Below, one piece after another: positions 1 through 64,000 of a stretch of DNA of 64,000 nucleotides (its first letter is position 1; each line of letters begins with the position of its first letter). Below the pieces are notes generated by a model. The model made no database searches, was not told the origin of the DNA, and saw only the letters and a list, made by a program, of their open reading frames with translations. The position numbers and the translations under genes are program-made. The DNA lies in assembly GCA_041166745.1 (NCBI GenBank), contig JBEEGH010000002.1:151837-215836 (forward strand). The letters are read 5' to 3'. Origin of the DNA: Acidimicrobiaceae bacterium. GTDB taxonomy: Bacteria; Actinomycetota; Acidimicrobiia; Acidimicrobiales; JACDCH01.

Positions 1-413
1 GACCGGTGCAGCTCGTCTTCGTCGAACGGGACCGCCTCGACCACCTCGGAGGGATGGGGATAGATGGCCATGCGCACGCCGAGCTCGTCGAGCGCGCTCA
101 TCGTGGCGGCATAGAAGCTCGCCACGGACCGCGGCTCGAGCGGAACGCGTCGCCGCGCGCCATCGGTGGTTCGAAGTTCGAGCACGTGGTCCACGAAATC
201 GAACTCGATCTCCAGGCCACGACCACCGGCGGGCATCAGCGAGGTCGTCAAACCTCGCGCCGACATGTACAGCGTGACCTGCCACCAATGATTGATCATC
301 GGCATCAGCGTCATGCGGACCTTGCCGACAACCTGCGTCCACATGTGCAGCGTGTCGCGAGTGTCCTCCCACTCCGACAATGTGAGCTCAGGCCAGTCCG
401 ACATGGCGCCCAT
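1..413 (-). CDS. DUF5996-like conserved hypothetical protein, partial (C-terminus lies beyond the window start)
   Basis: My own minus-strand translation from ATG at 413 (alternative ATG at 404) gives MGAMSDWPELTLSEWEDTRDTLHMWTQVVGKVRMTLMPMINHWWQVTLYMSARGLTTSLMP... and stays open to position 1. It is missing from the ORF track because there is no stop inside the window. Plus-strand ORF 6..476 is its antisense shadow. The family name is from memory of similar N-termini. Confidence 0.55.
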   Translation of the reverse strand, partial: MGAMSDWPELTLSEWEDTRDTLHMWTQVVGKVRMTLMPMINHWWQVTLYMSARGLTTSLMPAGGRGLEIEFDFVDHVLELRTTDGARRRVPLEPRSVASFYAATMSALDELGVRMAIYPHPSEVVEAVPFDEDELHR

Positions 414-472
414 TACAACACCTCGAGAACGCATCGGCGCGGGGCCAGGCGACTGAGCCGTACCCTCTTGGC

Positions 473-3400
473 GTGAAGCGGCTGCGCCTCGGACCGGGGT
501 CAGTCCCTCCTAGCCTCGTCGGGCTGGCGATCGCGGCCGCATTGCTGCTCGGGGCCACCATCGCACTCGACGCGCGCGTGCCGACCACCGAAGGGTGGCG
601 CAGGCTCTGGCTTGTCGTCACCTTCGGCATCACCGGTGTGCTCGCGCTGCTGCTGTCGCGCGAGGTCGCCAGACGGGCGAGCGGCGAGAGCTCGTTTGCT
701 CGGGCCACCGACGCACTACGCGAGCTGAACGTTCCTGCCGATGTCGACTTGGCGGATCGTCCGATCGGTGAACTGCTCGACGGCACCATGACACGGCTTC
801 GAGAGGTATTGCGGGCGCATTGGTCGGCGGTCGCGCTGACCGACGGAGACTCCGGCGTGCTGCGGGTCGCGGTGATCAGCGGCGAGGCGCCGTTCACGAT
901 CGGCGAGGAGCTCGACGCCGGCAACATTCCCGGCGACACGGCATCCGATCGCCTGGCGGTACCGCTCGTCCTCGGCAACGACCAGCTCGGCGTCATCGAA
1001 GTCGGCGCCGAGCCGGGCGCCACGTTCACCCGAAACGAGCACGATCTCCTGCGGATCCTCGCCGACAACCTGGCCAGCACCATCGAGCGCGCCCACCTCG
1101 CCGATGCCGAGCGCCGCTCGCGGCTCGGCATCTCTCAGGCCCGTGCGCACCTCGGGCTCATCGCCGACGTCTCCGCGATCCTTTCGCGGGCCTTGGAAGA
1201 CGCCCGGCCCGCGCTTCGAGCGACCGCCGACGTGATCGCCCGCTCGATCGGCGACAACTGCACCATCCACCTCACTCGGCCCGACGGCGCTCTCGAGCGC
1301 GTCGCCGCGCGGAACTACTACGAGCCCGCCGCGAGCCTTTCGATCGACGAGCTCCAGGCGCAGTTCTCCAAGGCGGGCGACGACCTGCGCCGCGTGATGT
1401 CTTCGGGTGTGTCCGAGCTCAGCTACATCACCCCCGACGGACGCGTGAACGGCACCGACGATCGTATGGCCGCGGCCTTTCGTTCGACCGGCCTCACGTC
1501 GTGGGTCGTCGCTCCCATCCGCCTGCGCGGCCTGTCGCTCGGCGCGATGACCGTCGCCACCGGACCGAACCGCCGCGGCCTACGGGCGTCCGACCAGGCG
1601 GCCATCGATGAAGTCGCGGGGCGCGTGGCCATCGCCATCGAGCGCGGCCTCCTGTACCGGGACACCCGGGAGGCCGCGGCCGCCGCCGAGCACCGAGCGC
1701 AGCAGCTGGCCAACCTGATCGAAGCGGCCATCGCGTTCAACCGCGCGTTGCAGCCGCAACAGCTCCTCGACGCACTGGTGTTGCAGGGGTCGAAGGTGCT
1801 GCGGGCCGCCCACTGCCATGCCTGGCTCACGGGCGACGCCGCCATCGAGGCCGAGGTCGGCCAACACGACGGTGGCGCGACCCGCACGGGCAGCGCGCTC
1901 GTCGACCCACAGGGTCGCGGCGTCGGCTTTCTCACCGTCGAGCGCGACGCCAACCATCCGTTCTCCGGCGATGAAGAGTCGCTCCTGCTCTTGCTCGCCC
2001 GGCTCGCGTCCGTCGCGCTGCAGAACGCGAAGCTCTACGACGACGTGCGCCTACGCGAGCAACGATTGGCCGCGCTGCTGGCGGCGTCGCCGTTGGCAAT
2101 CGTCGAGCTCGACCTCGACGGCAACATCCAAGACACGAACCCCGCCGCTCGCGAGTTGCTCGACGAGAGCGGGAGCCTTCCGCCCGCGCTCGCGGAGTGT
2201 CTCACCGGCCTGATGAGCACCGCGGTTGCCGGCGAACTCGCTGATCGCGAAGTCACCATTCCGACGGACGAGGGTGGCACCGACCTGTGGGTGTCCACCG
2301 CGCTGCTGCGAGGACGAACGGGCGCGCCCGCGGGTGTCTTGGCGCTGATGTCAGACATGACCGAACGCAACCGCCTCGAGGAACAGCTCATCGAGGCCCA
2401 CCGTTATGAAGCGATCGCGCAGCTGGCGGGCGGCGTCGCCCACGACTTCAACAACCTGCTCACGATCATCCTCGGGTACAGCGACCTGCTGCAGCAGACG
2501 TTGCCGGCCGACGCGTCCGAACGCAACGAGATCACCGCCATCCACGAGGCTGGACGGCACGCCGCGGTCATCACCAACCAGTTGTTGACGTTGAGTCGGA
2601 ATCAAGTGCTGCAACCGGTGATCGTTCCTGTGGCCGAAGCGTGCCGGTCGCTCGTACCCATGCTGCAACGACTCGCCGGCGAACGCGTCACCGTCGTGAC
2701 CAAATGCGAAGGTGACGCGACCGTACGCGTCGATCCGGGTCAACTCGAGCAAGTGCTGTTCAACCTCGTGCTCAACAGTCGCGACGCGCTGCCGTCGGGT
2801 GGATCGATCTACATCGACATCATCGAGCAGGTCGGCCCCGACAGTGGCGACGAGGTGGCCATCCGCGTGTCGGACACCGGCGAGGGCATGTCGGCCGAGA
2901 CACTCGCCCACTGCCTCGAGCCCTTCTACACCACGAAGGGCCGGCGTGGCATCGGGCTCGGGCTGGCCACCGTCTCGAGCATCGTGCAGCGATCCGGAGG
3001 CCGGCTCGAGATCACGAGCGAGCGCGCCGTCGGCACCACGGTGTCGGCCGTGTTCCCCCGCACCGCCGAGCGGGCGGCCCTCGTCGCCGTCAGCACCCAC
3101 GCGGTGCGGGCTCGAGTGCTACTCGTCGACGACGACGAGCTCATTCGGCGCTACGCGTCGCAGGTGCTCATCGGTGCCGGCTTCGAGGTTGCCGCCGTCG
3201 GCGACGCCGAGTCGGCGCTCGCCGAGATGGCCAACGACGGCGACTTCGACCTGCTCGTCTCCGACGTGGTGCTGCCGGCGATGAACGGCTTCGAACTGGC
3301 CCGACAGGTCGGCGCCCGCTGGCCGAGGACCGCTCGACTCCTCATGACCGGTTACGCGGGAACCGACACCGGCAACACCGGTCTCGAAGACGTCGCCGTG

Positions 3401-3478
3401 CTGGCCAAGCCGTTCGCGGGTGACGATCTCGTGCGCGCCGCGGGCGACGCGCTCGTCGGTCAGGATTCGAACCGGTAG
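473..3478 (+). CDS. Hybrid sensor histidine kinase / response regulator with N-terminal TM segments and GAF/PAS-like sensory regions
   Basis: 1001-aa ORF. H-box is GGVAHDFNNLLTIILGYSDLL. ATPase motifs are QLEQVLFNLVLNSRDA, VSDTGEGM and GIGLGLATVSSIV. The C-terminal receiver reads RVLLVDDDELIRRY...DLLVSDVVLPAMNG...LAKPF. Confidence 0.9.
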   Translation: MKRLRLGPGSVPPSLVGLAIAAALLLGATIALDARVPTTEGWRRLWLVVTFGITGVLALLLSREVARRASGESSFARATDALRELNVPADVDLADRPIGELLDGTMTRLREVLRAHWSAVALTDGDSGVLRVAVISGEAPFTIGEELDAGNIPGDTASDRLAVPLVLGNDQLGVIEVGAEPGATFTRNEHDLLRILADNLASTIERAHLADAERRSRLGISQARAHLGLIADVSAILSRALEDARPALRATADVIARSIGDNCTIHLTRPDGALERVAARNYYEPAASLSIDELQAQFSKAGDDLRRVMSSGVSELSYITPDGRVNGTDDRMAAAFRSTGLTSWVVAPIRLRGLSLGAMTVATGPNRRGLRASDQAAIDEVAGRVAIAIERGLLYRDTREAAAAAEHRAQQLANLIEAAIAFNRALQPQQLLDALVLQGSKVLRAAHCHAWLTGDAAIEAEVGQHDGGATRTGSALVDPQGRGVGFLTVERDANHPFSGDEESLLLLLARLASVALQNAKLYDDVRLREQRLAALLAASPLAIVELDLDGNIQDTNPAARELLDESGSLPPALAECLTGLMSTAVAGELADREVTIPTDEGGTDLWVSTALLRGRTGAPAGVLALMSDMTERNRLEEQLIEAHRYEAIAQLAGGVAHDFNNLLTIILGYSDLLQQTLPADASERNEITAIHEAGRHAAVITNQLLTLSRNQVLQPVIVPVAEACRSLVPMLQRLAGERVTVVTKCEGDATVRVDPGQLEQVLFNLVLNSRDALPSGGSIYIDIIEQVGPDSGDEVAIRVSDTGEGMSAETLAHCLEPFYTTKGRRGIGLGLATVSSIVQRSGGRLEITSERAVGTTVSAVFPRTAERAALVAVSTHAVRARVLLVDDDELIRRYASQVLIGAGFEVAAVGDAESALAEMANDGDFDLLVSDVVLPAMNGFELARQVGARWPRTARLLMTGYAGTDTGNTGLEDVAVLAKPFAGDDLVRAAGDALVGQDSNR

Positions 3479-4149
3479 CCGACCCCGCGGACGGTGGTGA
3501 GCCAGCGCGGAAGGTCAGGGTCGCTCTCGATCTTGCGGCGGATCCGGCGCACGTGCTCGGTGACGGTGGCGGGATCTTGCCAGTCGCCGGACGACGACCA
3601 CACCTGGGTCAAGAGTTGGTGCCGGTCGAACACCTGTCGAGGCGAACGCGCGAGGAAGGCGAGCAGGTCGAACTCCTTGGCCGTCAGCACCACCAACTTC
3701 CCGGAGACCGTGACGTCGCGTGTCGTGCAATCGATCTCGAGGTCGTCGAACCTCAGCACGTCGCTGTCGGTGGCGGGTCGGGTGCGGCGCAGCACCGACT
3801 CGATGCGCGCCGTCAACTCGCCCGGCGAGAACGGCTTGACCACGTAGTCGTCGGCTCCGGTGCGCAGCCCGAGAATGCGATCGGCCTCGTCGCCTCGACC
3901 GGTGAGCATGATCACCGGGATCGCGCTCTTCGTGCGGATATCGGCAAGAAGGTCGATTCCGTCCGTGTGCGGCATCATCACGTCGAGCAGGACCAGATCC
4001 GGGGGATCGTCCTGGAGCACGAGGCCCGCTTCCTCGGCATTGGACGCTTCGAGTGCGGTGTAACCCTCGTGCGTCAGCAGGCGTTTCACCAGCGTGCGAA
4101 TCTGCGGATCGTCATCGATCACGAGGACGCGCGTCTTCTTGTCGTCCAT
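3460..4149 (-). CDS. OmpR/PhoB-family response regulator (receiver plus winged-helix DNA-binding domain)
   Basis: I chose the internal ATG at 4149 of ORF 3460..4569. Sequence reads MDDKKTRVLVIDDDPQIRTLV...DLVLLDVMMPHTDG...VVKPFSPGEL...LTAKEFDLLAFLARSPRQVF...VRGVGYRF. The upstream 140 codons of the tracked ORF are Arg/Ser/Pro junk. Confidence 0.9.
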   Translation of the reverse strand: MDDKKTRVLVIDDDPQIRTLVKRLLTHEGYTALEASNAEEAGLVLQDDPPDLVLLDVMMPHTDGIDLLADIRTKSAIPVIMLTGRGDEADRILGLRTGADDYVVKPFSPGELTARIESVLRRTRPATDSDVLRFDDLEIDCTTRDVTVSGKLVVLTAKEFDLLAFLARSPRQVFDRHQLLTQVWSSSGDWQDPATVTEHVRRIRRKIESDPDLPRWLTTVRGVGYRFES

Positions 4150-4195
4150 TTCCTCTGCCTCTACACCGTGACCCCAGACGCCCACAGCCAGGGTA

Positions 4196-4714
4196 GTGCA
4201 GTGTTGGGAAAGCGTTGACCCGACGTGGGGTGCCCCATGGGTTCCGGGTAACAGGATCGTGGGCGTGGACCAGGCCCCCGGCAGCTGCACCGTCTTGGTG
4301 GTGGGCACCGACGACTGGGCCATCGAGCAGGCGGCCGACTCCCTGAAGGCCGTCGGCGTCGAGGTGTTGCGCTGCCACGAGCCGGGCGAGCCGGCCTTTC
4401 CGTGCAATGCCTTCATTCCTGGGCGACGCTGCCCGCTGTCGGATGGGTTCGATGTTGCACTCACCGCACGAGCCCGGCCGTCCAAGACCACCGAGCCGGG
4501 CGAGCTCGGGGTCATCTGTGCGTTGCGCTCGAACCGGCCCTTGGTGGTGGCCGGTGTCAGCGCCCACAACCCTTTTAGTCAGGTGGCGGCCGCGGTGGTG
4601 GCAGACGGGGGCGACGCCGCAAAGGCGTGCCGCCACGCCGCGGGAATGGCGGACGACGACAGCTTCGGCGGCGGAGCCGAAGCTGTCGTCGACCTTCGAT
4701 CATTGAGGCGGTAG
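4196..4714 (+). CDS. Hypothetical protein immediately upstream of pilT (start uncertain)
   Basis: 172-aa ORF ending 4 nt before the pilT start. I recognised no motif. Codon usage is consistent with its neighbours. Confidence 0.4.
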   Translation: MQCWESVDPTWGAPWVPGNRIVGVDQAPGSCTVLVVGTDDWAIEQAADSLKAVGVEVLRCHEPGEPAFPCNAFIPGRRCPLSDGFDVALTARARPSKTTEPGELGVICALRSNRPLVVAGVSAHNPFSQVAAAVVADGGDAAKACRHAAGMADDDSFGGGAEAVVDLRSLRR

Positions 4715-4717
4715 GAA

Positions 4718-5842
4718 ATGCCAGCACAGAACGACCCCACGGTCATCAGCGCGTGGATCGCGGCCGCATGGAAGGCGGGCGGCACCGACCTCCTGCTCAC
4801 CGCCGGCGTGCCGCCGCTCTCGAGAGTGGACGGTGATTACGCCCCGCTCGAAGACGAATCGGTGCTCAGCGCAGACGACACGGAGCGGCTGACCAAGAGC
4901 ATCCTGGCGCCGGAGCTGTATGCCCAGCTGCACGAGCGCCAACAGATCGACTTCTCGTTCACGTGGCGCGACGACGTGCGCGTGCGCGGCAACGCCTTCC
5001 AGCAACGTGGCTCGACGGCGATCGCCTTGCGCATCATCCCGTTGGTCATCCCGACGCTGAACGAGCTCGGGCTGCCTCCGGTCGTGGAACAGTTCGCCGA
5101 CGCGCCGTCTGGTCTCGTGCTGCTCACGGGCCCCACCGGTGCGGGCAAGTCGACGACGCTGGCGTCGCTCATCGACCACGTGAACTCCACCCGGCCCTGT
5201 CACATCCTCACCATCGAGGATCCGATCGAATATGTGCACAGCCACAAACGCGCCGTCGTCTCGCAGCGCGAGATCGGCATCGACGCCGCCGACTTCCACA
5301 GTGCCCTTCGGGCCGCATTGCGTGAAGATCCCGACGTGATTCTCGTGGGCGAGATGCGCGACCTCGAGAGCATCTCGGCCACGCTCACGCTGGCGGAGAC
5401 CGGCCACCTGGTGTTCGCGACGCTGCACACCAACGACACGGCCCAGGCGCTCGACCGCATCGTCGACGTGTTCCCGTCCGACCGTCGTGACCAGATCCAA
5501 GTACAGCTGTCCGCAACATTGCAGGGCGTGATCTATCAGCGACTCATCCCGAAGATCGAAGGCGGGATGGTCGGCGCATTCGAGATCATGGTCGCGACCA
5601 ACGCGGTGAAGAACCTCGTGCGAGAGGGTAAGACCCGCCAGCTGCGCAACGTCATCTCGACGCATCAGTCCGAGGGCATGATCACGCTCGAGTCGTCGCT
5701 GTCCGACCTGCTGGCCGAAGGGCTCATCAGCGAAGAGCACGCGGTCGCCGTGAGCCTGCATCCACGAGAAATCAAGCTGCCCCGACCGATTCTCCCCGAG
5801 CAGCCCGGCGAAGGGTCTCGGCGGCACCGTCTGCGCAAGTAG
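4718..5842 (+). CDS. pilT: Type IV pilus retraction ATPase PilT
   Basis: 374 aa. Walker A is LLTGPTGAGKSTTLASLI. Also present: ILTIEDPIEYVH, the Asp box/Walker B ALREDPDVILVGEMRDLESI, the His box TGHLVFATLHTNDTAQALDRIVDVFP, and the PilT-type AFEIMVATNAVKNLVREGK. Confidence 0.95.
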   Translation: MPAQNDPTVISAWIAAAWKAGGTDLLLTAGVPPLSRVDGDYAPLEDESVLSADDTERLTKSILAPELYAQLHERQQIDFSFTWRDDVRVRGNAFQQRGSTAIALRIIPLVIPTLNELGLPPVVEQFADAPSGLVLLTGPTGAGKSTTLASLIDHVNSTRPCHILTIEDPIEYVHSHKRAVVSQREIGIDAADFHSALRAALREDPDVILVGEMRDLESISATLTLAETGHLVFATLHTNDTAQALDRIVDVFPSDRRDQIQVQLSATLQGVIYQRLIPKIEGGMVGAFEIMVATNAVKNLVREGKTRQLRNVISTHQSEGMITLESSLSDLLAEGLISEEHAVAVSLHPREIKLPRPILPEQPGEGSRRHRLRK

Positions 5843-5851
5843 ACAGAGGGG

Positions 5852-6580
5852 GTGCCGCGTTCGACGCGAGGCCCCGCCCTCCCCTACCGCCCCCTCGCCG
5901 GCGTCGTGCCGTGCGGCACCAAGTGGCTCGTCGCCGCCGGACGGTTGCAAGGCGTCACGCTCTCGTGCGCTGATCCCGAGTTGTTCGGTTCGTTGATCGA
6001 GATCCTCGACTACCGGCCGTCGTTCGAGGTGATCGCGCTCGGGTGCAACATCGGGTTGCCGACCAAGCCGGGGCAGGGCGGACGCACGTGCGATCGCGAG
6101 GCCCGTCGCCTGCTCGGATTCTCACGCGGCGGCGCCATCTTCTCGGCCCCGGCCCGCGTCGCCATCAAGGCCACCACGTACGACGACGCCTACAGGCTCA
6201 ACGACGGCATGGGCAGCGCGGCGTACAACATCCTGCCCCGCATCGCCGAGGTCGACGATGCGATCGAGCCCTACTGGCAACGCACGGTGTTCGAAGTGCA
6301 TCCCGAGCTGAGCTTCTATCAACTCAACGACGACGTGCCAATGCACCACGCCAAGCGAACGCACCACGGCCAGAACGAGCGACGGGCGTTGCTCGAGCGG
6401 CGCATGCAAGGCGTGCGCCAGATCATCGACGCTCGCGTGCGAGGCGCTCGCCGCCATCACCTCTTCGACGCGGCCGCCACGCTGTGGACGGCCAGGCGCA
6501 TCGCCGGACGAGTCGTCAATCGCGTGCCCGAAGACCCCGAGTGGGACGACAAGGGTCTCCGTATGGAGATCGTGCGCTAA
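5852..6580 (+). CDS. DUF429-family protein (predicted RNase H-like fold)
   Basis: 242 aa with the pattern GV.PCGTKWLVA...CDREARRLLG.SRGGAIFSAPAR...FEVHPELSFYQLN...AKRTHHGQNERRALL, which is typical of DUF429 as I remember it. Confidence 0.65.
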   Translation: MPRSTRGPALPYRPLAGVVPCGTKWLVAAGRLQGVTLSCADPELFGSLIEILDYRPSFEVIALGCNIGLPTKPGQGGRTCDREARRLLGFSRGGAIFSAPARVAIKATTYDDAYRLNDGMGSAAYNILPRIAEVDDAIEPYWQRTVFEVHPELSFYQLNDDVPMHHAKRTHHGQNERRALLERRMQGVRQIIDARVRGARRHHLFDAAATLWTARRIAGRVVNRVPEDPEWDDKGLRMEIVR

Positions 6581-6589
6581 CGCCTTCGC

Positions 6590-6790
6590 TCAGCCGTTGT
6601 CGAGTCGGCGGGTGAGGGTCGCCATGCCGTCGTATTCGAGGGACTCGACGGCTTCCTCGGATCTGCCGGTCATGTAGGCGACCTCTTCCAGCGGCAGTTG
6701 GAAGACGAGCCGCAACACGACGACATCCCGCTGGTCTGGGGGCAACGAGAGAAACGCGGTCACGAGCCGGGGTTCGAGCGGTTCATCCAC
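6590..6790 (-). pseudogene. ECF sigma-factor remnant (region 4 only)
   Basis: The 66-aa ORF LSLPPDQRDVVVLRLVFQLPLEEVAYMTGRSEEAVESL aligns to the C-terminus of the intact sigma factor at 7927..8397 (WSLTDEQREVVVLRFVADLSVEAVARMTDRSEGAVKSLQHRA). No region 2 is present, and there are stops immediately upstream. Confidence 0.5.
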
Positions 6791-6893
6791 GCGGTGGTAC
6801 GCGCGCGACTAGCCGCCCTGGTTGCATAGCTCTAGAAGCGGTCCAACCGCACGGAGCGTTACAGGCAACGTCGCCAACGCCGCCCGGGTGCGC

Positions 6894-6947
6894 GGCGAAC
6901 TCAGAGCGCTACGTCGACCTCTGGGTCGGAGTTGCGCTCTCAGAACG
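6894..6947 (+). repeat. Copy A of a conserved 54-55 nt hairpin element, 57 nt upstream of the purU ATG
   Basis: Sequence is ggcgaactcagagcgctacgtcgacctctgggtcggagttgcgctctcagaacg. GAGCGC pairs with GCGCTC and CGACC pairs with GGTCG. The flanks ggcgaact and agaacg are conserved. There are four copies in the window (6894, 7859, 33497, 34823). Confidence 0.85.
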
Positions 6948-7004
6948 AATCGGGAGAGCCGCTACCCTTGTTGTCGCGACTGGTCACCTCTTGTTGACGC
7001 TCTG

Positions 7005-7859
7005 ATGCCTGGTACCGGCGTCTTGTTGGTCGCTTGTCCTGATCGACCGGGCATCGTGGCCGCGGTGGCATCGTTTGTCGCCAGCCATGGCGGCAACGTC
7101 ATCGACCTCCAGCAACACACCGATCACACCGATGCCGCCTTCTTCCAACGCGTCGAGTTCGAGCTCGACCGCTTCGACCTCGCGCCCGACATGATCGCCA
7201 GCGCGTTCACACCCGTTGCGGAGCAGTTCGCGATGCGCTGGGCACTGCGCTTCTCCGATCAACGCCCGCGCGTGGCGCTGCTCGCGTCGAAGGAGCCCCA
7301 CTGCCTGCACGATCTGCTGAATCGGTGGCGCACCGGCGAGCTCGGAGTCGACATCGCGCTACTGGCCAGCAACCACCCCGACCACGCCGACCTTGCCCGC
7401 TGGTTCGGCGTCGACCATCACCACCTCCCCGTCGTCGACGGGCACAAGGACGCGCAGGAGGCCGAACTCAGCCGGCTCCTCCGCGACAACGACGTCGACC
7501 TCGTCGTGCTGGCCCGTTACATGCAGATCCTGTCGCCGCAGTTCTGTGCGGAATGGGCGGAGCGGATCATCAATATCCACCACTCGTTCCTGCCGGCGTT
7601 CCAAGGAGCGCGGCCCTACCACCAAGCCCACGAACGGGGCGTGAAGCTCGTCGGCGTCACGGCCCACTACGTGACCGCCGAGCTGGACGATGGGCCGATT
7701 ATCGACCAGGACGTGATCCGCGTGACCCACCGTGACGACGTCGACGACCTCCGCCGCAAGGGCCGAGACCTCGAGGTCAGCGTGCTTGCGCGTGCCGTGC
7801 GAGCCCACGTCGGACACCGCGTGCTGGTCTACGGCCGCCGCACCGTCGTGTTCGATTAG
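7005..7859 (+). CDS. purU: Formyltetrahydrofolate deformylase
   Basis: I chose the internal ATG at 7005 of ORF 6822..7859. The N-terminal ACT-like region is MPGTGVLLVACPDRPGIVAAVASFVASHGGNVIDLQQH. The formyltransferase core is DLVVLARYMQILS...IINIHHSFLPAFQGARPYHQAHERGVKLVGVTAHYVTAELDDGPII. Confidence 0.9.
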   Translation: MPGTGVLLVACPDRPGIVAAVASFVASHGGNVIDLQQHTDHTDAAFFQRVEFELDRFDLAPDMIASAFTPVAEQFAMRWALRFSDQRPRVALLASKEPHCLHDLLNRWRTGELGVDIALLASNHPDHADLARWFGVDHHHLPVVDGHKDAQEAELSRLLRDNDVDLVVLARYMQILSPQFCAEWAERIINIHHSFLPAFQGARPYHQAHERGVKLVGVTAHYVTAELDDGPIIDQDVIRVTHRDDVDDLRRKGRDLEVSVLARAVRAHVGHRVLVYGRRTVVFD

Positions 7860-7912
7860 TTGAACTCCGAGCGCTGCGTCGACCCCTGGGTCGTAGTTGC
7901 GCTCGTAGAACG
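7859..7912 (+). repeat. Copy B of the 54-55 nt hairpin element, between the convergent stops of purU and the ECF sigma gene
   Basis: Sequence is gttgaactccgagcgctgcgtcgacccctgggtcgtagttgcgctcgtagaacg. By hand alignment 46 of 54 positions are identical to copy A, in the same orientation. Confidence 0.85.
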
Positions 7913-7926
7913 ATTTGGACGCGTGG

Positions 7927-8397
7927 TCAGGCGTCGTCGAGGAAGCGGCCGAGCGTCGCCAGCGCGCGGTGTTGGAGCGACTTGACGGCTCCCTCGGATC
8001 TGTCGGTCATCCGTGCGACGGCTTCGACCGACAGGTCGGCGACGAATCGCAACACGACCACCTCGCGCTGTTCGTCGGTCAACGACCACAGCGCGGTCAT
8101 GAGCGTGTCATCGAACGGTTCATCGGACGACGGCGCGATCTCCGGCGTGCGTCGCACCGGAAGGCTGCGCCGCGAACGCTGACGGAATTCGTCGCGCAAC
8201 CGATTGCGAGCGATGGCGAAGACCCAGGAACGAAGCTCGTCTTCGGTCCCCCGGAACTTGGGAACGGCGCGGGTGATCGACACGAACACGTCGCCCAACA
8301 GATCATCGGCGTCGGGGGCTCCCGCGGCCGACAGATACGCGCGCACTCGCGGCGCGTGCTGTCGGAACACCCATTCGGCGTCCCAGTTCTCTGACAC
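7927..8397 (-). CDS. ECF-type RNA polymerase sigma-70 family factor
   Basis: 156 aa. Region 2 is DDLLGDVFVSITRAVPKFRGTEDELRSWVFAIARNRLRDEFR. Region 4 is LTDEQREVVVLRFVADLSVEAVARMTDRSEGAVKSLQHRALATL. Confidence 0.9.
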   Translation of the reverse strand: MSENWDAEWVFRQHAPRVRAYLSAAGAPDADDLLGDVFVSITRAVPKFRGTEDELRSWVFAIARNRLRDEFRQRSRRSLPVRRTPEIAPSSDEPFDDTLMTALWSLTDEQREVVVLRFVADLSVEAVARMTDRSEGAVKSLQHRALATLGRFLDDA

Positions 8398-8417
8398 GAC
8401 GGAAGCCTCCCATCGGG

Positions 8418-9035
8418 TCAGGGTGAGCTGGAGGACTCCGTCGATTCGCTCGAGTCCGTCGATGACAACTCGTCCGCCGATGACTCGTCGTCCGTCGTGC
8501 CGTTCGACTTGGACTTGTCCTTCCCCTTGTCGCCGGGAGCCTCGGAGCTCTCACTGGCGTCATCGTCGGACTCCGGCGCCTCGGACTCCGGCGCCTCGGA
8601 CTCCGGCGCATCGGACGCATCGGATCCGTCACTCCCGCCGATGGACTGCACCGGCTTCCCGCACGGCGACTGCCCGGCCGTCGGATCGTCCTTGTGTGTG
8701 CGGACGTACTCGCCATGGTTCTTGTACGGGCCCTCTGGACACGCGGTCGGGTCGTTGTATCGGTCGTGGCCCGCGGGCACGTTCACCCCGACCCGATCGA
8801 GGACTTCCTGGGCCTTGTCCTGCAACGAGGCCGGCAATGCTCCGGCCGATGCCAACCCCAGGCTGCCGACGAAGAACCCCACCACGGCGGCGCCGGCGAT
8901 CTTCGTGCGGGTGCGGCGGCGATGGACCGACCGTTGCTCGGTGCTGATGGTGGTCTCGACCTGCCGGGTGAGATCCGCATCCAAGGGTTGCGCACCGAAC
9001 CGTTGCAGGCGATCAGCTACGTCACGTTCGTCCAT
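8418..9035 (-). CDS. Single-pass membrane protein with an acidic Ser/Asp/Glu-rich extracytoplasmic tail, 21 nt upstream of the ECF sigma gene
   Basis: I chose the internal ATG at 9035 (MDERDVADRLQRFG...). The TM segment is IAGAAVVGFFVGSLGLASAGAL. The tail contains DAPESEAPESEAPES. The tracked N-terminal extension overlaps the neighbouring gene and looks spurious. Confidence 0.55.
   Translation of the reverse strand: MDERDVADRLQRFGAQPLDADLTRQVETTISTEQRSVHRRRTRTKIAGAAVVGFFVGSLGLASAGALPASLQDKAQEVLDRVGVNVPAGHDRYNDPTACPEGPYKNHGEYVRTHKDDPTAGQSPCGKPVQSIGGSDGSDASDAPESEAPESEAPESDDDASESSEAPGDKGKDKSKSNGTTDDESSADELSSTDSSESTESSSSP
8566..8610. repeat. Three tandem 15-bp in-frame repeats (tcggactccggcgcc)
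   Basis: Read directly. Units lie at 8566-8580, 8581-8595 and 8596-8610, and the last differs at 1 nt. They encode the SEAPE repeats of CDS 8418..9035. Confidence 0.85.
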
Positions 9036-9093
9036 GTCTCTATCAACGACCGAGTGCCGCCTCAGGGTACGGGGTAGCGACAAATGCGATAGG

Positions 9094-10827
9094 TCAGCCA
9101 GAGCCTTGCCGTGCTTGGCCCAGAAACTCCAACGCAACGGCGTCGTCGGGTGACACAGCCAGCGCGCGCTCGAACCAACCGACCGCCTCTGCGGAATGGC
9201 CACGCTGGAACTCGACCAGCCCGAGGCCGGAGAGCGCGCGCGGGCTGAACGGGTCAAGCGCGAGACACCGCTGAAACGTTCGCTGCGCTCCGTCGAGATC
9301 GCCGGCAATGAGCTGGATGTACCCACCGCCGGCGACGGTGCCGGGGTCTCGATCGTCCCGTGCGACCGCTTCCGCCGCCCAGCGCTCCGACGCCGCGATC
9401 CGTTCATCCAATGACGCATGCTCGAGTGCAAGTGACGCAGTAGCCGCGTATTGCGCGCGACCGGGCCAGTGTGGGAGCGCGTCTGCGGCTCGAATCCGCT
9501 CCGACGTGTCGCCCCCCGCTCCGCGATAGGCGTGCCACATCCCCACCAAAACAACCGCGCTGACAGCGACGCCGAGTGCCAGGAACACGCCGCGTATCGA
9601 ACGCGACAGCACGGGTCGTGGCACAGACCTCGCTCCCGCCGCTCCCAACGCGAGTACCGCCAGTGCGGTCACCGTTACATCCTGAGGTTGGATGAGTTGC
9701 ACTACCCCCACACAAGCCGCAAACCCGAGCAGCGGGCCTCGCGCTGCTCGAGCCGCAAGAAACAACCATCCGCCGAGCGCGGCCACGCCGACCAGGCCGG
9801 TAGTCACCGCCCAATGAAGGGGCCAGTCGTGCGCATCGACGAAGTACTTGTCCGGGTACGCGCGGCCCAACTCCAGCGTCCGGGTCGGTGATGTCGCGGC
9901 GACGTATCGGCTCGGCCCCCACCCGAGCACCGGCCGGTCGGCGATGGCGTCGATGGCACCGACGTAGTTCTCGATCCGTGGGTTCTGCCCAACGGCTCCA
10001 ACGAGTCGGCTGGTCGCGGTCGACCGCGTCGTCGCGACGGTCCCCAGTACAGCTCCGCTGACCAGGCCCACGACAATGCACGCCTCGACGATCGCTCGAG
10101 TTCGAACATGCAGTCCTCTTGAGACAACGAGCCCGACGATCAAACAGAGAAGCAGCGGCACTCGCTCACCGGAGACTTCGATCGCGGCCGAGACGAGCAC
10201 GAGCGCAGCAAGCATCCAAGCTTGGCCCGCCACGGCACGCGCCGCCACGAGCCAGAGGCCGCCGAGCAAAAAGGCTCCAAGGAGGACCGGCTGACCGAGG
10301 AGCCCAGTGGACTGGCTTCCAAAGCCGATCGCCCCGAATCGCGTGAGATCGGCGAAGACCTGGAGGAGCGCGACCGCGGCATTGGCCAGCGTTCCGACGA
10401 CGAGGGCCCGCTCTATCGTCTGCGCTCCGTCGGCACCGGCGGACCTACCGATGGCCCACATGCCGGCCATGGCGAAGACAAACAGCAGACCCGTTCCCCA
10501 GTACTCATTGCCCCAGAACGACATGGCCGGGTTGTCGCTCAGCAGCGTGCTCAATGACGCGACGGCGACGAACGAAAGAGCCGCCAGGGCTGTCCTGCGA
10601 GCCGGTGTGGGCACGAGGGCGAGGAGCATCGGTAGACCGACCGCGGCCTCGACGGCGAGCAGCGCGTAGCGACCACCCCACGTAGGCAAGTCGGTCACCC
10701 GGACCACGAGTAGCGGCAGCACCAACGCAAAACCGCCGGCCGCGAGGCCGGCGGTTCCGCGAGGTATCCACGCCAGTGAACGACGAACCGGGTGAAGCCC
10801 AGCCTCGGACTCCACCCGGTCAGTCAC
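9094..10827 (-). CDS. O-antigen ligase (Wzy_C) family membrane protein with C-terminal TPR repeats; candidate pilin O-glycosylase (TfpO/PglL-like position)
   Basis: 577 aa and polytopic. Wzy_C-like hallmarks are SGERVPLLL, PRIENYVGAIDAIADRPVLGWGPSRY and DAHDWPLHWAVTTGLVGVAAL. The TPR-like C-terminus is FQRCLALDPFSPRALSGLGLVEFQRGHSAEAVGWFERALAVSPDD. It begins 29 nt downstream of the pilin gene. Confidence 0.75.
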   Translation of the reverse strand: MTDRVESEAGLHPVRRSLAWIPRGTAGLAAGGFALVLPLLVVRVTDLPTWGGRYALLAVEAAVGLPMLLALVPTPARRTALAALSFVAVASLSTLLSDNPAMSFWGNEYWGTGLLFVFAMAGMWAIGRSAGADGAQTIERALVVGTLANAAVALLQVFADLTRFGAIGFGSQSTGLLGQPVLLGAFLLGGLWLVAARAVAGQAWMLAALVLVSAAIEVSGERVPLLLCLIVGLVVSRGLHVRTRAIVEACIVVGLVSGAVLGTVATTRSTATSRLVGAVGQNPRIENYVGAIDAIADRPVLGWGPSRYVAATSPTRTLELGRAYPDKYFVDAHDWPLHWAVTTGLVGVAALGGWLFLAARAARGPLLGFAACVGVVQLIQPQDVTVTALAVLALGAAGARSVPRPVLSRSIRGVFLALGVAVSAVVLVGMWHAYRGAGGDTSERIRAADALPHWPGRAQYAATASLALEHASLDERIAASERWAAEAVARDDRDPGTVAGGGYIQLIAGDLDGAQRTFQRCLALDPFSPRALSGLGLVEFQRGHSAEAVGWFERALAVSPDDAVALEFLGQARQGSG

Positions 10828-10855
10828 AATCGCCAGGACAATTGCCGCCCTTGGA

Positions 10856-11209
10856 TCAGGTGCAGGGAGCGACTGCGCTGATCGAGTACGTGGCGGTATT
10901 GCCGCTACCGGACACCGCGACGTTGTGCAGTGTCGACTCCTGGGCCAGGTACTTCGGAACGAGGCTGGCCTCGGCGACGTACGTGGTGTTCTGCGCGTAA
11001 TAGGCCTCTTCTGCGGTCTGAAGTGTCCGCTTATCCGCCTGGCACGCGCTGGTCTGGCCCTTGTCCTGAATGCCGCCGACGGCGATCACCACGACTACGG
11101 CAAGGATGGCGAGGATGACGATCACAACGAGCAATTCGATGAGCGTGAAGCCGCCATCGCCGTGCCCGCCGCGCTTCTCCTCGTAACGCTCTTTCATGAG
11201 GTGCTTCAT
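10856..11209 (-). CDS. pilA: Type IV (major) pilin with prepilin-type N-terminal cleavage/methylation motif
   Basis: I chose the internal ATG at 11209. Sequence is MKHLMKERYEEKRGGHGDGG|FTLIELLVVIVILAILAVVVVIAVGG, with Glu at +5. Two Cys (SACQ and C-terminal APCT) could form a D-region disulfide. The mature protein is about 97 aa. The 5' 146 codons of the tracked ORF are junk. Confidence 0.85.
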   Translation of the reverse strand: MKHLMKERYEEKRGGHGDGGFTLIELLVVIVILAILAVVVVIAVGGIQDKGQTSACQADKRTLQTAEEAYYAQNTTYVAEASLVPKYLAQESTLHNVAVSGSGNTATYSISAVAPCT

Positions 11210-11285
11210 CGCTGGTTGTTGCCTTTCGTATGGGTAGTTGTATTGGTGGTCGTTCCTGCTGTTCGGGTGCCACCCCACCCGAGAT

Positions 11286-12689
11286 CTATGGACATGCTGG
11301 TAGCGGTAACGACGCGTCAGCCGCCTTGGTACACGTTCGCCACACCTGCACGACCATGGTCGGCGGCGCGGTGTCGTTACGGATCTCGGCTCGCGCGTCC
11401 GCGGCGACGTCGCCTTCGCCGGTGCTCGCCGCGGTAGCGGTGAGCAACACGGTCCTGGCGTGCACTGCGGTGTCGACGGTGATCGCGAGACCACTACCGA
11501 CATTGCTGGCTTGGAGGGCAATGTTGCGCCCGACCACTCCGTTCTGGAGCTGGGCGATCGTTCCGCTCGACGCGAAGAGGTTGATGTCCGCGTTCGGCGC
11601 GTAGACGAGCCCGTGCGAGGAAAAGCCGGCCCCACCAGTGGTGACATTCAGCAACAGCGTCCCAACGGTTTCCTGGAGGTAGCCGCCGCCAGTGGCAGGC
11701 ACGGCAAGCACGCTGATTCCGCCCGTCGACGTGTCGCCCGAGGCCGGCACCCGGGAGAAGAGTTCGACCCCCGTGTTGTTCTTCACCTCGATCGCCGAGT
11801 TGCCGCCGAAGATGAACTCAACACCGGAGCCCGTCGCGCCCGTTCCATTGGCGTCTGACACGGCCGAACACGCGCCGGGAAGACCCGGAACCTCATACCC
11901 AGGGGTCTGCGGCGTGCCGCCGATCACTTTCGTGTTGTTGTCGACGGTCCATAGACCGATGTTCTCGAAGTAGTACACGCCACTGACGAAGAAGTTGTCG
12001 TTGCCAAGCGTCGGTGCGGTCGTGTACTTGCCCGGCGAGAACACCTTGCAGCCTCCGACAGGAAGCGCGGGCGGGTCGATCACCACCGGCACCGCGGGCA
12101 AGACATGCGCCGGATCAGGAGCCGCAGTTGTCGTGCACTGCCAGCCGTACGGCGGAGTCGGGCTGATGCTCAACCCGCCGGGGGCCGATTTTCCCGCACA
12201 ACTCGAGTACTTGTCGACGACGTTGCCGTTCTTCACGATCAGGTTGCCGCCGCCCTGCACGGAGATGTCTCCGGTCGCGAATACCGGGCCGGTGATGGTG
12301 GGATCGCCGCCACTCTGCTTGGACAACGTTCCGGTGGCGATCACGGCCCATCCCGACGCGCCCAAGTCGGTGCCGAACGTAGGCGTGCACTTCAGCGTGA
12401 CATCGCGTCCGTTGAAGGTCGGCACGTTGGCGATCGTCGTCGGCCCACCTGCCGCGCTACAGATGGTTGGATCGAGCTTGAGCTTCTGAATCCCCCATTC
12501 GAGCGCGGCGTCCGCGGCGTACATCCGGTCGCCACGGCTCTTGACGATTCGCGTGGTCCGGAAGTTGGCGTCGACCTGACCGAGCAGGGCGAAGATCACG
12601 ATCGACATGAGGAACAGGAAGGCGAGGGCCATCACCATCACCATTCCCTCATCCCCCGCGGCGCGCTTGTGTCGTGCGAAGCGGGTCAT
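11286..12689 (-). CDS. PilX-like pilus-associated protein (hydrophobic N-terminus, large beta-rich body)
   Basis: I chose the internal ATG at 12689, which overlaps the upstream stop by 1 nt (TGATG). Sequence reads MTRFARHKRAAGDEGMVMVMALAFLFLMSIVIFALLGQVDANFRTTRIVKSRGDRMYAADAALEWGIQKL, a PilX_N-like N-terminus. It sits within the minor-pilin block. Confidence 0.6.
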   Translation of the reverse strand: MTRFARHKRAAGDEGMVMVMALAFLFLMSIVIFALLGQVDANFRTTRIVKSRGDRMYAADAALEWGIQKLKLDPTICSAAGGPTTIANVPTFNGRDVTLKCTPTFGTDLGASGWAVIATGTLSKQSGGDPTITGPVFATGDISVQGGGNLIVKNGNVVDKYSSCAGKSAPGGLSISPTPPYGWQCTTTAAPDPAHVLPAVPVVIDPPALPVGGCKVFSPGKYTTAPTLGNDNFFVSGVYYFENIGLWTVDNNTKVIGGTPQTPGYEVPGLPGACSAVSDANGTGATGSGVEFIFGGNSAIEVKNNTGVELFSRVPASGDTSTGGISVLAVPATGGGYLQETVGTLLLNVTTGGAGFSSHGLVYAPNADINLFASSGTIAQLQNGVVGRNIALQASNVGSGLAITVDTAVHARTVLLTATAASTGEGDVAADARAEIRNDTAPPTMVVQVWRTCTKAADASLPLPACP

Positions 12690-13666
12690 CAGTTCACCTG
12701 CAGACTGAAAGAACCGAGGGTCGTCGCGCCGCGTTGGATAGTCACGGTGTGAGGGCCCGTGCTCCACGAGGTGTTGTCGTTGGGGATGGTCGCTTTCCAA
12801 GTTCCCGTCGGGGACTCGATCATCGCGATTGGCGATGCAGCGCTGTTTTTCGGTGTGTAGTTGATGGTGAGTCCAGCACAGGAGCCGGACGTCAACGCCG
12901 TCACGACTACCGCATTGTCCAGCTTCCCGCCGCTGGTCGTAACTGGATTTGGGACGCCGCTTGGGTTGTTCGAGCCAGAGATCGTGCACGGAAGCGTGGT
13001 TGTCGTGGTCGAGCCGGTCGTCGTCGTGGTCGCACCGGTCGTCGTAGTGGTCACGCCGGTGGTCGTCGTCGATATAGCGAGCGCCGCCAGCGTCGTGCCC
13101 GTTCGACCGTTGTTGTCGTACGTCACGGTCTGACCAGTGCTCAAATGAATCAGGAGGCTTATCGAGAGTCGTCCGGTGCACGTCGGAAATCCCGGGCAAT
13201 CCAGCGTCGCTACGGCGGCGTTCGCGGTGTTCTCCAACGTGTTGGCGAGCACGATTCGGGAGGGAGCTCCGCCGGTGACGCACTGGTAGCGCACCAGATC
13301 CTTGGTCTCTCCGTCCTGTTCGAGGCGGTAGTTCGCTACTTGCGCGCTGTCGGCTGACGTCTTCGCGTACGGCAGCTTGAGCACGTTGGTGCCCAGCGAT
13401 GCCCCACCGCACGGATTCACAGTCGCAGGGGTCGTATCAAATCCCGATATGGCGGCACTCGCCGCGTCAACGGGAAGCCACGTGCCAACGAGCTGTGTGT
13501 CGTGGGAAGCGGCCAAGCGAGCCGCTGTCTCGTCCTGGGTCTTGAACGTGACGATCAGCACCGCGCTGAGCGCGATGACGACGATCGAACCGATCGAGAT
13601 CACCGCGAGCAATTCGATCAGTGTGAACCCCTGATCGGATCGCAGGTCTGCGCGACGCATCGTCAT
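12689..13666 (-). CDS. Prepilin-type minor pilin with a poly-Thr linker and an extra C-terminal domain
   Basis: ATG at 13666 overlaps the upstream stop (ATGA). The N-terminus is MTMRRADLRSDQG|FTLIELLAVISIGSIVVIAL. The internal linker is TTTTGVTTTTTGATTTTTGSTTTTT, encoded by 21-bp-periodic repeats at about 12995-13072. Confidence 0.75.
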   Translation of the reverse strand: MTMRRADLRSDQGFTLIELLAVISIGSIVVIALSAVLIVTFKTQDETAARLAASHDTQLVGTWLPVDAASAAISGFDTTPATVNPCGGASLGTNVLKLPYAKTSADSAQVANYRLEQDGETKDLVRYQCVTGGAPSRIVLANTLENTANAAVATLDCPGFPTCTGRLSISLLIHLSTGQTVTYDNNGRTGTTLAALAISTTTTGVTTTTTGATTTTTGSTTTTTLPCTISGSNNPSGVPNPVTTSGGKLDNAVVVTALTSGSCAGLTINYTPKNSAASPIAMIESPTGTWKATIPNDNTSWSTGPHTVTIQRGATTLGSFSLQVN

Positions 13667-14124
13667 TCCTTCACGAACGCGAGCGTCTGATCGGCTCGCG
13701 AACCGGGGCTGGTCACCGTGATGGTGATCTGTTGGAGCGCAAGGTTGCCGTGGGCGGCGTCGTCGTAACACGTCGCTCCGAACGCAGATCCGTCCCAATA
13801 CTTGACGTCGGTGATCTGCACTGACGAGGCCGGCCAGCTCAGCGCCAACGCCGCCGACTGTGCTGCCGTCACGTACGTGGCCTGGGAAGTCGTTGCGCAA
13901 TTCACGTGCACGACTCCAACCGGGTCCTTCACCTTCTCGACTGCGGAGTCGACAACGCTCTCGACCTTGGCCTGCTGGTTGTGGCGATCCGAGCCGGCGA
14001 TCGACGCGGCGAGCGCGCTCACCAGGGTCACGATCGATATCCCGAGAATCACGATCGCGACCAGAACTTCGATGAGGCTGAAGCCAGCATCGCCGAACGC
14101 CCCGTCGGAGGGCTCAGGGGTCAC
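13663..14124 (-). CDS. Prepilin-type minor pilin / pseudopilin
   Basis: 153 aa. The N-terminus is MTPEPSDGAFGDAG|FSLIEVLVAIVILGISIVTLV. It overlaps the pilC stop by 4 nt. Confidence 0.8.
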   Translation of the reverse strand: MTPEPSDGAFGDAGFSLIEVLVAIVILGISIVTLVSALAASIAGSDRHNQQAKVESVVDSAVEKVKDPVGVVHVNCATTSQATYVTAAQSAALALSWPASSVQITDVKYWDGSAFGATCYDDAAHGNLALQQITITVTSPGSRADQTLAFVKE

Positions 14125-15326
14125 ACGTTCACCTGGTTGTAGATGCCATACATGGCGGAGACCATGGCGATGGCAACGAATCCGACGACGACACCGATGA
14201 AGATGATGACGGCGGGCTCGAACAACGCAGTGAAGCGCTTGATCTTGTAGTCGAGTTCACGGTCGAAGAACGTCGCTGCGGTCGCGAGTTGTTGGTCGAG
14301 GGTGCCGGTCTCCTCACCCACTCGGAACATCTGGCGAGCCGATGACGGAAAGAGGTTGGTTGCGTTGAGCGGCTGCGCGAGCCCCCCACCTCGCATCATC
14401 TCGTCGCGCGCCGACATGATTCCATCGCGGAACACCGCGTTGTTCGTGGCGTCAGCCGTGATGGCCAGGGCTTCGGGCACGGCGACGCCGGCAACCAGCA
14501 TCGAACCGAAGATGCGACAGAAGCGCTCGACGATCGCGTGACGCATGAGGTCGCCCGCGGCCGGCAACCGCAGGATGATGGCGTCGCGCTTGCCCCGGCC
14601 GTTCGGCGTCCGGAAGTACGCCGTCAACCCGATGAGCCCACCGCCAAAGATGATCGCCACCAGCCATCCCCAACGGCCGGTGAACCGGGAAACAGACAGG
14701 AGCATGCGCGTCGCGAGCGGCAGCTTGGCGTGAAAGTCCTCAAAAAAGGTCTCGAAGCGCGGCAGCACGAAAACCGTGAGCACGATGACGACGACGATCG
14801 CCATTCCGAGTACCACGGCCGGGTACACGAGTGCGGCCTTGACCTTCTGACGCACGTCGATGTCGCGATCGAGGTAGTCCGCGAGCTCGTCGAGCACGAC
14901 ATCGAGGTTGCCGGTGACCTCAGCCGACCGGAGAATCCCCAAGTAGAACGGCGGAAAGATCTCCGGATGGCGCGCAGCGGCAGCCGTGAAGGTCGAGCCG
15001 CCGCGCAGCTGCTCGATGATCTCCTCCAACGCTGGTTTGAACAGCTTGTCTGACATCTCCGACGAGATCGCGTCGAGGGCGCTCACGATGGGGATGCCCG
15101 CTCGCATGAACACGCCGAGCTGACGGCTGAAGTGCATCAGGTCTCGGGGCTTGACCTTCTTCTTGGTGATCTCGTACTTCAGGACGCTCCGCTTCGGATG
15201 CACCTCGATCGGCAGGAGATCGCGCTCCGCCAGAACGTTGTGCACGTCGCCGATCGAGAGCTGGTCTTCGATGCCCGCGATCCGAGTGCCGTCCGGCGCA
15301 AGAGCGGTGAACTGAAACTTCGGCAT
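14121..15326 (-). CDS. pilC: Type IV pilus platform protein PilC (GspF family)
   Basis: I chose the internal ATG at 15326. Sequence reads MPKFQFTALAPDGTRIAGIEDQLSIGDVHNVLAERDLLPIEV. It has two T2SSF repeats (HFSRQLGVFMRAGIPIVSALD and CRIFGSMLVAGVAVPEALA) and three TM segments. Confidence 0.9.
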   Translation of the reverse strand: MPKFQFTALAPDGTRIAGIEDQLSIGDVHNVLAERDLLPIEVHPKRSVLKYEITKKKVKPRDLMHFSRQLGVFMRAGIPIVSALDAISSEMSDKLFKPALEEIIEQLRGGSTFTAAAARHPEIFPPFYLGILRSAEVTGNLDVVLDELADYLDRDIDVRQKVKAALVYPAVVLGMAIVVVIVLTVFVLPRFETFFEDFHAKLPLATRMLLSVSRFTGRWGWLVAIIFGGGLIGLTAYFRTPNGRGKRDAIILRLPAAGDLMRHAIVERFCRIFGSMLVAGVAVPEALAITADATNNAVFRDGIMSARDEMMRGGGLAQPLNATNLFPSSARQMFRVGEETGTLDQQLATAATFFDRELDYKIKRFTALFEPAVIIFIGVVVGFVAIAMVSAMYGIYNQVNV

Positions 15327-15342
15327 GATGTTGCCTTTCGCC

Positions 15343-17181
15343 TCAGAGGGCGTAGATCGTGCGGATGACTTCCGCGAGCGTGGTGACGTCGCGGTCGACC
15401 AACGCAACGGCTTCTTGTTGCAGGGTGCGCATCCCTTGCGACACCGCAAGGCGACGGAGCTCCTCTTGAGTGGCCCAGCCGACAACGAGGCGCTTGATCT
15501 CGGGCGTGATGCGCAGGAGCTCATAGACGCCGATGCGATCCTGATAGCCCGTGTCGGCGCAGAAGTTGCAGCCGGCACCGTGCCAGAAGGTGGTGCGCTT
15601 GATATCGGCGCCGCCAGCCTCCTTGTAGAACGCGATCTCTTCAGCGTTCGGCTTGTACGTCTCTTTGCAGTTGTCGCAGATGCGACGCACGAGACGCTGA
15701 CCGACCACGGCTTGCATCGAAGACGCTACGAGGAATGACTCGATGCCCATGTCGAGGAGGCGGTGCAGCGCGGCCACGGAGTCAGTCGCATGCAGGGTCG
15801 AGAGCACAAAGTGTCCTGTGAGCGCCGACTGAATGGCGATGCGCGCCGTTTCCGCGTCGCGACACTCGCCGACGAGGATGACGTCGGGGTCTTGGCGCAG
15901 GATCGACTTGAGGCCGGTGGCGAAGTTGACGCCGACCGCCTCGCTCACCTGGATCTGGTTGATCGACGGGAAGATGTACTCGACCGGATCCTCGACCGTC
16001 ATGATGTTGCGGTGGGGCTCGTTGATCTCGGCGAGCGTGGCGTAGAGCGTTGTGGTCTTCCCACTTCCGGTCGGGCCGGCGCACAACACCATCCCGAACG
16101 GCGCACGCACCATCTTCGAGAAGGTGGCGTGCGTGTCGGTCGGCATGCCGAGGTCGCCGAGACGGAAGAGCGACCGGCTCTTGTCGAGGAGTCGCAGCAC
16201 GCACTTCTCGCCCCAGATGGTGGCGACCGTGGCGACGCGGATGTCGACGTTGCGATCCTCGAGCGCCATCGTGAACTGGCCGTCCTGCGGGCGGCGTCGC
16301 TCGACGATGTTCATGTTGGCCATGATCTTCAGCCGGCTGATCAACGCCGGACCGATGCTCGCCGGCAACGACAGCGCGTCGTGTAATGCGCCGTCCACGC
16401 GATAGCGCACACGGATCTCGTTGTCCTGCGGCTCGATGTGCACGTCTGACGCGCGATCCCGCAACGCCTGGGTGACGATCGAGTTCACGACCTTCACCAC
16501 GGGCGCGTCGGCCCGCAGATCGGCGGCGTCGACCTCGGCCGTCGAGGCTCGCACCGACGTCGATGCTTCGAACGCCTGCACCAACCGGCTGACGTCTTCG
16601 GTGGCGCGATACGCGCCGTCGAGAGCGCGCCTCACCTGGCTGGCCGGTGCGAGGAGGAACTTCGCCTCGCGGCCGAGCGCGGCCTTCACCGCTTCGACCG
16701 CCTCGAGGGTGGGGTCGGCCATCGCCACCGCGATGGCGCCGCCCTCGTCGTGAATCGGAATCGCCTGCGCGGCCCGGGCCACTGCTTCGGGCAGCATGGC
16801 CACGGCTGCCGGATCCGGCTTGGACTGGCCGAGATCGGCCAGCTCCAGACCGAGCTGCGTAGCCAGGGCTTGGGCCAGAGCGGTGTCGCTGATGAGCCCG
16901 GTGTCGAGGAGGAGCTGACCTATGCGCTTGCCGCTCGCCGCCTGGTCCGCCAGCGCGGCGGCCAGCTCGTCGGGGTCGACTTGGTGCTCGCGCAGCAGGA
17001 GCTCGCCCAAGCGCGTGTGCTCCGGCGGGCTGCTGGGCGGTTGCGACGCGGGCACGTCGGCAGCCACAGCTGCGGGCGCCTCTTCCTGGGTTCCGGCGCG
17101 GCCGTCGAGAGGCCGCTTTCTACGCAGCACTTTTCCCGGCACGGGCGCGAGTTTGCTGCAGCCGCAACACGAACGGGGCAA
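15343..17181 (-). CDS. pilB: Type IV pilus assembly ATPase PilB (GspE family); start uncertain
   Basis: The N-terminal T2SSE_N-like region is LGELLLREHQVDPDELAAALADQAASGKRIGQLLLDTGLISD. Walker A is VLCAGPTGSGKTTTLYA. Also present are IMTVEDPVEYIF, ILRQDPDVILVGECRDAETA and TGHFVLSTLHA, plus a tetracysteine motif (CDNC...CNFC). The tracked start at 17181 is a TTG. In-frame GTGs further in, one preceded by AGGAGGAGG, are alternatives. Confidence 0.9.
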   Translation of the reverse strand: MPRSCCGCSKLAPVPGKVLRRKRPLDGRAGTQEEAPAAVAADVPASQPPSSPPEHTRLGELLLREHQVDPDELAAALADQAASGKRIGQLLLDTGLISDTALAQALATQLGLELADLGQSKPDPAAVAMLPEAVARAAQAIPIHDEGGAIAVAMADPTLEAVEAVKAALGREAKFLLAPASQVRRALDGAYRATEDVSRLVQAFEASTSVRASTAEVDAADLRADAPVVKVVNSIVTQALRDRASDVHIEPQDNEIRVRYRVDGALHDALSLPASIGPALISRLKIMANMNIVERRRPQDGQFTMALEDRNVDIRVATVATIWGEKCVLRLLDKSRSLFRLGDLGMPTDTHATFSKMVRAPFGMVLCAGPTGSGKTTTLYATLAEINEPHRNIMTVEDPVEYIFPSINQIQVSEAVGVNFATGLKSILRQDPDVILVGECRDAETARIAIQSALTGHFVLSTLHATDSVAALHRLLDMGIESFLVASSMQAVVGQRLVRRICDNCKETYKPNAEEIAFYKEAGGADIKRTTFWHGAGCNFCADTGYQDRIGVYELLRITPEIKRLVVGWATQEELRRLAVSQGMRTLQQEAVALVDRDVTTLAEVIRTIYAL

Positions 17182-17310
17182 CCGATCATCAACGCTTGCC
17201 CAACAGGGCTGGTTTGCGTGGTTCGTCCCCCTCGCGAATCGTGCCGAGCGAGCATGAATGCGCGTGAAGCGGTACCTTCCGATCGCCGCTCGGCGGCGAA
17301 GGGGTCGGGG

Positions 17311-18450
17311 ATGAGCGACGCGTCGCAGGGTTCAGGGTGGAAGCAGGCGTCGGACGGTAAGTGGTATCCCGCGGGCCCGGCGATCGAGGTGCCCGAGACA
17401 ACGGTGGAACCGTCAGCCCCGTCTCCGCCCACACGCCCGGAACCTGCGGCCAAGGCGCGCTCGTCCAAACTGCGCGTCCCGAAGTTGCGACGGGACCCGG
17501 CACCGGAACCGCGGCACGCCGCGAAGAAGACGGCTGCCGCGGTGCTGGAGGCCCCCACCGCGCCCCCTCCCTCTCCACCACCGACTCCGCCGCCGATTGC
17601 CGCGCCGCCGCCCGTCCCCGTCGTGGAACCACCGCCGCCCGTCCCCGTTGTGGAACTACCGGCTCCCGTTGTGGAACCACCCCCGCCCGCTCCCGTTGTG
17701 GAACCCACGCCCACTCCGGTTTTTGAAACGCCACCCGCCCCCGTGGTGGAGCCGGCGACCGCCTACGTGGCGGCCCCGCTACCGCTGCTGCCGCCCCTAC
17801 CGGAGATGGTGCCGGGCACCGAACCCAAGCCAGGGCCCGGCTGGAAGCGCGGCGTGGACACGAACTGGTATCCGCCCCGGCCACCACGCGTCCGCGTCGG
17901 CAGCATGTACGACGAGCGCCCCGCGCCGCCACCACCGAAACGAATCGGAGTCGGCGGTTTACTCGCAATCGTCGGCGTTCTCGCAATCGTCACAGCACTG
18001 ATCGTCGGCATCGTCGCCATCGTGCAGTCGCAGACGTCGAATGATCCGAGGAGACCCGCGTTGCCTCACAACGTCGGCGACACGGCGCAGACCGGCGATC
18101 TCGCGGTGACCATCGACCGTGCCACCGATCCCTACGTGCCAAGCAATCCGTTCGAGGCCGCGCCGGTTGGTGAGCATCTCGTGTCGATGGACATCACTGT
18201 CCGCAACATCCGCACCGACCGCGAGTTCACGATCTTGTCCGTGACGATGTTCGACCTCACCGACTCCAAAGGTGTTGTGCAGAAGCTGACGATCTCGAAT
18301 GACCTGGCGATGATCGACGGAGTGGTCCCCGCCGACGAAGCTCGGCGCGGCTTCCTCCTGTATCGCGTGACGGACACCGCGACGACTCCGCTCACCCTGC
18401 GCGTGAGAAGCGACTCGACCGCCGGCGGCATCACGTTCACCATTCCGTAG
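17311..18450 (+). CDS. Proline-rich single-pass membrane protein with a C-terminal DUF4352-like Ig-fold domain
   Basis: ATG at 17311 is preceded by GAAGGGG, and ATG at 17254 is an alternative. The N-terminal GWKQASDGKWYP motif is DUF2510-like. PVVEPPPP-type repeats lie at about 17590-17760. The TM segment is IGVGGLLAIVGVLAIVTALIVGIVAIV. The C-terminus VGDTAQTGDLAVTIDRATDP...MDITVRNI...GFLLYRV is typical of DUF4352. The first 187 codons of the tracked ORF overlap pilB and I rejected them. Confidence 0.6.
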   Translation: MSDASQGSGWKQASDGKWYPAGPAIEVPETTVEPSAPSPPTRPEPAAKARSSKLRVPKLRRDPAPEPRHAAKKTAAAVLEAPTAPPPSPPPTPPPIAAPPPVPVVEPPPPVPVVELPAPVVEPPPPAPVVEPTPTPVFETPPAPVVEPATAYVAAPLPLLPPLPEMVPGTEPKPGPGWKRGVDTNWYPPRPPRVRVGSMYDERPAPPPPKRIGVGGLLAIVGVLAIVTALIVGIVAIVQSQTSNDPRRPALPHNVGDTAQTGDLAVTIDRATDPYVPSNPFEAAPVGEHLVSMDITVRNIRTDREFTILSVTMFDLTDSKGVVQKLTISNDLAMIDGVVPADEARRGFLLYRVTDTATTPLTLRVRSDSTAGGITFTIP

Positions 18451-18464
18451 CCGGCGCTCGCGTA

Positions 18465-18507
18465 CTCGAGGCAATGGGCGGCGGTAACCGCCCCCTATTG
18501 CCTCGAG
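18465..18507. terminator. Long imperfect hairpin between convergent genes; conserved with the hairpin at 25159-25194
   Basis: Sequence is ctcgaggcaatgggcggcgg-taa-ccgccccctattgcctcgag. It lies 15 nt after the stop at 18450 (+) and 75 nt after the stop at 18582 (-). There is no clear U-tract. Confidence 0.5.
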
Positions 18508-18581
18508 AATGAGGGGGCAGAACGAGAAACGGCCTCGCCGCGACAACCGCCGCGACGAGGCCGAGCCTCAGAACGAAACCG

Positions 18582-21446
18582 TCAGCGCTTGCGCAGGCTG
18601 CGGGCCGTCAACCAGGTGGCCACCATGGTCACTTGACCGAACAGGAGCCACTTGCTCTTGCGGGCGGGTGTGGGCTTGCGACGACGACCAGAGCCGATCG
18701 ACGCGACGACCAGCACCGGCCGGGACAAGAGCTCGAACAACAAGCCCATCCCGAGCAGCACGATGGCCACGGTCACCCACTTCCCGACCAAGAAGCCGGT
18801 GCGGGCGAGCTTGGCAGGCGCAACGTCTTCCGGTGCGACTGCCACCGGCAAGATGTCGACGCTGTGGCTGTCGGAGTCGGAAGCCGTTTCACCCTCGATG
18901 TCGGTACCGGTGACCGTTGCGGTGTTCGGCAACGGATCGGGGTCGGTCGCCGTCACGACGTGGGTGCAGTTGTAGACCCACGTCTCGTCGACGGCCAACG
19001 TCGTGTCGCCGTTCCCGTCGTCGACGAGCACGACGGTGTTGGCATCGCACACCGGATCGCTGAAGACCACCGTGACCAAATCGTTGTTGCCGGTGTTCTT
19101 CACGCTCACCACGTACGTGATGGTGTCGCCCACCGATGCGGTGTCGGGGCCCGTCTTGGTGACGTCGACCCGATCACAACTGACGTGGATGGTGGCCGAG
19201 GAGCTGTCGTTGTTCTCCTGGTCGGCCGGCTTCTCGTTCGTGGCCGAGACCGTGGCCTTCGGGTTGACGATGTCGCCGCAGTTCTGCTCCGTGGTCGGCG
19301 CAGTGACCGTGACGGTCGCCGTGGTGCCCTTGGCCATGTCGCCGAAGTTGCAGCTCAGGTCGGTGCCGTTGGTGACGGTGCACGACGCGCTGTCGTCGGT
19401 CCAGGTGAGCCCTGACGGCAACGTGTCGGTGACCTGAACGCCGCGAGCGATGGCTCCGTCGTCACCACCGACGCTGGCCACGATCGTGAACGCTGCGTTG
19501 GTGCCGAAGCTGATGCTCGGATCGACGGCCGTCTTCGCCACCGTGACATCCGGATAGAGGATGTCGATCGACGCGTGGTCGGTCGAGCTGGTGTCGCGGC
19601 CGTAGTCGTCGGTACCGGTGACCTTGGCCGTGTTCAGCAGCGGATCGGTGTCTTGCATCGTGACGACGTGGCTGCACGTGTAGTGCCACGTCTCGCCGAC
19701 GGTGAGGTAGCCGTCGGAGCCGATGTCGCTGGCTCCTGGGCCCGTCGGGGCCGAGGCGCAGAGGGTGGTCTGCTCCTCGAGCGTGATGTCGTGCAACCGC
19801 GGACCGATGGTGGTCACGTCGAAGCTGTAGACGACGGTCTCACCGACGTTGGCGGTCGCACCCGCGCTCTTGTCCAGGCTGATGTTGATGGCCGAAAGGA
19901 TGTTGACGTAGTCGACAACGGCCGCTTCCGCGACGTTGCCCTGCGTGACCGTGACATTCACGTCGCCCGCCGAGTTGCTGTTCGGAGGGGCGACGGTCTC
20001 GGCAACGCGGTAGTCGCCGGTCGCGACCGGACCGATGTCGCAGGCCGCGTCACCGTTCTCGATCACACACGTGGCCGGGTCGCCGCTCGGCCAGAGCGTC
20101 GACTCTTCTCCGGCCTGCATCGAGCCGTTGTTGTTGGTGTCCTGATACAGCTGGAACGTCGTGCCGTCGAGCACGCTCGGGTCGCTCGGGTCGACGGTCT
20201 TGCCGTCGAGGTCATGCAGCACCTTGTCGATGTGCACGAATCCGGTTTGGCGCGGGTCGGTGAACGGCGCGCCCGTGAGATCGACGTCCTCACGGAACCC
20301 GACGGTCACCGGCCGGATCTCGGGATCCGGGTCGTAGCCGGTCGGAGCGGAGATCTCGTGGAGGAAGTAGTCGTCGGGTGCGACCATCGGGAACGAGCAG
20401 ATGCCTTGCGCGTTGCTCGTGCACGTGTAGACGGCCGTGCCGGTGGCGTTGGGGTCGTCGGAGGCGAACAGACCGAACTGCGCGCCCGGAAGCGGGTTGT
20501 CGGCGTCGTCGTTCTTCTGCAACTGCACCGAACCACAGGTCGAGACGTCGATGGTCGTCTGCGGCAGACGATCTTGCAGCGCCGAGTTGAACGACTCGCC
20601 GGACGAACGGCTGCGAATGTTGACGTGACCGAAGCCGGGACAGGCGAGCAAGCCGCCACCGGTGGCTTCGTCGAAGGCGACGAGGTCGACGGTGGCCTCA
20701 CCGAACTCGCGCACGCCGATCGGGTCGTTCGTGAACACGTCGGTGATCGGCTCGGCGTTCGTGCCACCGGCGGCGGAGCCGGCCGGGAGGGTGAAGCCCG
20801 CCCAGTTGCCCTTGCCGCTGTCGAGGGCCGCGTCCCACTGGAACGCGGTGATGTTGGCAACACCGCTTCCGCCGGGGAAGTCGAAGGTGATCAGGAGATC
20901 GCCGGTGGTGCGTCCGGTGAAGGGGCACGGGTTGGTGATGTTGTTGCGGTTGAACTCGAAGTTGACGTGGGCGTCGCCGGTGCCGGATTCGCGCACGAAG
21001 CCGAGATCGAGGAACGCGGTGGTCGGGTTGACGTCGGGCGGCCCGGTGATGCGGGTGTTCACGTAGGCGCGCAGGATGTTGTTCTTGCCGGGGTCAGCAC
21101 CGCCGGTGTTGCACACGAAAGTTTCCGGCGCGTTCTCTTTCGAGCTGCCCTTGTACCCAGAGTCGATGGTGTCGTCCGTGACTTGCGTGAGGACGCCCGT
21201 CGCGTTGTCCCAGTCCATCGTCCCGGTGACCGCGGGCTCTTCGACCATGTTGCCGTCGTCTTCGAACCCGCCGACGCTTCCGTTCGGCAGCGGTTGCGCG
21301 GCCGTTTGGAGCATGCCGAAGCCGGCGATCAACAACGTGGCTACTGCCGCGAGTCCGCCGAACCGGCGGCGCCGCTTCCTCGCCTTCGGTGTGCGTACAG
21401 CTGCATGACGTGCACGATGTGCAGGCTTCGCCATTTCTTTTCCCAC
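18582..21446 (-). CDS. Large LAXTG-anchored surface adhesin (N-terminal conserved domain, SpaA/Cna-B-like prealbumin-fold domains, DUF11-type repeats), paralog 1
   Basis: 954 aa. The signal peptide is RRRRFGGLAAVATLLIAGFGMLQTAAQP. A Cna-B-like segment reads GSVQLQKNDDADNPLPGAQFGLF...YFLHEISAPTGYDPD. DUF11-like repeats read DKSAGATANVGETVVYSFDV and VTKTGPDTASVGDTITYVVSVKNTGN. LARTG is encoded at 18795-18809 (ctcgcccgcaccggc on the coding strand), followed by a hydrophobic stretch and a basic cluster. Confidence 0.85.
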   Translation of the reverse strand: MGKEMAKPAHRARHAAVRTPKARKRRRRFGGLAAVATLLIAGFGMLQTAAQPLPNGSVGGFEDDGNMVEEPAVTGTMDWDNATGVLTQVTDDTIDSGYKGSSKENAPETFVCNTGGADPGKNNILRAYVNTRITGPPDVNPTTAFLDLGFVRESGTGDAHVNFEFNRNNITNPCPFTGRTTGDLLITFDFPGGSGVANITAFQWDAALDSGKGNWAGFTLPAGSAAGGTNAEPITDVFTNDPIGVREFGEATVDLVAFDEATGGGLLACPGFGHVNIRSRSSGESFNSALQDRLPQTTIDVSTCGSVQLQKNDDADNPLPGAQFGLFASDDPNATGTAVYTCTSNAQGICSFPMVAPDDYFLHEISAPTGYDPDPEIRPVTVGFREDVDLTGAPFTDPRQTGFVHIDKVLHDLDGKTVDPSDPSVLDGTTFQLYQDTNNNGSMQAGEESTLWPSGDPATCVIENGDAACDIGPVATGDYRVAETVAPPNSNSAGDVNVTVTQGNVAEAAVVDYVNILSAINISLDKSAGATANVGETVVYSFDVTTIGPRLHDITLEEQTTLCASAPTGPGASDIGSDGYLTVGETWHYTCSHVVTMQDTDPLLNTAKVTGTDDYGRDTSSTDHASIDILYPDVTVAKTAVDPSISFGTNAAFTIVASVGGDDGAIARGVQVTDTLPSGLTWTDDSASCTVTNGTDLSCNFGDMAKGTTATVTVTAPTTEQNCGDIVNPKATVSATNEKPADQENNDSSSATIHVSCDRVDVTKTGPDTASVGDTITYVVSVKNTGNNDLVTVVFSDPVCDANTVVLVDDGNGDTTLAVDETWVYNCTHVVTATDPDPLPNTATVTGTDIEGETASDSDSHSVDILPVAVAPEDVAPAKLARTGFLVGKWVTVAIVLLGMGLLFELLSRPVLVVASIGSGRRRKPTPARKSKWLLFGQVTMVATWLTARSLRKR

Positions 21447-21471
21447 CCGTCTCTTTTGTCCGCCGATTCGG

Positions 21472-21488
21472 CGCCGGATCAGATCCGG
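21472..21488. other. 17-bp perfect palindrome GCCGGATC-A-GATCCGGC between the poly-Ser gene stop and the adhesin-1 start
   Basis: Read directly from the sequence. It could be a protein-binding site or a small hairpin. There is no further support. Confidence 0.3.
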
Positions 21489-21496
21489 CTGTTCAA

Positions 21497-22339
21497 TCAG
21501 GTCTCCTTGGCGGAGTCCGGCTCCGCGTAACGCAGGATCAACACGCCCGTGACCACGAGGGCACCGCCGAGAAGAAGCAGCCGGCCGGGATCGAAGCCGG
21601 TGCGGGCCAGGCCCGTGCCGGCGACGGCGTTGGCTTGGCTCGTGTTCTCACCGAGCAAGGAGCCGGTGGACGAAGACGTCGAGCTGCCCGCGACCGACCC
21701 GGTCGACGAGCTGCTGAGCGAGCTGCGACTCGTCGACGACCCCAACACCGAGCTGCTGCTCGACGACGAGCTGCTGGACGACGACGAGCTGGACGACGAC
21801 GAGCTGCTGCTCGACGAGGAGCTGGACGACGACGAGGAGCTGGACGACGACGAGCTACCGCCGGGGTTGGGCCCGCAGGTGTGACTGAGGTTCATCACGA
21901 CCGGCGGATCGACATCGGGATCCGAGTACCCGTAGGCGTCGAGCAGCGTGTCGGCCGTCGCGGTGAAGAGGTACCAGCCCTTGCCGCTCTGCACGACCGT
22001 TCCGCCCGTGACCGCGCCGGCGGTGTCGAACGTGGCCTCGACCGAGGTGAGGTCGGGCGCGCCGTCAACCGGGAAGCTCGGCACCACGAAATGCCAGCCG
22101 TACGGCTCGCCCTCGGGGACGGTGACGCCGCTGCAACTGCCCTCGAAACCGGATGCATACGACGCGCCGTAGAACGAGCTCTTCAAGAACGTGTCGGCGC
22201 CGGGAGGCGGGGTGTTCTGCGGCGGCTTGGCCGCATGAGCAGCGTCGAGCGCGAAGCCTCCGAGGATGAGGAAGACACCGGCGCCCAGGACGCCCACGCC
22301 GATCTTGCGCGAGGGGCTGCGCCGCGCCTTCTTCTTCAT
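21497..22339 (-). CDS. LAXTG-anchored surface protein with about 36 consecutive Ser residues
   Basis: I chose the internal ATG at 22339. The signal peptide is MKKKARRSPSRKIGVGVLGAGVFLILGGFALDAAHA. A globular region of about 130 aa is followed by a poly-Ser run and an S/T/G-rich linker. LARTG is encoded at 21596-21610, then GFDPGRLLLLGGALVVTGVLILRY. It ends 51 nt upstream of adhesin 1 on the same strand. Confidence 0.75.
   Translation of the reverse strand: MKKKARRSPSRKIGVGVLGAGVFLILGGFALDAAHAAKPPQNTPPPGADTFLKSSFYGASYASGFEGSCSGVTVPEGEPYGWHFVVPSFPVDGAPDLTSVEATFDTAGAVTGGTVVQSGKGWYLFTATADTLLDAYGYSDPDVDPPVVMNLSHTCGPNPGGSSSSSSSSSSSSSSSSSSSSSSSSSSSSSSSSSSSSVLGSSTSRSSLSSSSTGSVAGSSTSSSTGSLLGENTSQANAVAGTGLARTGFDPGRLLLLGGALVVTGVLILRYAEPDSAKET
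21749..21856. repeat. Low-complexity poly-Ser coding tract (mixed AGC/TCG/TCC codons)
   Basis: The run of Ser codons was counted by subtraction from the 327-aa ORF translation (about 36 Ser). The 5' boundary was checked against the sequence at 21854-21862, and the 3' boundary follows from that count. Confidence 0.8.
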
Positions 22340-22682
22340 GTGCTGCGGGGCGCGCCGGCGCGGATGCCTGACGCTGCCTTCAGGGTCGGCCGCCTGCTCG
22401 CGTCGCGGTCCGAAGGCTCCGAGCCCGAGCACCACGAGAACGCTCATGGCCAGCAACATCGCCTTGCCGACTCGCCTCATCCCGCTGTTCCTCCTGTGAT
22501 CCAGTGCTGTCCGAGGTCAGGTGCTGCACCCCAACCCGTCTCTCGTTCGTTGTGGGACCGCCCCGCACAACCGGACCGATGGGTGCCTGACGTACTGTTC
22601 GACGCTTGGATGCCCTGGACCTGGCTGAGAACAGTACCTTTCAGCACAGAGCGTCGCCGCATTCGGCGGAGCCGCACGCTCC

Positions 22683-23930
22683 GTGACAGCCGGCGTCGGT
22701 GAGCGGGTGACGGTGACGCAGCGCTGGTGGCACCTGCTGCTGGTGTTGGGGGTCACCATCGCCGGCGCCATCCCCCGGGCCGCCCGCATCGCCGCCCAGG
22801 ACGGCTTCTCGTGGGACGAGTCCTATTACGTCCCCGCCGCTCGGGGCTACCTGCACGGCGACTTCACGAACAACTTCGAGCACCCGCCCCTCGGCAAGTG
22901 GGCCATCGCTGCCGGCATCCGCCTGGTGGGCGACCGACCGCTCGGCTGGCGGCTCGCCGCGCTCGTGGCCGGCATCCTCACCATCCCGCTCACCTGGCTG
23001 CTCGCCCGCCGCCTGTTCGGGTCGGTCTGGTGGGCCACGTTCGCCGCGTTCTTGGTGGCCACCGATGGTCTGCTCATCGTCCAGAGCCGCACCGCGCTCC
23101 TCGACAGCCTCCTGCCCCCGCTGGTCGTGGGGGCCGCGCTCTGCATCGTGCTGCACGTCGATCGCCGCGACGAGCGCCCGTTCTCGCCGTGGCTGATCGG
23201 GGCCGGCGTGCTGCTCGGCGCGGCGATGGCGGTGAAGTGGGAGGCCGGCGGTGCCCTCGTCGGCGTGCTCGTCGGGTTCGTGGTGATCGGGCGGCACGAC
23301 CGGCGCAAGGTCGGCGCCGCGTTGGTCGCGTTCCTCGCCGTGCCCGTGGTGGTCTACATGGCCAGCTACGCCGGACACTTCCAGCACGGGCTGAGCTTCA
23401 CCGACTTCTTCCGGCTCCAGAACAACATGCTCCGCTACCACCAGAATTTTCGACTCGATCATCCGAGCGACAGCTCGCCGTTGACGTGGCTGTGGCTGCA
23501 GCGCCCCGTCGCGTATGGCTCGCTCAATTCGTCCGACCGCATCTCCATCCACATGGCGTTGGGCAACCCCGCGTTGTGGTGGTCGTTCGTCGCGTCGCTG
23601 CCGTTGCTGCTGGTCGTGTGGTGGCGCGAGCGCGATCGCACCGTGGAGGTCGTGCTGTTCGCGTGGCTCGTGTTGCATCTCGTGTGGCTGGTCGTGCTGC
23701 GCCCCGGCTTCATCTACTACCTCACCCCGCTCGTGCCGTTCATGGCCATCGGGGTCACGTGGTCGGTGCGCTGGGTGGCGTTGCGCTGGCGGGTCGGTCG
23801 GCCACTGCCGATCGTGGTGGCCGCCGCCGTGCTCGTCGCCTTCCTGCTCTACCTACCCGTGTGGACCTACCACGACATGAGCCTGCGGCGGTTCCACTCC
23901 CTCATGCTCTTCGACGGCTGGGAGCCCTGA
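22683..23930 (+). CDS. PMT-family (GT39-like) dolichyl/polyprenyl-phosphate-mannose protein O-mannosyltransferase
   Basis: 415 aa and polytopic. The loop-1 signature reads FSWDESYYVPAARGYLHGDFTNNFEHPPLGKWAIAAG. LIVQSRTALLDS is also present, and the C-terminal half is membrane-embedded. It is divergent from the poly-Ser protein gene. Confidence 0.75.
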   Translation: MTAGVGERVTVTQRWWHLLLVLGVTIAGAIPRAARIAAQDGFSWDESYYVPAARGYLHGDFTNNFEHPPLGKWAIAAGIRLVGDRPLGWRLAALVAGILTIPLTWLLARRLFGSVWWATFAAFLVATDGLLIVQSRTALLDSLLPPLVVGAALCIVLHVDRRDERPFSPWLIGAGVLLGAAMAVKWEAGGALVGVLVGFVVIGRHDRRKVGAALVAFLAVPVVVYMASYAGHFQHGLSFTDFFRLQNNMLRYHQNFRLDHPSDSSPLTWLWLQRPVAYGSLNSSDRISIHMALGNPALWWSFVASLPLLLVVWWRERDRTVEVVLFAWLVLHLVWLVVLRPGFIYYLTPLVPFMAIGVTWSVRWVALRWRVGRPLPIVVAAAVLVAFLLYLPVWTYHDMSLRRFHSLMLFDGWEP

Positions 23931-25118
23931 CCCCGGGTACCGCCACGCGGCGCGCACGCCGAGCACCCCCGCGACGAGGAGCAGCACGTTGCGGCCGAGA
24001 GCGACGGCCAGCGCGTCGCCTTCGAGGTTGAAGTACTTGAAGTACATGGCCGGATAGAAGATGCCGCTCAGCAGCACCGAGCCCGCGAGGGCGAGCGCCG
24101 CGCCGCGCAGCAGGCGGGGCGCGAAGGCCAGGCCCGCGGCCATCGGCGCGACCAGCCAGACCAAGTACTGCGGCGAGAACACGCGCCCGACCGCGGTGAG
24201 CAGAACGAGGCTGCCGGCGATCACCACGCACAGGTGGCCACCGTCACCGCGCCGCACCCGGCGCAGCGTGGTGAGCGTGAGGTCGGCGAGCACGCCGAGC
24301 GCGGCGACGTTCGACAGCACCTTCAGTCGGTCGGCGAAGGTGCCCTGCACGTCGAACGCTCCGAACGCGCCGACGACCTTGATGTCGGAACCGAACAGCG
24401 ATTGCCACACCATCGCGAACGTGCCGTAGATGCTCTCGGCGTGCACGCCGCGATGCAGGTGGTACGCGGCGATGCTGTCGTACATCTCGGGCAGATCGAA
24501 CACGAACGGCGCGACGAACACGGCGACGACCAACGACGCGGCCGCGAACGGGCGCCAGCGCCGCGGGGCCACCGCCACGAGGCCGGGCAGGATCAGCACC
24601 GGCGTGAGCTTGGCGGCGATGCCGAGACCGAGCCACACCCCGCTCGCCGACCAGCGCCCGGCGGCGGCTCGTTCCAGCGACCACGCGATCGAGGCCGCGA
24701 CCACCAGGTCGAGCCGGGTGTAAGCGACAGGGCCGAGCAGCGGGATCAGCACCAGCCATGCACCGACGCCCCACCACGAGCCGGTCCGGCGGGCCAGCCG
24801 GTAGATGGCCACGAGCCCGAGCGCATCGAAGGCGATGCAGAGGATGATGAACTCGGTGCGGTACGTGAGCACGTCGACGGCGTACGGGGCGTTGGCGACC
24901 ACGAGCGCACCCGGCGGGTATTCCACGCCGAAGTCGCGGTACGGCCAGTGGTGAAAGTCCTGCATCTGGTTGCCCCAGACGATGTAGTTGGCCACATCGC
25001 TCGTCGGGTCCACGACCGATCCGGGTTGGCCGTACACCGTCGGATGGTCAGCGACGTAGCCGGCCACCAGGCGCGTGGCGGCAAAGGCCAGCAGCACGAT
25101 CAGCCACGGACGCCGCAC
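23853..25118 (-). CDS. GT87/DUF2029-like polyprenol-phosphate-sugar-dependent membrane glycosyltransferase
   Basis: 421 aa with about 10 TM segments. The N-terminal loop is YIVWGNQMQDFHHWPYRDFGVEYPPGALVV. The family call is by resemblance only. Its 3' end overlaps the convergent PMT gene by 78 nt. Confidence 0.6.
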   Translation of the reverse strand: MRRPWLIVLLAFAATRLVAGYVADHPTVYGQPGSVVDPTSDVANYIVWGNQMQDFHHWPYRDFGVEYPPGALVVANAPYAVDVLTYRTEFIILCIAFDALGLVAIYRLARRTGSWWGVGAWLVLIPLLGPVAYTRLDLVVAASIAWSLERAAAGRWSASGVWLGLGIAAKLTPVLILPGLVAVAPRRWRPFAAASLVVAVFVAPFVFDLPEMYDSIAAYHLHRGVHAESIYGTFAMVWQSLFGSDIKVVGAFGAFDVQGTFADRLKVLSNVAALGVLADLTLTTLRRVRRGDGGHLCVVIAGSLVLLTAVGRVFSPQYLVWLVAPMAAGLAFAPRLLRGAALALAGSVLLSGIFYPAMYFKYFNLEGDALAVALGRNVLLLVAGVLGVRAAWRYPGSGLPAVEEHEGVEPPQAHVVVGPHG

Positions 25119-25158
25119 TACGGCAGCGTACGGCGACCGCCGAAACGGGACCGTTCCG

Positions 25159-25194
25159 GAGGCAATAAGGAGCGTTACCGCTCCCTATTGCCTC
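25159..25194. terminator. Hairpin starting 5 nt after the adhesin-2 stop; conserved with 18465-18507
   Basis: Sequence is gaggcaataaggagcg-ttac-cgctccctattgcctc. The distal half (taccgc.ccctattgcctcgag.at) is shared with the hairpin downstream of paralog 1. Confidence 0.55.
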
Positions 25195-25199
25195 GAGTA

Positions 25200-28100
25200 T
25201 CAGGACGGACGGCGACGCAGGGCGGCGGGTGTGAGCTGCAAGGCGATGCCGATCGCGATGAACGCGAACCCGACGGCCACCCAATGCGACACGTCGAAGC
25301 CGGTGCGAGCGAGCAGTATCAACGGCAGCACGATGTCGATGTGCGCGGTGTCGGTGGCGCTGACCTGCTTGCCCAGCGGATCCGTAGCGGTGGCCGTGCC
25401 GAGGTTGTCGGTCGGTGAATCGCCGGTGATCGTGACCGTCTTGGTCAACGTCGCCGACGCACCAACCGCGAGCGATGCGATCGTGCCGATGTCGCCGAGC
25501 TTGTCGTCGGTCACCTTCACCGCGGTCAGCACACAGTCGCCGATGTTCTTCACGACATACGTGTAGGTCACGCTCTGCCCCGGCTCGACCGACACGGGGT
25601 TCGCTGTCTTGTCGATGGTGATGGCCGGATGGATGATGTCGACAGAGTGACTGGCTTCTCCGCCGGCGTCGCGACCGCGCACGTCCGTACCCGAGACCGT
25701 CGCGGTGTTGGGCAACGGGTCGGGATCGGATGCGGTCACGACGTGCGTGCAGTTGTACGTCCACGTCTCGCCGATCGCCAGCACGGAATCGCCGTTGCCG
25801 TCGTCGACGACGTGCAGGCTGTCGCCGTCACAGATCGGGTCGGAGAGATCGACGGTCACGAGATTGGCGAGGCCGTTGTTCTCCACGTCGATCACGTAGG
25901 TGATCGTGTCGCCGAGATGGGCGAACTGCGGTCCGTCCTTGATGATGCCGATGCTGATCGGGCAGAGCACGGTGATCTCCGCGGTGGAGGTGTTGTTCCC
26001 GGACTCACCCTCCGGCTCGTTCGACGACGAGACGTTGGCGGTGTTCGAGAGCACGCCGCAGTCGGCCACGTCGGTGAGCCCGGTCACGTGAATGGTGCGG
26101 GTGCTGCTCGGCGCCAGGTTGCCGAAGTCACAGGTGAGCAGCAGGCCGGTGATGCCGCAGTCCGCGCTGTCCTCGCTCCACGTGATACCCGCTGGCAGCG
26201 TGTCGGTCAGTTGCACGTCGTTCGACGTCTGCACGGCGTCGGTGCTCACCACGATGGTGAACGCCGCCGTGTCGCCGGCATCGATGATGTCGGTGTCGGC
26301 CGTCTTCAGCACCGACACGTCGCCACAGGTCACGTGCACCAGCACTTCGGCGCTGTCGTTGTTCGCCTGGGCCGACTGCCGCTCGTTCGTCGCGGTGATC
26401 GTCGCCTGGTTCACGATGTCGTCGCCGCAGTTCTCCGTCGACGTCGCGGCGCTGACGGTGACCGACGCGGTGGCGCCCTTGTTCATGTTGCCGAAGCTGC
26501 AATCGAGGTTGACGCCGCCGGTGATGAGGCAGTCGCCGTTGTTGCTCGACCACGTGAACCCGGCGGGCAGCGTGTCCGTCACGTGTACGTCTTGCGCAAT
26601 CGCGCCGTTGTCACCACCGACGTTCGCGGTGATCGTGAACGAAGCCGTCGCGCCCGCACTGATGGGGCTCGGGCCCGCCACCTTCGTCGAGGTCACGTCG
26701 GGGTACAGGATGTCGACCGACGCGTTGTCGGTGGACTCGACCGTCCGGCCGTAGTCGTCGGTGCCGGTGGCCTTGGCCGTGTTCACGAGCGGGTCGGTGT
26801 CCTGCATCGTGACCACGTGGCTGCACGAGTAATGCCACGTCTCGCCGACCTCGAGGAACCCGTTGCTGTTCGTGTCGCTGTTCGCCTGGAACACCGGGGC
26901 GGCGGCGCAGAGGGTGGTCTGCTCGTCGAGCGCGATGTTGTGCAGGCGCGGGCCGGTGGTGATCACGTTGAAGCTGTAGTTCACCGTGTCGCCCACGTTG
27001 GCCGTCGCGCCCGCGCTCTTGTCGAGCGCGATGTTGATCGCGTTGAGGATGTTCACGTAGTTGACGTTCACGGCTTGCTCGGCCGTGCCTTCGGTGACGG
27101 TCACGTTCACGTCGCCCGCCGACGCGCTGTTGGGCGGCGCCTGCGTCTCGGCCACGCGGTAGTTGCCGAGCTGGACGGGGCCGATCGTGCAGCCACTCGT
27201 CCCTCCGGCGATCGTGCACGTGGCCGCGTTGCCGCTGGGCCACAGGTGCGCGTCCTCGCCCGGGCTCTGGCGGGTGAGGTTGTTGTTCGCGTCCTTGTAC
27301 AGCGCGAACGCGGTGCCGTCGAGGATCGCAGCATTGCTGGGCGTCACCGTCTGGCCGTTGATGCCGTGCAGCACCTTGTTGATGTGCACGAAGCCGACCT
27401 TGGCCGGGTTCTCGTACGGCGTGGCGGTGAGGTCAACGGCCTGGCGGAAGCCGACCGTCACCTTCTGCGGTGCGCTCTCGTCGAGGTTGTAACCGGGTGG
27501 AGCCAAGGTCTCGGCGACCCAGTAGTCGGCCGGCGTCACGCTCGAGAACGTGCAAATGCCGAGGGCGTTGCTCGTGCAGGTGTAGATCGGGGCGCCGGTG
27601 GCATTGGCGTTGTCGAACAAACCGAACTGCGCGCCCGGGAGGGCGTGGCCGGCATCGTCGTTCTTCTTCAACTTCACCGAGCCGCACGTCGAGACGTCCA
27701 CGGTCGTCTGCGGCAGACGATCTTGCAGCGCGGCGTTGAACGATTCGCCGGACGAACGGCTGCGGATGTTCACATGGCCGAAGCCGGGGCAGGCGAGCAG
27801 CCCGCCGCCGATGGCGGTGTCGAACGCGACGAGGTCGACGGTGGCCTCACCGAACTCGCGCGAGCCGATGTTGCCGGTGGCGATGGTGTCGACGATCGTG
27901 CCGCTGTTGGTGTCGCCGGCCAACGAGCCGGCGGGAAGCAGCGACGTCGGAGACCAGTTCGACCCGTCCCACGAGAAGGTCGACAGGTCGGCGGTGCCAC
28001 CGCCGCCCGGGAAGTCGAACGTGATGAGGATGTCGTTGGGGCTGCGCCCCTCGAACGGACACTGATTGGTGATGTTGTTGCGGTTGAACTCGAAGTTGAT

Positions 28101-28526
28101 GTGCGCGTCACCGTTGCCGGCGGCGCGCACGAATGCGAGGTCGAGGAACGCGGTCGTCGGGTTGAGGTTGAGCGGGCCGGTGATGCGCGTGTTCACGTAG
28201 GCGCGCAGGATGTTGTTCTTGCCGGGGCTCGCCCCGCCGGTGTTGCAGGCGAAGTTCTCGGGCTCGTTCTCTTTCGACGAGCCCTGGTAGCCGCTGTCGA
28301 TGGAGTCGTCGGTCGCGGTGACGAGCGTGCCGGTGGCGTTGCTCCAGTCCATCGTCCCGGTGACCGCGGCCTGCTCGATCATGTTGCCGTCGTCCTCGAA
28401 GCCGCCGACGCTGCCGCTGCTGAGCGGCTGCCCGGTTGCTTGAAGTACGCCGATTGTGGCCAAAAGCACTGCAGTCATCGCCGCGACGCCGACCAGCCGC
28501 CGCGCACGCATCGTGCGCTTCTTCAT
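25200..28526 (-). CDS. Large LAXTG-anchored surface adhesin, paralog 2 (longer, with more DUF11-type repeats)
   Basis: I chose the internal ATG at 28526 (MKKRTMRARRLVGVAAMTAVLLATIGVLQATGQP). The N-terminal roughly 300 aa are collinear with paralog 1 (GSVGGFEDDGNM.E.AVTGTMDW.NATG...ILRAYVNTRITGP...FEFNRNNITN.CPF). LARTG is encoded at 25299-25313, followed by FDVSHWVAVGFAFIAIGIALQL and RRRPS. Confidence 0.85.
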   Translation of the reverse strand: MKKRTMRARRLVGVAAMTAVLLATIGVLQATGQPLSSGSVGGFEDDGNMIEQAAVTGTMDWSNATGTLVTATDDSIDSGYQGSSKENEPENFACNTGGASPGKNNILRAYVNTRITGPLNLNPTTAFLDLAFVRAAGNGDAHINFEFNRNNITNQCPFEGRSPNDILITFDFPGGGGTADLSTFSWDGSNWSPTSLLPAGSLAGDTNSGTIVDTIATGNIGSREFGEATVDLVAFDTAIGGGLLACPGFGHVNIRSRSSGESFNAALQDRLPQTTVDVSTCGSVKLKKNDDAGHALPGAQFGLFDNANATGAPIYTCTSNALGICTFSSVTPADYWVAETLAPPGYNLDESAPQKVTVGFRQAVDLTATPYENPAKVGFVHINKVLHGINGQTVTPSNAAILDGTAFALYKDANNNLTRQSPGEDAHLWPSGNAATCTIAGGTSGCTIGPVQLGNYRVAETQAPPNSASAGDVNVTVTEGTAEQAVNVNYVNILNAINIALDKSAGATANVGDTVNYSFNVITTGPRLHNIALDEQTTLCAAAPVFQANSDTNSNGFLEVGETWHYSCSHVVTMQDTDPLVNTAKATGTDDYGRTVESTDNASVDILYPDVTSTKVAGPSPISAGATASFTITANVGGDNGAIAQDVHVTDTLPAGFTWSSNNGDCLITGGVNLDCSFGNMNKGATASVTVSAATSTENCGDDIVNQATITATNERQSAQANNDSAEVLVHVTCGDVSVLKTADTDIIDAGDTAAFTIVVSTDAVQTSNDVQLTDTLPAGITWSEDSADCGITGLLLTCDFGNLAPSSTRTIHVTGLTDVADCGVLSNTANVSSSNEPEGESGNNTSTAEITVLCPISIGIIKDGPQFAHLGDTITYVIDVENNGLANLVTVDLSDPICDGDSLHVVDDGNGDSVLAIGETWTYNCTHVVTASDPDPLPNTATVSGTDVRGRDAGGEASHSVDIIHPAITIDKTANPVSVEPGQSVTYTYVVKNIGDCVLTAVKVTDDKLGDIGTIASLAVGASATLTKTVTITGDSPTDNLGTATATDPLGKQVSATDTAHIDIVLPLILLARTGFDVSHWVAVGFAFIAIGIALQLTPAALRRRPS

Positions 28527-28637
28527 CTGTTCCACCCGTCCGTTGACTGCTCTCACGCAGTGTGTTCTGGCCACTCACGTAGAGCAATCACTGACCGCCC
28601 AACTCTTCGCGGACGATTCGGACACAGAGGTCGAATC

Positions 28638-28976
28638 ATGACGTCGCTCGCCCAAACGGACGCGTCGGTTGGCGCCAAAGCACCGCGGGTACCGACGGCC
28701 CCAGTGATCGTCGCCTACCTGTTGCTCGCCGCGCCCATCGCCGCGGCCGCGCTCTGGTGGGGCAATTGGGTGTGGGTCGCGGTCGCGGCGGCGATCGCCG
28801 TCGTCGAGTACGCCACCCTTCAGCGCTCGCAACGCTTTTCGGCCCGGGTCTGGCGCAGTGTCGGCGTCGGGAAGCGCAGCCGCCGCGAGCACGGCACCGA
28901 AACGGTGTACGTCGCGACGGCCGTCGCCGGCGTTGCGCTCCTGGTCGCGGCGGTGCTCGCCAACTACGCGGTGTAG
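28638..28976 (+). CDS. Small membrane protein, hypothetical
   Basis: ATG at 28638 lies inside a long antisense ORF frame. The 112 aa contain three hydrophobic segments (VIVAYLLLAAPIAAAALWWGNWVWVAVAAAIAVV and VYVATAVAGVALLVAAVLANY). It is divergent from adhesin 2. Confidence 0.45.
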   Translation: MTSLAQTDASVGAKAPRVPTAPVIVAYLLLAAPIAAAALWWGNWVWVAVAAAIAVVEYATLQRSQRFSARVWRSVGVGKRSRREHGTETVYVATAVAGVALLVAAVLANYAV

Positions 28977-29000
28977 CGCAGCACCGATTCGCGTCGAGCG

Positions 29001-29303
29001 TTACGCGGGGACGTCGGGGTCGAGCTCGTCGGCCTTCATGCGCAGATCTTCGGCGGACGCCCGGTGGTCGTCGGCCTCGAGGCGCTGCTGCTCGGCGGCG
29101 ATGCCTTCACGCTTGGCGCGGGCGGCCCGCTCTTCGGCCTCAGCGGCTTTCCGCTGACCCTCGAGATCGGCGGCGTTCGCCATCTGGCGATGCGTGGCCG
29201 CTTGGTGCCGGCGCTCGTTGCTCTGCTTCTGCGCTCGAGCTCTCATCGCAACGACAGCGACGACGACAACAACGAGCACGACGAGGATGATCGCAATAGC
29301 CAT
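29001..29303 (-). CDS. Small N-terminally anchored coiled-coil protein, hypothetical
   Basis: 100 aa. MAIAIILVVLVVVVVAVVAM is followed by a charged helical region (QRKAAEAEERAARAKREGIAAEQQRLEADD). It lies directly downstream of the PBP gene. Confidence 0.45.
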   Translation of the reverse strand: MAIAIILVVLVVVVVAVVAMRARAQKQSNERRHQAATHRQMANAADLEGQRKAAEAEERAARAKREGIAAEQQRLEADDHRASAEDLRMKADELDPDVPA

Positions 29304-29344
29304 GCGTCGGGTTTCCCCGCATCACCGCGATCGACACCCGCAAA

Positions 29345-31684
29345 TCACGGACCCTTGGTCGTGGTCGTGGTGGTCGACGGTGCAGTGGTGGTGGTCGTCG
29401 GGTTCGGTTTCGTGGTGGTCGTCGGCGCGGGCGCAGTGGTGGGCGGCGCCGACGTCGACGTCGTCGTCGCGCCGTTGACGGTGAAGGTCGCCTCCGCCAC
29501 CGGCTGCGCGCCGGCACCGAGGTCGCAGAACGCCTGCACCTGTTGCGGGCCAGGCGCAGCGTCGGCCGGCACGGTCAACGTCGCGCTGCGTTGATCGTCT
29601 GTCGATCCCTTCTGGGGGGGCGACTGCACCGCGCCGATGGCCACGTACCAACCGGCGACGCATTGCGCGAAGCCGGTGCCCTTCGCCGTGATCGTCGCGC
29701 CCGGGTCGCCGCTCGGTGGGTCGACGGCGAGCTTCGCGTTGTTGACCGCGTCGGCCAGCAGCGCGGCGGGCGGGTCGGGGAACTTCACCACGGGCACGTC
29801 GGCGAGCGCGCCGGTCATGAACTTCTTCCAGATCTGAGCGGGGAACGTCCCGCCGGTCACGGCGATGCCGTGCACGTTGTCCATCGGCTTGCTGTTGCCT
29901 TCGGGATAACCCATCCACACCACGGCCGCGTAGTTCGGGGTGTAGCCCGCGAACCACGCGTCGCCGCTGTTCTCGGTCGTCCCCGTCTTGCCCGCCACCG
30001 GCCGGTCGAGCTTGGCCGCGGTTCCCGTCCCGCGCGCGACGACCTGCTGCAACACGAAGTCGACGAGATGGGCGGTGTCGGGCTTCATCGCCGGCGCGGT
30101 CTTCGGCTTCGCCTCGTAGATGGTGCGACCGTCGGGCGACTGCACCTTCGCGATCGCGAACGGTTCCACCCGCTGACCTTCACGGGCGAACGACAGGTAC
30201 GCGTCGGCCATCTCCAGCGGCGACACGTCACCGGTGCCGAGCGTGATCGACGGCTCGACGGGGAGGTCCGACGTGATGCCGGCGGCGTGGGCGAGCGCGA
30301 CGGCCTTGTCCGGGCCCACCTGCAACACCAGTTGCGCGTACACGGTGTTGACGGAGTGCACCGTGCCGTCGATCAGGTCGGTGGCGCCGAAGCTCTCGTT
30401 GCCGTAGTTCGACACCGTCCACGGTCCCGACGACGTCGGCAACGTGATCTGCGGTGGCGCGGGGAACATCTGCTTCACGGTGCGGCCCGCTTCCGCGTTG
30501 GCCGCGAGCACGAACGGCTTGAACGTCGATCCGGCTTGGCGTCCGCTGCCGCCGCCTTCCTTGCCGCGCGCCAGGTCGACCTTGAGCGCGGCGTAGTCGC
30601 GGCCCCCGACGTAGGCGCGAATGGCGCCGCTCTGGTCGAGGGCGACGAGGGCCGCTTGCGGGTCGTCGGGCTTGTCGAGCGTCGACGCGATCGCGTCCTC
30701 GGCCGCCTTCTGGTCGTCGAGGTCCAACGTGGTCGTGATCTGCAACCCGCCGCCGTAGACCGCGCTCTCACCGAACTGCGCGATCGCCTGCTGGCGCACG
30801 AGGTCGACGAACCACGGCGCGACCGACGCCACCACCTTGGTCTGCTCGTTGCGGTCGATGGCCCCGAGCGGCTGTTGCTTCGTCGCCGCCGCATCGTTCG
30901 CGCTCAACTTGCCGGCCGCGACCATGGCGTCGAGCACGTGGTCGCGTCGCAGCTTGGCTTCGTCCGGATGGGCCGTCGGCTCCGCGGTCTCCGGGCCGCG
31001 CAACATGCCGATCAGCAACGCCGCCTGGTTGGTGTTGAGCTGCGCGGCCGTGGTGTTGAAGTACACGTGCGCGGCCGCTTGGATGCCGTAGGCCCCGCGT
31101 CCGAAGTACACGATGTTCAAGTAGCGCTCCAAGATGTCGCGCTTGTCGTGGGTCTGCTCCAACTTGATGGAGAGCACGCCTTCCTTTGCCTTGCGCCACA
31201 GCGACCGATCGGACGTCAGGTAGCTGTTCTTCACGAGCTGCTGCGTGATCGTGCTGCCGCCTTGCAGCGATTCGCCCCGCACGTCGTGCCACAGCGCGCG
31301 GAGCGTGCCTCCCGGATCGATGCCGTGATGGTCGAAGAAGTGTCGGTCTTCGGCCGACACCAACGCGTCGGCGACCACCGGCGCCACCTGGTCGAGCTTC
31401 ACGGGCTCGCGCAGCCCGTTCTGTTCGAACACCGCGATCTGGCGACCCTTGGCGTCGAGCACCATCGACGAGCGCACGGGCGGCAGATCGTTCGGCAGCT
31501 TGACCGTGAACCACAGCGCCAGGAAGGCGATGAACCCGAGCAGCACCAGCCCGCCGAAGCCGCACACCGGCCATCTCGCCCAATGCCAGTGACGGCGGAA
31601 GCGGGCACGGAAACCGCTGGGCGCCGCCTCGCTGGTGGCAGGGTCGTGGGTCTCAGCGGCGGCGGGCTCGGTCATCGCCCGCAT
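29345..31684 (-). CDS. Class A penicillin-binding protein (GT51 transglycosylase plus transpeptidase) with an extra C-terminal domain and a Thr/Pro-rich tail
   Basis: 779 aa. GT51 motifs are SAEDRHFFDHHGIDP, GGSTITQQLVKN and RKAKEGVLSIKLEQ. Transpeptidase motifs are STFKPF, SVN and KTGTT. The tail is TTTSTSAPPTTAPAPTTTTKPNPTTTTTAPSTTTTTTKGP. Confidence 0.95.
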   Translation of the reverse strand: MRAMTEPAAAETHDPATSEAAPSGFRARFRRHWHWARWPVCGFGGLVLLGFIAFLALWFTVKLPNDLPPVRSSMVLDAKGRQIAVFEQNGLREPVKLDQVAPVVADALVSAEDRHFFDHHGIDPGGTLRALWHDVRGESLQGGSTITQQLVKNSYLTSDRSLWRKAKEGVLSIKLEQTHDKRDILERYLNIVYFGRGAYGIQAAAHVYFNTTAAQLNTNQAALLIGMLRGPETAEPTAHPDEAKLRRDHVLDAMVAAGKLSANDAAATKQQPLGAIDRNEQTKVVASVAPWFVDLVRQQAIAQFGESAVYGGGLQITTTLDLDDQKAAEDAIASTLDKPDDPQAALVALDQSGAIRAYVGGRDYAALKVDLARGKEGGGSGRQAGSTFKPFVLAANAEAGRTVKQMFPAPPQITLPTSSGPWTVSNYGNESFGATDLIDGTVHSVNTVYAQLVLQVGPDKAVALAHAAGITSDLPVEPSITLGTGDVSPLEMADAYLSFAREGQRVEPFAIAKVQSPDGRTIYEAKPKTAPAMKPDTAHLVDFVLQQVVARGTGTAAKLDRPVAGKTGTTENSGDAWFAGYTPNYAAVVWMGYPEGNSKPMDNVHGIAVTGGTFPAQIWKKFMTGALADVPVVKFPDPPAALLADAVNNAKLAVDPPSGDPGATITAKGTGFAQCVAGWYVAIGAVQSPPQKGSTDDQRSATLTVPADAAPGPQQVQAFCDLGAGAQPVAEATFTVNGATTTSTSAPPTTAPAPTTTTKPNPTTTTTAPSTTTTTTKGP

Positions 31685-31735
31685 CCCTTCCCCGGCGTCG
31701 CGCTTACGACACGCAGCGGGGTCAGACGGTCACAA

Positions 31736-32185
31736 TTACCAGTCGACGAGTTGGCGCGACCCGAGCAGCTCGTCGGTCTCGGAGATCGTGTCCTCTACGT
31801 GATGGCGCGTGAACGCCGACAAGTCCACGAAGCCCAGATCCGAGTCGCCCACGCCCGTGAGGTCCGTGCCCGACAGATCGATCACGTGCCGCTCCTCGCG
31901 CCGTTGCTCGGGCACGAGAACGAGCCGGTTCGACGTGGCGTCGTCGGCCAGGGCGAGATCCACGACCTTGGTCACGCCGGCCCGCTTGAAGATCAATCGC
32001 GTGCCGTCGCCCTGCCTGCCGGCCCCCGACAGCGGATCGACCGGCGTCAGCACGATCTGCTCGCCCACGATCTCGGTCGTCTCGCACCGGGTGAGGGCGA
32101 CGTCGTCAGGTCCGAATCGAACAACCACGGTCTGGCCTACCGCGGGGAGCGTTGCTGACATCATCGAGTCCCTTTCCATCGCCAC
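31736..32185 (-). CDS. Hypothetical protein (start uncertain)
   Basis: 149-aa ORF upstream of the PBP gene. No secure motif was recognised. See the rejected PilZ idea. Confidence 0.45.
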   Translation of the reverse strand: MAMERDSMMSATLPAVGQTVVVRFGPDDVALTRCETTEIVGEQIVLTPVDPLSGAGRQGDGTRLIFKRAGVTKVVDLALADDATSNRLVLVPEQRREERHVIDLSGTDLTGVGDSDLGFVDLSAFTRHHVEDTISETDELLGSRQLVDW

Positions 32186-32256
32186 TGGCCGCCCCAGGGC
32201 TCACTCCCCGAGAAGGTTCGCCAGCAACCGCGCCGCGACCTGCCGGCGGCGCGATG

Positions 32257-33366
32257 TCAGCCCGTGGGTGGCGGTTGGTCCGAACCCGCTCGCAACGCGC
32301 TGAAGAGTTGGACGAAGTCGGTTCGCACCGCCGCCTCGTGCAACGCCGGGTCGTAGGCCGGCGTGGCCAGTTGATCCTCGATGGCGTCGAGACGCTCGCT
32401 GAGCCGTTGCATCGCCGCCTCGACCGACTTGGACAGCTCCACGCTCACCATCGACAGCGCGTCGCGCATCACCGACTCGAATGCCGCAATTCGGGCGTCC
32501 ACGTCTGCCGCTGTCGTCGCGTCGACCTCGGCTGTCCTCGCTTCGACGCCGCGCAGAGCGGACTCGAACACCGCCAGCCTCGCGTCTACGTCTGCGGTCG
32601 CGGCCTCGGCGTCGCGCTCTCGCTCCGCGACCGCGATGGTCTCGCGCTCGTTGGCGGCCAGCGTGACCGTCTCGACGTCGAGCGACAAGCCGCTCATCGA
32701 CGCTTCGATGGCGGCGAGACGGCGCGTCAAGACGGCGAAGCGCTCGTCGAGCACAAACGTCGACGCTCCGGCCGTCGCCGTGGTCGGCTCGAGCCGCGCG
32801 ATCACGTCGGTGTCGAGCTCGCCGCCGCTATGTGCCGACCAGTCGGCCAAGCGTTTGCGCCACCGTCGCAACGCGGGCACATCGCCACCTGCATCCGAGC
32901 GGTCGGTGAAGGTCTCTGCGTTGGGAAGCTGGAAGAGCACACGGTCGTGCGTGCGCACGATCGCCGTCCATCGCAAACCTTGGGCCGTGCACGCGACGAG
33001 CTCCGACGCGGCGCGCTCCTCGTCCGAATGATCGGCCACTGCGGTGAGCGCTTCGACCGGATCGTCGAAGTCGCGCGTCGCGATCGGCGTCAGGTCGCCG
33101 GTCTGGAAGCAGTCGACCGTCCAGGTCACGGCGTGGTCGATCGGATCGGGGCTGAGGAGGCGGCGCAGTTCATCGGCGGAGCCGGCGAGCGCAAGACTGA
33201 ACAGCCACCGCGCCGCTTCGGCGCTCGCGTCGAGGAATCCTTCGGTTTCGGTTTTCTGCACGCTCAGCCGCACCGCGGCGACGCGGAACCCTCGCCCGGC
33301 GCGCGGATCGGCCGCGATGTCCGCCTGCATCACCCGCTCACTTGCGTCCAACGGTGATCCTCCCAC
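32257..33366 (-). CDS. Hypothetical protein with an internally repeated coiled-coil C-terminal half
   Basis: 369-aa ORF (GTG at 33366, with ATG at 33330 as an alternative). Repeated segments are ADVDARLAVFESALRGVEARTAEVD and ADVDARIAAFESVMRDA. Confidence 0.5.
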   Translation of the reverse strand: MGGSPLDASERVMQADIAADPRAGRGFRVAAVRLSVQKTETEGFLDASAEAARWLFSLALAGSADELRRLLSPDPIDHAVTWTVDCFQTGDLTPIATRDFDDPVEALTAVADHSDEERAASELVACTAQGLRWTAIVRTHDRVLFQLPNAETFTDRSDAGGDVPALRRWRKRLADWSAHSGGELDTDVIARLEPTTATAGASTFVLDERFAVLTRRLAAIEASMSGLSLDVETVTLAANERETIAVAERERDAEAATADVDARLAVFESALRGVEARTAEVDATTAADVDARIAAFESVMRDALSMVSVELSKSVEAAMQRLSERLDAIEDQLATPAYDPALHEAAVRTDFVQLFSALRAGSDQPPPTG

Positions 33367-33496
33367 CGGATCTGTCCGCCCAGACCGGCCGCAATGCTAG
33401 GACCGCGATCGCCGCAGAGGAACCCCTCGCCCGAAATGGGCGGAATGTCGGGTGGTCAGTGCGGCGCATGACTACGAGCGATTCGCAGCCCGCCGG

Positions 33497-33550
33497 CGTT
33501 CTCAGAGCGCAAACACGACCGGGGGGTCGACGGTGCGCTCCAAGTTCGCC
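33497..33550 (-). repeat. Copy C of the 54-55 nt hairpin element (A-orientation on the minus strand), 130 nt upstream of CDS 32257..33366
   Basis: The reverse complement is ggcgaacttggagcgcaccgtcgaccccccggtcgtgtttgcgctctgagaacg. By hand alignment 43 of 54 positions are identical to copy A. Confidence 0.85.
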
Positions 33551-33918
33551 GAAGGGCGGCGTGTCGTCCGCGTCGCTTGTGTCGTCTGGGTCAAGCGCCG
33601 CGCCACCAGCGAAGTGCGCGCCACCGTCCACTCGCCGCTGTCTCAAGCGGAGAACGCGGGCGAGATCATCTTCGGCCTCACCGTTGCGGTGGTTGCCGGG
33701 GCCGCATCAACCACCGTGGCCCTCTCGCCTCCGCCGAATTGGTTGCTGTCGCGGGTGCTCTCGTGATCGCGACGCGCGATGACCCATAGGTTCGGCGCGC
33801 TGGACGTGCTGGGTCAGCGGAGTGCTCCGGGAAGCTCGTCGATGGCGACGACGGACGCCGAGAGTCGCCATGGGAGCGCGCTACCCTTTTGCGAACCTCG
33901 ACGACACGGAGGCGGGCA

Positions 33919-34092
33919 ATGGCCACGGTTCCTGAGCGTCTCGGCAAGGCTCGTGATCCCGAAGACGATGCCCGCGCTCGGGCTTGGGCAGCCGAGGTTC
34001 GCCGCCAAGCCGAAGACGGAACGTTGCCTGACGAGGGTGAGCACCTCACAGAGAAGCTCGCTGAGGAGAAGGCGCGACTCGAGTGTTCGTGA
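33919..34092 (+). CDS. Possible small protein (57 aa), hypothetical
   Basis: ATG at 33919 is preceded by GGAGG at suitable spacing. Sequence is MATVPERLGKARDPEDDARARAWAAEVRRQAEDGTLPDEGEHLTEKLAEEKARLECS. No homology was recognised. Confidence 0.3.
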   Translation: MATVPERLGKARDPEDDARARAWAAEVRRQAEDGTLPDEGEHLTEKLAEEKARLECS

Positions 34093-34168
34093 CACGGGTT
34101 GTCATCGCCCGAGGCGCCCCTGATCGGTGGGAAGCGACGACGCACGTGCGCGGGTGAGAGGAGAGCCG

Positions 34169-34366
34169 ATGTACCAGACCGACGTGTCGTCGCTCGCAGC
34201 CGAGATGAAGTCGCTCCGTCGTCGAGTCGATGCGCTCGAGCGCATCGAGCGCGATCGAGAGTGGAAGGCACTTTGGCGGCGTTACTACCTCTCGCAGGTT
34301 CCTCTCGCGTTTGCCGTGGCCGCGTTGGCCCGGGCGGCCATGTGGTTCGGGCTCATACCGAAGTAG
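34169..34366 (+). CDS. Possible small membrane protein (65 aa), hypothetical
   Basis: ATG at 34169 is preceded by AGGAGA. A coiled-coil-like N-terminus (LAAEMKSLRRRVDALERIERDRE) is followed by a hydrophobic C-terminus (VPLAFAVAALARAAMWFGLI). Confidence 0.35.
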   Translation: MYQTDVSSLAAEMKSLRRRVDALERIERDREWKALWRRYYLSQVPLAFAVAALARAAMWFGLIPK

Positions 34367-34424
34367 TTCGCCCGTCCGTCGGCAAACGCCCCGCGCAACG
34401 CGTTGATCGCTTGAGTCCTCCGGG

Positions 34425-34757
34425 TCAGTGCGCGTCCTCGACCTTCAGCTGCGGTGGCGGCGAGAACGCAACGCCGCCCACGGCGACGAATCCCACCTCG
34501 GTGTACTGGATGCCGTCGTCGCTCCACGGCTGCACGTGTTCCACCGTCTGGCGGCTCGGCGACTCACCCGTGGCGGTAGCGCTGAGGTTGAGCATGAGCA
34601 TCTGCGGGTTGATGCCTTGTTCCTCGCGCGGTTCCAACCCGAGAGCGACGCCGCCACCCTCCACGATGCACGTTCCGGAGACGCGAAGCGTCTTGCCCAT
34701 GAAGTCGTGAACCGCGTGCCAGTCCTCGTACTCGACAGCAATCTCTGCTCTTGCCAT
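34425..34757 (-). CDS. Hypothetical protein (110 aa)
   Basis: I chose the internal ATG at 34757, preceded by GGGAGG. Sequence reads MARAEIAVEYEDWHAVHDFMGKTLRVSGTCIVEGGGVALGLEPREEQGINPQMLMLNL... Repeat copy D lies 65 nt upstream in the leader. Confidence 0.5.
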   Translation of the reverse strand: MARAEIAVEYEDWHAVHDFMGKTLRVSGTCIVEGGGVALGLEPREEQGINPQMLMLNLSATATGESPSRQTVEHVQPWSDDGIQYTEVGFVAVGGVAFSPPPQLKVEDAH

Positions 34758-34822
34758 GTCGGCCTCCCGATTGGCCACGCGCGACAGCCACCGTAGTGAT
34801 CCGGTTCTTTCGGGTGCGCCGA

Positions 34823-34877
34823 CGTTCTCAGAGCGCCAACCCGACCGATGGGTCGACTGTGCGCTCGGAGTTTCGCC
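34823..34877 (-). repeat. Copy D of the 54-55 nt hairpin element (A-orientation on the minus strand)
   Basis: The reverse complement is ggcgaaactccgagcgcacagtcgacccatcggtcgggttggcgctctgagaacg (55 nt, with one extra a). Confidence 0.85.
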
Positions 34878-35035
34878 AACCGGCGCTCGAAGCACTACCG
34901 GTACCCCGTGTTCGGCCGGGAGGCTTCAGCGCGCCGAGCGCCACCACAGCCGTCGAGCAAGTGCTGCCGTTTTTGGGCTTACGCGGGACGAGTACGATTG
35001 ATCAGTCGTAGCCACCTGAAGGGCAGATCCCGCTA

Positions 35036-36598
35036 GTGCAGCCACTCGACGACGTCAATCCGCTCGCCGACTACCTCGGAGTGATCCGCCGACGCTGGCC
35101 GATCCTGATCTTGGCCGCGCTCGTAGGCGCCGCATCGCTCGGCTTCCTTGGGCGCCCGACCGGCCCCGCCCACTACGTCGCGACCCATCGTCTCATCGTG
35201 AACCCGGGTCGCAACGACACCATCGGCTACTCGGTCAACCAGCTCGCAGTCCTGGCCTCCCAGGGCGACAATGCACGAGAGGCGACGGCCGAGCTCGGCG
35301 GCACGGTGCCGTGCGGCGTGTCGGCGAGCGGGAACCCCGACCTCGGCACATTGACTATTTCTGCCGTCGGAAGCGACCCTGACGCCTGCAAGCGTGTCGC
35401 GGACACCTTTGCAAATGTTCTGATCGACTCTCTCAGCTCCGAAGACAAGGCCGCGCTGCAGGCGCAACTCGACGGCGCTCATCAAGCGGTCGCGAATGCA
35501 AGCAGAGCCCTCGACGCAGCCCAGGTTGCTGTCGATCAAGACCCCAAGAACACACGTTTCATCGCTGAACGTGATGCGGCTCTGAGCCGCTACCGCGTGG
35601 CGATTGAGAATTCTCAAACAGCCGAGCAAAAGGAACTCCCAGCGGCGCCGATGCGATCGATTGAGCCCGCGACGGCAGGCGTTGCCGCTCCGGCTGGGCT
35701 CGGTGGGATGAGCGTGCCATCACGCTCCGGTCTCGGCGGTGCGCTCGGTGCGTTGGCCGGCTTTGCGATCGCCCTCGGCCTCGACGCCCTCGATCGGCGC
35801 ATCCGTACGTCCGCGAGGGCTGCTGAAGCCTTCGGCGTGCCAGTCGTCGGCGAGGTTCCCAAGCACCGGCTCGCGGCAGGCGACGCGCTCGCTCCTCGGG
35901 AATCCTCCGTCATGGAGGCGTACCGACGGGTGCGAACTGTCGTGTTGCTCTCCCGCGCCACCGCATACGACGCCGCCGAAGAAAACGGGGCGGTGAGCCA
36001 GCGCGGCCACGTCGTTCTTGTTGTGTCTCCTGGCCCGAAGGAGGGCAAGACCACCACCGTCGCTCACCTTGCCGCCTCTCTCGCCGAGAGCGGTCTGCGT
36101 GTCCTCGCGGTGGGTGGCGACTTCCGCCGCCCGCGGTTGGAGAAGGTGCTCGGACGCCCCGACAACGGAGACGCGCGAACTCCCGGCCCTTGGATCATCG
36201 GCCCGACGGACGTCCCTAACGTCGACATCGTGATGGCACGCGAGCGGACGCGTGAGCCGTCGCGTTTCATTCGCGATCTCGGGAGAATGCTCGATGCCGC
36301 CCGCGATGGTTATGACGTGATCGTGATCGATACCGCACCCATCCTCGTCGCGAACGATGCGCTCGAACTCGTCCCGAACGTCGACGACGTGATCCTTGTA
36401 GCCCGCAGTCGTACGACGACCACCAGCGCGGCCGCGAGGGCCAGTCAGCTGCTGTTGCAGGTCGAAGCCAATCTGGTGGGGGCGGTGCTGACCCAGGTGT
36501 CCACCGCAGAGACCTACGCCTACTACGGCTACCGCTACGGCTACTACGGCCCGAAGAAGGGCGACGATGAGCCGGTCGAAGCCGAGTCGACTCGCTAA
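35036..36598 (+). CDS. Polysaccharide co-polymerase / tyrosine autokinase (Wzz domain fused to a BY-kinase)
   Basis: 520 aa with a GTG start. The Wzz-like N-terminus is LADYLGVIRRRWPILILAALVGAASLGFLG. The second TM segment is GLGGALGALAGFAIALGL. Walker A is VVSPGPKEGKTTTVAHLA, and Walker A'/B are VIVIDTAPILVANDA. The C-terminal Tyr cluster is ETYAYYGYRYGYYG. Confidence 0.85.
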   Translation: MQPLDDVNPLADYLGVIRRRWPILILAALVGAASLGFLGRPTGPAHYVATHRLIVNPGRNDTIGYSVNQLAVLASQGDNAREATAELGGTVPCGVSASGNPDLGTLTISAVGSDPDACKRVADTFANVLIDSLSSEDKAALQAQLDGAHQAVANASRALDAAQVAVDQDPKNTRFIAERDAALSRYRVAIENSQTAEQKELPAAPMRSIEPATAGVAAPAGLGGMSVPSRSGLGGALGALAGFAIALGLDALDRRIRTSARAAEAFGVPVVGEVPKHRLAAGDALAPRESSVMEAYRRVRTVVLLSRATAYDAAEENGAVSQRGHVVLVVSPGPKEGKTTTVAHLAASLAESGLRVLAVGGDFRRPRLEKVLGRPDNGDARTPGPWIIGPTDVPNVDIVMARERTREPSRFIRDLGRMLDAARDGYDVIVIDTAPILVANDALELVPNVDDVILVARSRTTTTSAAARASQLLLQVEANLVGAVLTQVSTAETYAYYGYRYGYYGPKKGDDEPVEAESTR

Positions 36599-36608
36599 GC
36601 GCCGAGAG

Positions 36609-37661
36609 TCAGTCCCCACCGCGCTCAGTGGCGCTGCGGGCAGGTCGACCGAGTACCTCCTCGTACACGGCCAAGAGACGGTCGATGTGACGCTCGATGC
36701 CCAACTGGATCTGTTGGTGAGCACGCAACGCCTGGCCCTCCGCCCTGCGCCGCTCCTCATCGGTCGCAAGCACCCGCAACGCCTGACCCGCAGCGCCGGC
36801 GTCCTCGACCGGAAAGAGCGACTGCGGCGCGACGGCTCCGACAGTCTCGAGGTGGCCGCCTCCCGCCGCGGCCAGGACGGGAAGCCCACAGGCCATAGCT
36901 TCGACCACTGCAAGACCAAACGGCTCAGCGGGAGCGGTAGCGAAAAGCAGCGCGGCATCAGCCATCAGCGCGGGCAGGTCATTGACGAACCCGCGAAACT
37001 CCACCGATCCTTCGATCCCGAGCTGCCGCGACAGCCGCTCGAGATCGGCTCGACGCGCCCCGCGACCGGCGACGACCATGCGCCAGCCGTCCTCTCCAAG
37101 GCGCGACACGCGCCATGCACGCAATGCAGTCTCGGTGTCTTTTTCGACCTCGAGACGTTGGGCAACCAGGACGACGCGATCGCTGTGCGCCCCTTCGTCG
37201 GCGCGCGGTACGGCATTCGGGATCACGACAGACGGTCCGTCGATGTTGTCGGCCACGAACTGGCTGATCGCGACTTGCCGATCGATGTGGCGACCGACAC
37301 GGCGCCCAACGAGACGGCCTGCAGCGGTGCGTCCGCGTGGCTGTGCGAAATGGCGCGTGGCGACGATGGGGACCCGGGACCCAATGGTCGCCAGAGCGCA
37401 CGCGAGCTCGGCATGAGTCATGTGGGGGTGGAGGATCTCCGCTTCTCCGCGCCGCGCAGCGGCCAAGGCGCCGGCTCCTTCGCTTCGCGGCCGCCAACGC
37501 ACATCGGTGCCGCGCAAGGCAGCCGTCATCGAGGAAGGGTCACCGCCGATGACGGTGACCCTGACACCAGCCATCGCCAGGTGGAGGGCGACGTAGGTGA
37601 TGTAGCGCTCGACACCGGCAAAACTCTTTGTTGCCACCACATGGGTCACGCCAAGTTGCAT
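36609..37661 (-). CDS. GT4-family glycosyltransferase
   Basis: 350 aa. The N-terminus VVATKSFAGVERYITYVALHLAMAGVRV is followed by the EX7E-type region TAPAEPFGLAVVEAMACGLPVLAAAGGGHLETV. Confidence 0.85.
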   Translation of the reverse strand: MQLGVTHVVATKSFAGVERYITYVALHLAMAGVRVTVIGGDPSSMTAALRGTDVRWRPRSEGAGALAAARRGEAEILHPHMTHAELACALATIGSRVPIVATRHFAQPRGRTAAGRLVGRRVGRHIDRQVAISQFVADNIDGPSVVIPNAVPRADEGAHSDRVVLVAQRLEVEKDTETALRAWRVSRLGEDGWRMVVAGRGARRADLERLSRQLGIEGSVEFRGFVNDLPALMADAALLFATAPAEPFGLAVVEAMACGLPVLAAAGGGHLETVGAVAPQSLFPVEDAGAAGQALRVLATDEERRRAEGQALRAHQQIQLGIERHIDRLLAVYEEVLGRPARSATERGGD

Positions 37662-37738
37662 CGGACCCCAGTCGGCACGGGGGCTGACTTTACCGATGCT
37701 GAGGTGTACGAACGGCGTGTGTTCGGAACGCCACCGCC

Positions 37739-39019
37739 GTGCTGACCGTCCTCGAATCTCGACGTACCGGCACCGCCATCGCTGCGCTCGCCGCGCTGGC
37801 TATCGCCGTTCTGGCGTCCGTCGACCTCGCGTCCGCCACGGTCATGGCAGAAGCGACCGCTCTGATCGTCCTGGTCGTTTCCGCGCCGGCATTTGTCGTC
37901 TCGATGGCCTTGCCCCTGACATACGCGTTCGCTCGCGTCGGGCCGGCGAGTGTCGACGTCAGTGTCGCCGACGCATCGTTGCTGCTGGCGACGATCGTCG
38001 CTCTGCCGTTTGTGCCGTGGAACGCGCGTCGATTGCAGCGGGCGTTGCTCGCGCTGGGCGCGTACGAGCTTCTGCTCGGGATGCCCGTGCTGGCCCATCC
38101 AACGGGTCGAGCTCTCTTCGAGTGGGGCCACCGCGCCGTACTGATAGGCGGGTCACTCATTGTCGGCGCCGCCTTAGTCCGGATGGGATCCTTCCGCTTC
38201 GGCCTGCGCCTCTTCATTCTCGGCTCGGCGGCCGTGTCCGTGAACGCGATCATCCAAACGCTGGGGAATGGCTTCGAGCCGGCGTACCCGTTCGGCATGC
38301 AGAAGAACAGTGCAGGCAACATCCTTGCCTTCGCCGTCTTGCTGGTCGTGCTGGCCGGCTTCGAGACTGGTATTCGCCCCGTGCTGTTGATACCGACGCG
38401 GCTCCTCCTCATTGGAGGGCTCCTCGCCACGCAGTCCCGGGGCTCGATGCTGGCCGTCATCGTCGGTGTCGCCCTTTGGATCTTGCGGGGAGTCAATCAT
38501 CGCCGGAGCTCAACGGCCGCCGTACTGGTGGCGCTCGTCGCGCTCGGCACCACGGTGGTCCTGATCAACGACCGGGAGTCTCAGGCCGCCAGGAGCGATC
38601 CGAGCGCGGCGAAATTCCTACCGGACGCGCAGCGAAGGACGCTCAACGAATCCGGCCTCAACGAGTGGCGAGCAGAGCCGATCGCTGGGGCCGGACTGCG
38701 TTACTTCTACGCGCCGAATCGCGGTGGCGAGCCGCACAACCTGCTAGTAGCGGGCCTGGCCGAGACTGGGATCATCGGAATCGCCGCGTTGCTCGTGCTG
38801 ATCCGCGGCACGTTCGCCGCGCTGACTAGCCTCCGAAGCCCGATTGCTACGGTCGCTCGCCTGGCGATCCTGGTTCGGATGCTTACGGGATTTGTCGACA
38901 TCTTCTGGGTCGCGGGGCGGATGACACTGCCTTGGGTCCTCGTCGGCGCGGCGATCGCGATCGACCATTCGCAACAGATGGAGGAACGAACTTCAACACG
39001 GCCGCAGCACGCGTTGTGA
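37739..39019 (+). CDS. O-antigen ligase/polymerase (Wzy_C) family membrane protein
   Basis: 426 aa and polytopic. Hallmarks are LLATQSRGSMLAVIVGVALWIL, NEWRAEPIAGAGLRYFY and EPHNLLVAGLAETGIIGIAALLVL. Confidence 0.75.
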   Translation: MLTVLESRRTGTAIAALAALAIAVLASVDLASATVMAEATALIVLVVSAPAFVVSMALPLTYAFARVGPASVDVSVADASLLLATIVALPFVPWNARRLQRALLALGAYELLLGMPVLAHPTGRALFEWGHRAVLIGGSLIVGAALVRMGSFRFGLRLFILGSAAVSVNAIIQTLGNGFEPAYPFGMQKNSAGNILAFAVLLVVLAGFETGIRPVLLIPTRLLLIGGLLATQSRGSMLAVIVGVALWILRGVNHRRSSTAAVLVALVALGTTVVLINDRESQAARSDPSAAKFLPDAQRRTLNESGLNEWRAEPIAGAGLRYFYAPNRGGEPHNLLVAGLAETGIIGIAALLVLIRGTFAALTSLRSPIATVARLAILVRMLTGFVDIFWVAGRMTLPWVLVGAAIAIDHSQQMEERTSTRPQHAL

Positions 39020-40119
39020 CCGAGCTGCGGGCCCTGCGGATCTATCACTCCGCCGTGGTCAGTGATTGGCGACGCCGAGACCGCGAGCTGCGACGGCACG
39101 CGATCGATCTCGTGCTGTTGAGCCCTCGGCGTTGGAACGAGGGCGGCGAAGTCGTGGAGTTCGACTCGACCGGCGACGACTTTGTGCACGCCATCTCCAC
39201 TTTCGGACAGCACCCGTTCCGATTCGTGTATGCGCCGTGGTCGCTCTGGCGCGCGTTTCGTGAACGTCCGTTGGACATCATCGATACGCACGAGGAGCCA
39301 GCCAGCCTTGCGGTCGGCGAGGTGCTCGTGCTGCGACGGCTGCTACAACCTCGCGCCAAGCTGCTCCTTTACTGCGCGGAGAACATCCCGAAGCGCTATC
39401 CAGTTCCATTCCGTTGGATCGAGCGGTGGGCGCTGCGGTCCGCGTCGGCCGTTTACTGCTGCAATGAAGCCGCCGCGACGATCATCCGATCGAAAGGTTT
39501 CAGGGGCGAGATCGAAGTGCTGGGACTCGGCGTTGACGTCGACCAACTCGCCCCCGAGCCAGCGTCGCGTCAACGTGCGGGCTTGCACCTCGGGTACGTC
39601 GGCCGCCTCGATGAACGCAAAGGCGTCCAGGTTGTCCTGGATGCCTTGACGCAGTTGCCGGACTCGGTGACCTTCACCATTGCGGGTACCGGCCCGTATG
39701 CCGGCGCACTACAAGCCAAGGCGCGCGATACCGGCCTGGGCGATCGAGCCCGCTTCCTGAGCTACGTCGATCACGCGCAGGTCGCACAGCTGTACCGCAC
39801 CTTCGACGCGGTCGTTGTGCCTTCGTTGCCGACGAAGCGCTGGCACGAGCAGTTCTGTCGAGTGGCCGTCGAGGCCATGACCACCGGCGCGCCTGTCATC
39901 GCTTCGGATGACGGTGCGCTTCCTGAGGTGGTGGGCCCGGGCGGGGTGACGGTGCCAGCCGGAGATGTGCACGCCTGGGTCGAGGCGATCAAGTTGTTCG
40001 CCAATGACGCCGAACTCCGCGCGAGATACAGCGAACAGGCGCGGCAGTGGGCTGATCGTTACTCGTGGCCGGCGATTGCGGAACGACACGCAGAGCTCTA
40101 CGCGCGAGTCGCCCGGTGA
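39016..40119 (+). CDS. GT4-family glycosyltransferase
   Basis: GTG at 39016 overlaps the upstream stop (GTGA). Sequence reads VTELRALRIYHSAVVSDWRRRDREL... and HLGYVGRLDERKGVQVVLDA...WHEQFCRVAVEAMTTGAPVIASDDGALPEVV. Confidence 0.8.
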   Translation: MTELRALRIYHSAVVSDWRRRDRELRRHAIDLVLLSPRRWNEGGEVVEFDSTGDDFVHAISTFGQHPFRFVYAPWSLWRAFRERPLDIIDTHEEPASLAVGEVLVLRRLLQPRAKLLLYCAENIPKRYPVPFRWIERWALRSASAVYCCNEAAATIIRSKGFRGEIEVLGLGVDVDQLAPEPASRQRAGLHLGYVGRLDERKGVQVVLDALTQLPDSVTFTIAGTGPYAGALQAKARDTGLGDRARFLSYVDHAQVAQLYRTFDAVVVPSLPTKRWHEQFCRVAVEAMTTGAPVIASDDGALPEVVGPGGVTVPAGDVHAWVEAIKLFANDAELRARYSEQARQWADRYSWPAIAERHAELYARVAR

Positions 40120-43100
40120 ACCTCGACGTCGTGGTCGTGACGTTCGGATCGGCAAAGCACCTCGACAACTGCCTTTCCGCGCTGCCCCGCGAAGTGAACG
40201 TAACGGTCGTCGACAACGCCTCGGATGACTCGAGTCCAGAGATTGCACGCCTCTACGGAGCAACCGTCATCGAGAACGCCGACAATCGCGGGTTCGGCGC
40301 GGCCGCGAACCAAGGAGCGAAGCATGGCTCCGCGCCCTACATTCTGTTTCTCAACCCTGACGCGACCGTTGCGCCCGGTTGTGTTGAGGCGCTCGTTGCG
40401 GAGTTGGCGGCCGATGTCACGGTGGCATCGGCCGGGCCTCGGCTCATCACACCTGACGGGCGGCGTCAACGGCCATGGTGGCCGTTGCCCTCGGCGTCGC
40501 GCTCGTGGCAAGAAGCGCTCGGGCTGCATCGCCTAGTGCGCGCCGACCTCGATGAACCGCGTGATGTCCCGTTCATCGTCGGCGCCTGCCTGCTCGTCCG
40601 CCGGGACGCATTCGAAGCGGTTGGCGGCTTCGACGAGGCCTTCTGGCTGTACGGGGAGGAGGGGGATCTCGCGCAACGACTCGCGGGCGAAGGCTGGCGG
40701 GCCCGGTACGTGCCATCGGCCACCTGTGTCCACGTAGGAGGAGCCAGCGGCGGTGAGAGCGACCTCGCGTTCGAGCACTTCCAGCGCGGCACCGAACGCT
40801 TCATCCTCAAGCACAACGGTCGCGCCGCGTTGCTCAGCCATCGGCTCGCGCTGCTCTTCGGTTCTCTCGCGCGCTTGCTCATCCTGGTTCTCGGGGGACG
40901 GGGGCGAACCTCCACCGCCCGCACGAGAGCGCGCATCGGCCGACGACTCGCCAATGTCTTGCTTCGTTCACCGTTGTCGGTGCCCGGTGCGCCGCGGGCG
41001 TCGAGCGGGCCGCCGGATCACGACCTTGTGGTGCTGTCTCTGGAGCCCTGGGACGACGTCTGGCGACGCAATCAGTTCCTGGTGCGAGAGCTCCTCGCGC
41101 TCGATCCTGACCGGCGAGTCCTGTTCGTCGAACCTCCTATCGATGTGCCGCATCACTTGTTCACCACGCGGAAGTGGCCGCCGCGCGCCGGTTTGCGGGC
41201 AAGCGCGTCGAACGAGCGGATGCTGCTATACCGCCCGCTCAAGCTCGTGCCGCGAGTACTTGGCCCGGCCGCGGATCGGTTGCTGCTCCGCTCGCTGCGT
41301 CGCGCCATTGAGTCCGCGGGCCTGACTGGCCCGACGCTCTGGGTCAACGATCCGGCGTACGCCGCCGTAACTCGTTGGGGTGCGCCTGTCGTCTACGACC
41401 TCACGGATGACTGGACGAGGTCGAATGCCACGGCGCGGACCCGGCGGCGGCTGAAAGCTTGGGACGACGAGTTGAGCGCGGGCTCGCAACAGGTCGTGGC
41501 TTGCTCCGAAGACCTACGGAACAGTCATGCTCCCCGCGAAGTGCACGTGATCCCGAATGCGGTCGATGCCGAGCATTTCGCAACCCCGACAGCGCGACCC
41601 TCCGATCTCCCGGCTTCACCGACCGCCGTGTACGTCGGGACCCTTCACGAGGATCGCCTCGACGTCGGGCTCGTCGAAGACGTCGCACGCGCGCTGCCGG
41701 AGCTCAACGTGGCCTTGGTCGGACCCAACTCGTTGTCTGCCGATAGCACTCGGCGCCTGTCGACGCTTCCGAACGTTCACGTGCTGGGCGCCCGCCCCTA
41801 TGCCGTCATTCCTGGCTACCTGCAGCACGCCGAGGTGATCGTGGTGCCCCACGTCGTCTCTCCATTCACAGAGAGCCTCGATCCGATCAAGGCCTACGAG
41901 TGCCAGGTCGTCGGCCGCCCGACCGTGTCAACAGAAGTCGCCGGCTTTCGCGATCTCGAATGGCCGATCGTGAGCGTGGCGCGCGACGAATTCGCAATCG
42001 CGGTGGACAACGCATTGCACTGGAAGGCCGACGGCCACCAAGAACCACAAGTGCCGAGCTGGCACGAACGAGCAAAGGACTTCGCACGCGTGCTCGATAC
42101 CGCGCGACAAAAGGTAGAGCAGCAACGCTTGTTCGTCGTCTACATCGATCATTGCGCTGAGCTCTCCGGCGGAGAGCTCGCGCTGGCCCGACTGCTCGAG
42201 GCGCTCGACGTCCGGGCCCACGTGATCCTCGGCGAAGACGGCCCGCTCGTCGTGAAACTGCAGGCGTTGGGAGCCACCGTCGAAGTGTTGCGCATGCCGG
42301 GCGCAGCTCATTCGCTTCGACGCGGTCGAGTGCGGCTCCGTTCCCTGCCCATCGGCGCGATCGTGCAGAGCGCCGGCTACACCCTGCGGTTGTCTCGGCG
42401 GCTGCGCCAGCTGGCGCCGGATCTGGTGCACACGAATTCACTGAAGGCGGCCTTCTACGGCAGCATCGCCGCGCGTCTGGCGAGGCGGCCGGTGCTCGTG
42501 CACGCGCGGGATCGCATCTCCCCCGACTACCTGCCGTCGGCCGCCGTGCACTTGGTGCGACTTTTGCTGCGAGTCGTACCGACGGCGGTGATTGCCAACT
42601 CACAAGCGACGCTCGAGACGCTTCGGCTGCCGGGAGGCCACGCTGCGGTGGTGCCGAGCCCGGTCGTGTATGACGCGACGCCGGTGTTCAGCCAAGTACA
42701 GCGGCGCGACGATCCGCGATTCACGGTCGTGATGCTCGGCCGGATCGCCAGCTGGAAGGGCCAGGACGTGTTCCTCGAGGCCTTCGCGAGAACGTTTCCC
42801 GACGGAGAACAGCGCGCCCTCATCGTCGGGTCGGCCATGTTCGGCGAGGAAGCGTTCGAGCAGCAGTTGCGCGTGCAATGTGGCTCGCTCGGGCTCACGG
42901 ACCGCGTGCGGTTCGACGGGTTCCGCGAAGACATCTCCGCCGTGCTCCGACAGGCGGACGTCCTCGTGCACGCCTCGGTGATCCCCGAGCCTTTCGGCCA
43001 GGTTGTCCTGGAAGGAATGGCGGCCGGGGTTCCCGTCGTCGCGTCGAGCGCTGGGGGCCCGGCCGAGGTGATCACCGATGGAGAAAACGGACTGCTGGTG

Positions 43101-43277
43101 CCGCCTGGTGACGTCGCTGCTTTGGGGCAAGCGCTCCGGCGGCTCGAGGCCGATCCGAACTTACGTGAGCGCTTGGCCGAGGCCGGACGTCGACGCGCCA
43201 AGGACTTTGATCCGGCGGTGGTTGCGGACCAGATCGCGCAGGCGTACGCCGCGATGTGTAAGGAAGCGGCTCGCTAA
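40116..43277 (+). CDS. Three-domain glycosyltransferase fusion (GT2-like, TuaH-like GT-B, GT4)
   Basis: GTG at 40116 overlaps the upstream stop. Domain 1 is VNLDVVVVTFGSAKHLDNCLSAL...VVDNASDDSS...NRGFGAAANQG...FIVGACLLVRRDAFEAVGGFDE. Domain 2 is VVLSLEPWDDVWRRNQFLVREL...VYVGTLHEDRLD. Domain 3 is LFVVYIDHCAELSGGELALARLLEAL...SVIPEPFGQVVLEGMAAGVPVVASSAGGPAEVI. Confidence 0.85.
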   Translation: MNLDVVVVTFGSAKHLDNCLSALPREVNVTVVDNASDDSSPEIARLYGATVIENADNRGFGAAANQGAKHGSAPYILFLNPDATVAPGCVEALVAELAADVTVASAGPRLITPDGRRQRPWWPLPSASRSWQEALGLHRLVRADLDEPRDVPFIVGACLLVRRDAFEAVGGFDEAFWLYGEEGDLAQRLAGEGWRARYVPSATCVHVGGASGGESDLAFEHFQRGTERFILKHNGRAALLSHRLALLFGSLARLLILVLGGRGRTSTARTRARIGRRLANVLLRSPLSVPGAPRASSGPPDHDLVVLSLEPWDDVWRRNQFLVRELLALDPDRRVLFVEPPIDVPHHLFTTRKWPPRAGLRASASNERMLLYRPLKLVPRVLGPAADRLLLRSLRRAIESAGLTGPTLWVNDPAYAAVTRWGAPVVYDLTDDWTRSNATARTRRRLKAWDDELSAGSQQVVACSEDLRNSHAPREVHVIPNAVDAEHFATPTARPSDLPASPTAVYVGTLHEDRLDVGLVEDVARALPELNVALVGPNSLSADSTRRLSTLPNVHVLGARPYAVIPGYLQHAEVIVVPHVVSPFTESLDPIKAYECQVVGRPTVSTEVAGFRDLEWPIVSVARDEFAIAVDNALHWKADGHQEPQVPSWHERAKDFARVLDTARQKVEQQRLFVVYIDHCAELSGGELALARLLEALDVRAHVILGEDGPLVVKLQALGATVEVLRMPGAAHSLRRGRVRLRSLPIGAIVQSAGYTLRLSRRLRQLAPDLVHTNSLKAAFYGSIAARLARRPVLVHARDRISPDYLPSAAVHLVRLLLRVVPTAVIANSQATLETLRLPGGHAAVVPSPVVYDATPVFSQVQRRDDPRFTVVMLGRIASWKGQDVFLEAFARTFPDGEQRALIVGSAMFGEEAFEQQLRVQCGSLGLTDRVRFDGFREDISAVLRQADVLVHASVIPEPFGQVVLEGMAAGVPVVASSAGGPAEVITDGENGLLVPPGDVAALGQALRRLEADPNLRERLAEAGRRRAKDFDPAVVADQIAQAYAAMCKEAAR

Positions 43278-43292
43278 CTCGCGAGCAGAAGG

Positions 43293-44345
43293 TCAGCGGA
43301 ATTTGATTACGTCGGGCTGGGGCCGAGTGGACCGAAGCCACGCTCGCCCGCGTTCGCGAACCGGTTGCTCAATGAACCGAAACGAAAGCTCTGCAAACGC
43401 GCAGCTCAGCACAATCACGAGAGGACCCGCGTACCGAAGCGTGATGCCGCGCCAAATCAGCGGGATCAACTGCGCGAACGTCCGATGGTAGAGATAGAGG
43501 CCATAGGACCGTTGGCCTAGCCATCGCATTGGAGACGAAGACAACACGCGTGCCGCCACGCCTCCCTGCCCGATCGCCAGATTGAGGACGAGCAGAGCGG
43601 CTGCTACGCCCACGGCGAGTCTGACCCACGTTGTCGCGTTGCCGAAACGCAGCATCGTGGTGACGAACAAGCAAGGAGCCACGATCAGCCCGATGGCAGT
43701 TGTGGCAACTCGATCGCGAAACTTGTTCCGTCCAAAGAGAAACCACTCCGCGGCCAGAGCGCCGCCGGCCAGTGGCACCAAATGGGCGGTGGGCAGGAAA
43801 TAGTCGAGAGGGAAGAAGGCTTGCACAACGACAGCGAAACCAAGCGCACACGCGAGTGCGACTTGCCGCCCAGCATGTCCCAGACGGGCTAAGCCGACCG
43901 CCACCACAAATGGCCAAATGGCGTAGAACTGCTCCTCGATCGCCAGCGACCACGTATGTGCGTAAACACTGCCGATCAGCGATGTCTTGACGATTAGAAA
44001 GTCATTGACATAGAAGACCGTTCCGAGGGAACTGGGCACGATGGAGCCGCCCTCGTGGGCGAGAAGCGCGGTCGGGACGGCCACCACGGTGAGAAAGATC
44101 ACCATCGCCGGCGCGAGACGGAACACTCGCCGCAGATAGAAGGCAACGAAGTCGAGACGACCGAAGGTGTCGATCTCCTCCAATAGCAAAGTCGTGATCA
44201 GGAACGCCGACAGCGCGAAAAACACGTCGACGCCGAATTCCCCATTAGGGAACCTCGCCGACCATCCGTGCAGGAGCATGACCGCGGCAATTGCGATTGC
44301 CCGTACGCCATCTAGCGCTGGTCGGTTTCCCAGCCGGCGAGGCAC
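43293..44345 (-). CDS. Acyltransferase family 3 membrane O-acyltransferase
   Basis: 350 aa. The N-terminus is LGNRPALDGVRAIAIAAVMLLHG, with about 10 TM segments. HTWSLAIEEQFYAIWP is the family signature. Confidence 0.9.
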   Translation of the reverse strand: MPRRLGNRPALDGVRAIAIAAVMLLHGWSARFPNGEFGVDVFFALSAFLITTLLLEEIDTFGRLDFVAFYLRRVFRLAPAMVIFLTVVAVPTALLAHEGGSIVPSSLGTVFYVNDFLIVKTSLIGSVYAHTWSLAIEEQFYAIWPFVVAVGLARLGHAGRQVALACALGFAVVVQAFFPLDYFLPTAHLVPLAGGALAAEWFLFGRNKFRDRVATTAIGLIVAPCLFVTTMLRFGNATTWVRLAVGVAAALLVLNLAIGQGGVAARVLSSSPMRWLGQRSYGLYLYHRTFAQLIPLIWRGITLRYAGPLVIVLSCAFAELSFRFIEQPVRERGRAWLRSTRPQPDVIKFR

Positions 44346-44386
44346 GGCGCAGACTACCTGACTCGTTTCTGCGCGATCCGAGGGTC

Positions 44387-44653
44387 ATGGCGGCCGCGTC
44401 TGGATCAATCCGAGTACTGAGAGCCCGACCGAGGTCATCACCGATGGCCGAACGCGCGAGTGATGTCCCGGGTGATGTCGCGGCCTTAGAGGAGAGAGGC
44501 TCCGGCTGCTCGAGGCCGACCCGGGAATGCGCGAGCACCAGGCAGAACCGGGACGCCGCCGCCCCACGAACTTTGATCCAGCTGTAGCTCCGGAGCGGAT
44601 CACACCGGCGTACGCCGCGATCTGTAAGGACCGGCGCGCTAATTCACGAGCAG
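44387..44653 (+). pseudogene. Degenerate duplicate of the last ~270 nt of the GT fusion gene (GT4 C-terminus remnant)
   Basis: It aligns by eye with 43017-43288. For example, ccgaggtcatcaccgatgg matches ccgaggtgatcaccgatgg, ctcgaggccgacccg matches ctcgaggccgatccg, and gaactttgatcc...ggcgtacgccgcgatctgtaagga...cacgagcag matches ggactttgatcc...ggcgtacgccgcgatgtgtaagga...cgcgagcag. It contains in-frame stops (tactgagag, ccttagagg). Confidence 0.65.
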
Positions 44654-45358
44654 GATTGCAAGGGGCAACCCGGCCAGGCGCTCGACCGGTCGGCCAGCGG
44701 CGGCGTCCAAGATGCCGTTGATCAGTCCATGCCAGTACGGATCGAAGTCGTCCCAGAGCACGATGCCGCCCGGCTTGACGATTGCGAGCGCTGAGCGCGT
44801 GTCCGCGAACCCATGCTCGTAGTCGTGGCCACCGTCAACCAGCACGAGATCGGCCCACGCACGCCACGGGGTCGTATCGAGCACCAACGAATCCACCCTC
44901 AGCTGCTGCACTTTGTGCTTGGCCACGCTGGCTCGATGTACCGCGCCCACATCCTGAGCCGAGAACGCATCGGGATGCTGCGTGGCGCGAAAGTCGGTAT
45001 CGGGCAGATCGACAGTCACCACCCGACCTTCGTCCGGCAGCGCTTCCGCTATGAGCGCAGTCGTCGCACCGTTGAAGGTGCCGAACTCAAAGGCTGTGTG
45101 CACATTGCGGTCCGAGATGAGGAGCTGCAGCACGACCTGCTCGGCGGCGCCGAGGCTCCACGCGTGTCTCGACTGCGGGGCTGACAGGACTACGCGACGC
45201 TCGCCCGTGGCGACCAGATCGGACAGCTCCCGACGCGGCAACTCGGCGACGCGCCTACCCGCCGAAATGATGAATGGTTGCTTGAGCATCGCGCGACCGA
45301 ACGCGCGCGAATTTGATCGTGCGGCGCGCCACGCGAGCCTCAGCTCCGCCTTGTTCAT
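44639..45358 (-). CDS. Class I SAM-dependent methyltransferase
   Basis: ATG at 45358 overlaps the upstream stop (ATGA). Sequence reads TAFEFGTFNGATTALIAEALPDEGRVVTVDLPD...DLVLVDGGHDYEHGFADTRSALAIVKPGGIVLWDDF. Confidence 0.75.
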   Translation of the reverse strand: MNKAELRLAWRAARSNSRAFGRAMLKQPFIISAGRRVAELPRRELSDLVATGERRVVLSAPQSRHAWSLGAAEQVVLQLLISDRNVHTAFEFGTFNGATTALIAEALPDEGRVVTVDLPDTDFRATQHPDAFSAQDVGAVHRASVAKHKVQQLRVDSLVLDTTPWRAWADLVLVDGGHDYEHGFADTRSALAIVKPGGIVLWDDFDPYWHGLINGILDAAAGRPVERLAGLPLAILLVN

Positions 45359-46335
45359 CGCGGCGAACGTAGCGCCCGAGCCGCATGCCGCGGTCGGGGC
45401 GCTCTGAGCACCAGTCGAACCGTTGCGACCAAGGCTCGTATCGCGTGCCTCGAAAACGCCCCGAGTTGCCTCGATCTCAGGCTCCGCCACGACATCGTGA
45501 CGCGGGATACAACTTGGTCGCGCTGTATCGCACGCCAGCACTCAGCGACGAGGCGTCGCTGCTCGGCGTTGTTGTCCGGCGAGTAGTAGGCCTTGACGCG
45601 AACTCGATGGCATGCCTCGGCAACGCCGGGATACGTCCCTACGTTGGCATCGTGTCGTCGATACCCGAGGATCACCTTGTCGACGAATCGAAGCTCGCCC
45701 AGCCGCGCTGCTCTGATGAGCACGTCCCAGTCCTCAGCAAGTCGCGATTCGTCGTCGAATCCGCCGATCGCGTCGTACACGGATCGTCGCAGCAGGACAA
45801 CCCCCGGTGGGAACACGACACTCGAGGTGAAGACCGAGTCGAACGTGCTCGGTTCGGTGGGAGCACATTGTCGCAGGCGACCGCCGCGGCCGGTGATACG
45901 CGATCGTCCGAGTTCGGCGAACTCGCCGATCCGAAATGGCGAACCGGCCTCGTCGATGAACTCACCGAGACCGTGAGCCCCGATGATGCCGGGCTCCGAG
46001 TCCAATGCATCCGTAAGCGTTCGCAGGGCGTCGCTCTGCCACACGTCGTCGGCGTCCATGAACGTCACAAACTCCACCGACGCGGGCAGCTGCGCTAGAC
46101 CAACGTTTCGTGCAACGCACGGCCCTGAATTGGCGATCGTTCGAAGCATAAAGCGCGGATCCACTCGGGCCGCCTCCGCGGCGATGGCGGCGGTGTCGTC
46201 AGTGGAGCCATCGTCCACAACCAGGCATGTCCACCTCGCTTCACTCTGATTCAGGATCGACTCGAGGGCGGCGCGCAGAAATCGATCTGCGTTGTAGGCC
46301 GGCATGACGATGCCGATCCGCGGTTCGCCGGTCAT
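45355..46335 (-). CDS. GT2-family glycosyltransferase
   Basis: 326 aa. Sequence reads IGIVMPAYNADRFLRAALESILNQSEARWTCLVVDDGSTDDTAAIA...FMDADDVW... Confidence 0.9.
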   Translation of the reverse strand: MTGEPRIGIVMPAYNADRFLRAALESILNQSEARWTCLVVDDGSTDDTAAIAAEAARVDPRFMLRTIANSGPCVARNVGLAQLPASVEFVTFMDADDVWQSDALRTLTDALDSEPGIIGAHGLGEFIDEAGSPFRIGEFAELGRSRITGRGGRLRQCAPTEPSTFDSVFTSSVVFPPGVVLLRRSVYDAIGGFDDESRLAEDWDVLIRAARLGELRFVDKVILGYRRHDANVGTYPGVAEACHRVRVKAYYSPDNNAEQRRLVAECWRAIQRDQVVSRVTMSWRSLRSRQLGAFSRHAIRALVATVRLVLRAPRPRHAARALRSPR

Positions 46336-47273
46336 CGACCAATCGCTGCGATCCGACGCGACACCGCGTCGACCAGCACCGGATGTCTGTCGAACTGATG
46401 GATCACAGGAACTACCGCGCCGTCTTCGTTGAGGATCCTCTCGTCATCATCGAGCCGGTACCGAGTCATCGCGCCCATCGTGAGCACACGACCGTGCTCG
46501 TTGGCAACGATCGTTGCTCCCAGGCGGCCAGATCGAAGCAGCCAGTTGTGCACGCCCTGGTCGTGGCTGCCCATTGGTCGTCGACGCCATGTGATCGCCT
46601 GCGCCATTTCCTTGAGGTAGTGCAGAATTGCCGGTCGCGTGCCCACGACCGTGCCCGAGCACGACACGATTTCATCGTGCAGCGTGCGCAGTCCTTCATC
46701 GCCGTACAGGTCGCGGACCCAGCGGCCGTTGAACACGTCTCGACCAACCGTCGACAACGGATCCTCCAAGAAGCATTCAAGATGCGTGACTGGCTCACGG
46801 AACGGATCATCTTGGAAGACAACGTCGCGAAGGTCGCTAAGGAACACGTAGTCGGCTTCGGGTGCGTGGTCCCGCACGAAGTCGTAGTAGTGGGCGTACC
46901 GCAACGACTGCAGGCCCTCAAGGTGGAACTCGTAGGAGCGCCATCGGTCCGAACTGTCGATCTCGCGCCCTATCCGGACGATCGTCGAGAACAGCGCCGG
47001 GTACAGACGGCGCACCCCGCGTGTACGTCGAGCCATACCCAGTAGCCACAATGGCGCTGCGGCAGGTTGCCTGTAGTCGTCGTCGACCTGCACGATCACG
47101 TCCGCCATCCGTCGGAACGCGTCCACGGCAATCGGGTCGTCATACTGCGCGAGGATCAGCCCGAGCTTGCCCTGGTATCCGGTCGACCGCAGTGAGTTGA
47201 CAAACGGCTCGATGACTGAGGGCTCGAGCCGGGCGGTGAAGCCCAGTACCAATGACCGCTGCGTTGACGCCAT
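46332..47273 (-). CDS. Hypothetical protein, possibly GT-A-fold nucleotide-diphospho-sugar transferase
   Basis: I chose the internal ATG at 47273 (MASTQRSLVLGFTARLEP...). Weak GT-A-like cues are YVFLSDLRDVVFQDDPF and SHDQGVHNWLL. No secure family call is possible. Confidence 0.45.
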   Translation of the reverse strand: MASTQRSLVLGFTARLEPSVIEPFVNSLRSTGYQGKLGLILAQYDDPIAVDAFRRMADVIVQVDDDYRQPAAAPLWLLGMARRTRGVRRLYPALFSTIVRIGREIDSSDRWRSYEFHLEGLQSLRYAHYYDFVRDHAPEADYVFLSDLRDVVFQDDPFREPVTHLECFLEDPLSTVGRDVFNGRWVRDLYGDEGLRTLHDEIVSCSGTVVGTRPAILHYLKEMAQAITWRRRPMGSHDQGVHNWLLRSGRLGATIVANEHGRVLTMGAMTRYRLDDDERILNEDGAVVPVIHQFDRHPVLVDAVSRRIAAIGR

Positions 47274-47278
47274 GAAAC

Positions 47279-48265
47279 TCACACTCCGTCCGTGCCGCGC
47301 GCGCGGCGGCTTGCTACATGAACGATGCCGCGGGCGGCGCCGAGCGCGTGGGCCGCCGACAGCCGAAGCCATTCGCGGTCCCGTTGGCCGTGAAGCGGGA
47401 AGCTCGAGACGCCACCTTGCGCTCGAATCTCCACGCACCGCTCCACGATCTGATCAAACGTGACCTCTGGCCTGAAGTACGCGTCATACACCGCGGTCGC
47501 AGACCTAGACAGCGCGGCATAGTCCCTCTCACGTTCCTCGAGGAGAGCGGGCAGAGTGCTGAGCGAGTCCTCCCTGACACGGATGGCGCACCCATCCCAA
47601 TCGATGCCCGACGGAGCCACCCAGTCGTCGCTGATGATCACCGGTACGCGACCCGCTGCGAGGGTCTCGACTAGCCGGTAGGAGGTCACCCCGTGTCCGC
47701 GGGGGCAGATGACGAACTTCGAGCGGAACAGCAACTCGCGAAAGTGAAGCAGTCGGTGCTCGAAATCTCGTGACGTGGGATCGTGGAACATGAAGCCGGT
47801 CGAGTCGTCGACGAAGCCGCGGAGATGACGCAGGCGCAACAGCTGATCGCGGCATGGATGCGTCCGGCCACCGACAAACGAGAAGAGGAGATCTGGCTCC
47901 GACGGATGGTCGCAGCGATCGATCTCCACTGGAGTGGTGTGGTAAAGCCACGGGCGTTGCCATCGCTGTCGAAATGACCGGCTTGGCATGCTCACGTACA
48001 CGCCAGGCAGGACACACCATGGTCGATCTCGATCGCAGTACGCGAAGGCGCGATCGCGGCACGCGAGGCGAACAGGGTGCGCGGTCAGCTCCTTCATCCG
48101 CCAGGAGAGCAGGTGAAGGTCTACGAACAGCACAATGTCCGCGTCGGAGGTGACATCGGTCAACCTGTGGCGGCCGACCCGGTCGAGCTTCGCCAGCTCG
48201 AGAAACTTGTCGAGCTGCGTGGGGCCCACACGCTCGCTGACAGCTGACAGCAGCAGTACACGCAT
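47279..48265 (-). CDS. Exostosin-like (GT47) glycosyltransferase
   Basis: 328 aa. FSFVGGRTHPCRDQL and FRSKFVICPRGHGVTSYRLVETLAAGRVPVIISDDWVAPSGIDW match the exostosin C-terminal signature. Confidence 0.75.
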   Translation of the reverse strand: MRVLLLSAVSERVGPTQLDKFLELAKLDRVGRHRLTDVTSDADIVLFVDLHLLSWRMKELTAHPVRLACRDRAFAYCDRDRPWCVLPGVYVSMPSRSFRQRWQRPWLYHTTPVEIDRCDHPSEPDLLFSFVGGRTHPCRDQLLRLRHLRGFVDDSTGFMFHDPTSRDFEHRLLHFRELLFRSKFVICPRGHGVTSYRLVETLAAGRVPVIISDDWVAPSGIDWDGCAIRVREDSLSTLPALLEERERDYAALSRSATAVYDAYFRPEVTFDQIVERCVEIRAQGGVSSFPLHGQRDREWLRLSAAHALGAARGIVHVASRRARGTDGV

Positions 48266-49467
48266 CAGCCGGATCCATCGATAACGGGTATACGGGAGTC
48301 GAATCTGCCGAGATTCGGCTGGTCCAGGATGGCCTGGAGGTATCTAGCGACCCTCGCTGGCGCATGCGTCGCCTCGACGTGCGCGCGTGCAGCGACGGCA
48401 AGGCGATTGAGTCGCGAAGGATCGGCAAGCAGCTGTGCCAACTGCTCCGCAAAGGTGCCGTCCTCGCCTACGAGGTTTACGCCCGCGATATCGAGGCAGG
48501 CTGCCGAACCTCGTGCATCATTACTTGCGACCGCACACCCAGCCGCCAAGCCAGACAGGATCGGCCCGCTCGCCGCCGCCAAGTTAGCTGGGGAGCTCGT
48601 GCGCGAACGGAGCCGGATGACCGCGGTGGCGGTTGCATAGCTTCGGTCCAATCCTGCCTGATCGAGAAACCCGGTGAACTCAAGCCTGTGGCCTAGTCCA
48701 ACGGCCCGGAAACGTTGTTCTACTCGATGCCGTTCGCTCTCCGACAGATTCCCTACCCGCAATCTGAAGCGGGACGGGATCGAGCCCGTCTCAAATGCCG
48801 TGAGCACCGGATCGAGATCATCGGCGCTCAGCCTCGCCGGGCAGTAGACAGCGGGGTCTTTCGGCAGATCGGGCAAGCGATCGATCGGTAGCGGAATTGG
48901 TCGCACCCGAGAATGCGAACAGCGAGCGCTCAATGACTGTGCGCCCATGTTCGAGAATGTGAGCACCATGTCAGCGCTGCTCAGCAACCATCGTTCGACG
49001 CGCCGGCCGATCGAGCCCGAAAGCGCCATGCCCACGCGACGGCCACCGCGGCGATCGAAAATTGAGAAGAGCATGGACGCTCCGACGAGATCCGGAGCAT
49101 CGTGAGCGACCAGCCAGACCCTCGGGGCCCGGCGCGCGGCGCAGAGGAGGCAGGCTGCGTACAGCTCAGCGAGTGCGCGACCCGACAGATCAACGACAAC
49201 AAGATCGACATGACCAGACCGAACCCGGCGTCGAGCCGCTAGCGCAAGTTTCACGACCGACCTCAACCTCTGCGTCCCCGCTGCATCGACAGCGAGACCG
49301 AGCGTCTCGCGCGGACCTATCTGGTCGAGCGCACGATCGAAAGCCCCTGCGTGCCGCGCGATGCCACTATCTGACGGCGGCACCTTGGTTATGTGCAAGA
49401 TGCGAGGCGGGTTGTTACGAGCAACCGCGGATGGCCCGGGTTCCCACTCAATACAGGTTCGGGCCAT
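48265..49467 (-). CDS. Probable GT-B (GT1/GT4-like) glycosyltransferase
   Basis: I chose the internal ATG at 49467. Sequence reads RILHITKVPPSDSGIARHAGAFDRAL and LEFTGFLDQAGLDRSYATATAVI. The similarity is weak. Confidence 0.45.
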   Translation of the reverse strand: MARTCIEWEPGPSAVARNNPPRILHITKVPPSDSGIARHAGAFDRALDQIGPRETLGLAVDAAGTQRLRSVVKLALAARRRVRSGHVDLVVVDLSGRALAELYAACLLCAARRAPRVWLVAHDAPDLVGASMLFSIFDRRGGRRVGMALSGSIGRRVERWLLSSADMVLTFSNMGAQSLSARCSHSRVRPIPLPIDRLPDLPKDPAVYCPARLSADDLDPVLTAFETGSIPSRFRLRVGNLSESERHRVEQRFRAVGLGHRLEFTGFLDQAGLDRSYATATAVIRLRSRTSSPANLAAASGPILSGLAAGCAVASNDARGSAACLDIAGVNLVGEDGTFAEQLAQLLADPSRLNRLAVAARAHVEATHAPARVARYLQAILDQPNLGRFDSRIPVIDGSG

Positions 49468-49993
49468 AGTCGATCTCGTAGTTCTGGAGCTGACTTCGGT
49501 TGCCGATGGGCCGCGCCGGCACGCCGCCCACGACCGTCCACGCGGGGACATCGTCAACCACGACTGCGCCGGCGGAAACCACAGCTCCCGTGCCTAGGGT
49601 CACACCCTTAAGGATTGTGGCTCGGCTTCCGATCCAGACCCGATCGCCGATCGTGATCGGTGCGAGGCGACCGAGGAAACCTGGGTCGTCGATGTCGTGA
49701 TCGGCTGTGATCACGAGCGTGTGACTCGCGATCACGACGTTGCGGCCGATGTCGATGTCGCCTCGGGCATCGATCTGGCACAGCCGACCGACGTGCACCT
49801 GACCAGCGATCCGCAGTCGCTCAGGCGCGATGAACTCAGAGCCGCCGAACAGGTATGTATGCGGTCCGAGCCGAGCCCCAAGGAACCGCAGGCAGGCAAC
49901 GCGAAGTTGATTGCTCGGGAGGTGCGTGACCAAGCGATTGAACACGAGTTCGGCGATCGGACGCAGACCATGGCACCGGGGCGAGATCCTCAC
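49448..49993 (-). CDS. Hexapeptide-repeat (LbH) O-acetyltransferase
   Basis: 181 aa. Sequence reads IGRNVVIASHTLVITADHD...PITIGDRVWIGSRATILKGVTLGTGAVVSAGAVVVDDVPAWTVVGGVPARPI. Confidence 0.85.
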   Translation of the reverse strand: MRISPRCHGLRPIAELVFNRLVTHLPSNQLRVACLRFLGARLGPHTYLFGGSEFIAPERLRIAGQVHVGRLCQIDARGDIDIGRNVVIASHTLVITADHDIDDPGFLGRLAPITIGDRVWIGSRATILKGVTLGTGAVVSAGAVVVDDVPAWTVVGGVPARPIGNRSQLQNYEIDYGPNLY

Positions 49994-49996
49994 GTC

Positions 49997-50884
49997 TTAC
50001 GCTCCTCGCGCCTGCTCGTCGCTTGACCGAAGCCGATCCGGATCACCGAGAAGGGTCTGCTCCGCAACCATCTCGTTGCCATACATCGCGGGAAGACGTA
50101 CGGGACGGTAGGAGCCGAAGCGCGGCGCAATGACAGAACGAAGAACCGCTCGCGTCGGATGGGCACAAGCTTCTTCCCACAGTGCGAGCCGTGCTCCCCA
50201 ATCTAGGTCCGGTGCATGACTGGATATGTCGGCCTTCCAACGCATCGAAGCACTCGAGCGGACCATCGAGAAATGCAATATCGCTTCGATTGGTCGCACC
50301 CGACCACCGCCCTCGCTCCCGAACCGCAATTGGCGCATCTTGACTTCGACTTGGCGCGCACGGCGAAGGGTCGTGCCCGCGCGGACTGCGACGGGTCCGG
50401 GGATGGCACTCCAAATTGACATACGTCGAGTGGCGGCCTCGAGAAACCAATTCCTGGAGATGTGCGTGTAAATCCAACGCGCCGGATACTCGAGCCCTGC
50501 GCAGCCGTCCCGGTCAGCCGCCTTGATCTCGACGACGATCCGTTCTGGTTGATGTGCGATCTCGTCGGTATCGAGCTGCACCACCCACTCGCCGAAGTCA
50601 GCTGCGGCGACAAGAGACGCCTGGCGCTGACGAGTCTCACCAAGCTGCGGGTGTTCGCCAGGACAGGAAAACGGCCCCGGCAGCAGGGTCACCTTGCCGG
50701 CGGGATCGTTCTCCTGGAGCAGCCGGATGCAGCCCCGCATCTCCGGGCCCATGTCCAGACCAGACCACGAGTGGAAGTCCTGGTCGTACGAGGCCACGAT
50801 TTGGTCGACATGGTCGTAGTAAGAGCGGATGCTTGGCACCAGCCACGAGGGATCGCCAAGCAGCACGTACGCAGCGAGCCTCAT
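49997..50884 (-). CDS. Hypothetical protein, possibly a GT-A-like transferase
   Basis: 295 aa. The only cue is a DxD-like QLDTDEI following a beta-strand-like stretch. It lies inside the polysaccharide locus. Confidence 0.4.
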   Translation of the reverse strand: MRLAAYVLLGDPSWLVPSIRSYYDHVDQIVASYDQDFHSWSGLDMGPEMRGCIRLLQENDPAGKVTLLPGPFSCPGEHPQLGETRQRQASLVAAADFGEWVVQLDTDEIAHQPERIVVEIKAADRDGCAGLEYPARWIYTHISRNWFLEAATRRMSIWSAIPGPVAVRAGTTLRRARQVEVKMRQLRFGSEGGGRVRPIEAILHFSMVRSSASMRWKADISSHAPDLDWGARLALWEEACAHPTRAVLRSVIAPRFGSYRPVRLPAMYGNEMVAEQTLLGDPDRLRSSDEQARGA

Positions 50885-51126
50885 CGCTTGCCCGTAAGGC
50901 TCGACGGCCTGCTCACGATCGTTGCAAGGTCACACTTCCGTAGATCTTGATGAGGATCGGCTCGCTTTGCCCTTCGACCGCGCCGAACACGCCCGAGGCG
51001 AAGGCGGCTCAGCGGAGGCACGATCCCACGGATCTCCCGGGACGACACCTCCGGGCTCGCCATGCGTGGCGAGGCTACCGCCTGCTTCACCGTGCCGATC
51101 CATAGTCGGCCCGCGAGGTAGTCGAC

Positions 51127-51837
51127 GTGGTCGGGCAAGATGGACGCGTGCTGCACCCGGTCCGAAGCCGGTTTTCGCTCAGCCAACGCGCCCGGCTACG
51201 ACGTCTCGGCGCGCTGCCACTGTCTCGAAGCCTTGGACTGCTCGCGACGTGGTACGGAACAGATAAGGGGCCCCGGGACCACGGGTACACGGCGCACTAC
51301 ACGCAGCATCTGCGGCGACGGCGACGAGACCGGCTCACCGTTCTGGAAATTGGAATAGGCGGTCGCGAGACGAACAGCGGTGGGGCTTCCCTTCGGATGT
51401 GGCGCTCGTTCTTCCCCTACGCGGAAATCATCGGCGTCGACCTGTACGAGAAGCGACTGCCTGCGGAGGACCGAATCTCGATGCTGGTGGGCGACCAGGG
51501 CGACAGGAATTTTTTGGAACGGCTGGGTGCCGAGCGAGGGCCATTCGGCCTTGTCATCGACGATGGAAGCCACCGCGGGGATCACATCAACCTAACGTTC
51601 GAGACACTGTGGCCTCATGTCGGCCCGGGCGGTCTGTACGTCATCGAAGATCTGGTTACGGCGTACGAACCCGACTACGGCGGCGGCCCACCCGGGGCTA
51701 CCGGCACTTCGATGTCCCTAATCAAGGCGCTCGTCGACGGGGTCCAGCATCAATCAGACGTGAAGCCCTGTGCCGTCCATGTCTATCCGAACATCGTCTT
51801 CATCGAGATGCCACCTGGGAAAGGCGAAGTGCGGTAG
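51127..51837 (+). CDS. Class I SAM-dependent methyltransferase (sugar O-methyltransferase-like)
   Basis: WYGTDKGPRDHGYTAHYTQHL, LTVLEIGIGG and LVIDDGSHRGDHI resemble the GTDK...HxY-type methyltransferases of deoxysugar pathways. The start is uncertain. Confidence 0.7.
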   Translation: MVGQDGRVLHPVRSRFSLSQRARLRRLGALPLSRSLGLLATWYGTDKGPRDHGYTAHYTQHLRRRRRDRLTVLEIGIGGRETNSGGASLRMWRSFFPYAEIIGVDLYEKRLPAEDRISMLVGDQGDRNFLERLGAERGPFGLVIDDGSHRGDHINLTFETLWPHVGPGGLYVIEDLVTAYEPDYGGGPPGATGTSMSLIKALVDGVQHQSDVKPCAVHVYPNIVFIEMPPGKGEVR

Positions 51838-51838
51838 C

Positions 51839-52876
51839 TCAGTTACCTCCCGCCAGCAGCTCCGCGTACAGCGACTCGTAGGAGGCCGCTACGGCGTGCC
51901 AATCGAAGTCGTGCGCTCGTTGCAAACCGGCTCTTGAAAGCGAGGCCCGAACTGCCGGCTCGGTCATGATCCGCACGAGTTCGGGGCCGAGAGCGGAGTC
52001 GTCAACGATCACACCGGCCCGCCCACCGTCGAGTACCTCGAACGCGCCGGGGTTTGCGGTCGCCACCACCGGCGTACCTGAAGCCATCGCCTCGATGTAC
52101 GGCACTCCGAATCCCTCGTACGAGCTCGGCAAGCAGAACACCCACGCCCGGCGATAACGGTCGGCGAGCTGGCCGTCGTCCAACCGTCCAAGGCGCTCCA
52201 CATTCGGCGCCTCTGGCGCGTCAGAACAGACCATCCATAGACGGGCCGATGGAAGAATTGGCAGGACGCTGGAGCTGAACGCTTCCATCAACAGGCGACC
52301 GCGCTTGCGCCGCTCGTACGTGCCAACGAAGAGGATCGTTGGCGTTGGTTCCTTGTCGCCGGGATGGAAGCTCTGAAGGTCGACCCCGTTTGGAATGACT
52401 CGCCTCACCCAGGGAAAAGACCTTCGCGTGTTCTGCGAAACGGCGACCGCAGCATCTGCCCTCAGACTCGCTACAACCTCGGTGAGACCAAGAAGGAACA
52501 TCCGCAGCCGGTCTTTGACGCCCTTGATGTGCAGCGCCTCCGAGAAGCACGAGCCGTGCAATGTTCGGACATGCGCCGGTGTGTTACGGCGGGCACGAAG
52601 GTGGTCGTCGCCGTGCGCGTGATACACGTCAAAATCAGAGAGATCCAGACCACGTAGGCGAAATCCCCAACGGAACGTTCGCAAAGACCCGGCCATCGGG
52701 ACAGCAACGTGGTCATAGCGCGCATCAGCCGGCCGGCGGCAGGGACTGAACATCGTCACGCTATTGCCTCGATCGACCATGACCTGGGCCAGCCGATGAG
52801 CGACGTACCCAGCACCGATCTTGCTCTCGCTCGGAAGGTAGTAGGACGACATGGCAATCCGGCGCGTTTCAGGCAT
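51839..52876 (-). CDS. GT4-family glycosyltransferase
   Basis: ATG at 52876 is preceded by GGGGAAA. Sequence reads MPETRRIAMSSYYLPSESKIGAGYVAHRLAQVM...CLPSSYEGFGVPYIEAMASGTPVVATANPGAFEVL. Confidence 0.85.
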   Translation of the reverse strand: MPETRRIAMSSYYLPSESKIGAGYVAHRLAQVMVDRGNSVTMFSPCRRPADARYDHVAVPMAGSLRTFRWGFRLRGLDLSDFDVYHAHGDDHLRARRNTPAHVRTLHGSCFSEALHIKGVKDRLRMFLLGLTEVVASLRADAAVAVSQNTRRSFPWVRRVIPNGVDLQSFHPGDKEPTPTILFVGTYERRKRGRLLMEAFSSSVLPILPSARLWMVCSDAPEAPNVERLGRLDDGQLADRYRRAWVFCLPSSYEGFGVPYIEAMASGTPVVATANPGAFEVLDGGRAGVIVDDSALGPELVRIMTEPAVRASLSRAGLQRAHDFDWHAVAASYESLYAELLAGGN

Positions 52877-54008
52877 CGCGTTTCCCCGGAGCGCGCTGCG
52901 CTCGGACAAGCTCGTCGCGCAGCGCCTCGAGGTAGCGCTGCCCGTGTCGAAGATCGGGCTCGAGATGGTTGCCTTCAGCCCACTCGTTCCAGGACTTCAC
53001 GAACAGCAGACGATTGTCTGGCGGAAGCGGTTCCAATCGATGAACCGCGTCGCGCACGTGAACACCGAACAGTTCAGGCGTCGAGCCGTGCGCCACGAGG
53101 CCGCGCGAGCCAGCGCGCGGACTGTTGTCCCAGCCGGGGTAGACGCAAGGGTAGACGGGTCGCGACGGCGTGGATCGGGGCCGATCGACTGGGTCCTTCG
53201 CGTAGGGATAGATCTCGGGCAATCCCAGCTTGCGCATCACGCGCATTCGAAGCGTCGTCCACCGGTCGATCCGGACTGGGATACGCACATGAACGCCCGC
53301 GTCGAAACCGTCGCGAAACGGATCGTCGTAGATTGGGCCCGCGCCAAGAAGGTCGGACATCTCCGCAACCAAATGAAGTCCCGGAAGGCCGGCCGCGTAT
53401 GCCATCTGCTGCCACCGGTCAACCCACTGCGCTGGCTCTGGTAGTTGCTCTGGCCGGAAGACATAAAACAGCGGCTTGCCGTCGACGCGCACGTACCGAT
53501 CGTCGAGAAACGCGGGCAGGACCGCATCGAAGTGATTTTGATCATCTTGCTCGCCGCCGTAGGTCTGCTCGATGAGAACGCGACCAGGCGTACCGTGCCA
53601 GATACCGGTCCACGACTGGTTCGCCCAGGCGAGACAAAAAGGGAGATCCGGCGAGCCGCTCCAAAGAACCTCCCGGAACGGCCGATCGAGCATTCGCCGC
53701 CCTGCGAACCAGTAGTGCCAGTAGACAAAACCCTCGATGCCATACTCCCGAGCAAGTTCGGCTTGAGCAACCCGCGTTTCGGGGGTGCGCAGATCGTAGA
53801 AACCGAGATCAGCAGGAATATGCGGTTGATAGTGGCCGGGGAAGCGACGGCTTGCTTTCGCGGTGTTGGTCCACTCGGTGAACCCACGGCCCCACCATGT
53901 GTCGTTCTCCACAATGGGATGGAACTGGGGCAAGTAGAAGGTCAGAGTGCGCAAGGTCGACTCGTTAGAGCCGACTGCACCAAGTCGGCTGATCGGGCCC
54001 GCGGTCAC
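52869..54008 (-). CDS. WbsX-family glycosyltransferase-like protein (GH99-like fold)
   Basis: 379 aa. The family signature is FYLPQFHPIVENDTWWGRGFTEWTNTAKA...GHYQPHIPADLGFYDLR...EYGIEGFVYWHYWF. Confidence 0.85.
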   Translation of the reverse strand: MTAGPISRLGAVGSNESTLRTLTFYLPQFHPIVENDTWWGRGFTEWTNTAKASRRFPGHYQPHIPADLGFYDLRTPETRVAQAELAREYGIEGFVYWHYWFAGRRMLDRPFREVLWSGSPDLPFCLAWANQSWTGIWHGTPGRVLIEQTYGGEQDDQNHFDAVLPAFLDDRYVRVDGKPLFYVFRPEQLPEPAQWVDRWQQMAYAAGLPGLHLVAEMSDLLGAGPIYDDPFRDGFDAGVHVRIPVRIDRWTTLRMRVMRKLGLPEIYPYAKDPVDRPRSTPSRPVYPCVYPGWDNSPRAGSRGLVAHGSTPELFGVHVRDAVHRLEPLPPDNRLLFVKSWNEWAEGNHLEPDLRHGQRYLEALRDELVRAQRAPGKRDA

Positions 54009-54820
54009 GGCTTCGCAAGTACCAGCGCTTGGGCGCAGACCGGGTAGCCGTATCCCATGTAGAACTCCCCCAAGTTGCGAAGGATCCCGTTGGGATCGCA
54101 GTCGTCAAACCCGAGCAACTCGGATCTGTCACCCATGACGAGCTCCAAGCCGGTGGCGTCAACCAGCGCACGGACGTCGATGTTGCGACCGTACGGGTTC
54201 TCGAGCTTGTCGGTAAACGGTTGCAGGTCGAGAAACATGTCGATCGTTAGAACGCAAAGACCCCCCGGGCGGAGAACTCTTCCAATCTCCTTACCAAGGT
54301 CGGGCAGGTGGCTCGGCAAGATGTGCTCGATCGTCGAGATCGAGATGACTCGGTCGACCGAGTTGCTAGCGAGTCGTGCTTGCGCCAGCGTCGATCCGAC
54401 GAGAACGACGTCGGTACGAAAAAGCCGGTTGAGGCGCGCCATTGTGTCGTCGTCCAACCGGATCGCCAGCTCCCAATAGGCTTGGTCTTCCTCGCCCGGA
54501 TCGACGTTCATCACATGGCAACCTTGTTTGGACAGAACAAACTGAAACCCAGCAAGCGCCCCGCCGAGTTCGACGACCTCAAGGCCCGGCTCTAAACGAG
54601 ATTCGAAATAGGCCCACGGATATTCGACCTCGCGAGTGTTGCTATTGCCTTGCACACAGAAGGGCCCGCCTACCCTGATCGCTAGATCGCTCTGTCCAAG
54701 ACCCACACGGGTGAGGGCCTTCCGCGCGTCACGAGCCCACCAGAAATTGCGCCCAAACGGCGCTCCCCAGCGGTCATTCCACGCAACAAAATCCTCGGGC
54801 ATCCGACGGCGTAGCAGCAC
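54005..54820 (-). CDS. Class I SAM-dependent methyltransferase
   Basis: 271 aa. Sequence reads LEVVELGGALAGFQFVLSKQGCHVMNVD...NSVDRVISISTIEHI...LRPGGLCVLTID. Confidence 0.8.
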   Translation of the reverse strand: MLLRRRMPEDFVAWNDRWGAPFGRNFWWARDARKALTRVGLGQSDLAIRVGGPFCVQGNSNTREVEYPWAYFESRLEPGLEVVELGGALAGFQFVLSKQGCHVMNVDPGEEDQAYWELAIRLDDDTMARLNRLFRTDVVLVGSTLAQARLASNSVDRVISISTIEHILPSHLPDLGKEIGRVLRPGGLCVLTIDMFLDLQPFTDKLENPYGRNIDVRALVDATGLELVMGDRSELLGFDDCDPNGILRNLGEFYMGYGYPVCAQALVLAKP

Positions 54821-54831
54821 GTACGTTTGCG

Positions 54832-56103
54832 TCAGCTTTGAGGCGCAATGTGCGCCGATATTGTCGGTCCCACCTGCATATCTCGTGGCTCGTCCTGAAC
54901 GTCATAGGAGAACGACGCCAGCGTCTTGGAATTTGCGACCGACTCGCCCACCGCTGGGACCTCATAGGGAAAGATAGGTGATACCGAAAATCGGCAGGCT
55001 GATTCGACCGCGTCCAGAACTCCCGCGTTGCACACAAATACATCGACCCGATACTCGCCGGGCAGCAGCCACGGATGGTGCAAGCGAAGCTCAAACGAGG
55101 ACTCCTCTCCCGAGCCACCCCACGTGTTCTGCAATCGGGAGTCACACTGAGCCACGATCACACCATCGCTTTCGTTAACGACGTGTGCTGCCACAAAGTA
55201 CGGCATCGCGTAACCGCTTGAGCGGGAAGTGACGAACCGTACGATCTTCTCTTCGGCACACCCGTACGACGCGTGCCTCGGCGAGACGTCGACCACACGA
55301 ACCTCGCCCGTCCCAGATCGGCGCCCGCCCTGAGCGCCTGGCCCTGATCGTGCGGCCTCGAGGTAGGCCACAACAGCTTCGGAGGTTGCGCCTACCGTGA
55401 GCACCGCACCATTCGCGAGTACGAGACAACGATGGCAGAGGCTCTCGATAGAGGCCATCTGGTGGCTTACAAACAGCACCGTTCGGCCGTCCGCCGCAAC
55501 CTCGCGCATCTTGCTCAGGCACTTCTTCTGAAACTCCTGATCGCCGACAGCTAACACCTCGTCGACCAGGAGGATCTCGGTCTCAAGGTGTGCGGCAACG
55601 GCAAACGCAAGGCGCACGTACATACCGCTCGAGAATCTCTTCACTGGCGTGTCGAGGAACCGTTCGACGCCGGCGAAATCGACGATGGCATCGAACTGTT
55701 TGGCGATCTCCTTTCGGGTCATGCCGAGGATCGACCCATTGAGGTAGACGTTCTCTCGGCCGGTGAGTTCAGGGTGGAAGCCTGTCCCGACCTCCAGTAG
55801 CGACCCAACCCGGCCCCAAACGTCAATTCGACCGGTCGTGGGTTCGGTGATTCGGGTGAGCACCTTTAGGAGGGTGCTCTTGCCGGCGCCGTTGCGCCCG
55901 ATGACGCCGAGGACCTCACCCTTGTGCACGTCGACGTCGATGTCCTTCAGCGCCCAGAACTCCTCCTTCGGAGCCCGGCGTAGCGGGTGCCGAATTCGGT
56001 CGAGCGCGAGCTCGGCAACCGTGATGTGATCAGTTGTGTTGTGACGAATGATGTAGCTCTTCGAAAGGCCCCGAACAGATATAGCGAGCTCGCTAGATGA
56101 CAT
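54832..56103 (-). CDS. Polysaccharide/O-antigen ABC exporter ATP-binding protein (Wzt/TagH-like) with a C-terminal extension
   Basis: I chose the internal ATG at 56103. Sequence reads GVIGRNGAGKSTLLKVL, ELTGRENVYLNGSILGM, FSSGMYVRLAFAVAAH and ILLVDEVLAVGD. A C-terminal domain of about 170 aa sits in the position of the Wzt glycan-binding domain. Confidence 0.9.
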   Translation of the reverse strand: MSSSELAISVRGLSKSYIIRHNTTDHITVAELALDRIRHPLRRAPKEEFWALKDIDVDVHKGEVLGVIGRNGAGKSTLLKVLTRITEPTTGRIDVWGRVGSLLEVGTGFHPELTGRENVYLNGSILGMTRKEIAKQFDAIVDFAGVERFLDTPVKRFSSGMYVRLAFAVAAHLETEILLVDEVLAVGDQEFQKKCLSKMREVAADGRTVLFVSHQMASIESLCHRCLVLANGAVLTVGATSEAVVAYLEAARSGPGAQGGRRSGTGEVRVVDVSPRHASYGCAEEKIVRFVTSRSSGYAMPYFVAAHVVNESDGVIVAQCDSRLQNTWGGSGEESSFELRLHHPWLLPGEYRVDVFVCNAGVLDAVESACRFSVSPIFPYEVPAVGESVANSKTLASFSYDVQDEPRDMQVGPTISAHIAPQS

Positions 56104-56944
56104 CTGCGAAACGTCTCTCTGCCCGGGTGAAGAACAACAGGCCAACGATGAGGAGCAGCACGGAAGTCGCTACCGAGTAAAGCAGCAGCCCGCTTGATGG
56201 GCGAGTCGAGTCGAGCACGCTCCACCGGACACCTTCGAGTAAGCCGGTGAGTGGATTGAGCTCGTAGACCCGCCGCGCACTTGCCGGTACGGCACTCAGC
56301 GCGTAAGCCACCGGACTCGCGTAGAGCAAGAACTGCACGGCAACCGGCAGCAGGTACTGAACGTCGCGGTATCGGACCATTAGAGCCCCCGCCCCCATGC
56401 CGATGCCAAGCGACGCGGAGACCAGCAGCAGTAGCCACACCGGCAAGAGAACCAAGGCTGGGCCTGGGTGCACTCCGTAAAGGAGCATCAACACGCCCAA
56501 CAGGCCCAGTGAGACACCCACGTCAATCAACGTCGAGAGCACGGTCGACAGGGGCAAGAGCAGCCGCGGGAAGTAGACCTTTGAGACCAGCTGGGCGTTT
56601 CCCACGAGTGAGCTGCTGGCTCGCGTAGTTATCTGGCTGAAGGTTGTCCAGGCGACCATCCCGGTGAGGCTGAAGACGAAGTAGGGCACGCCGGCGGGGC
56701 CTGGCAGATGGGCAACGCTACCGAAAACAAAGGACAGTATCCCCGCGCCCAGCAGCGGTTGAAGGACTACCCAGGCGACACCCAGGGCGGTCTGCCGGTA
56801 CCGCAACGTCACGTCGCGCGCCGCGAACCGAGACAACAATGATCGAAACTCAAGGAGCTCCGCGAGGTTGATTGCAAGCCAACGTCTTCGGGGGGTGATT
56901 GTGAGCCGAGGCTTCATGCTGGCAGGAGTTCGCACGTCGGCCAT
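56093..56944 (-). CDS. ABC-2 type polysaccharide exporter permease (Wzm/TagG-like)
   Basis: 283 aa. Sequence reads ELLEFRSLLSRFAARDVTLRYRQTALGVAWVVLQPLL, with six TM segments. It overlaps the ATPase gene start. Confidence 0.9.
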   Translation of the reverse strand: MADVRTPASMKPRLTITPRRRWLAINLAELLEFRSLLSRFAARDVTLRYRQTALGVAWVVLQPLLGAGILSFVFGSVAHLPGPAGVPYFVFSLTGMVAWTTFSQITTRASSSLVGNAQLVSKVYFPRLLLPLSTVLSTLIDVGVSLGLLGVLMLLYGVHPGPALVLLPVWLLLLVSASLGIGMGAGALMVRYRDVQYLLPVAVQFLLYASPVAYALSAVPASARRVYELNPLTGLLEGVRWSVLDSTRPSSGLLLYSVATSVLLLIVGLLFFTRAERRFADVI

Positions 56945-57034
56945 TACACCGTGACAGCCGCGCTTTGTTGTTCGAACGCTGCTAGCACCATAATTTTGAC
57001 GAACTCGACTTCACTAGATCTCGTTGCATGGCTC

Positions 57035-58132
57035 CTACGCTGCGACAGCGGACCGTTGCCCGCGAACCAGAGCCTGCAGCGAGGTTTCGAACTCCGCACC
57101 GGTGTAGGTCGAGGCATGGGCGCGAAGCGTGACGCTGTCCCAACGCGCGGCCAACAGGTAGCGGATCGCAATGACAATGGCAGGTGCGGTCGCGGTGTCG
57201 AAGAACACCCCCGTCTCGCCGTCCAGCACCGTGTCGACGAACCCGCCACCGCGAAGCACCACCGCGGGCTTGCCGAATGCGTTCGCCTCGAGGGGGGTGA
57301 GTCCATAGTCCTCGTAGGAGGAAGCCACGAGCCCCGCGCTGTTGGCGTAGAGCCAACGAAGCTCGTCGTCGTCGACGCGGCCCAACAAGGTTGTGTTGCT
57401 CCGCGCCAGGTGTTCAAGACGCTCGTGTTCAGGGCCTTCGCCCACGACCACGAGACGCTCGCCGGGCAGTTGACCGAACGCGTCCATGATCACGTCGACG
57501 TTCTTGTAGGGCAGTAGCCGACCGACGCAGAGCACGAAGCCGGGCGCGAGGTCGGCAATCGGCGTCGCGTGGCCTTGCGTCAGGTCGGGCACGGGCGCGG
57601 GCAGGATCTCGGCGTTGATGCCGTACACGTCGCGGATTCGACGCGCGACTGCGGTCGAGCTCGTGAGGAAGCGGTCAGCGGTACCGGCGGCATGGCGATC
57701 CCACCGCCGTAGTGCGGGTGCCGCTGTCTTGAGTCCGGCCTTGACGAGGGTGGAGGCGTTGGCCAGGTAGGTAGTCGCCTCGTCATAGAGCCAGCGGGCC
57801 GGGGTGTAGCAGTAGACGACCTTGCGTCCCGTGGTGCGGGCACCGTGGGCGAAGCCGCTGGAGGAACAGATCGTGACGTCGGCGTCGACGTTGAGGTTCG
57901 AGAACGCGGCCGGATACAGCAGCAGGCCCTTCCGGTGATCCTTCCTTAGCGCTGCGATGCGATTGGTCCAGAGCGGGCGCACGTCGGCATCGCGAAATTC
58001 GGGGAAGGTGGTGTCGGGGTCGTAGAGCGACGTGTACAGCGGCGCGTCAGGAAAGGCGCGCAGCATCGAGAGCACCACTCGCTCGGCTCCGCCCCGCTGG
58101 GTGAGGTAGTCGTGGACGATCGCAACTCTCGT
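57035..58132 (-). CDS. GT4-family glycosyltransferase; conserved N-terminus lacks a canonical start codon (ACG at 58130-58132 where Met is expected; first GTG at 58078)
   Basis: The tracked ORF 57035..58078 begins VVLSMLRAFPDAPLYTSLYDP and contains YEDYGLTPLEANAFGKPAVVLRGGGFVDTV. My own in-frame upstream translation gives T-RVAIVHDYLTQRGGAER, which is the usual GT4 N-terminal Gly-rich motif. No ATG, GTG or TTG occurs between the in-frame stop at 58208-58210 and 58078. Confidence 0.7.
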   Translation of the reverse strand, partial: TRVAIVHDYLTQRGGAERVVLSMLRAFPDAPLYTSLYDPDTTFPEFRDADVRPLWTNRIAALRKDHRKGLLLYPAAFSNLNVDADVTICSSSGFAHGARTTGRKVVYCYTPARWLYDEATTYLANASTLVKAGLKTAAPALRRWDRHAAGTADRFLTSSTAVARRIRDVYGINAEILPAPVPDLTQGHATPIADLAPGFVLCVGRLLPYKNVDVIMDAFGQLPGERLVVVGEGPEHERLEHLARSNTTLLGRVDDDELRWLYANSAGLVASSYEDYGLTPLEANAFGKPAVVLRGGGFVDTVLDGETGVFFDTATAPAIVIAIRYLLAARWDSVTLRAHASTYTGAEFETSLQALVRGQRSAVAA

Positions 58133-58359
58133 CAGCGGGGCCAGCTTCCCGCGGTCACAATTCCTCCCGATGACATCGTCACCGTTCTGCCTCCGCTCCC
58201 AGTAGTCCTACTGCTGGTCCGCCCCTCGCCAAAAGAGTACCAGCGAGCCTTAATACCCCTGAACTCGACGGTGGCGATGCCGATCATTCGCCCAGGGATG
58301 GCTACGTCTACGCTCGTGATGCGGGCCAGAACGGCATTTGCGGCAGGGAAGGCAAGAAG

Positions 58360-58821
58360 TTGGCCGAGGACCCCAACGCTCGTGACGAGGATCGAGGACG
58401 GCTGCTCGACGCCTTGAACGACGAGGACACGTGGACCGCGCCGCCCCGGCGCCCGCAGACCCGTTCTTTGGGCTCGCCGTCGAGCTTGCCTCGGGAGCAG
58501 ATCTCGCAGACCGATCACGGCCTGCTGCTCGAGGTCTACGACCTGGTCCGCAAGCTGGTCGCCGCCAACGACGCATCGGGCACCGATGGGGCCGATCGGC
58601 AGTACGAGCGGCTCAGTTCCGCGCTACTCCTCTTTGGGCGGCGCGTCGACGCCCGGCTGGGAACCTTCGAGGAGCGACTCGACGGCATCCAAGCCCACCC
58701 GGATGCGTTTCCCGGCGATCTCCTTCGAACGCTCGCACGGGAGCAGGCGCAACTGCGCGACGACGTGACGGCGATGAAAGACGCCATCGAGCAGCTTCGT
58801 CGCGGCGTGCTCGGTTTGTAG
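58360..58821 (+). CDS. Hypothetical protein with a helical C-terminal half
   Basis: 153-aa ORF ending 4 nt before the nucleotidyltransferase gene start. No motif was recognised and the start is uncertain. Confidence 0.4.
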   Translation: MAEDPNARDEDRGRLLDALNDEDTWTAPPRRPQTRSLGSPSSLPREQISQTDHGLLLEVYDLVRKLVAANDASGTDGADRQYERLSSALLLFGRRVDARLGTFEERLDGIQAHPDAFPGDLLRTLAREQAQLRDDVTAMKDAIEQLRRGVLGL

Positions 58822-58825
58822 ACGC

Positions 58826-59812
58826 GTGACGCGCAACTCCGGACGCTCGGTTGACAAGTCCGCGGTTGCAGACCGAGGGGCGGCGTTGTTCAACGCCGCA
58901 CTCGCCCGAGAGGTTCTCGCGGTGTTGCAACGTGCGGGAGTCGACGGTCTCCTGCTGAAGGGCCCGACGACATCGCAGCTGCTCGCCGAGCCTGGCCGCA
59001 CCCGCTCATACGGAGACGTTGACGTTCTCGTTCGGCTGGACGACCTCGTTGCGGCACAAGAGGTGCTTCGACACGCTGGCTTTCATTCGATGTGGGAAGG
59101 TGCGGCCCTCGACGAGCTGAGTGGTCACGCGGTCGACCTCGTGCGCGGTCGAGCGCAGGTAGACCTCCACTGGCGCATTGCCGGCATTCGCCTTCCACCG
59201 GAGCCGGCCTGGCAAGTGCTCTGGGCGCATCGCATTGAGCGCTCGATCCCCGGCGGGGGAACCGCGGTGAGCCTCGACGACCGAGCTGCGCTGTTGCTCA
59301 TCGGCCTGCACGCGGCCGCAGATCCGCATCAGCATCCGAAGGTGATGGACGATCTCACTCGAGCAGTGCGTCTCCACGGGATCGACCGCTGGCGTGAGGC
59401 CGCAAGGTTGGCACAGCAACTCGAGGCTTCTGACTTCTTGGCCAGCGGCCTGCTTCTCGTCGCTGGCGGCGACTCGGTCGTTGACGCCCTAGACCTTCGG
59501 AGGTTCGTCTCCACCGAATCTGTGCTCCGTTCGCACAATCCCCCGCCGCTGGCGCTCGGCATCGAACGACTCGTTCACACGCAAGGTGCGTGGCCCAAGG
59601 TGAAGATCCTCGCCCGCGAACTCGTGCCCACGCCCAGCGGCCTCAGGTACTGGCGACCGAACACGGGTCGCTCGAAATGGGCGCTCGCGCTCGCATACCT
59701 CCAACGGCCGGTGTTCCTTCTTCGATCCCTCCGCCCTGCACTCGCCGCGATACGCCGCGCCCGCCGGACGGCCGCCGCCTCACGCGGCTGCACGTCGTCG
59801 AGCCCCTCTTAG
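58826..59812 (+). CDS. Uncharacterised nucleotidyltransferase family protein (NTP_transf_5-like)
   Basis: 328 aa. Sequence reads LQRAGVDGLLLKGPTTSQLL...RSYGDVDVLVRLDDLVAAQEVLRHAGF...VDLHWRI. The GxxDxD nucleotidyltransferase core and overall pattern match PF14907-type proteins as I recall them. Confidence 0.65.
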   Translation: MTRNSGRSVDKSAVADRGAALFNAALAREVLAVLQRAGVDGLLLKGPTTSQLLAEPGRTRSYGDVDVLVRLDDLVAAQEVLRHAGFHSMWEGAALDELSGHAVDLVRGRAQVDLHWRIAGIRLPPEPAWQVLWAHRIERSIPGGGTAVSLDDRAALLLIGLHAAADPHQHPKVMDDLTRAVRLHGIDRWREAARLAQQLEASDFLASGLLLVAGGDSVVDALDLRRFVSTESVLRSHNPPPLALGIERLVHTQGAWPKVKILARELVPTPSGLRYWRPNTGRSKWALALAYLQRPVFLLRSLRPALAAIRRARRTAAASRGCTSSSPS

Positions 59813-61275
59813 GACCACTCGGCAGGAACGATCTGAGGCGTCGTTAGTCCTTGGATGCGCCGCGCCGCGGAGGTCAAGGCGGTGGCGCGGCTCGCCAGGC
59901 CCATCGTCGCGTCAGCCCCGGCGACTACGGGAGACGCGACACGACCGCTGGCGTCGACGAGAACAGCCGACGGCGTGCCGCGGATTCCGTATGCCCTCCG
60001 TGTGAGCGAGCCGTTGTCGACCCCGATCATCGAGAAGCCAACAGCTCGGTTAGCCTCGACAGGACCGTGCGACACCACGAACAAGCTCGGTCCGTCCTCG
60101 GTCTGCATCTGCTCCCACTCACGCAACCGCGGGAGCAAGGCGCGGCAGAACTCGCACGTCGGGCTCCAGAAAACAAGCAACACCAGGCGACCGCGGAGCG
60201 CCAGGAGCGAGAGCTGTTGTTCTTCACCGTTCACATTCTCAATCGCGATGAGCGGCGCTTCAGCTCCCACCGCGGGGGTCATGCCGACGCCGTCGCCGGC
60301 TTCCAACCCCGCGACTGCGCCTTCAACGAGGTGGCGTATTGCATGCGCGCCGGCCGCGGTCGAGCCGACTCGTCCCGACGGAAAGATCAACACGGCACTA
60401 GGCGTTGCGAGTGCTGCATAGGCGGCCGCCACCTCGTCGCCCCCCTGAAGAAGCACTGGTGCAAGTTCGAACTCTGCGACCTTCCGTTGGTTCTCCTCGA
60501 CGGAGCCGCTACTGACGAGGGCAATCGATAAGACGTCGCCATAAGTCGACTGCCAGTCGGCCAACTCTGGGAGTAACGCACCACAGGGCTCACAGTCCGG
60601 GTCGATGAAAGCGAGCAGAAGCGGTCGGTCGGCGCGCAGCAGCGAGGCCAGATTCGTGTCGGCGCCGGCAAGGTCGGGCAACACGAACGCCGGTGCCCGT
60701 GTCCCGATGGGCAACCCGAACGCGCCCTCTATGAACGGCATCACCTGGGACGGTCGTCGAAGGAGGAAATGAACGACGGCGAGGCCTTCGACGCCGATCG
60801 TCGCTAGCAGCACAACGACCACGGTTCGGGGTGTCTCGTGCGAGAGCGCATAGTCAGCGACGGCCGTGCCGACTCCTGGCGCCTTCGGGCCGAACACGAC
60901 CACCACAAACCCCGCGATCAAAACGAGATTTCGGACAATGGACCGACCGCTGATCGGCGCTTGGCTGAGCGTGCCGAAACAGTTGCAGTTTGGGCGTTTG
61001 CCTTTCCGCAGGTTCACGGCAAGGAGGACCGTGAAGGCGCTCGTCACGGCGAATCCACTTATCGCCGCTGCGCGCGCTGAGCTCTCGAACAGAAGCCCTA
61101 GGACGATCGCCAACTCGATGAACGGGAGGCTGGTTGCGACGGCGCCAGCCATGCGCGTCGGTACGCCCAGGCCGGCCGCGGCCTGCCGAGTGGCACCACG
61201 ATCGGCGAGCTTCGCGAGTGCAGCCGTGGCAAACACTGTCGCGGCCACCACACGAATTACGACAACTGCGGCCAC
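59809..61275 (-). CDS. MauE/DoxX-like membrane domain fused to two thioredoxin-fold (TlpA/MauD-like) CxxC domains
   Basis: 488 aa. The N-terminus has four TM helices ending in KRPNCNCFG, a MauE-type motif. Domain 2 is LLAFIDPDCEPCGALLPELADW. Domain 3 is LLVFWSPTCEFCRALLPRLREW. Confidence 0.8.
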   Translation of the reverse strand: MAAVVVIRVVAATVFATAALAKLADRGATRQAAAGLGVPTRMAGAVATSLPFIELAIVLGLLFESSARAAAISGFAVTSAFTVLLAVNLRKGKRPNCNCFGTLSQAPISGRSIVRNLVLIAGFVVVVFGPKAPGVGTAVADYALSHETPRTVVVVLLATIGVEGLAVVHFLLRRPSQVMPFIEGAFGLPIGTRAPAFVLPDLAGADTNLASLLRADRPLLLAFIDPDCEPCGALLPELADWQSTYGDVLSIALVSSGSVEENQRKVAEFELAPVLLQGGDEVAAAYAALATPSAVLIFPSGRVGSTAAGAHAIRHLVEGAVAGLEAGDGVGMTPAVGAEAPLIAIENVNGEEQQLSLLALRGRLVLLVFWSPTCEFCRALLPRLREWEQMQTEDGPSLFVVSHGPVEANRAVGFSMIGVDNGSLTRRAYGIRGTPSAVLVDASGRVASPVVAGADATMGLASRATALTSAARRIQGLTTPQIVPAEWS

Positions 61276-61285
61276 CGAAATGAAG

Positions 61286-62032
61286 TTACCCGGCCAAGCG
61301 GTCGACGATCATCGACGCGGTCTCCCTCGCATCGCCGCGCGCCCCGCTGTAGGACGTCGCCGACGACACGAGGGTGCGCAGCGCGCGAAGCGTCACCGCA
61401 GGGCGGCTCCGGATGGTCAGGCTATGAGCCAACACGGCCATGAGGGCGTCCGCCGGCCGGATGCGTTGTGGCCGCCAGCTCGCGCCAGATTCGAACGACG
61501 TCAGCACCACCATGTGCGCCTTCACTGCGTCAATCCCCACTTTGAACCCGTCGTACGGATCCGCAAAATACAACGGATCTCGAAACAGCAGTGGCCTCGG
61601 GAACGGATCGATGCGGCCATCGGCGCCAACTACCGCATGTTCGTCTGAGTAGTACGTCCCGCCTGCCTCGACGAGCGCGGCTACAAGCGTCGTCTTTCCT
61701 GAGTGCGATGCCCCAGGGATGACCACCGCCCGGTTTGCGAACGCGACAACCCCAGCGTGGACCATCGCATGGTCGGTTGCGACCTCGACGAGCTGCGTTT
61801 GGAGATCCTCGAAGAACGCGTGCCGCAGCGACTCAGGGCTCTCGGCTGAGGACAGCACGACCCCGTTCCGTCGCAACGAATGAAGCGAACCGCTAGTTAC
61901 GACTGAGTACGAGACGTCCGACACGTGGCAATCCGCGGCGGCGCGCCGAAGATTTCGGCCGAGGGTTGTTAGAACGGGCTCGGGACCGAGCAGCGCGATG
62001 CGGAGAGGACCAACTTGGACGACGTGCTCCAC
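61286..62032 (-). CDS. HPr-kinase-related P-loop protein
   Basis: 248 aa. VHAGVVAFANRAVVIPGASHSGKTTLVAALVEAGGTYYSDEHAVV matches the HprK C-terminal domain P-loop context. It starts 10 nt after the upstream stop. Confidence 0.7.
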   Translation of the reverse strand: MEHVVQVGPLRIALLGPEPVLTTLGRNLRRAAADCHVSDVSYSVVTSGSLHSLRRNGVVLSSAESPESLRHAFFEDLQTQLVEVATDHAMVHAGVVAFANRAVVIPGASHSGKTTLVAALVEAGGTYYSDEHAVVGADGRIDPFPRPLLFRDPLYFADPYDGFKVGIDAVKAHMVVLTSFESGASWRPQRIRPADALMAVLAHSLTIRSRPAVTLRALRTLVSSATSYSGARGDARETASMIVDRLAG

Positions 62033-62042
62033 CGCACCAGAG

Positions 62043-62693
62043 CTAGGCAGGTGCCTTGCACTTACCGGAACCGTTCACGCCGTTGAGGCTGCAGCACAGG
62101 TGTGCGTCTGCCACCGTGACGCCGTCGGCGATGCAAGCAACGCATGTTCCAGTGTCAGGGCTTGGGACGTTGCACCGGCAGTTGCCTGTCCCTGCCGTGT
62201 TCTCGCCTGTACACGGAGAGTTGACCCGATTGCAGGTGCCAGCGCATGTAGCCGCGGCTGCGGGTGTTGGGGCGACGATGGTAGTAATGACCGGAATCGT
62301 GGCTGCCGCCACGCCCATCCGAATGAGGAGCTGCCGCCGGGACAACCGCCGCACTCCCTCTTGTGATTGCTCGGCATCGGACGGCGGGCCCAACAGTAGG
62401 GAGGCGGCGTCCAGCAGCGCGATGGCTTCGACAACGATCTCCAGGGGAAGGTCGCTCTTGGAGTCTCGGGACACCTCCTGTCGGAGCGCTTCGATATCGC
62501 GTGACCCGTCGCAAAGGCGCCACACGGCGGCCGTGGTCTCGTTCAAGTGGTGAACGGTGTCATCTCTCTCGTCGTAAACCACGAGCTCGTCGTCCATCGG
62601 TTCGACCAGAAGCCGTTCTGATCGAGCAGTCGGCCGGTCCGCAGTCATACGCGCATCGTACACCGCGGCATCTTTGCCCTGCACCAGGGGCAT
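62043..62693 (-). CDS. PqqD-like (RRE) domain protein fused to a twin-arginine/TM segment and a C-terminal 10-Cys module
   Basis: 216 aa, with ATG at 62693 preceded by GGGAG. The PqqD-like core is LLVEPMDDELVVYDERDDTVHHLNETTAAVWRLCDGSRDIEALRQEV...IVVEAIALLDAASLL. This is followed by RRLSRRQLLIRMGVAAATIPVITTIVAPTPAAAA. The C-terminal module is TCAGTCNRVNSPCTGENTAGTGNCRCNVPSPDTGTCVACIADGVTVADAHLCCSLNGVNGSGKCKAPA. Confidence 0.7.
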   Translation of the reverse strand: MPLVQGKDAAVYDARMTADRPTARSERLLVEPMDDELVVYDERDDTVHHLNETTAAVWRLCDGSRDIEALRQEVSRDSKSDLPLEIVVEAIALLDAASLLLGPPSDAEQSQEGVRRLSRRQLLIRMGVAAATIPVITTIVAPTPAAAATCAGTCNRVNSPCTGENTAGTGNCRCNVPSPDTGTCVACIADGVTVADAHLCCSLNGVNGSGKCKAPA

Positions 62694-62787
62694 ACAGACG
62701 CTCCCTGCGGATCAGATGGCGAATGACTAGCCCATCGTGACTGGGACGTCATATCCCGTAGAGGTCATTTTGCCGATGTGCCTACAG

Positions 62788-62833
62788 CCGCTCTTGCGGA
62801 ACGTCGAACCCATGAGCAATCCCGCAAGAGCGG
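62788..62833. other. 12-bp perfect stem (CCGCTCTTGCGG / CCGCAAGAGCGG) with a 22-nt loop in the divergent intergenic region upstream of the WxL-like gene
   Basis: Read directly. The left arm is 62788-62799 and the right arm is 62822-62833. It ends 28 nt before the ATG at 62862. Confidence 0.4.
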
Positions 62834-62861
62834 GTTCGATCCCAGCCCAAAGGTGTTTCAC

Positions 62862-63395
62862 ATGAACAAGAAAATGCTCGGAGCGGGCCTGGTCATCGCC
62901 ACCTCGCTTCTCGCCAGTATCAGCCCAGCTTTCGGCGACATCGGCGTCACCGTCGTTCCGGGGACTCGTGCCGCGAGCGCCACCGACCTCGTACTTCCGG
63001 AGGTGAACTCGGAACACGTGTCGCGCTACACGTCCGGCGCCGTGACACTTTGGGCCGACGACAGCACAGGATCCGGCGCAGGGTGGGCCGTCACCGTTCA
63101 GGCTGACGACTTCACCGGTCCCGGAGCCATTCCGGCCGCAAACCTGTCCGCCTATTGGGCAGCCCCGGTCGCGACCATTGCCGGCCAGCCCGTGGACGCG
63201 GACGGCGGGCCTGACATTCAGAGCAGTCTTGCTCTGGGGCCGCTCGACCAGCCGCGGACGCTCATGCAGGCCTTCGAGGGCTTCGGCATGGGGACCTACT
63301 CGCAGCAAGTCGGTCTTCTGCTCAAGGTGCCAGCCGACACATTGGCCGGCAGCTACACGACGGAGTTGACCGTCAGCATCACCGCCGCACCGTAA
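62862..63395 (+). CDS. Secreted WxL-domain-like surface protein
   Basis: I chose the internal ATG at 62862. The signal peptide is MNKKMLGAGLVIATSLLASISPAFG. Also present are GAGWAVTVQADDFTG and the C-terminal GSYTTELTVSITAAP, which resemble WxL-domain proteins. Confidence 0.55.
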   Translation: MNKKMLGAGLVIATSLLASISPAFGDIGVTVVPGTRAASATDLVLPEVNSEHVSRYTSGAVTLWADDSTGSGAGWAVTVQADDFTGPGAIPAANLSAYWAAPVATIAGQPVDADGGPDIQSSLALGPLDQPRTLMQAFEGFGMGTYSQQVGLLLKVPADTLAGSYTTELTVSITAAP

Positions 63396-63410
63396 ACAGA
63401 TGTCACTCTC

Positions 63411-63443
63411 AGGAGCGGGTCGCGCGAAGCGCGGCCCGCTCCT
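63411..63443 (+). terminator. GC-rich hairpin after the WxL-like gene
   Basis: Sequence is aggagcggg-tcgcgcgaagcgcgg-cccgctcct followed by ctaattct. It begins 16 nt after the stop at 63395. Confidence 0.55.
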
Positions 63444-63466
63444 CTAATTCTGGAAGGCTTTCGTCA

Positions 63467-64000
63467 ATGTCTCGCATCGGTCGTGCGCTGATCTGCACCG
63501 TCGTGATGGTGCTCGCGCTCGGAGCGACGGCGGCAACGCCGTCGCTTGCCACGACCGGTCAGGCCGAGGCACCGAAGCTCACAATCTCACCTGCGGACGG
63601 CAGCGGTTCCTTCTTCACCGTGACGGGGGCGCCAGGTGAGACAAAGCCGCTAACTGCGAGCCTGCGCAACCCGGGAACACAGTCGGTCCCCGCCCGCACC
63701 TATGCCGCCGACGCCTTCACCGTCGTGAATGGTGGTCTCGGCGCTCGAACGTGGGGCGATGCGAAGTCAGCGCCCACGACATGGCTCGACTACCCCGATG
63801 AGAACCTCAACCTCGGCGCGGGCGAGGCCGTGCAACGCAACTTCAATGTGGCGATTCCTGCCGACGCGAGCGCTGGCCAGCACATCGCCGCCTTGGTGAT
63901 CGAGAACCAGGACCTATTCAGCACCGGATCGGACGCCCCGGCGCAGCAGCGCCTGCGGCAGGTGATCGCGGTGCTGGTGACCGTTTCCGGTCCGCTTGCA
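63467..64000 (+). CDS. Secreted DUF916-like cell-surface protein, partial (runs off window end)
   Basis: My own translation from ATG at 63467 (preceded by GGAAGG) gives MSRIGRALICTVVMVLALGATAATPSLATTGQAEAPKLTISPADGSGSFFTVTGAPGETKPLTASLRNPGTQSVPARTYAADAFTVVNGG... It is open to position 64000. The pattern resembles the DUF916 partners found in WxL loci. Confidence 0.5.
   Translation, partial: MSRIGRALICTVVMVLALGATAATPSLATTGQAEAPKLTISPADGSGSFFTVTGAPGETKPLTASLRNPGTQSVPARTYAADAFTVVNGGLGARTWGDAKSAPTTWLDYPDENLNLGAGEAVQRNFNVAIPADASAGQHIAALVIENQDLFSTGSDAPAQQRLRQVIAVLVTVSGPLA

Follow-up and report, generated by a model that had tools for sequence, protein, structure and literature searches.

What is made by a gene in which a domain of the PqqD type, a signal-like segment and a cysteine-rich tail follow one another in a single polypeptide? 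The question was raised by an entry in the ORF list of 216 amino acids (62043..62693, minus strand; stop codon at 62043-62045) within the window, i.e., the whole stretch of 64,000 nucleotides of Acidimicrobiaceae DNA that was analysed. A sequence-only reading had drawn attention to positions 62046-62351, which do correspond to residues 115-216 of this frame, and had offered three explanations: a type II-like membrane anchor that displays the tail outside, a separate secreted precursor begun at Met126, or a PqqD domain that acts as a giant leader. The last of these fitted best, once combined with an anchor of the type II kind that is transient; it is taken to be transient rather than permanent because the segment has the geometry of a signal peptide (a 16-residue uncharged core, an invariant proline and A-x-A). 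The reading preferred here, to which a probability of about one half is attached, is that the protein is a RiPP precursor resembling those of linear polyphosphorylated peptides (LPP), in which the RRE is fused in cis and the leader also serves as a signal peptide of the Tat type. The decisive context is provided by adjacent HprK-like and NTP_transf_5 genes and by the likeness to the LPP and phospho-lasso pathways, which the sequence-only reading had missed.

Gene structure and family

The ATG at 62693 that starts the 216-residue frame was preceded by AGGGAG 7 nt upstream; the JGI gene call begins at M33 and loses strand β1 of the RRE. The full-length protein, an RRE with a Tat-like signal and a Cys-rich peptide precursor, could be divided into four parts: the PqqD/RRE domain, the motif SRRQLLI, a hydrophobic stretch of 22 residues and a tail of 68 residues with 10 cysteines.

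A database search returned about 100 full-length homologues, and each of these had the RR motif, the hydrophobic segment, AP-x-x-A-x-A and a Cys-rich tail. A protein search with the C-terminal 104 residues alone gave zero matches, missing even the query protein itself. GTDB species genomes were searched with a hand-made degenerate DNA pattern, for which 93 of 94 matches were true members with the same four features; the pattern covers the APTPA subset only, such that the taxonomic spread obtained is a lower bound. Hosts included Acidobacteriota, Armatimonadota, Gemmatimonadota, Myxococcota, Actinomycetota and others, in all at least eight phyla, most of them uncultured, and all members seen so far were MAGs of soil phyla. 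A profile search at E<=1e-30 produced 2,514 representatives (clusters at 50% identity). Family members bear no annotation beyond 'PqqD family protein' or 'hypothetical protein'. The gene belongs to a family that is large, has so far escaped study and occurs in uncultured bacteria of soil.

The RRE domain

The PqqD/RRE domain occupied residues 21-100 (62394..62633, minus strand). It matched PF05402 with 29.5 bits, against a gathering score of 23.4, and the same model matched 43 of 44 family members. The AF2 model (pLDDT 92-96) is a winged helix, in which three helices accompany a sheet of three strands; confidence for this domain exceeded 90 in both structure predictions, i.e., those of the window protein and of the homologue P0071. 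The top Foldseek matches in the PDB were the TbiB1 and TfuB1 leader complexes (lasso B1) and PqqD, where TbiB1 had a TM-score of 0.72 (normalised to target), and TfuB1 and PqqD came next. When the PDB was searched with the family profile, weak matches to PqqD, TfuB1 and TbiB1 were the only ones returned, and no LppB entry was among them.

A winged-helix fold would also suit a membrane-bound regulator of the ToxR/CadC kind, with its winged helix on DNA and its tail sensing an outside cue, which controls the polysaccharide genes. A few members did produce weak Pfam matches to HTH_20, MarR_2 or PadR, and response regulators and EPS genes occurred near some loci. However, the best matches in sequence and structure were peptide-binding RREs, rather than DNA-binding wHTH proteins. 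The tails, which were generally hypervariable and 20-90 residues long, and in some cases were pure low-complexity repeats, are unlike sensor domains, while the tight operon linkage is to an HprK-like kinase and a nucleotidyltransferase, which are not regulatory targets. A regulator is accordingly the most remote of the explanations considered here.

An internal twin-arginine segment

The Tat consensus is S-R-R-x-F-L-K, and Tat signals are N-terminal by definition (PMC7317946). Residues 118-124 (SRRQLLI) had been recognised as Tat-like from the sequence, and this was borne out by the family consensus, [S/T]-R-R-x-Φ-Φ-[K/R]. With the aid of this consensus and Tat HMMs, the twin-arginine n-region was placed at LSRRQLLIR, residues 117-125 (62319..62345, minus strand). 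Among 186 non-redundant members, the pair was RR in 184 and KR in 2; S or T preceded it at -1 in 169, K or R followed at +5 in 162, positions +3 and +4 were hydrophobic, and 142 members matched [ST]RRxΦΦ[KR] strictly. Tat HMMs responded less uniformly. Of 44 members, 17 were matched at this segment by TIGR01409 (E<=1; best 4e-4) and 15 by formate_TAT; most members were below cut-off, including one homologue at 16.3 bits on TIGR01409 against a cut-off of 16.7. For the window protein, formate_TAT alone was reported (E = 0.22), TIGR01409 being absent at E<=1.

The hydrophobic stretch that had been noted behind the motif is present (GVAAATIPVITTIVAPTPAAAA, residues 127-148), albeit with a length of 22 residues rather than 23. 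Its h-region was delimited as MGVAAATIPVITTIV, residues 126-140 (62274..62318, minus strand), using the core length in the family, the invariant proline and an AF2 strand, and it is followed by a c-region, APTPAAA, at residues 141-147 (62253..62273, minus strand), in which the A, the P and the A-x-A are invariant or near-invariant. The uncharged core had a median length of 16 residues across the family (range 12-18), a mean Kyte-Doolittle value of 2.1, 8% Gly and the invariant proline, and about 30 residues separated RR from A-x-A. A signal peptidase I site is predicted from these features at A145-A146-A147/A148, the slash marking the cut.

The position of the segment, some 115 residues into the protein, had been singled out as abnormal, and it is both real and conserved across the family: the signal begins at residue 117, behind a folded domain of 80 residues, and the same is true of all homologues, so that it is not N-terminal. 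The sequence would suit the Sec/YidC route equally well, and disulfide-rich peptides are normally Sec substrates. The only internal Tat signals known follow Sec-inserted helices (PMC3471235, PMC5449189). These belong to Sec/Tat dual-targeted proteins such as the actinobacterial Rieske protein, where a C-terminal domain is taken across by an RR motif and hydrophobic segment that are not N-terminal (PMC3471235, PMC5449189), much as proposed here. However, in those proteins the signal comes after Sec-inserted TM helices, remains uncleaved as the last helix and carries a globular domain containing a cofactor, whereas in this family the signal lies behind a soluble folded domain, includes an A-x-A site and has a peptide of 20-90 residues as its cargo.

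Possible internal translation starts

According to a two-product explanation, an internal start at TTG-L117 would yield, in addition to the full-length protein, a conventional Tat/Sec pre-peptide of 100 residues, recognised in trans by a separately made RRE protein. In its favour, GAGGGAG stands 8 nt upstream of the TTG of L117 in the window, and the homologues P0002 and P0003, together with those at loci L067 and L089, which are the closest, have Met at the position equivalent to L117; no consistent SD was found upstream of these internal Met codons, however. A start-capable codon just before RR was present in only 18 of 98 loci, TTG was not enriched at the Leu preceding RR (4 of 22, against a background of 15%), and an SD-like sequence was combined with a start codon in 3 of 98. 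Furthermore, the RRE and the signal-tail halves, for which the sequence-only reading had proposed a search for separate genes, were never split in about 190 members, nor was there a stop codon between them. Met126, proposed by that reading as the start of a secreted precursor, lies past the RR motif and is not conserved, and does not serve. Given these counts and the want of a consistent SD, a start just before RR was rejected as a feature of the family, and the two-product explanation is very improbable. For the window alone, judging by GAGGGAG-N8-TTG, a minor internal product from L117 may nonetheless be made.

Putative leader motif and predicted cleavage site

The family-wide motif in this region was Φ-x-x-P-x-V ... 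A-P-x-x-A-x-A, where the first proline was invariant and the P and V of P-x-V stood at -14 and -12 from A-x-A. The h-region of the window protein contains Φ-x-x-P134-x-I136 and a predicted β-strand, ITTIV, which together represent a putative RRE-binding leader motif. This strand was predicted by AF2 at residues 136-140, and an equivalent strand, VISIV, was predicted in P0071; in both of these independent runs, the strand began just past the invariant P-x-V. The tail of P0071 is only 13 residues long, and so the RRE is the sole possible sheet partner of VISIV. On the basis of these models, the RRE is predicted to bind its own leader motif as an added β-strand. AF2 models no membrane, and docking of the hydrophobic segment on the RRE may be an artefact of that.

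In LPP clusters, the leader reads YxxPxVLxHQxIxFET/xxS, with P and V at -13 and -11 from the cut (PMC13381572). The Tyr of the YxxPxV motif was not conserved in the present family, where aliphatic residues replaced it. Immediately past A-x-A, Ser or Thr occurred at +2/+3 in 300 of 310 members, where about 33% would be expected; the window protein has T149 at +2 (codon 62247-62249, minus strand), which is a candidate phosphosite. The Thr within APTPA was also considered as a kinase target and rejected, since the wider family relaxes this sequence to AP-x-x-A-x-A (APEAAQA, APSAAQA and others).

The alternative to a cleaved leader is an uncleaved type II membrane protein, in which the RR-hydrophobic segment is a permanent Sec/YidC signal-anchor. 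This anchor would fix the RRE to the inner face of the membrane and, by way of the RRE, the kinase and the nucleotidyltransferase too, and a small disulfide-rich or low-complexity tail would be shown outside, for example in surface-glycan machinery. Positive charges do precede the hydrophobic segment, the parity of the cysteines indicates that the tail is exported, polysaccharide genes surround the locus here and in several homologues, and cleavage at A-x-A is itself a prediction. Against this, an uncharged core of 12-18 residues with an invariant proline in mid-segment is short for a stable helix, and AF2 did not predict a single long helix. The A-x-A preceded by Pro is invariant, S/T-RR-x-Φ-Φ-K/R is tighter than the positive-inside rule needs, and the spacing to P-x-V agrees with the geometry of the leader peptidase in LPP. 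The permanent anchor is therefore regarded as unlikely, and a leader that doubles as a cleavable signal is preferred.

The cysteine-rich tail

The tail (residues 149-216), described from the sequence as 68 residues with 10 Cys, was confirmed as such; its cysteines are at positions 150, 154, 161, 172, 174, 184, 187, 200, 201 and 212 (spacings x3, x6, x10, x1, x9, x2, x12, x0 and x10), and the chance of 10 Cys in 68 residues is about 2e-9 for a background of 1%. The predicted mature or core peptide, delimited through the S/T position and the even-Cys rule, begins one residue earlier and comprises residues 148-216 (62046..62252, minus strand), i.e., 69 residues with all 10 Cys. Conservation of the Cys pattern, on which the sequence-only reading had staked its module, was found in the two closest homologues, P0002 and P0003 (51-55% identity), but not in the wider family, which was hypervariable. 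The 10-Cys module is one among many interchangeable tails, and not a conserved domain.

Across the family, the number of cysteines per tail was even in 264 cases and odd in 11 (p = 5e-64), from which it follows that the tail must reach an oxidising compartment. The six-cysteine knottin framework, C-C-CC-C-C, was present in 47 of 308 tails, and some tails matched the Pfam models Conotoxin_I2, Toxin_12 or Omega-toxin. The tail in the window has its 10 Cys in a different framework, without the six-Cys knottin arrangement, and no Pfam model matched it; AF2 confidence here was low (pLDDT 32-72). PDB sequence searches with this tail, and with the neighbouring kinase, gave no meaningful match.

Gene neighbourhood

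An HprK-related kinase-like gene of 248 amino acids, with the P-loop GASHSGKTT, begins 10 nt downstream of the precursor frame and in the same operon (61286..62032, minus strand; TIGR04352 HprK_rel_A, E = 2e-16, below cut-off). It was 38% identical to the kinase beside P0071 (E = 3e-41). Such a gene was adjacent in 39 of 53 well-flanked loci (74%), and in about a quarter of the well-flanked loci no kinase was present within the stored 8 kb.

Next in the window is a gene of 488 amino acids (59809..61275, minus strand) that fuses a MauE/DoxX membrane domain to two thioredoxin/TlpA/MauD-like CxxC domains (Pfam MauE, AhpC-TSA and Thioredoxin_2); its NCBIfam matches to MauD and ResA were below cut-off (62 vs. 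189 bits for MauD). A gene of this kind also followed the kinase at L105 and L107, the loci of the closest homologues, and the linkage held for all three members of the 10-Cys subfamily; it was found again at L028, L067 and L089, where tails have 10-14 Cys. The fusion is a putative dedicated disulfide machinery. Methylamine dehydrogenase has a small exported subunit rich in disulfides, which depends on the membrane protein MauE and on MauD, a thioredoxin-like protein; here too, MauE and two thioredoxin domains stand beside a 10-Cys peptide. However, the score falls short of what the MauD equivalog requires, mau genes are absent and the domains form a single protein.

The third neighbour is an NTP_transf_5 nucleotidyltransferase-family gene of 328 amino acids (58826..59812, plus strand; PF14907, 70 bits), which is convergent with the operon on the other strand and 2.2 kb from the precursor frame. 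The protein is divergent, with a shorter N-terminus than its relatives. Adjacent NTP_transf_5 genes were observed in 26 of 53 well-flanked loci (49%), and in family loci the HprK-like and NTP_transf_5 genes usually overlap in the same operon.

Neither a SpI-like or SipW-like peptidase nor an ABC/MsbA-like exporter was present among the Pfam-annotated neighbours at 7 loci and 10 rescanned unannotated neighbours, and the lack of a dedicated peptidase or exporter nearby is in keeping with export by a general route and cleavage by the general signal peptidase. PADLOC returned no match to a defence system.

Comparison with known systems

LPP clusters (LppA/B/K/N/S/D) are RiPP clusters described from Bacillota, to which LPPs were reported as restricted, and their precursor LppA is polyphosphorylated on Ser3 (Popov et al., Nat Commun 2026; PMC13381572). 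The present family shares with them its RRE, HprK-like kinase and (uncharacterised) NTP transferase, as well as a precursor with x-x-P-x-V in its leader and a hypervariable C-terminus (tens to about 200 residues in LPP). In both, a hydroxyl residue is conserved at position 2-3 of the core and the clusters lie within surface-polysaccharide loci; leader removal of the signal-peptidase type, 13-14 residues past the Pro, occurs in LPP and is predicted for this family. There are differences. The RRE and the precursor form one frame in every member examined, where LPP clusters have a stand-alone RRE protein and a short precursor encoded by its own gene; the leader is hydrophobic, with a twin-arginine motif and an A-x-A site; and no gene for a SipW-like LppS peptidase or MsbA-like exporter was seen here. 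The aromatic Y/W of the motif in LPP and lasso leaders is aliphatic, tails are mostly disulfide-rich and the hosts belong to several soil phyla.

For the phospho-lasso peptides paeninodin and pseudomycoidin, the linear precursor is phosphorylated on a Ser by an HPr-kinase homologue, and the phosphate receives a hexose from a nucleotidyltransferase (PMC8498205). A PqqD-type RRE (B1), an HPr-kinase homologue and a nucleotidyltransferase are again shared, and lasso B1 provided the best structural match. However, neither a lasso cyclase (Asn-synthetase-like) nor a transglutaminase-like B2 protease appeared among the Pfam annotations of the 20-kb locus in the window (L001), and the lasso kinase acts on a C-terminal Ser, which is not conserved in the tails of this family. 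The same pairing of kinase and RRE genes exists in HPr-rel-A (TIGR04352 with TIGR04353, PqqD_rel_X), which supplied the best NCBIfam matches to both; the scores were far under the equivalog cut-offs (59.9 vs. 200 bits and 22.6 vs. 35, respectively), and TIGR04353 is a stand-alone PqqD model of 74 positions, without signal or tail.

Cytoplasmic chaperones of the TorD/DmsD type bind the Tat signal of their substrate and hold back export until the substrate is mature. There is a likeness to the fused RRE, which AF2 predicted to attach to the h-region of the signal in the same chain, but the fold is unrelated and TorD/DmsD-type chaperones act in trans on cofactor enzymes. A literature search found no description of an RRE fused in cis to a substrate whose leader is also the export signal.

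A proposed pathway

Taken as an LPP-like precursor with its RRE in cis, the 216-residue protein would be made in the cytoplasm, where its N-terminal RRE folds, as domain matches and structure prediction agree. The RRE may then bind Φ-x-x-P-x-[V/I]-x-[S/T]-Φ-Φ in the same chain (residues 131-140) as an added β-strand, as modelled by AF2. By analogy with LppK on Ser3 and with pseudomycoidin, the HprK-like kinase would phosphorylate the Ser/Thr that lies 2-3 residues past A-x-A, here T149, and the NTP_transf_5 enzyme may decorate the phosphate. LppK refuses Thr at its phosphosite (PMC13381572), yet Thr is what the window protein has. The S-R-R-x-Φ-Φ-[K/R] motif and the 16-residue h-region would take the tail across the membrane while the RRE remains inside, probably by Tat, which could carry a bulky modified peptide. 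Signal peptidase I would cut between A147 and A148, at A145-x-A147, and free the 69-residue peptide. Considering the Cys parity and the gene linkage, the 10 Cys would form five disulfides outside the cell, aided by the co-operonic MauE-thioredoxin fusion. Hypervariable tails and a cell-surface glycan locus suggest a function at the surface, in biofilm or in antagonism.

A bolder version of this pathway can be entertained tentatively, although the odds are against it. The family might be a very large new class of RiPP-like secreted peptides from uncultured bacteria of soil, in which a genuine Tat signal is the leader, the recognition element is in the same polypeptide, and the fused RRE acts as an in-cis Tat proofreading chaperone, clamping the signal peptide of its own chain until the Ser/Thr at +2/+3 is modified by the HprK-like kinase and the nucleotidyltransferase. 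Tat would export the modified tail and the housekeeping signal peptidase would be the leader peptidase, giving knottin-like disulfide-rich or repeat peptides with an N-terminal phospho-glycosyl group. Were this so, a signal-peptide-based ancestor would be suggested for the SipW-like leader peptidase found in LPP clusters of Bacillota.

The family bears on several wider matters. Strategies for precursor searches would change, as members carry such uninformative annotations; the peptide chemistry of HprK-type kinases and nucleotidyltransferases, described in 2026 as confined to Bacillota, would take in about 2,500 sequence clusters and no fewer than eight phyla. For Tat biology, the family is a natural system in which to examine an internal signal behind a soluble folded domain, and it indicates a large reservoir of bacterial disulfide-rich, knottin-like peptides. 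Its repeated siting in surface-polysaccharide loci ties it to the question of what role LPP-type peptides play. All-against-all clustering of neighbouring ORFs, in which antisense ORFs blurred the groups, added only occasional neighbours, namely regulators of the LuxR type and Wzz-like proteins.

Gene structure and family

The precursor gene was a 216 aa ORF on the minus strand (62043..62693), with AGGGAG 7 nt 5' of the ATG at 62693; the feature under study was its C-terminal half (aa 115–216). A PqqD domain (Pfam) scored above the gathering score at aa 36–76. JGI calls this gene shorter, from M33 (window 62597–62693, minus strand), and the call removes the first β-strand of the RiPP recognition element (RRE), which AlphaFold2 (AF2) predicted with a pLDDT of 96. 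JGI also shortens the HprK-like gene (190 aa, against 248 aa in the ORF conserved in relatives) and the MauE gene (447 against 488 aa). The sequence-only reading had reported SRRQLLI at aa 118–124 and 10 Cys in the final 68 aa, and both were present; the hydrophobic stretch GVAAATIPVITTIVAPTPAAAA was also found, at aa 127–148, but was 22 rather than 23 residues long.

A word-indexed search recovered 100 homologues of 138–363 aa with the same layout. When a profile was run against 1.84 billion cluster representatives, 2,514 matched at E <= 1e-30 and 6,841 did so at E <= 1e-10. A degenerate DNA pattern (L-P-x-[VI]-x-[ST]-x-x-A-P-T-P-A-x-A), applied to GTDB species genomes, matched 94 stretches, 93 of them true family members. 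All matches were in MAGs, the majority from Acidobacteriota and the remainder from Armatimonadota, Gemmatimonadota, Myxococcota, Vulcanimicrobiota/Eremiobacterota, Methylomirabilota, Binatia, Chloroflexota and Solirubrobacterales. The architecture is a family and not an accident, and is widespread in uncultured soil bacteria. One member is labelled only 'PqqD family protein' by NCBI and others 'hypothetical protein' by JGI; no description of RRE, signal and tail in one protein was found in the literature searched. Tandem paralogues also occur: two adjoining copies with tails ending ALGLPPL in an acidobacterial MAG, and two 20-Cys copies about 1.4 kb apart in a Vulcanimicrobiota MAG (tandem copies at L086, 290–1592, and at L017, 5737–6571, with L036, 12–918, on one contig, JBFWNU010000002.1).

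The RRE and the twin-arginine segment

The AF2 model of aa 21–100 comprised three strands and three helices (pLDDT 92–96), and its best structural matches in the PDB were TbiB1 and TfuB1, two lasso B1 RREs whose structures include their leader peptides; PqqD, NisB, CteB and SuiB came next. ITTIV (aa 136–140) was modelled as a β-strand, as was the equivalent VISIV (pLDDT ~78) in a second, independent model, that of the homologue P0071; its tail is only 13 aa long, and the sole sheet available to the VISIV strand is the RRE. From these models, the canonical RRE-leader binding mode is predicted to operate in cis.

Motif counts, anchored on the arginines of 186 non-redundant members, showed RR in 184 and KR in two. 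Position -1 was Ser or Thr in 169, +2 was Glu, Gln or Asp, +3 and +4 were hydrophobic, and +5 was Arg or Lys in 162; 142 matched [ST]RRxΦΦ[KR] strictly. On sequence grounds, this consensus is the Tat motif, S-R-R-x-F-L-K (PMC7317946), and the internal Tat-like signal proposed earlier is upheld across the family. Two curated Tat-signal HMMs matched the segment in 17 and 15 of 44 members, and weakly in the window protein. A Sec/YidC route would fit the sequence equally well.

The main alternative is that the segment is a permanent type II anchor. However, the uncharged core was short (median 16 aa, range 12–18) with an invariant Pro, A-P-x-x-A-x-A was also invariant, and RR lay about 30 aa from the end of that motif. 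Because of the short core, the Pro and this spacing, the segment was interpreted as having the geometry of a signal peptide rather than of a stable transmembrane anchor; nor did the AF2 models of the window protein and P0071 form one long helix here, leaving an anchor improbable. Known internal Tat signals lie downstream of Sec-inserted helices and are uncleaved (PMC3471235, PMC5449189); a Tat signal placed behind a soluble domain, and perhaps bound by that domain, would be a new arrangement.

Translation might instead begin internally, as the sequence-only reading had suggested for Met126. That start was not supported, and starts inside the gene are not a trait of the family. In the window gene, however, GAGGGAG occurs 8 nt upstream of a TTG codon at L117, two codons before RR (62340–62365, minus strand), and so L117 may, though improbably, serve as a start there. 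In the four closest MauE-linked relatives this residue is Met, but no Shine-Dalgarno sequence accompanies it consistently.

Tails

Sequence after A-x-A was hypervariable (median 41 aa) apart from one hydroxyl residue: 300 of 310 members carried Ser or Thr at +2 or +3, where tail composition alone would predict ~33%. In the window protein this residue was T149. Among 308 non-redundant tails, 264 had an even number of Cys (4 to 52) and only 11 an odd number (p = 5e-64). The knottin framework C-C-CC-C-C was present in 47, and some tails matched conotoxin or spider-toxin Pfam families. All 10 Cys positions of the window protein were conserved in P0002 and P0003, the only two homologues to share this framework. 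P0081 (363 aa, metagenomic) had 52 Cys in approximately eight tandem C-x6-C-x5-CC-x3-C-x4-5-C units and matched Conotoxin_I2; it resembles a poly-knottin array of bacterial origin, preceded by the family's RRE and signal module.

The other 33 tails lacked Cys and were low-complexity or collagen-like repeats, or belonged to the ALGLPPL-ending class. The several kinds of Cys-free tail (loci L037, 3800–4556; L063, 4438–5251, minus strand; L020, L049, L061, L068 and L085–L087) included collagen-like GPT/GST repeats in Solirubrobacterales; SPT, Gly/Asn, Pro/Lys or His/Pro repeats; and a Terriglobia class of 66–84 aa, always with ALGLPPL at the C-terminus. Both the RRE-type matches and the character of the tails make a ToxR-like regulator an unlikely reading.

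Gene neighbourhood

The precursor gene was the first of its operon. An HprK-related kinase-like gene (61286–62032) began 10 nt past its stop codon, followed by a gene (59809–61275) in which a MauE membrane domain is joined to two thioredoxin-like CxxC domains; an NTP_transf_5 gene (58826–59812, plus strand) was convergent with the operon. Of the 53 loci flanked by at least 1.3 kb on either side, the HprK-like gene adjoined the family gene in 39, NTP_transf_5 in 26, and both in 23, typically on one strand in the order kinase, fusion gene, nucleotidyltransferase, and frequently overlapping. The window kinase was 38% identical to that beside P0071 (E = 3e-41) and retained its P-loop. The MauE-thioredoxin fusion was specific to the subfamily with most Cys (window, L105, L107, L028, L067 and L089); L105 and L107, the loci of the two closest homologues, had a three-gene operon identical to the window's. 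No signal-peptidase-like or ABC-exporter gene belonged to the conserved unit in the loci examined.

Cell-surface glycan genes (Bac_transf, DUF4012, GT4s, ABC-2 transporter, WbsX) flanked the window operon on both sides, and exopolysaccharide export genes flanked several acidobacterial loci, without being present beside every locus of the family.

Comparison with LPP systems

Linear polyphosphorylated peptide (LPP) clusters are restricted to Bacillota according to Popov et al. 2026 and are located within capsular polysaccharide loci. Their RRE, LppB, is a protein of its own, and the HprK-like kinase LppK polyphosphorylates Ser3 of the core. The clusters further encode LppN, an uncharacterised NTP transferase; LppS, a signal peptidase I homologue of the SipW-like type that requires the RRE in order to remove the leader; and an MsbA-like exporter. 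LPP precursors are 35–200 aa long; their N-terminus is conserved (YxxPxVLxHQxIxFET|xxS) and their C-terminus hypervariable (PMC13381572). The family shares the triad of RRE, kinase and nucleotidyltransferase, a conserved leader with a variable core, P-x-V 14 residues before the predicted cut (13 in LPPs), a hydroxyl residue at +2/+3 of the predicted core, and the glycan-locus setting. It differs in that RRE and precursor form a single protein, the leader is hydrophobic, carries a twin-arginine motif and ends in a bacterial A-x-A site, the LPP Tyr is replaced by an aliphatic residue, cores are mostly disulfide-rich, no dedicated peptidase or exporter was found in the loci examined, and the hosts lie outside Bacillota. 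Judged from sequence, the family is best read as an LPP-like RiPP system that has its RRE in cis and a signal peptide for a leader.

The most likely mechanism, proposed from sequence, models and analogy, would begin in the cytoplasm, where the RRE would bind its own leader; the kinase, and perhaps the nucleotidyltransferase, would then modify Ser/Thr +2/+3. Enzymes of these types act in phospho-lasso pathways, where a Ser of the precursor is phosphorylated and the phosphate receives a hexose (PMC8498205). The twin-arginine signal would carry the tail through the membrane, Tat making sense over Sec because the peptide would bear a bulky modification beside its signal. Signal peptidase I would cut at A-x-A, and Cys would pair outside the cell, assisted in the window's subfamily by the MauE-thioredoxin protein. 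The earlier observation is confirmed, and its idea of the PqqD domain as a 'giant leader' survives alongside the internal signal, without the Met126 start.

Other features of the loci

The window NTP_transf_5 matched its Pfam profile from position 56 only and aligned weakly with a 421-aa relative in L103 (34% over 61 aa); a 153-aa ORF of no known family ended 5 nt before it (region 58360–59812, plus strand). This copy may be truncated or split, or may be a divergent paralogue. Divergent from the operon was a secreted WxL-like protein (PF13731, just under cut-off; 62778–63395, plus strand), with a further signal-peptide-bearing ORF downstream (63468 to the window end, plus strand, running off the window). 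The region from 62778 to the window end looks like a WxL-type cell-surface gene cluster; such clusters are usually found in monoderm bacteria. In three acidobacterial loci (L003, L006 and L007), the cassette lay between an exopolysaccharide export block (Wzz/GNVR, Poly_export, BBP2_2) and GYF_2/PatA_N response-regulator, GGDEF, EAL and Wzy_C genes, which suggests co-regulation with c-di-GMP-controlled EPS production.
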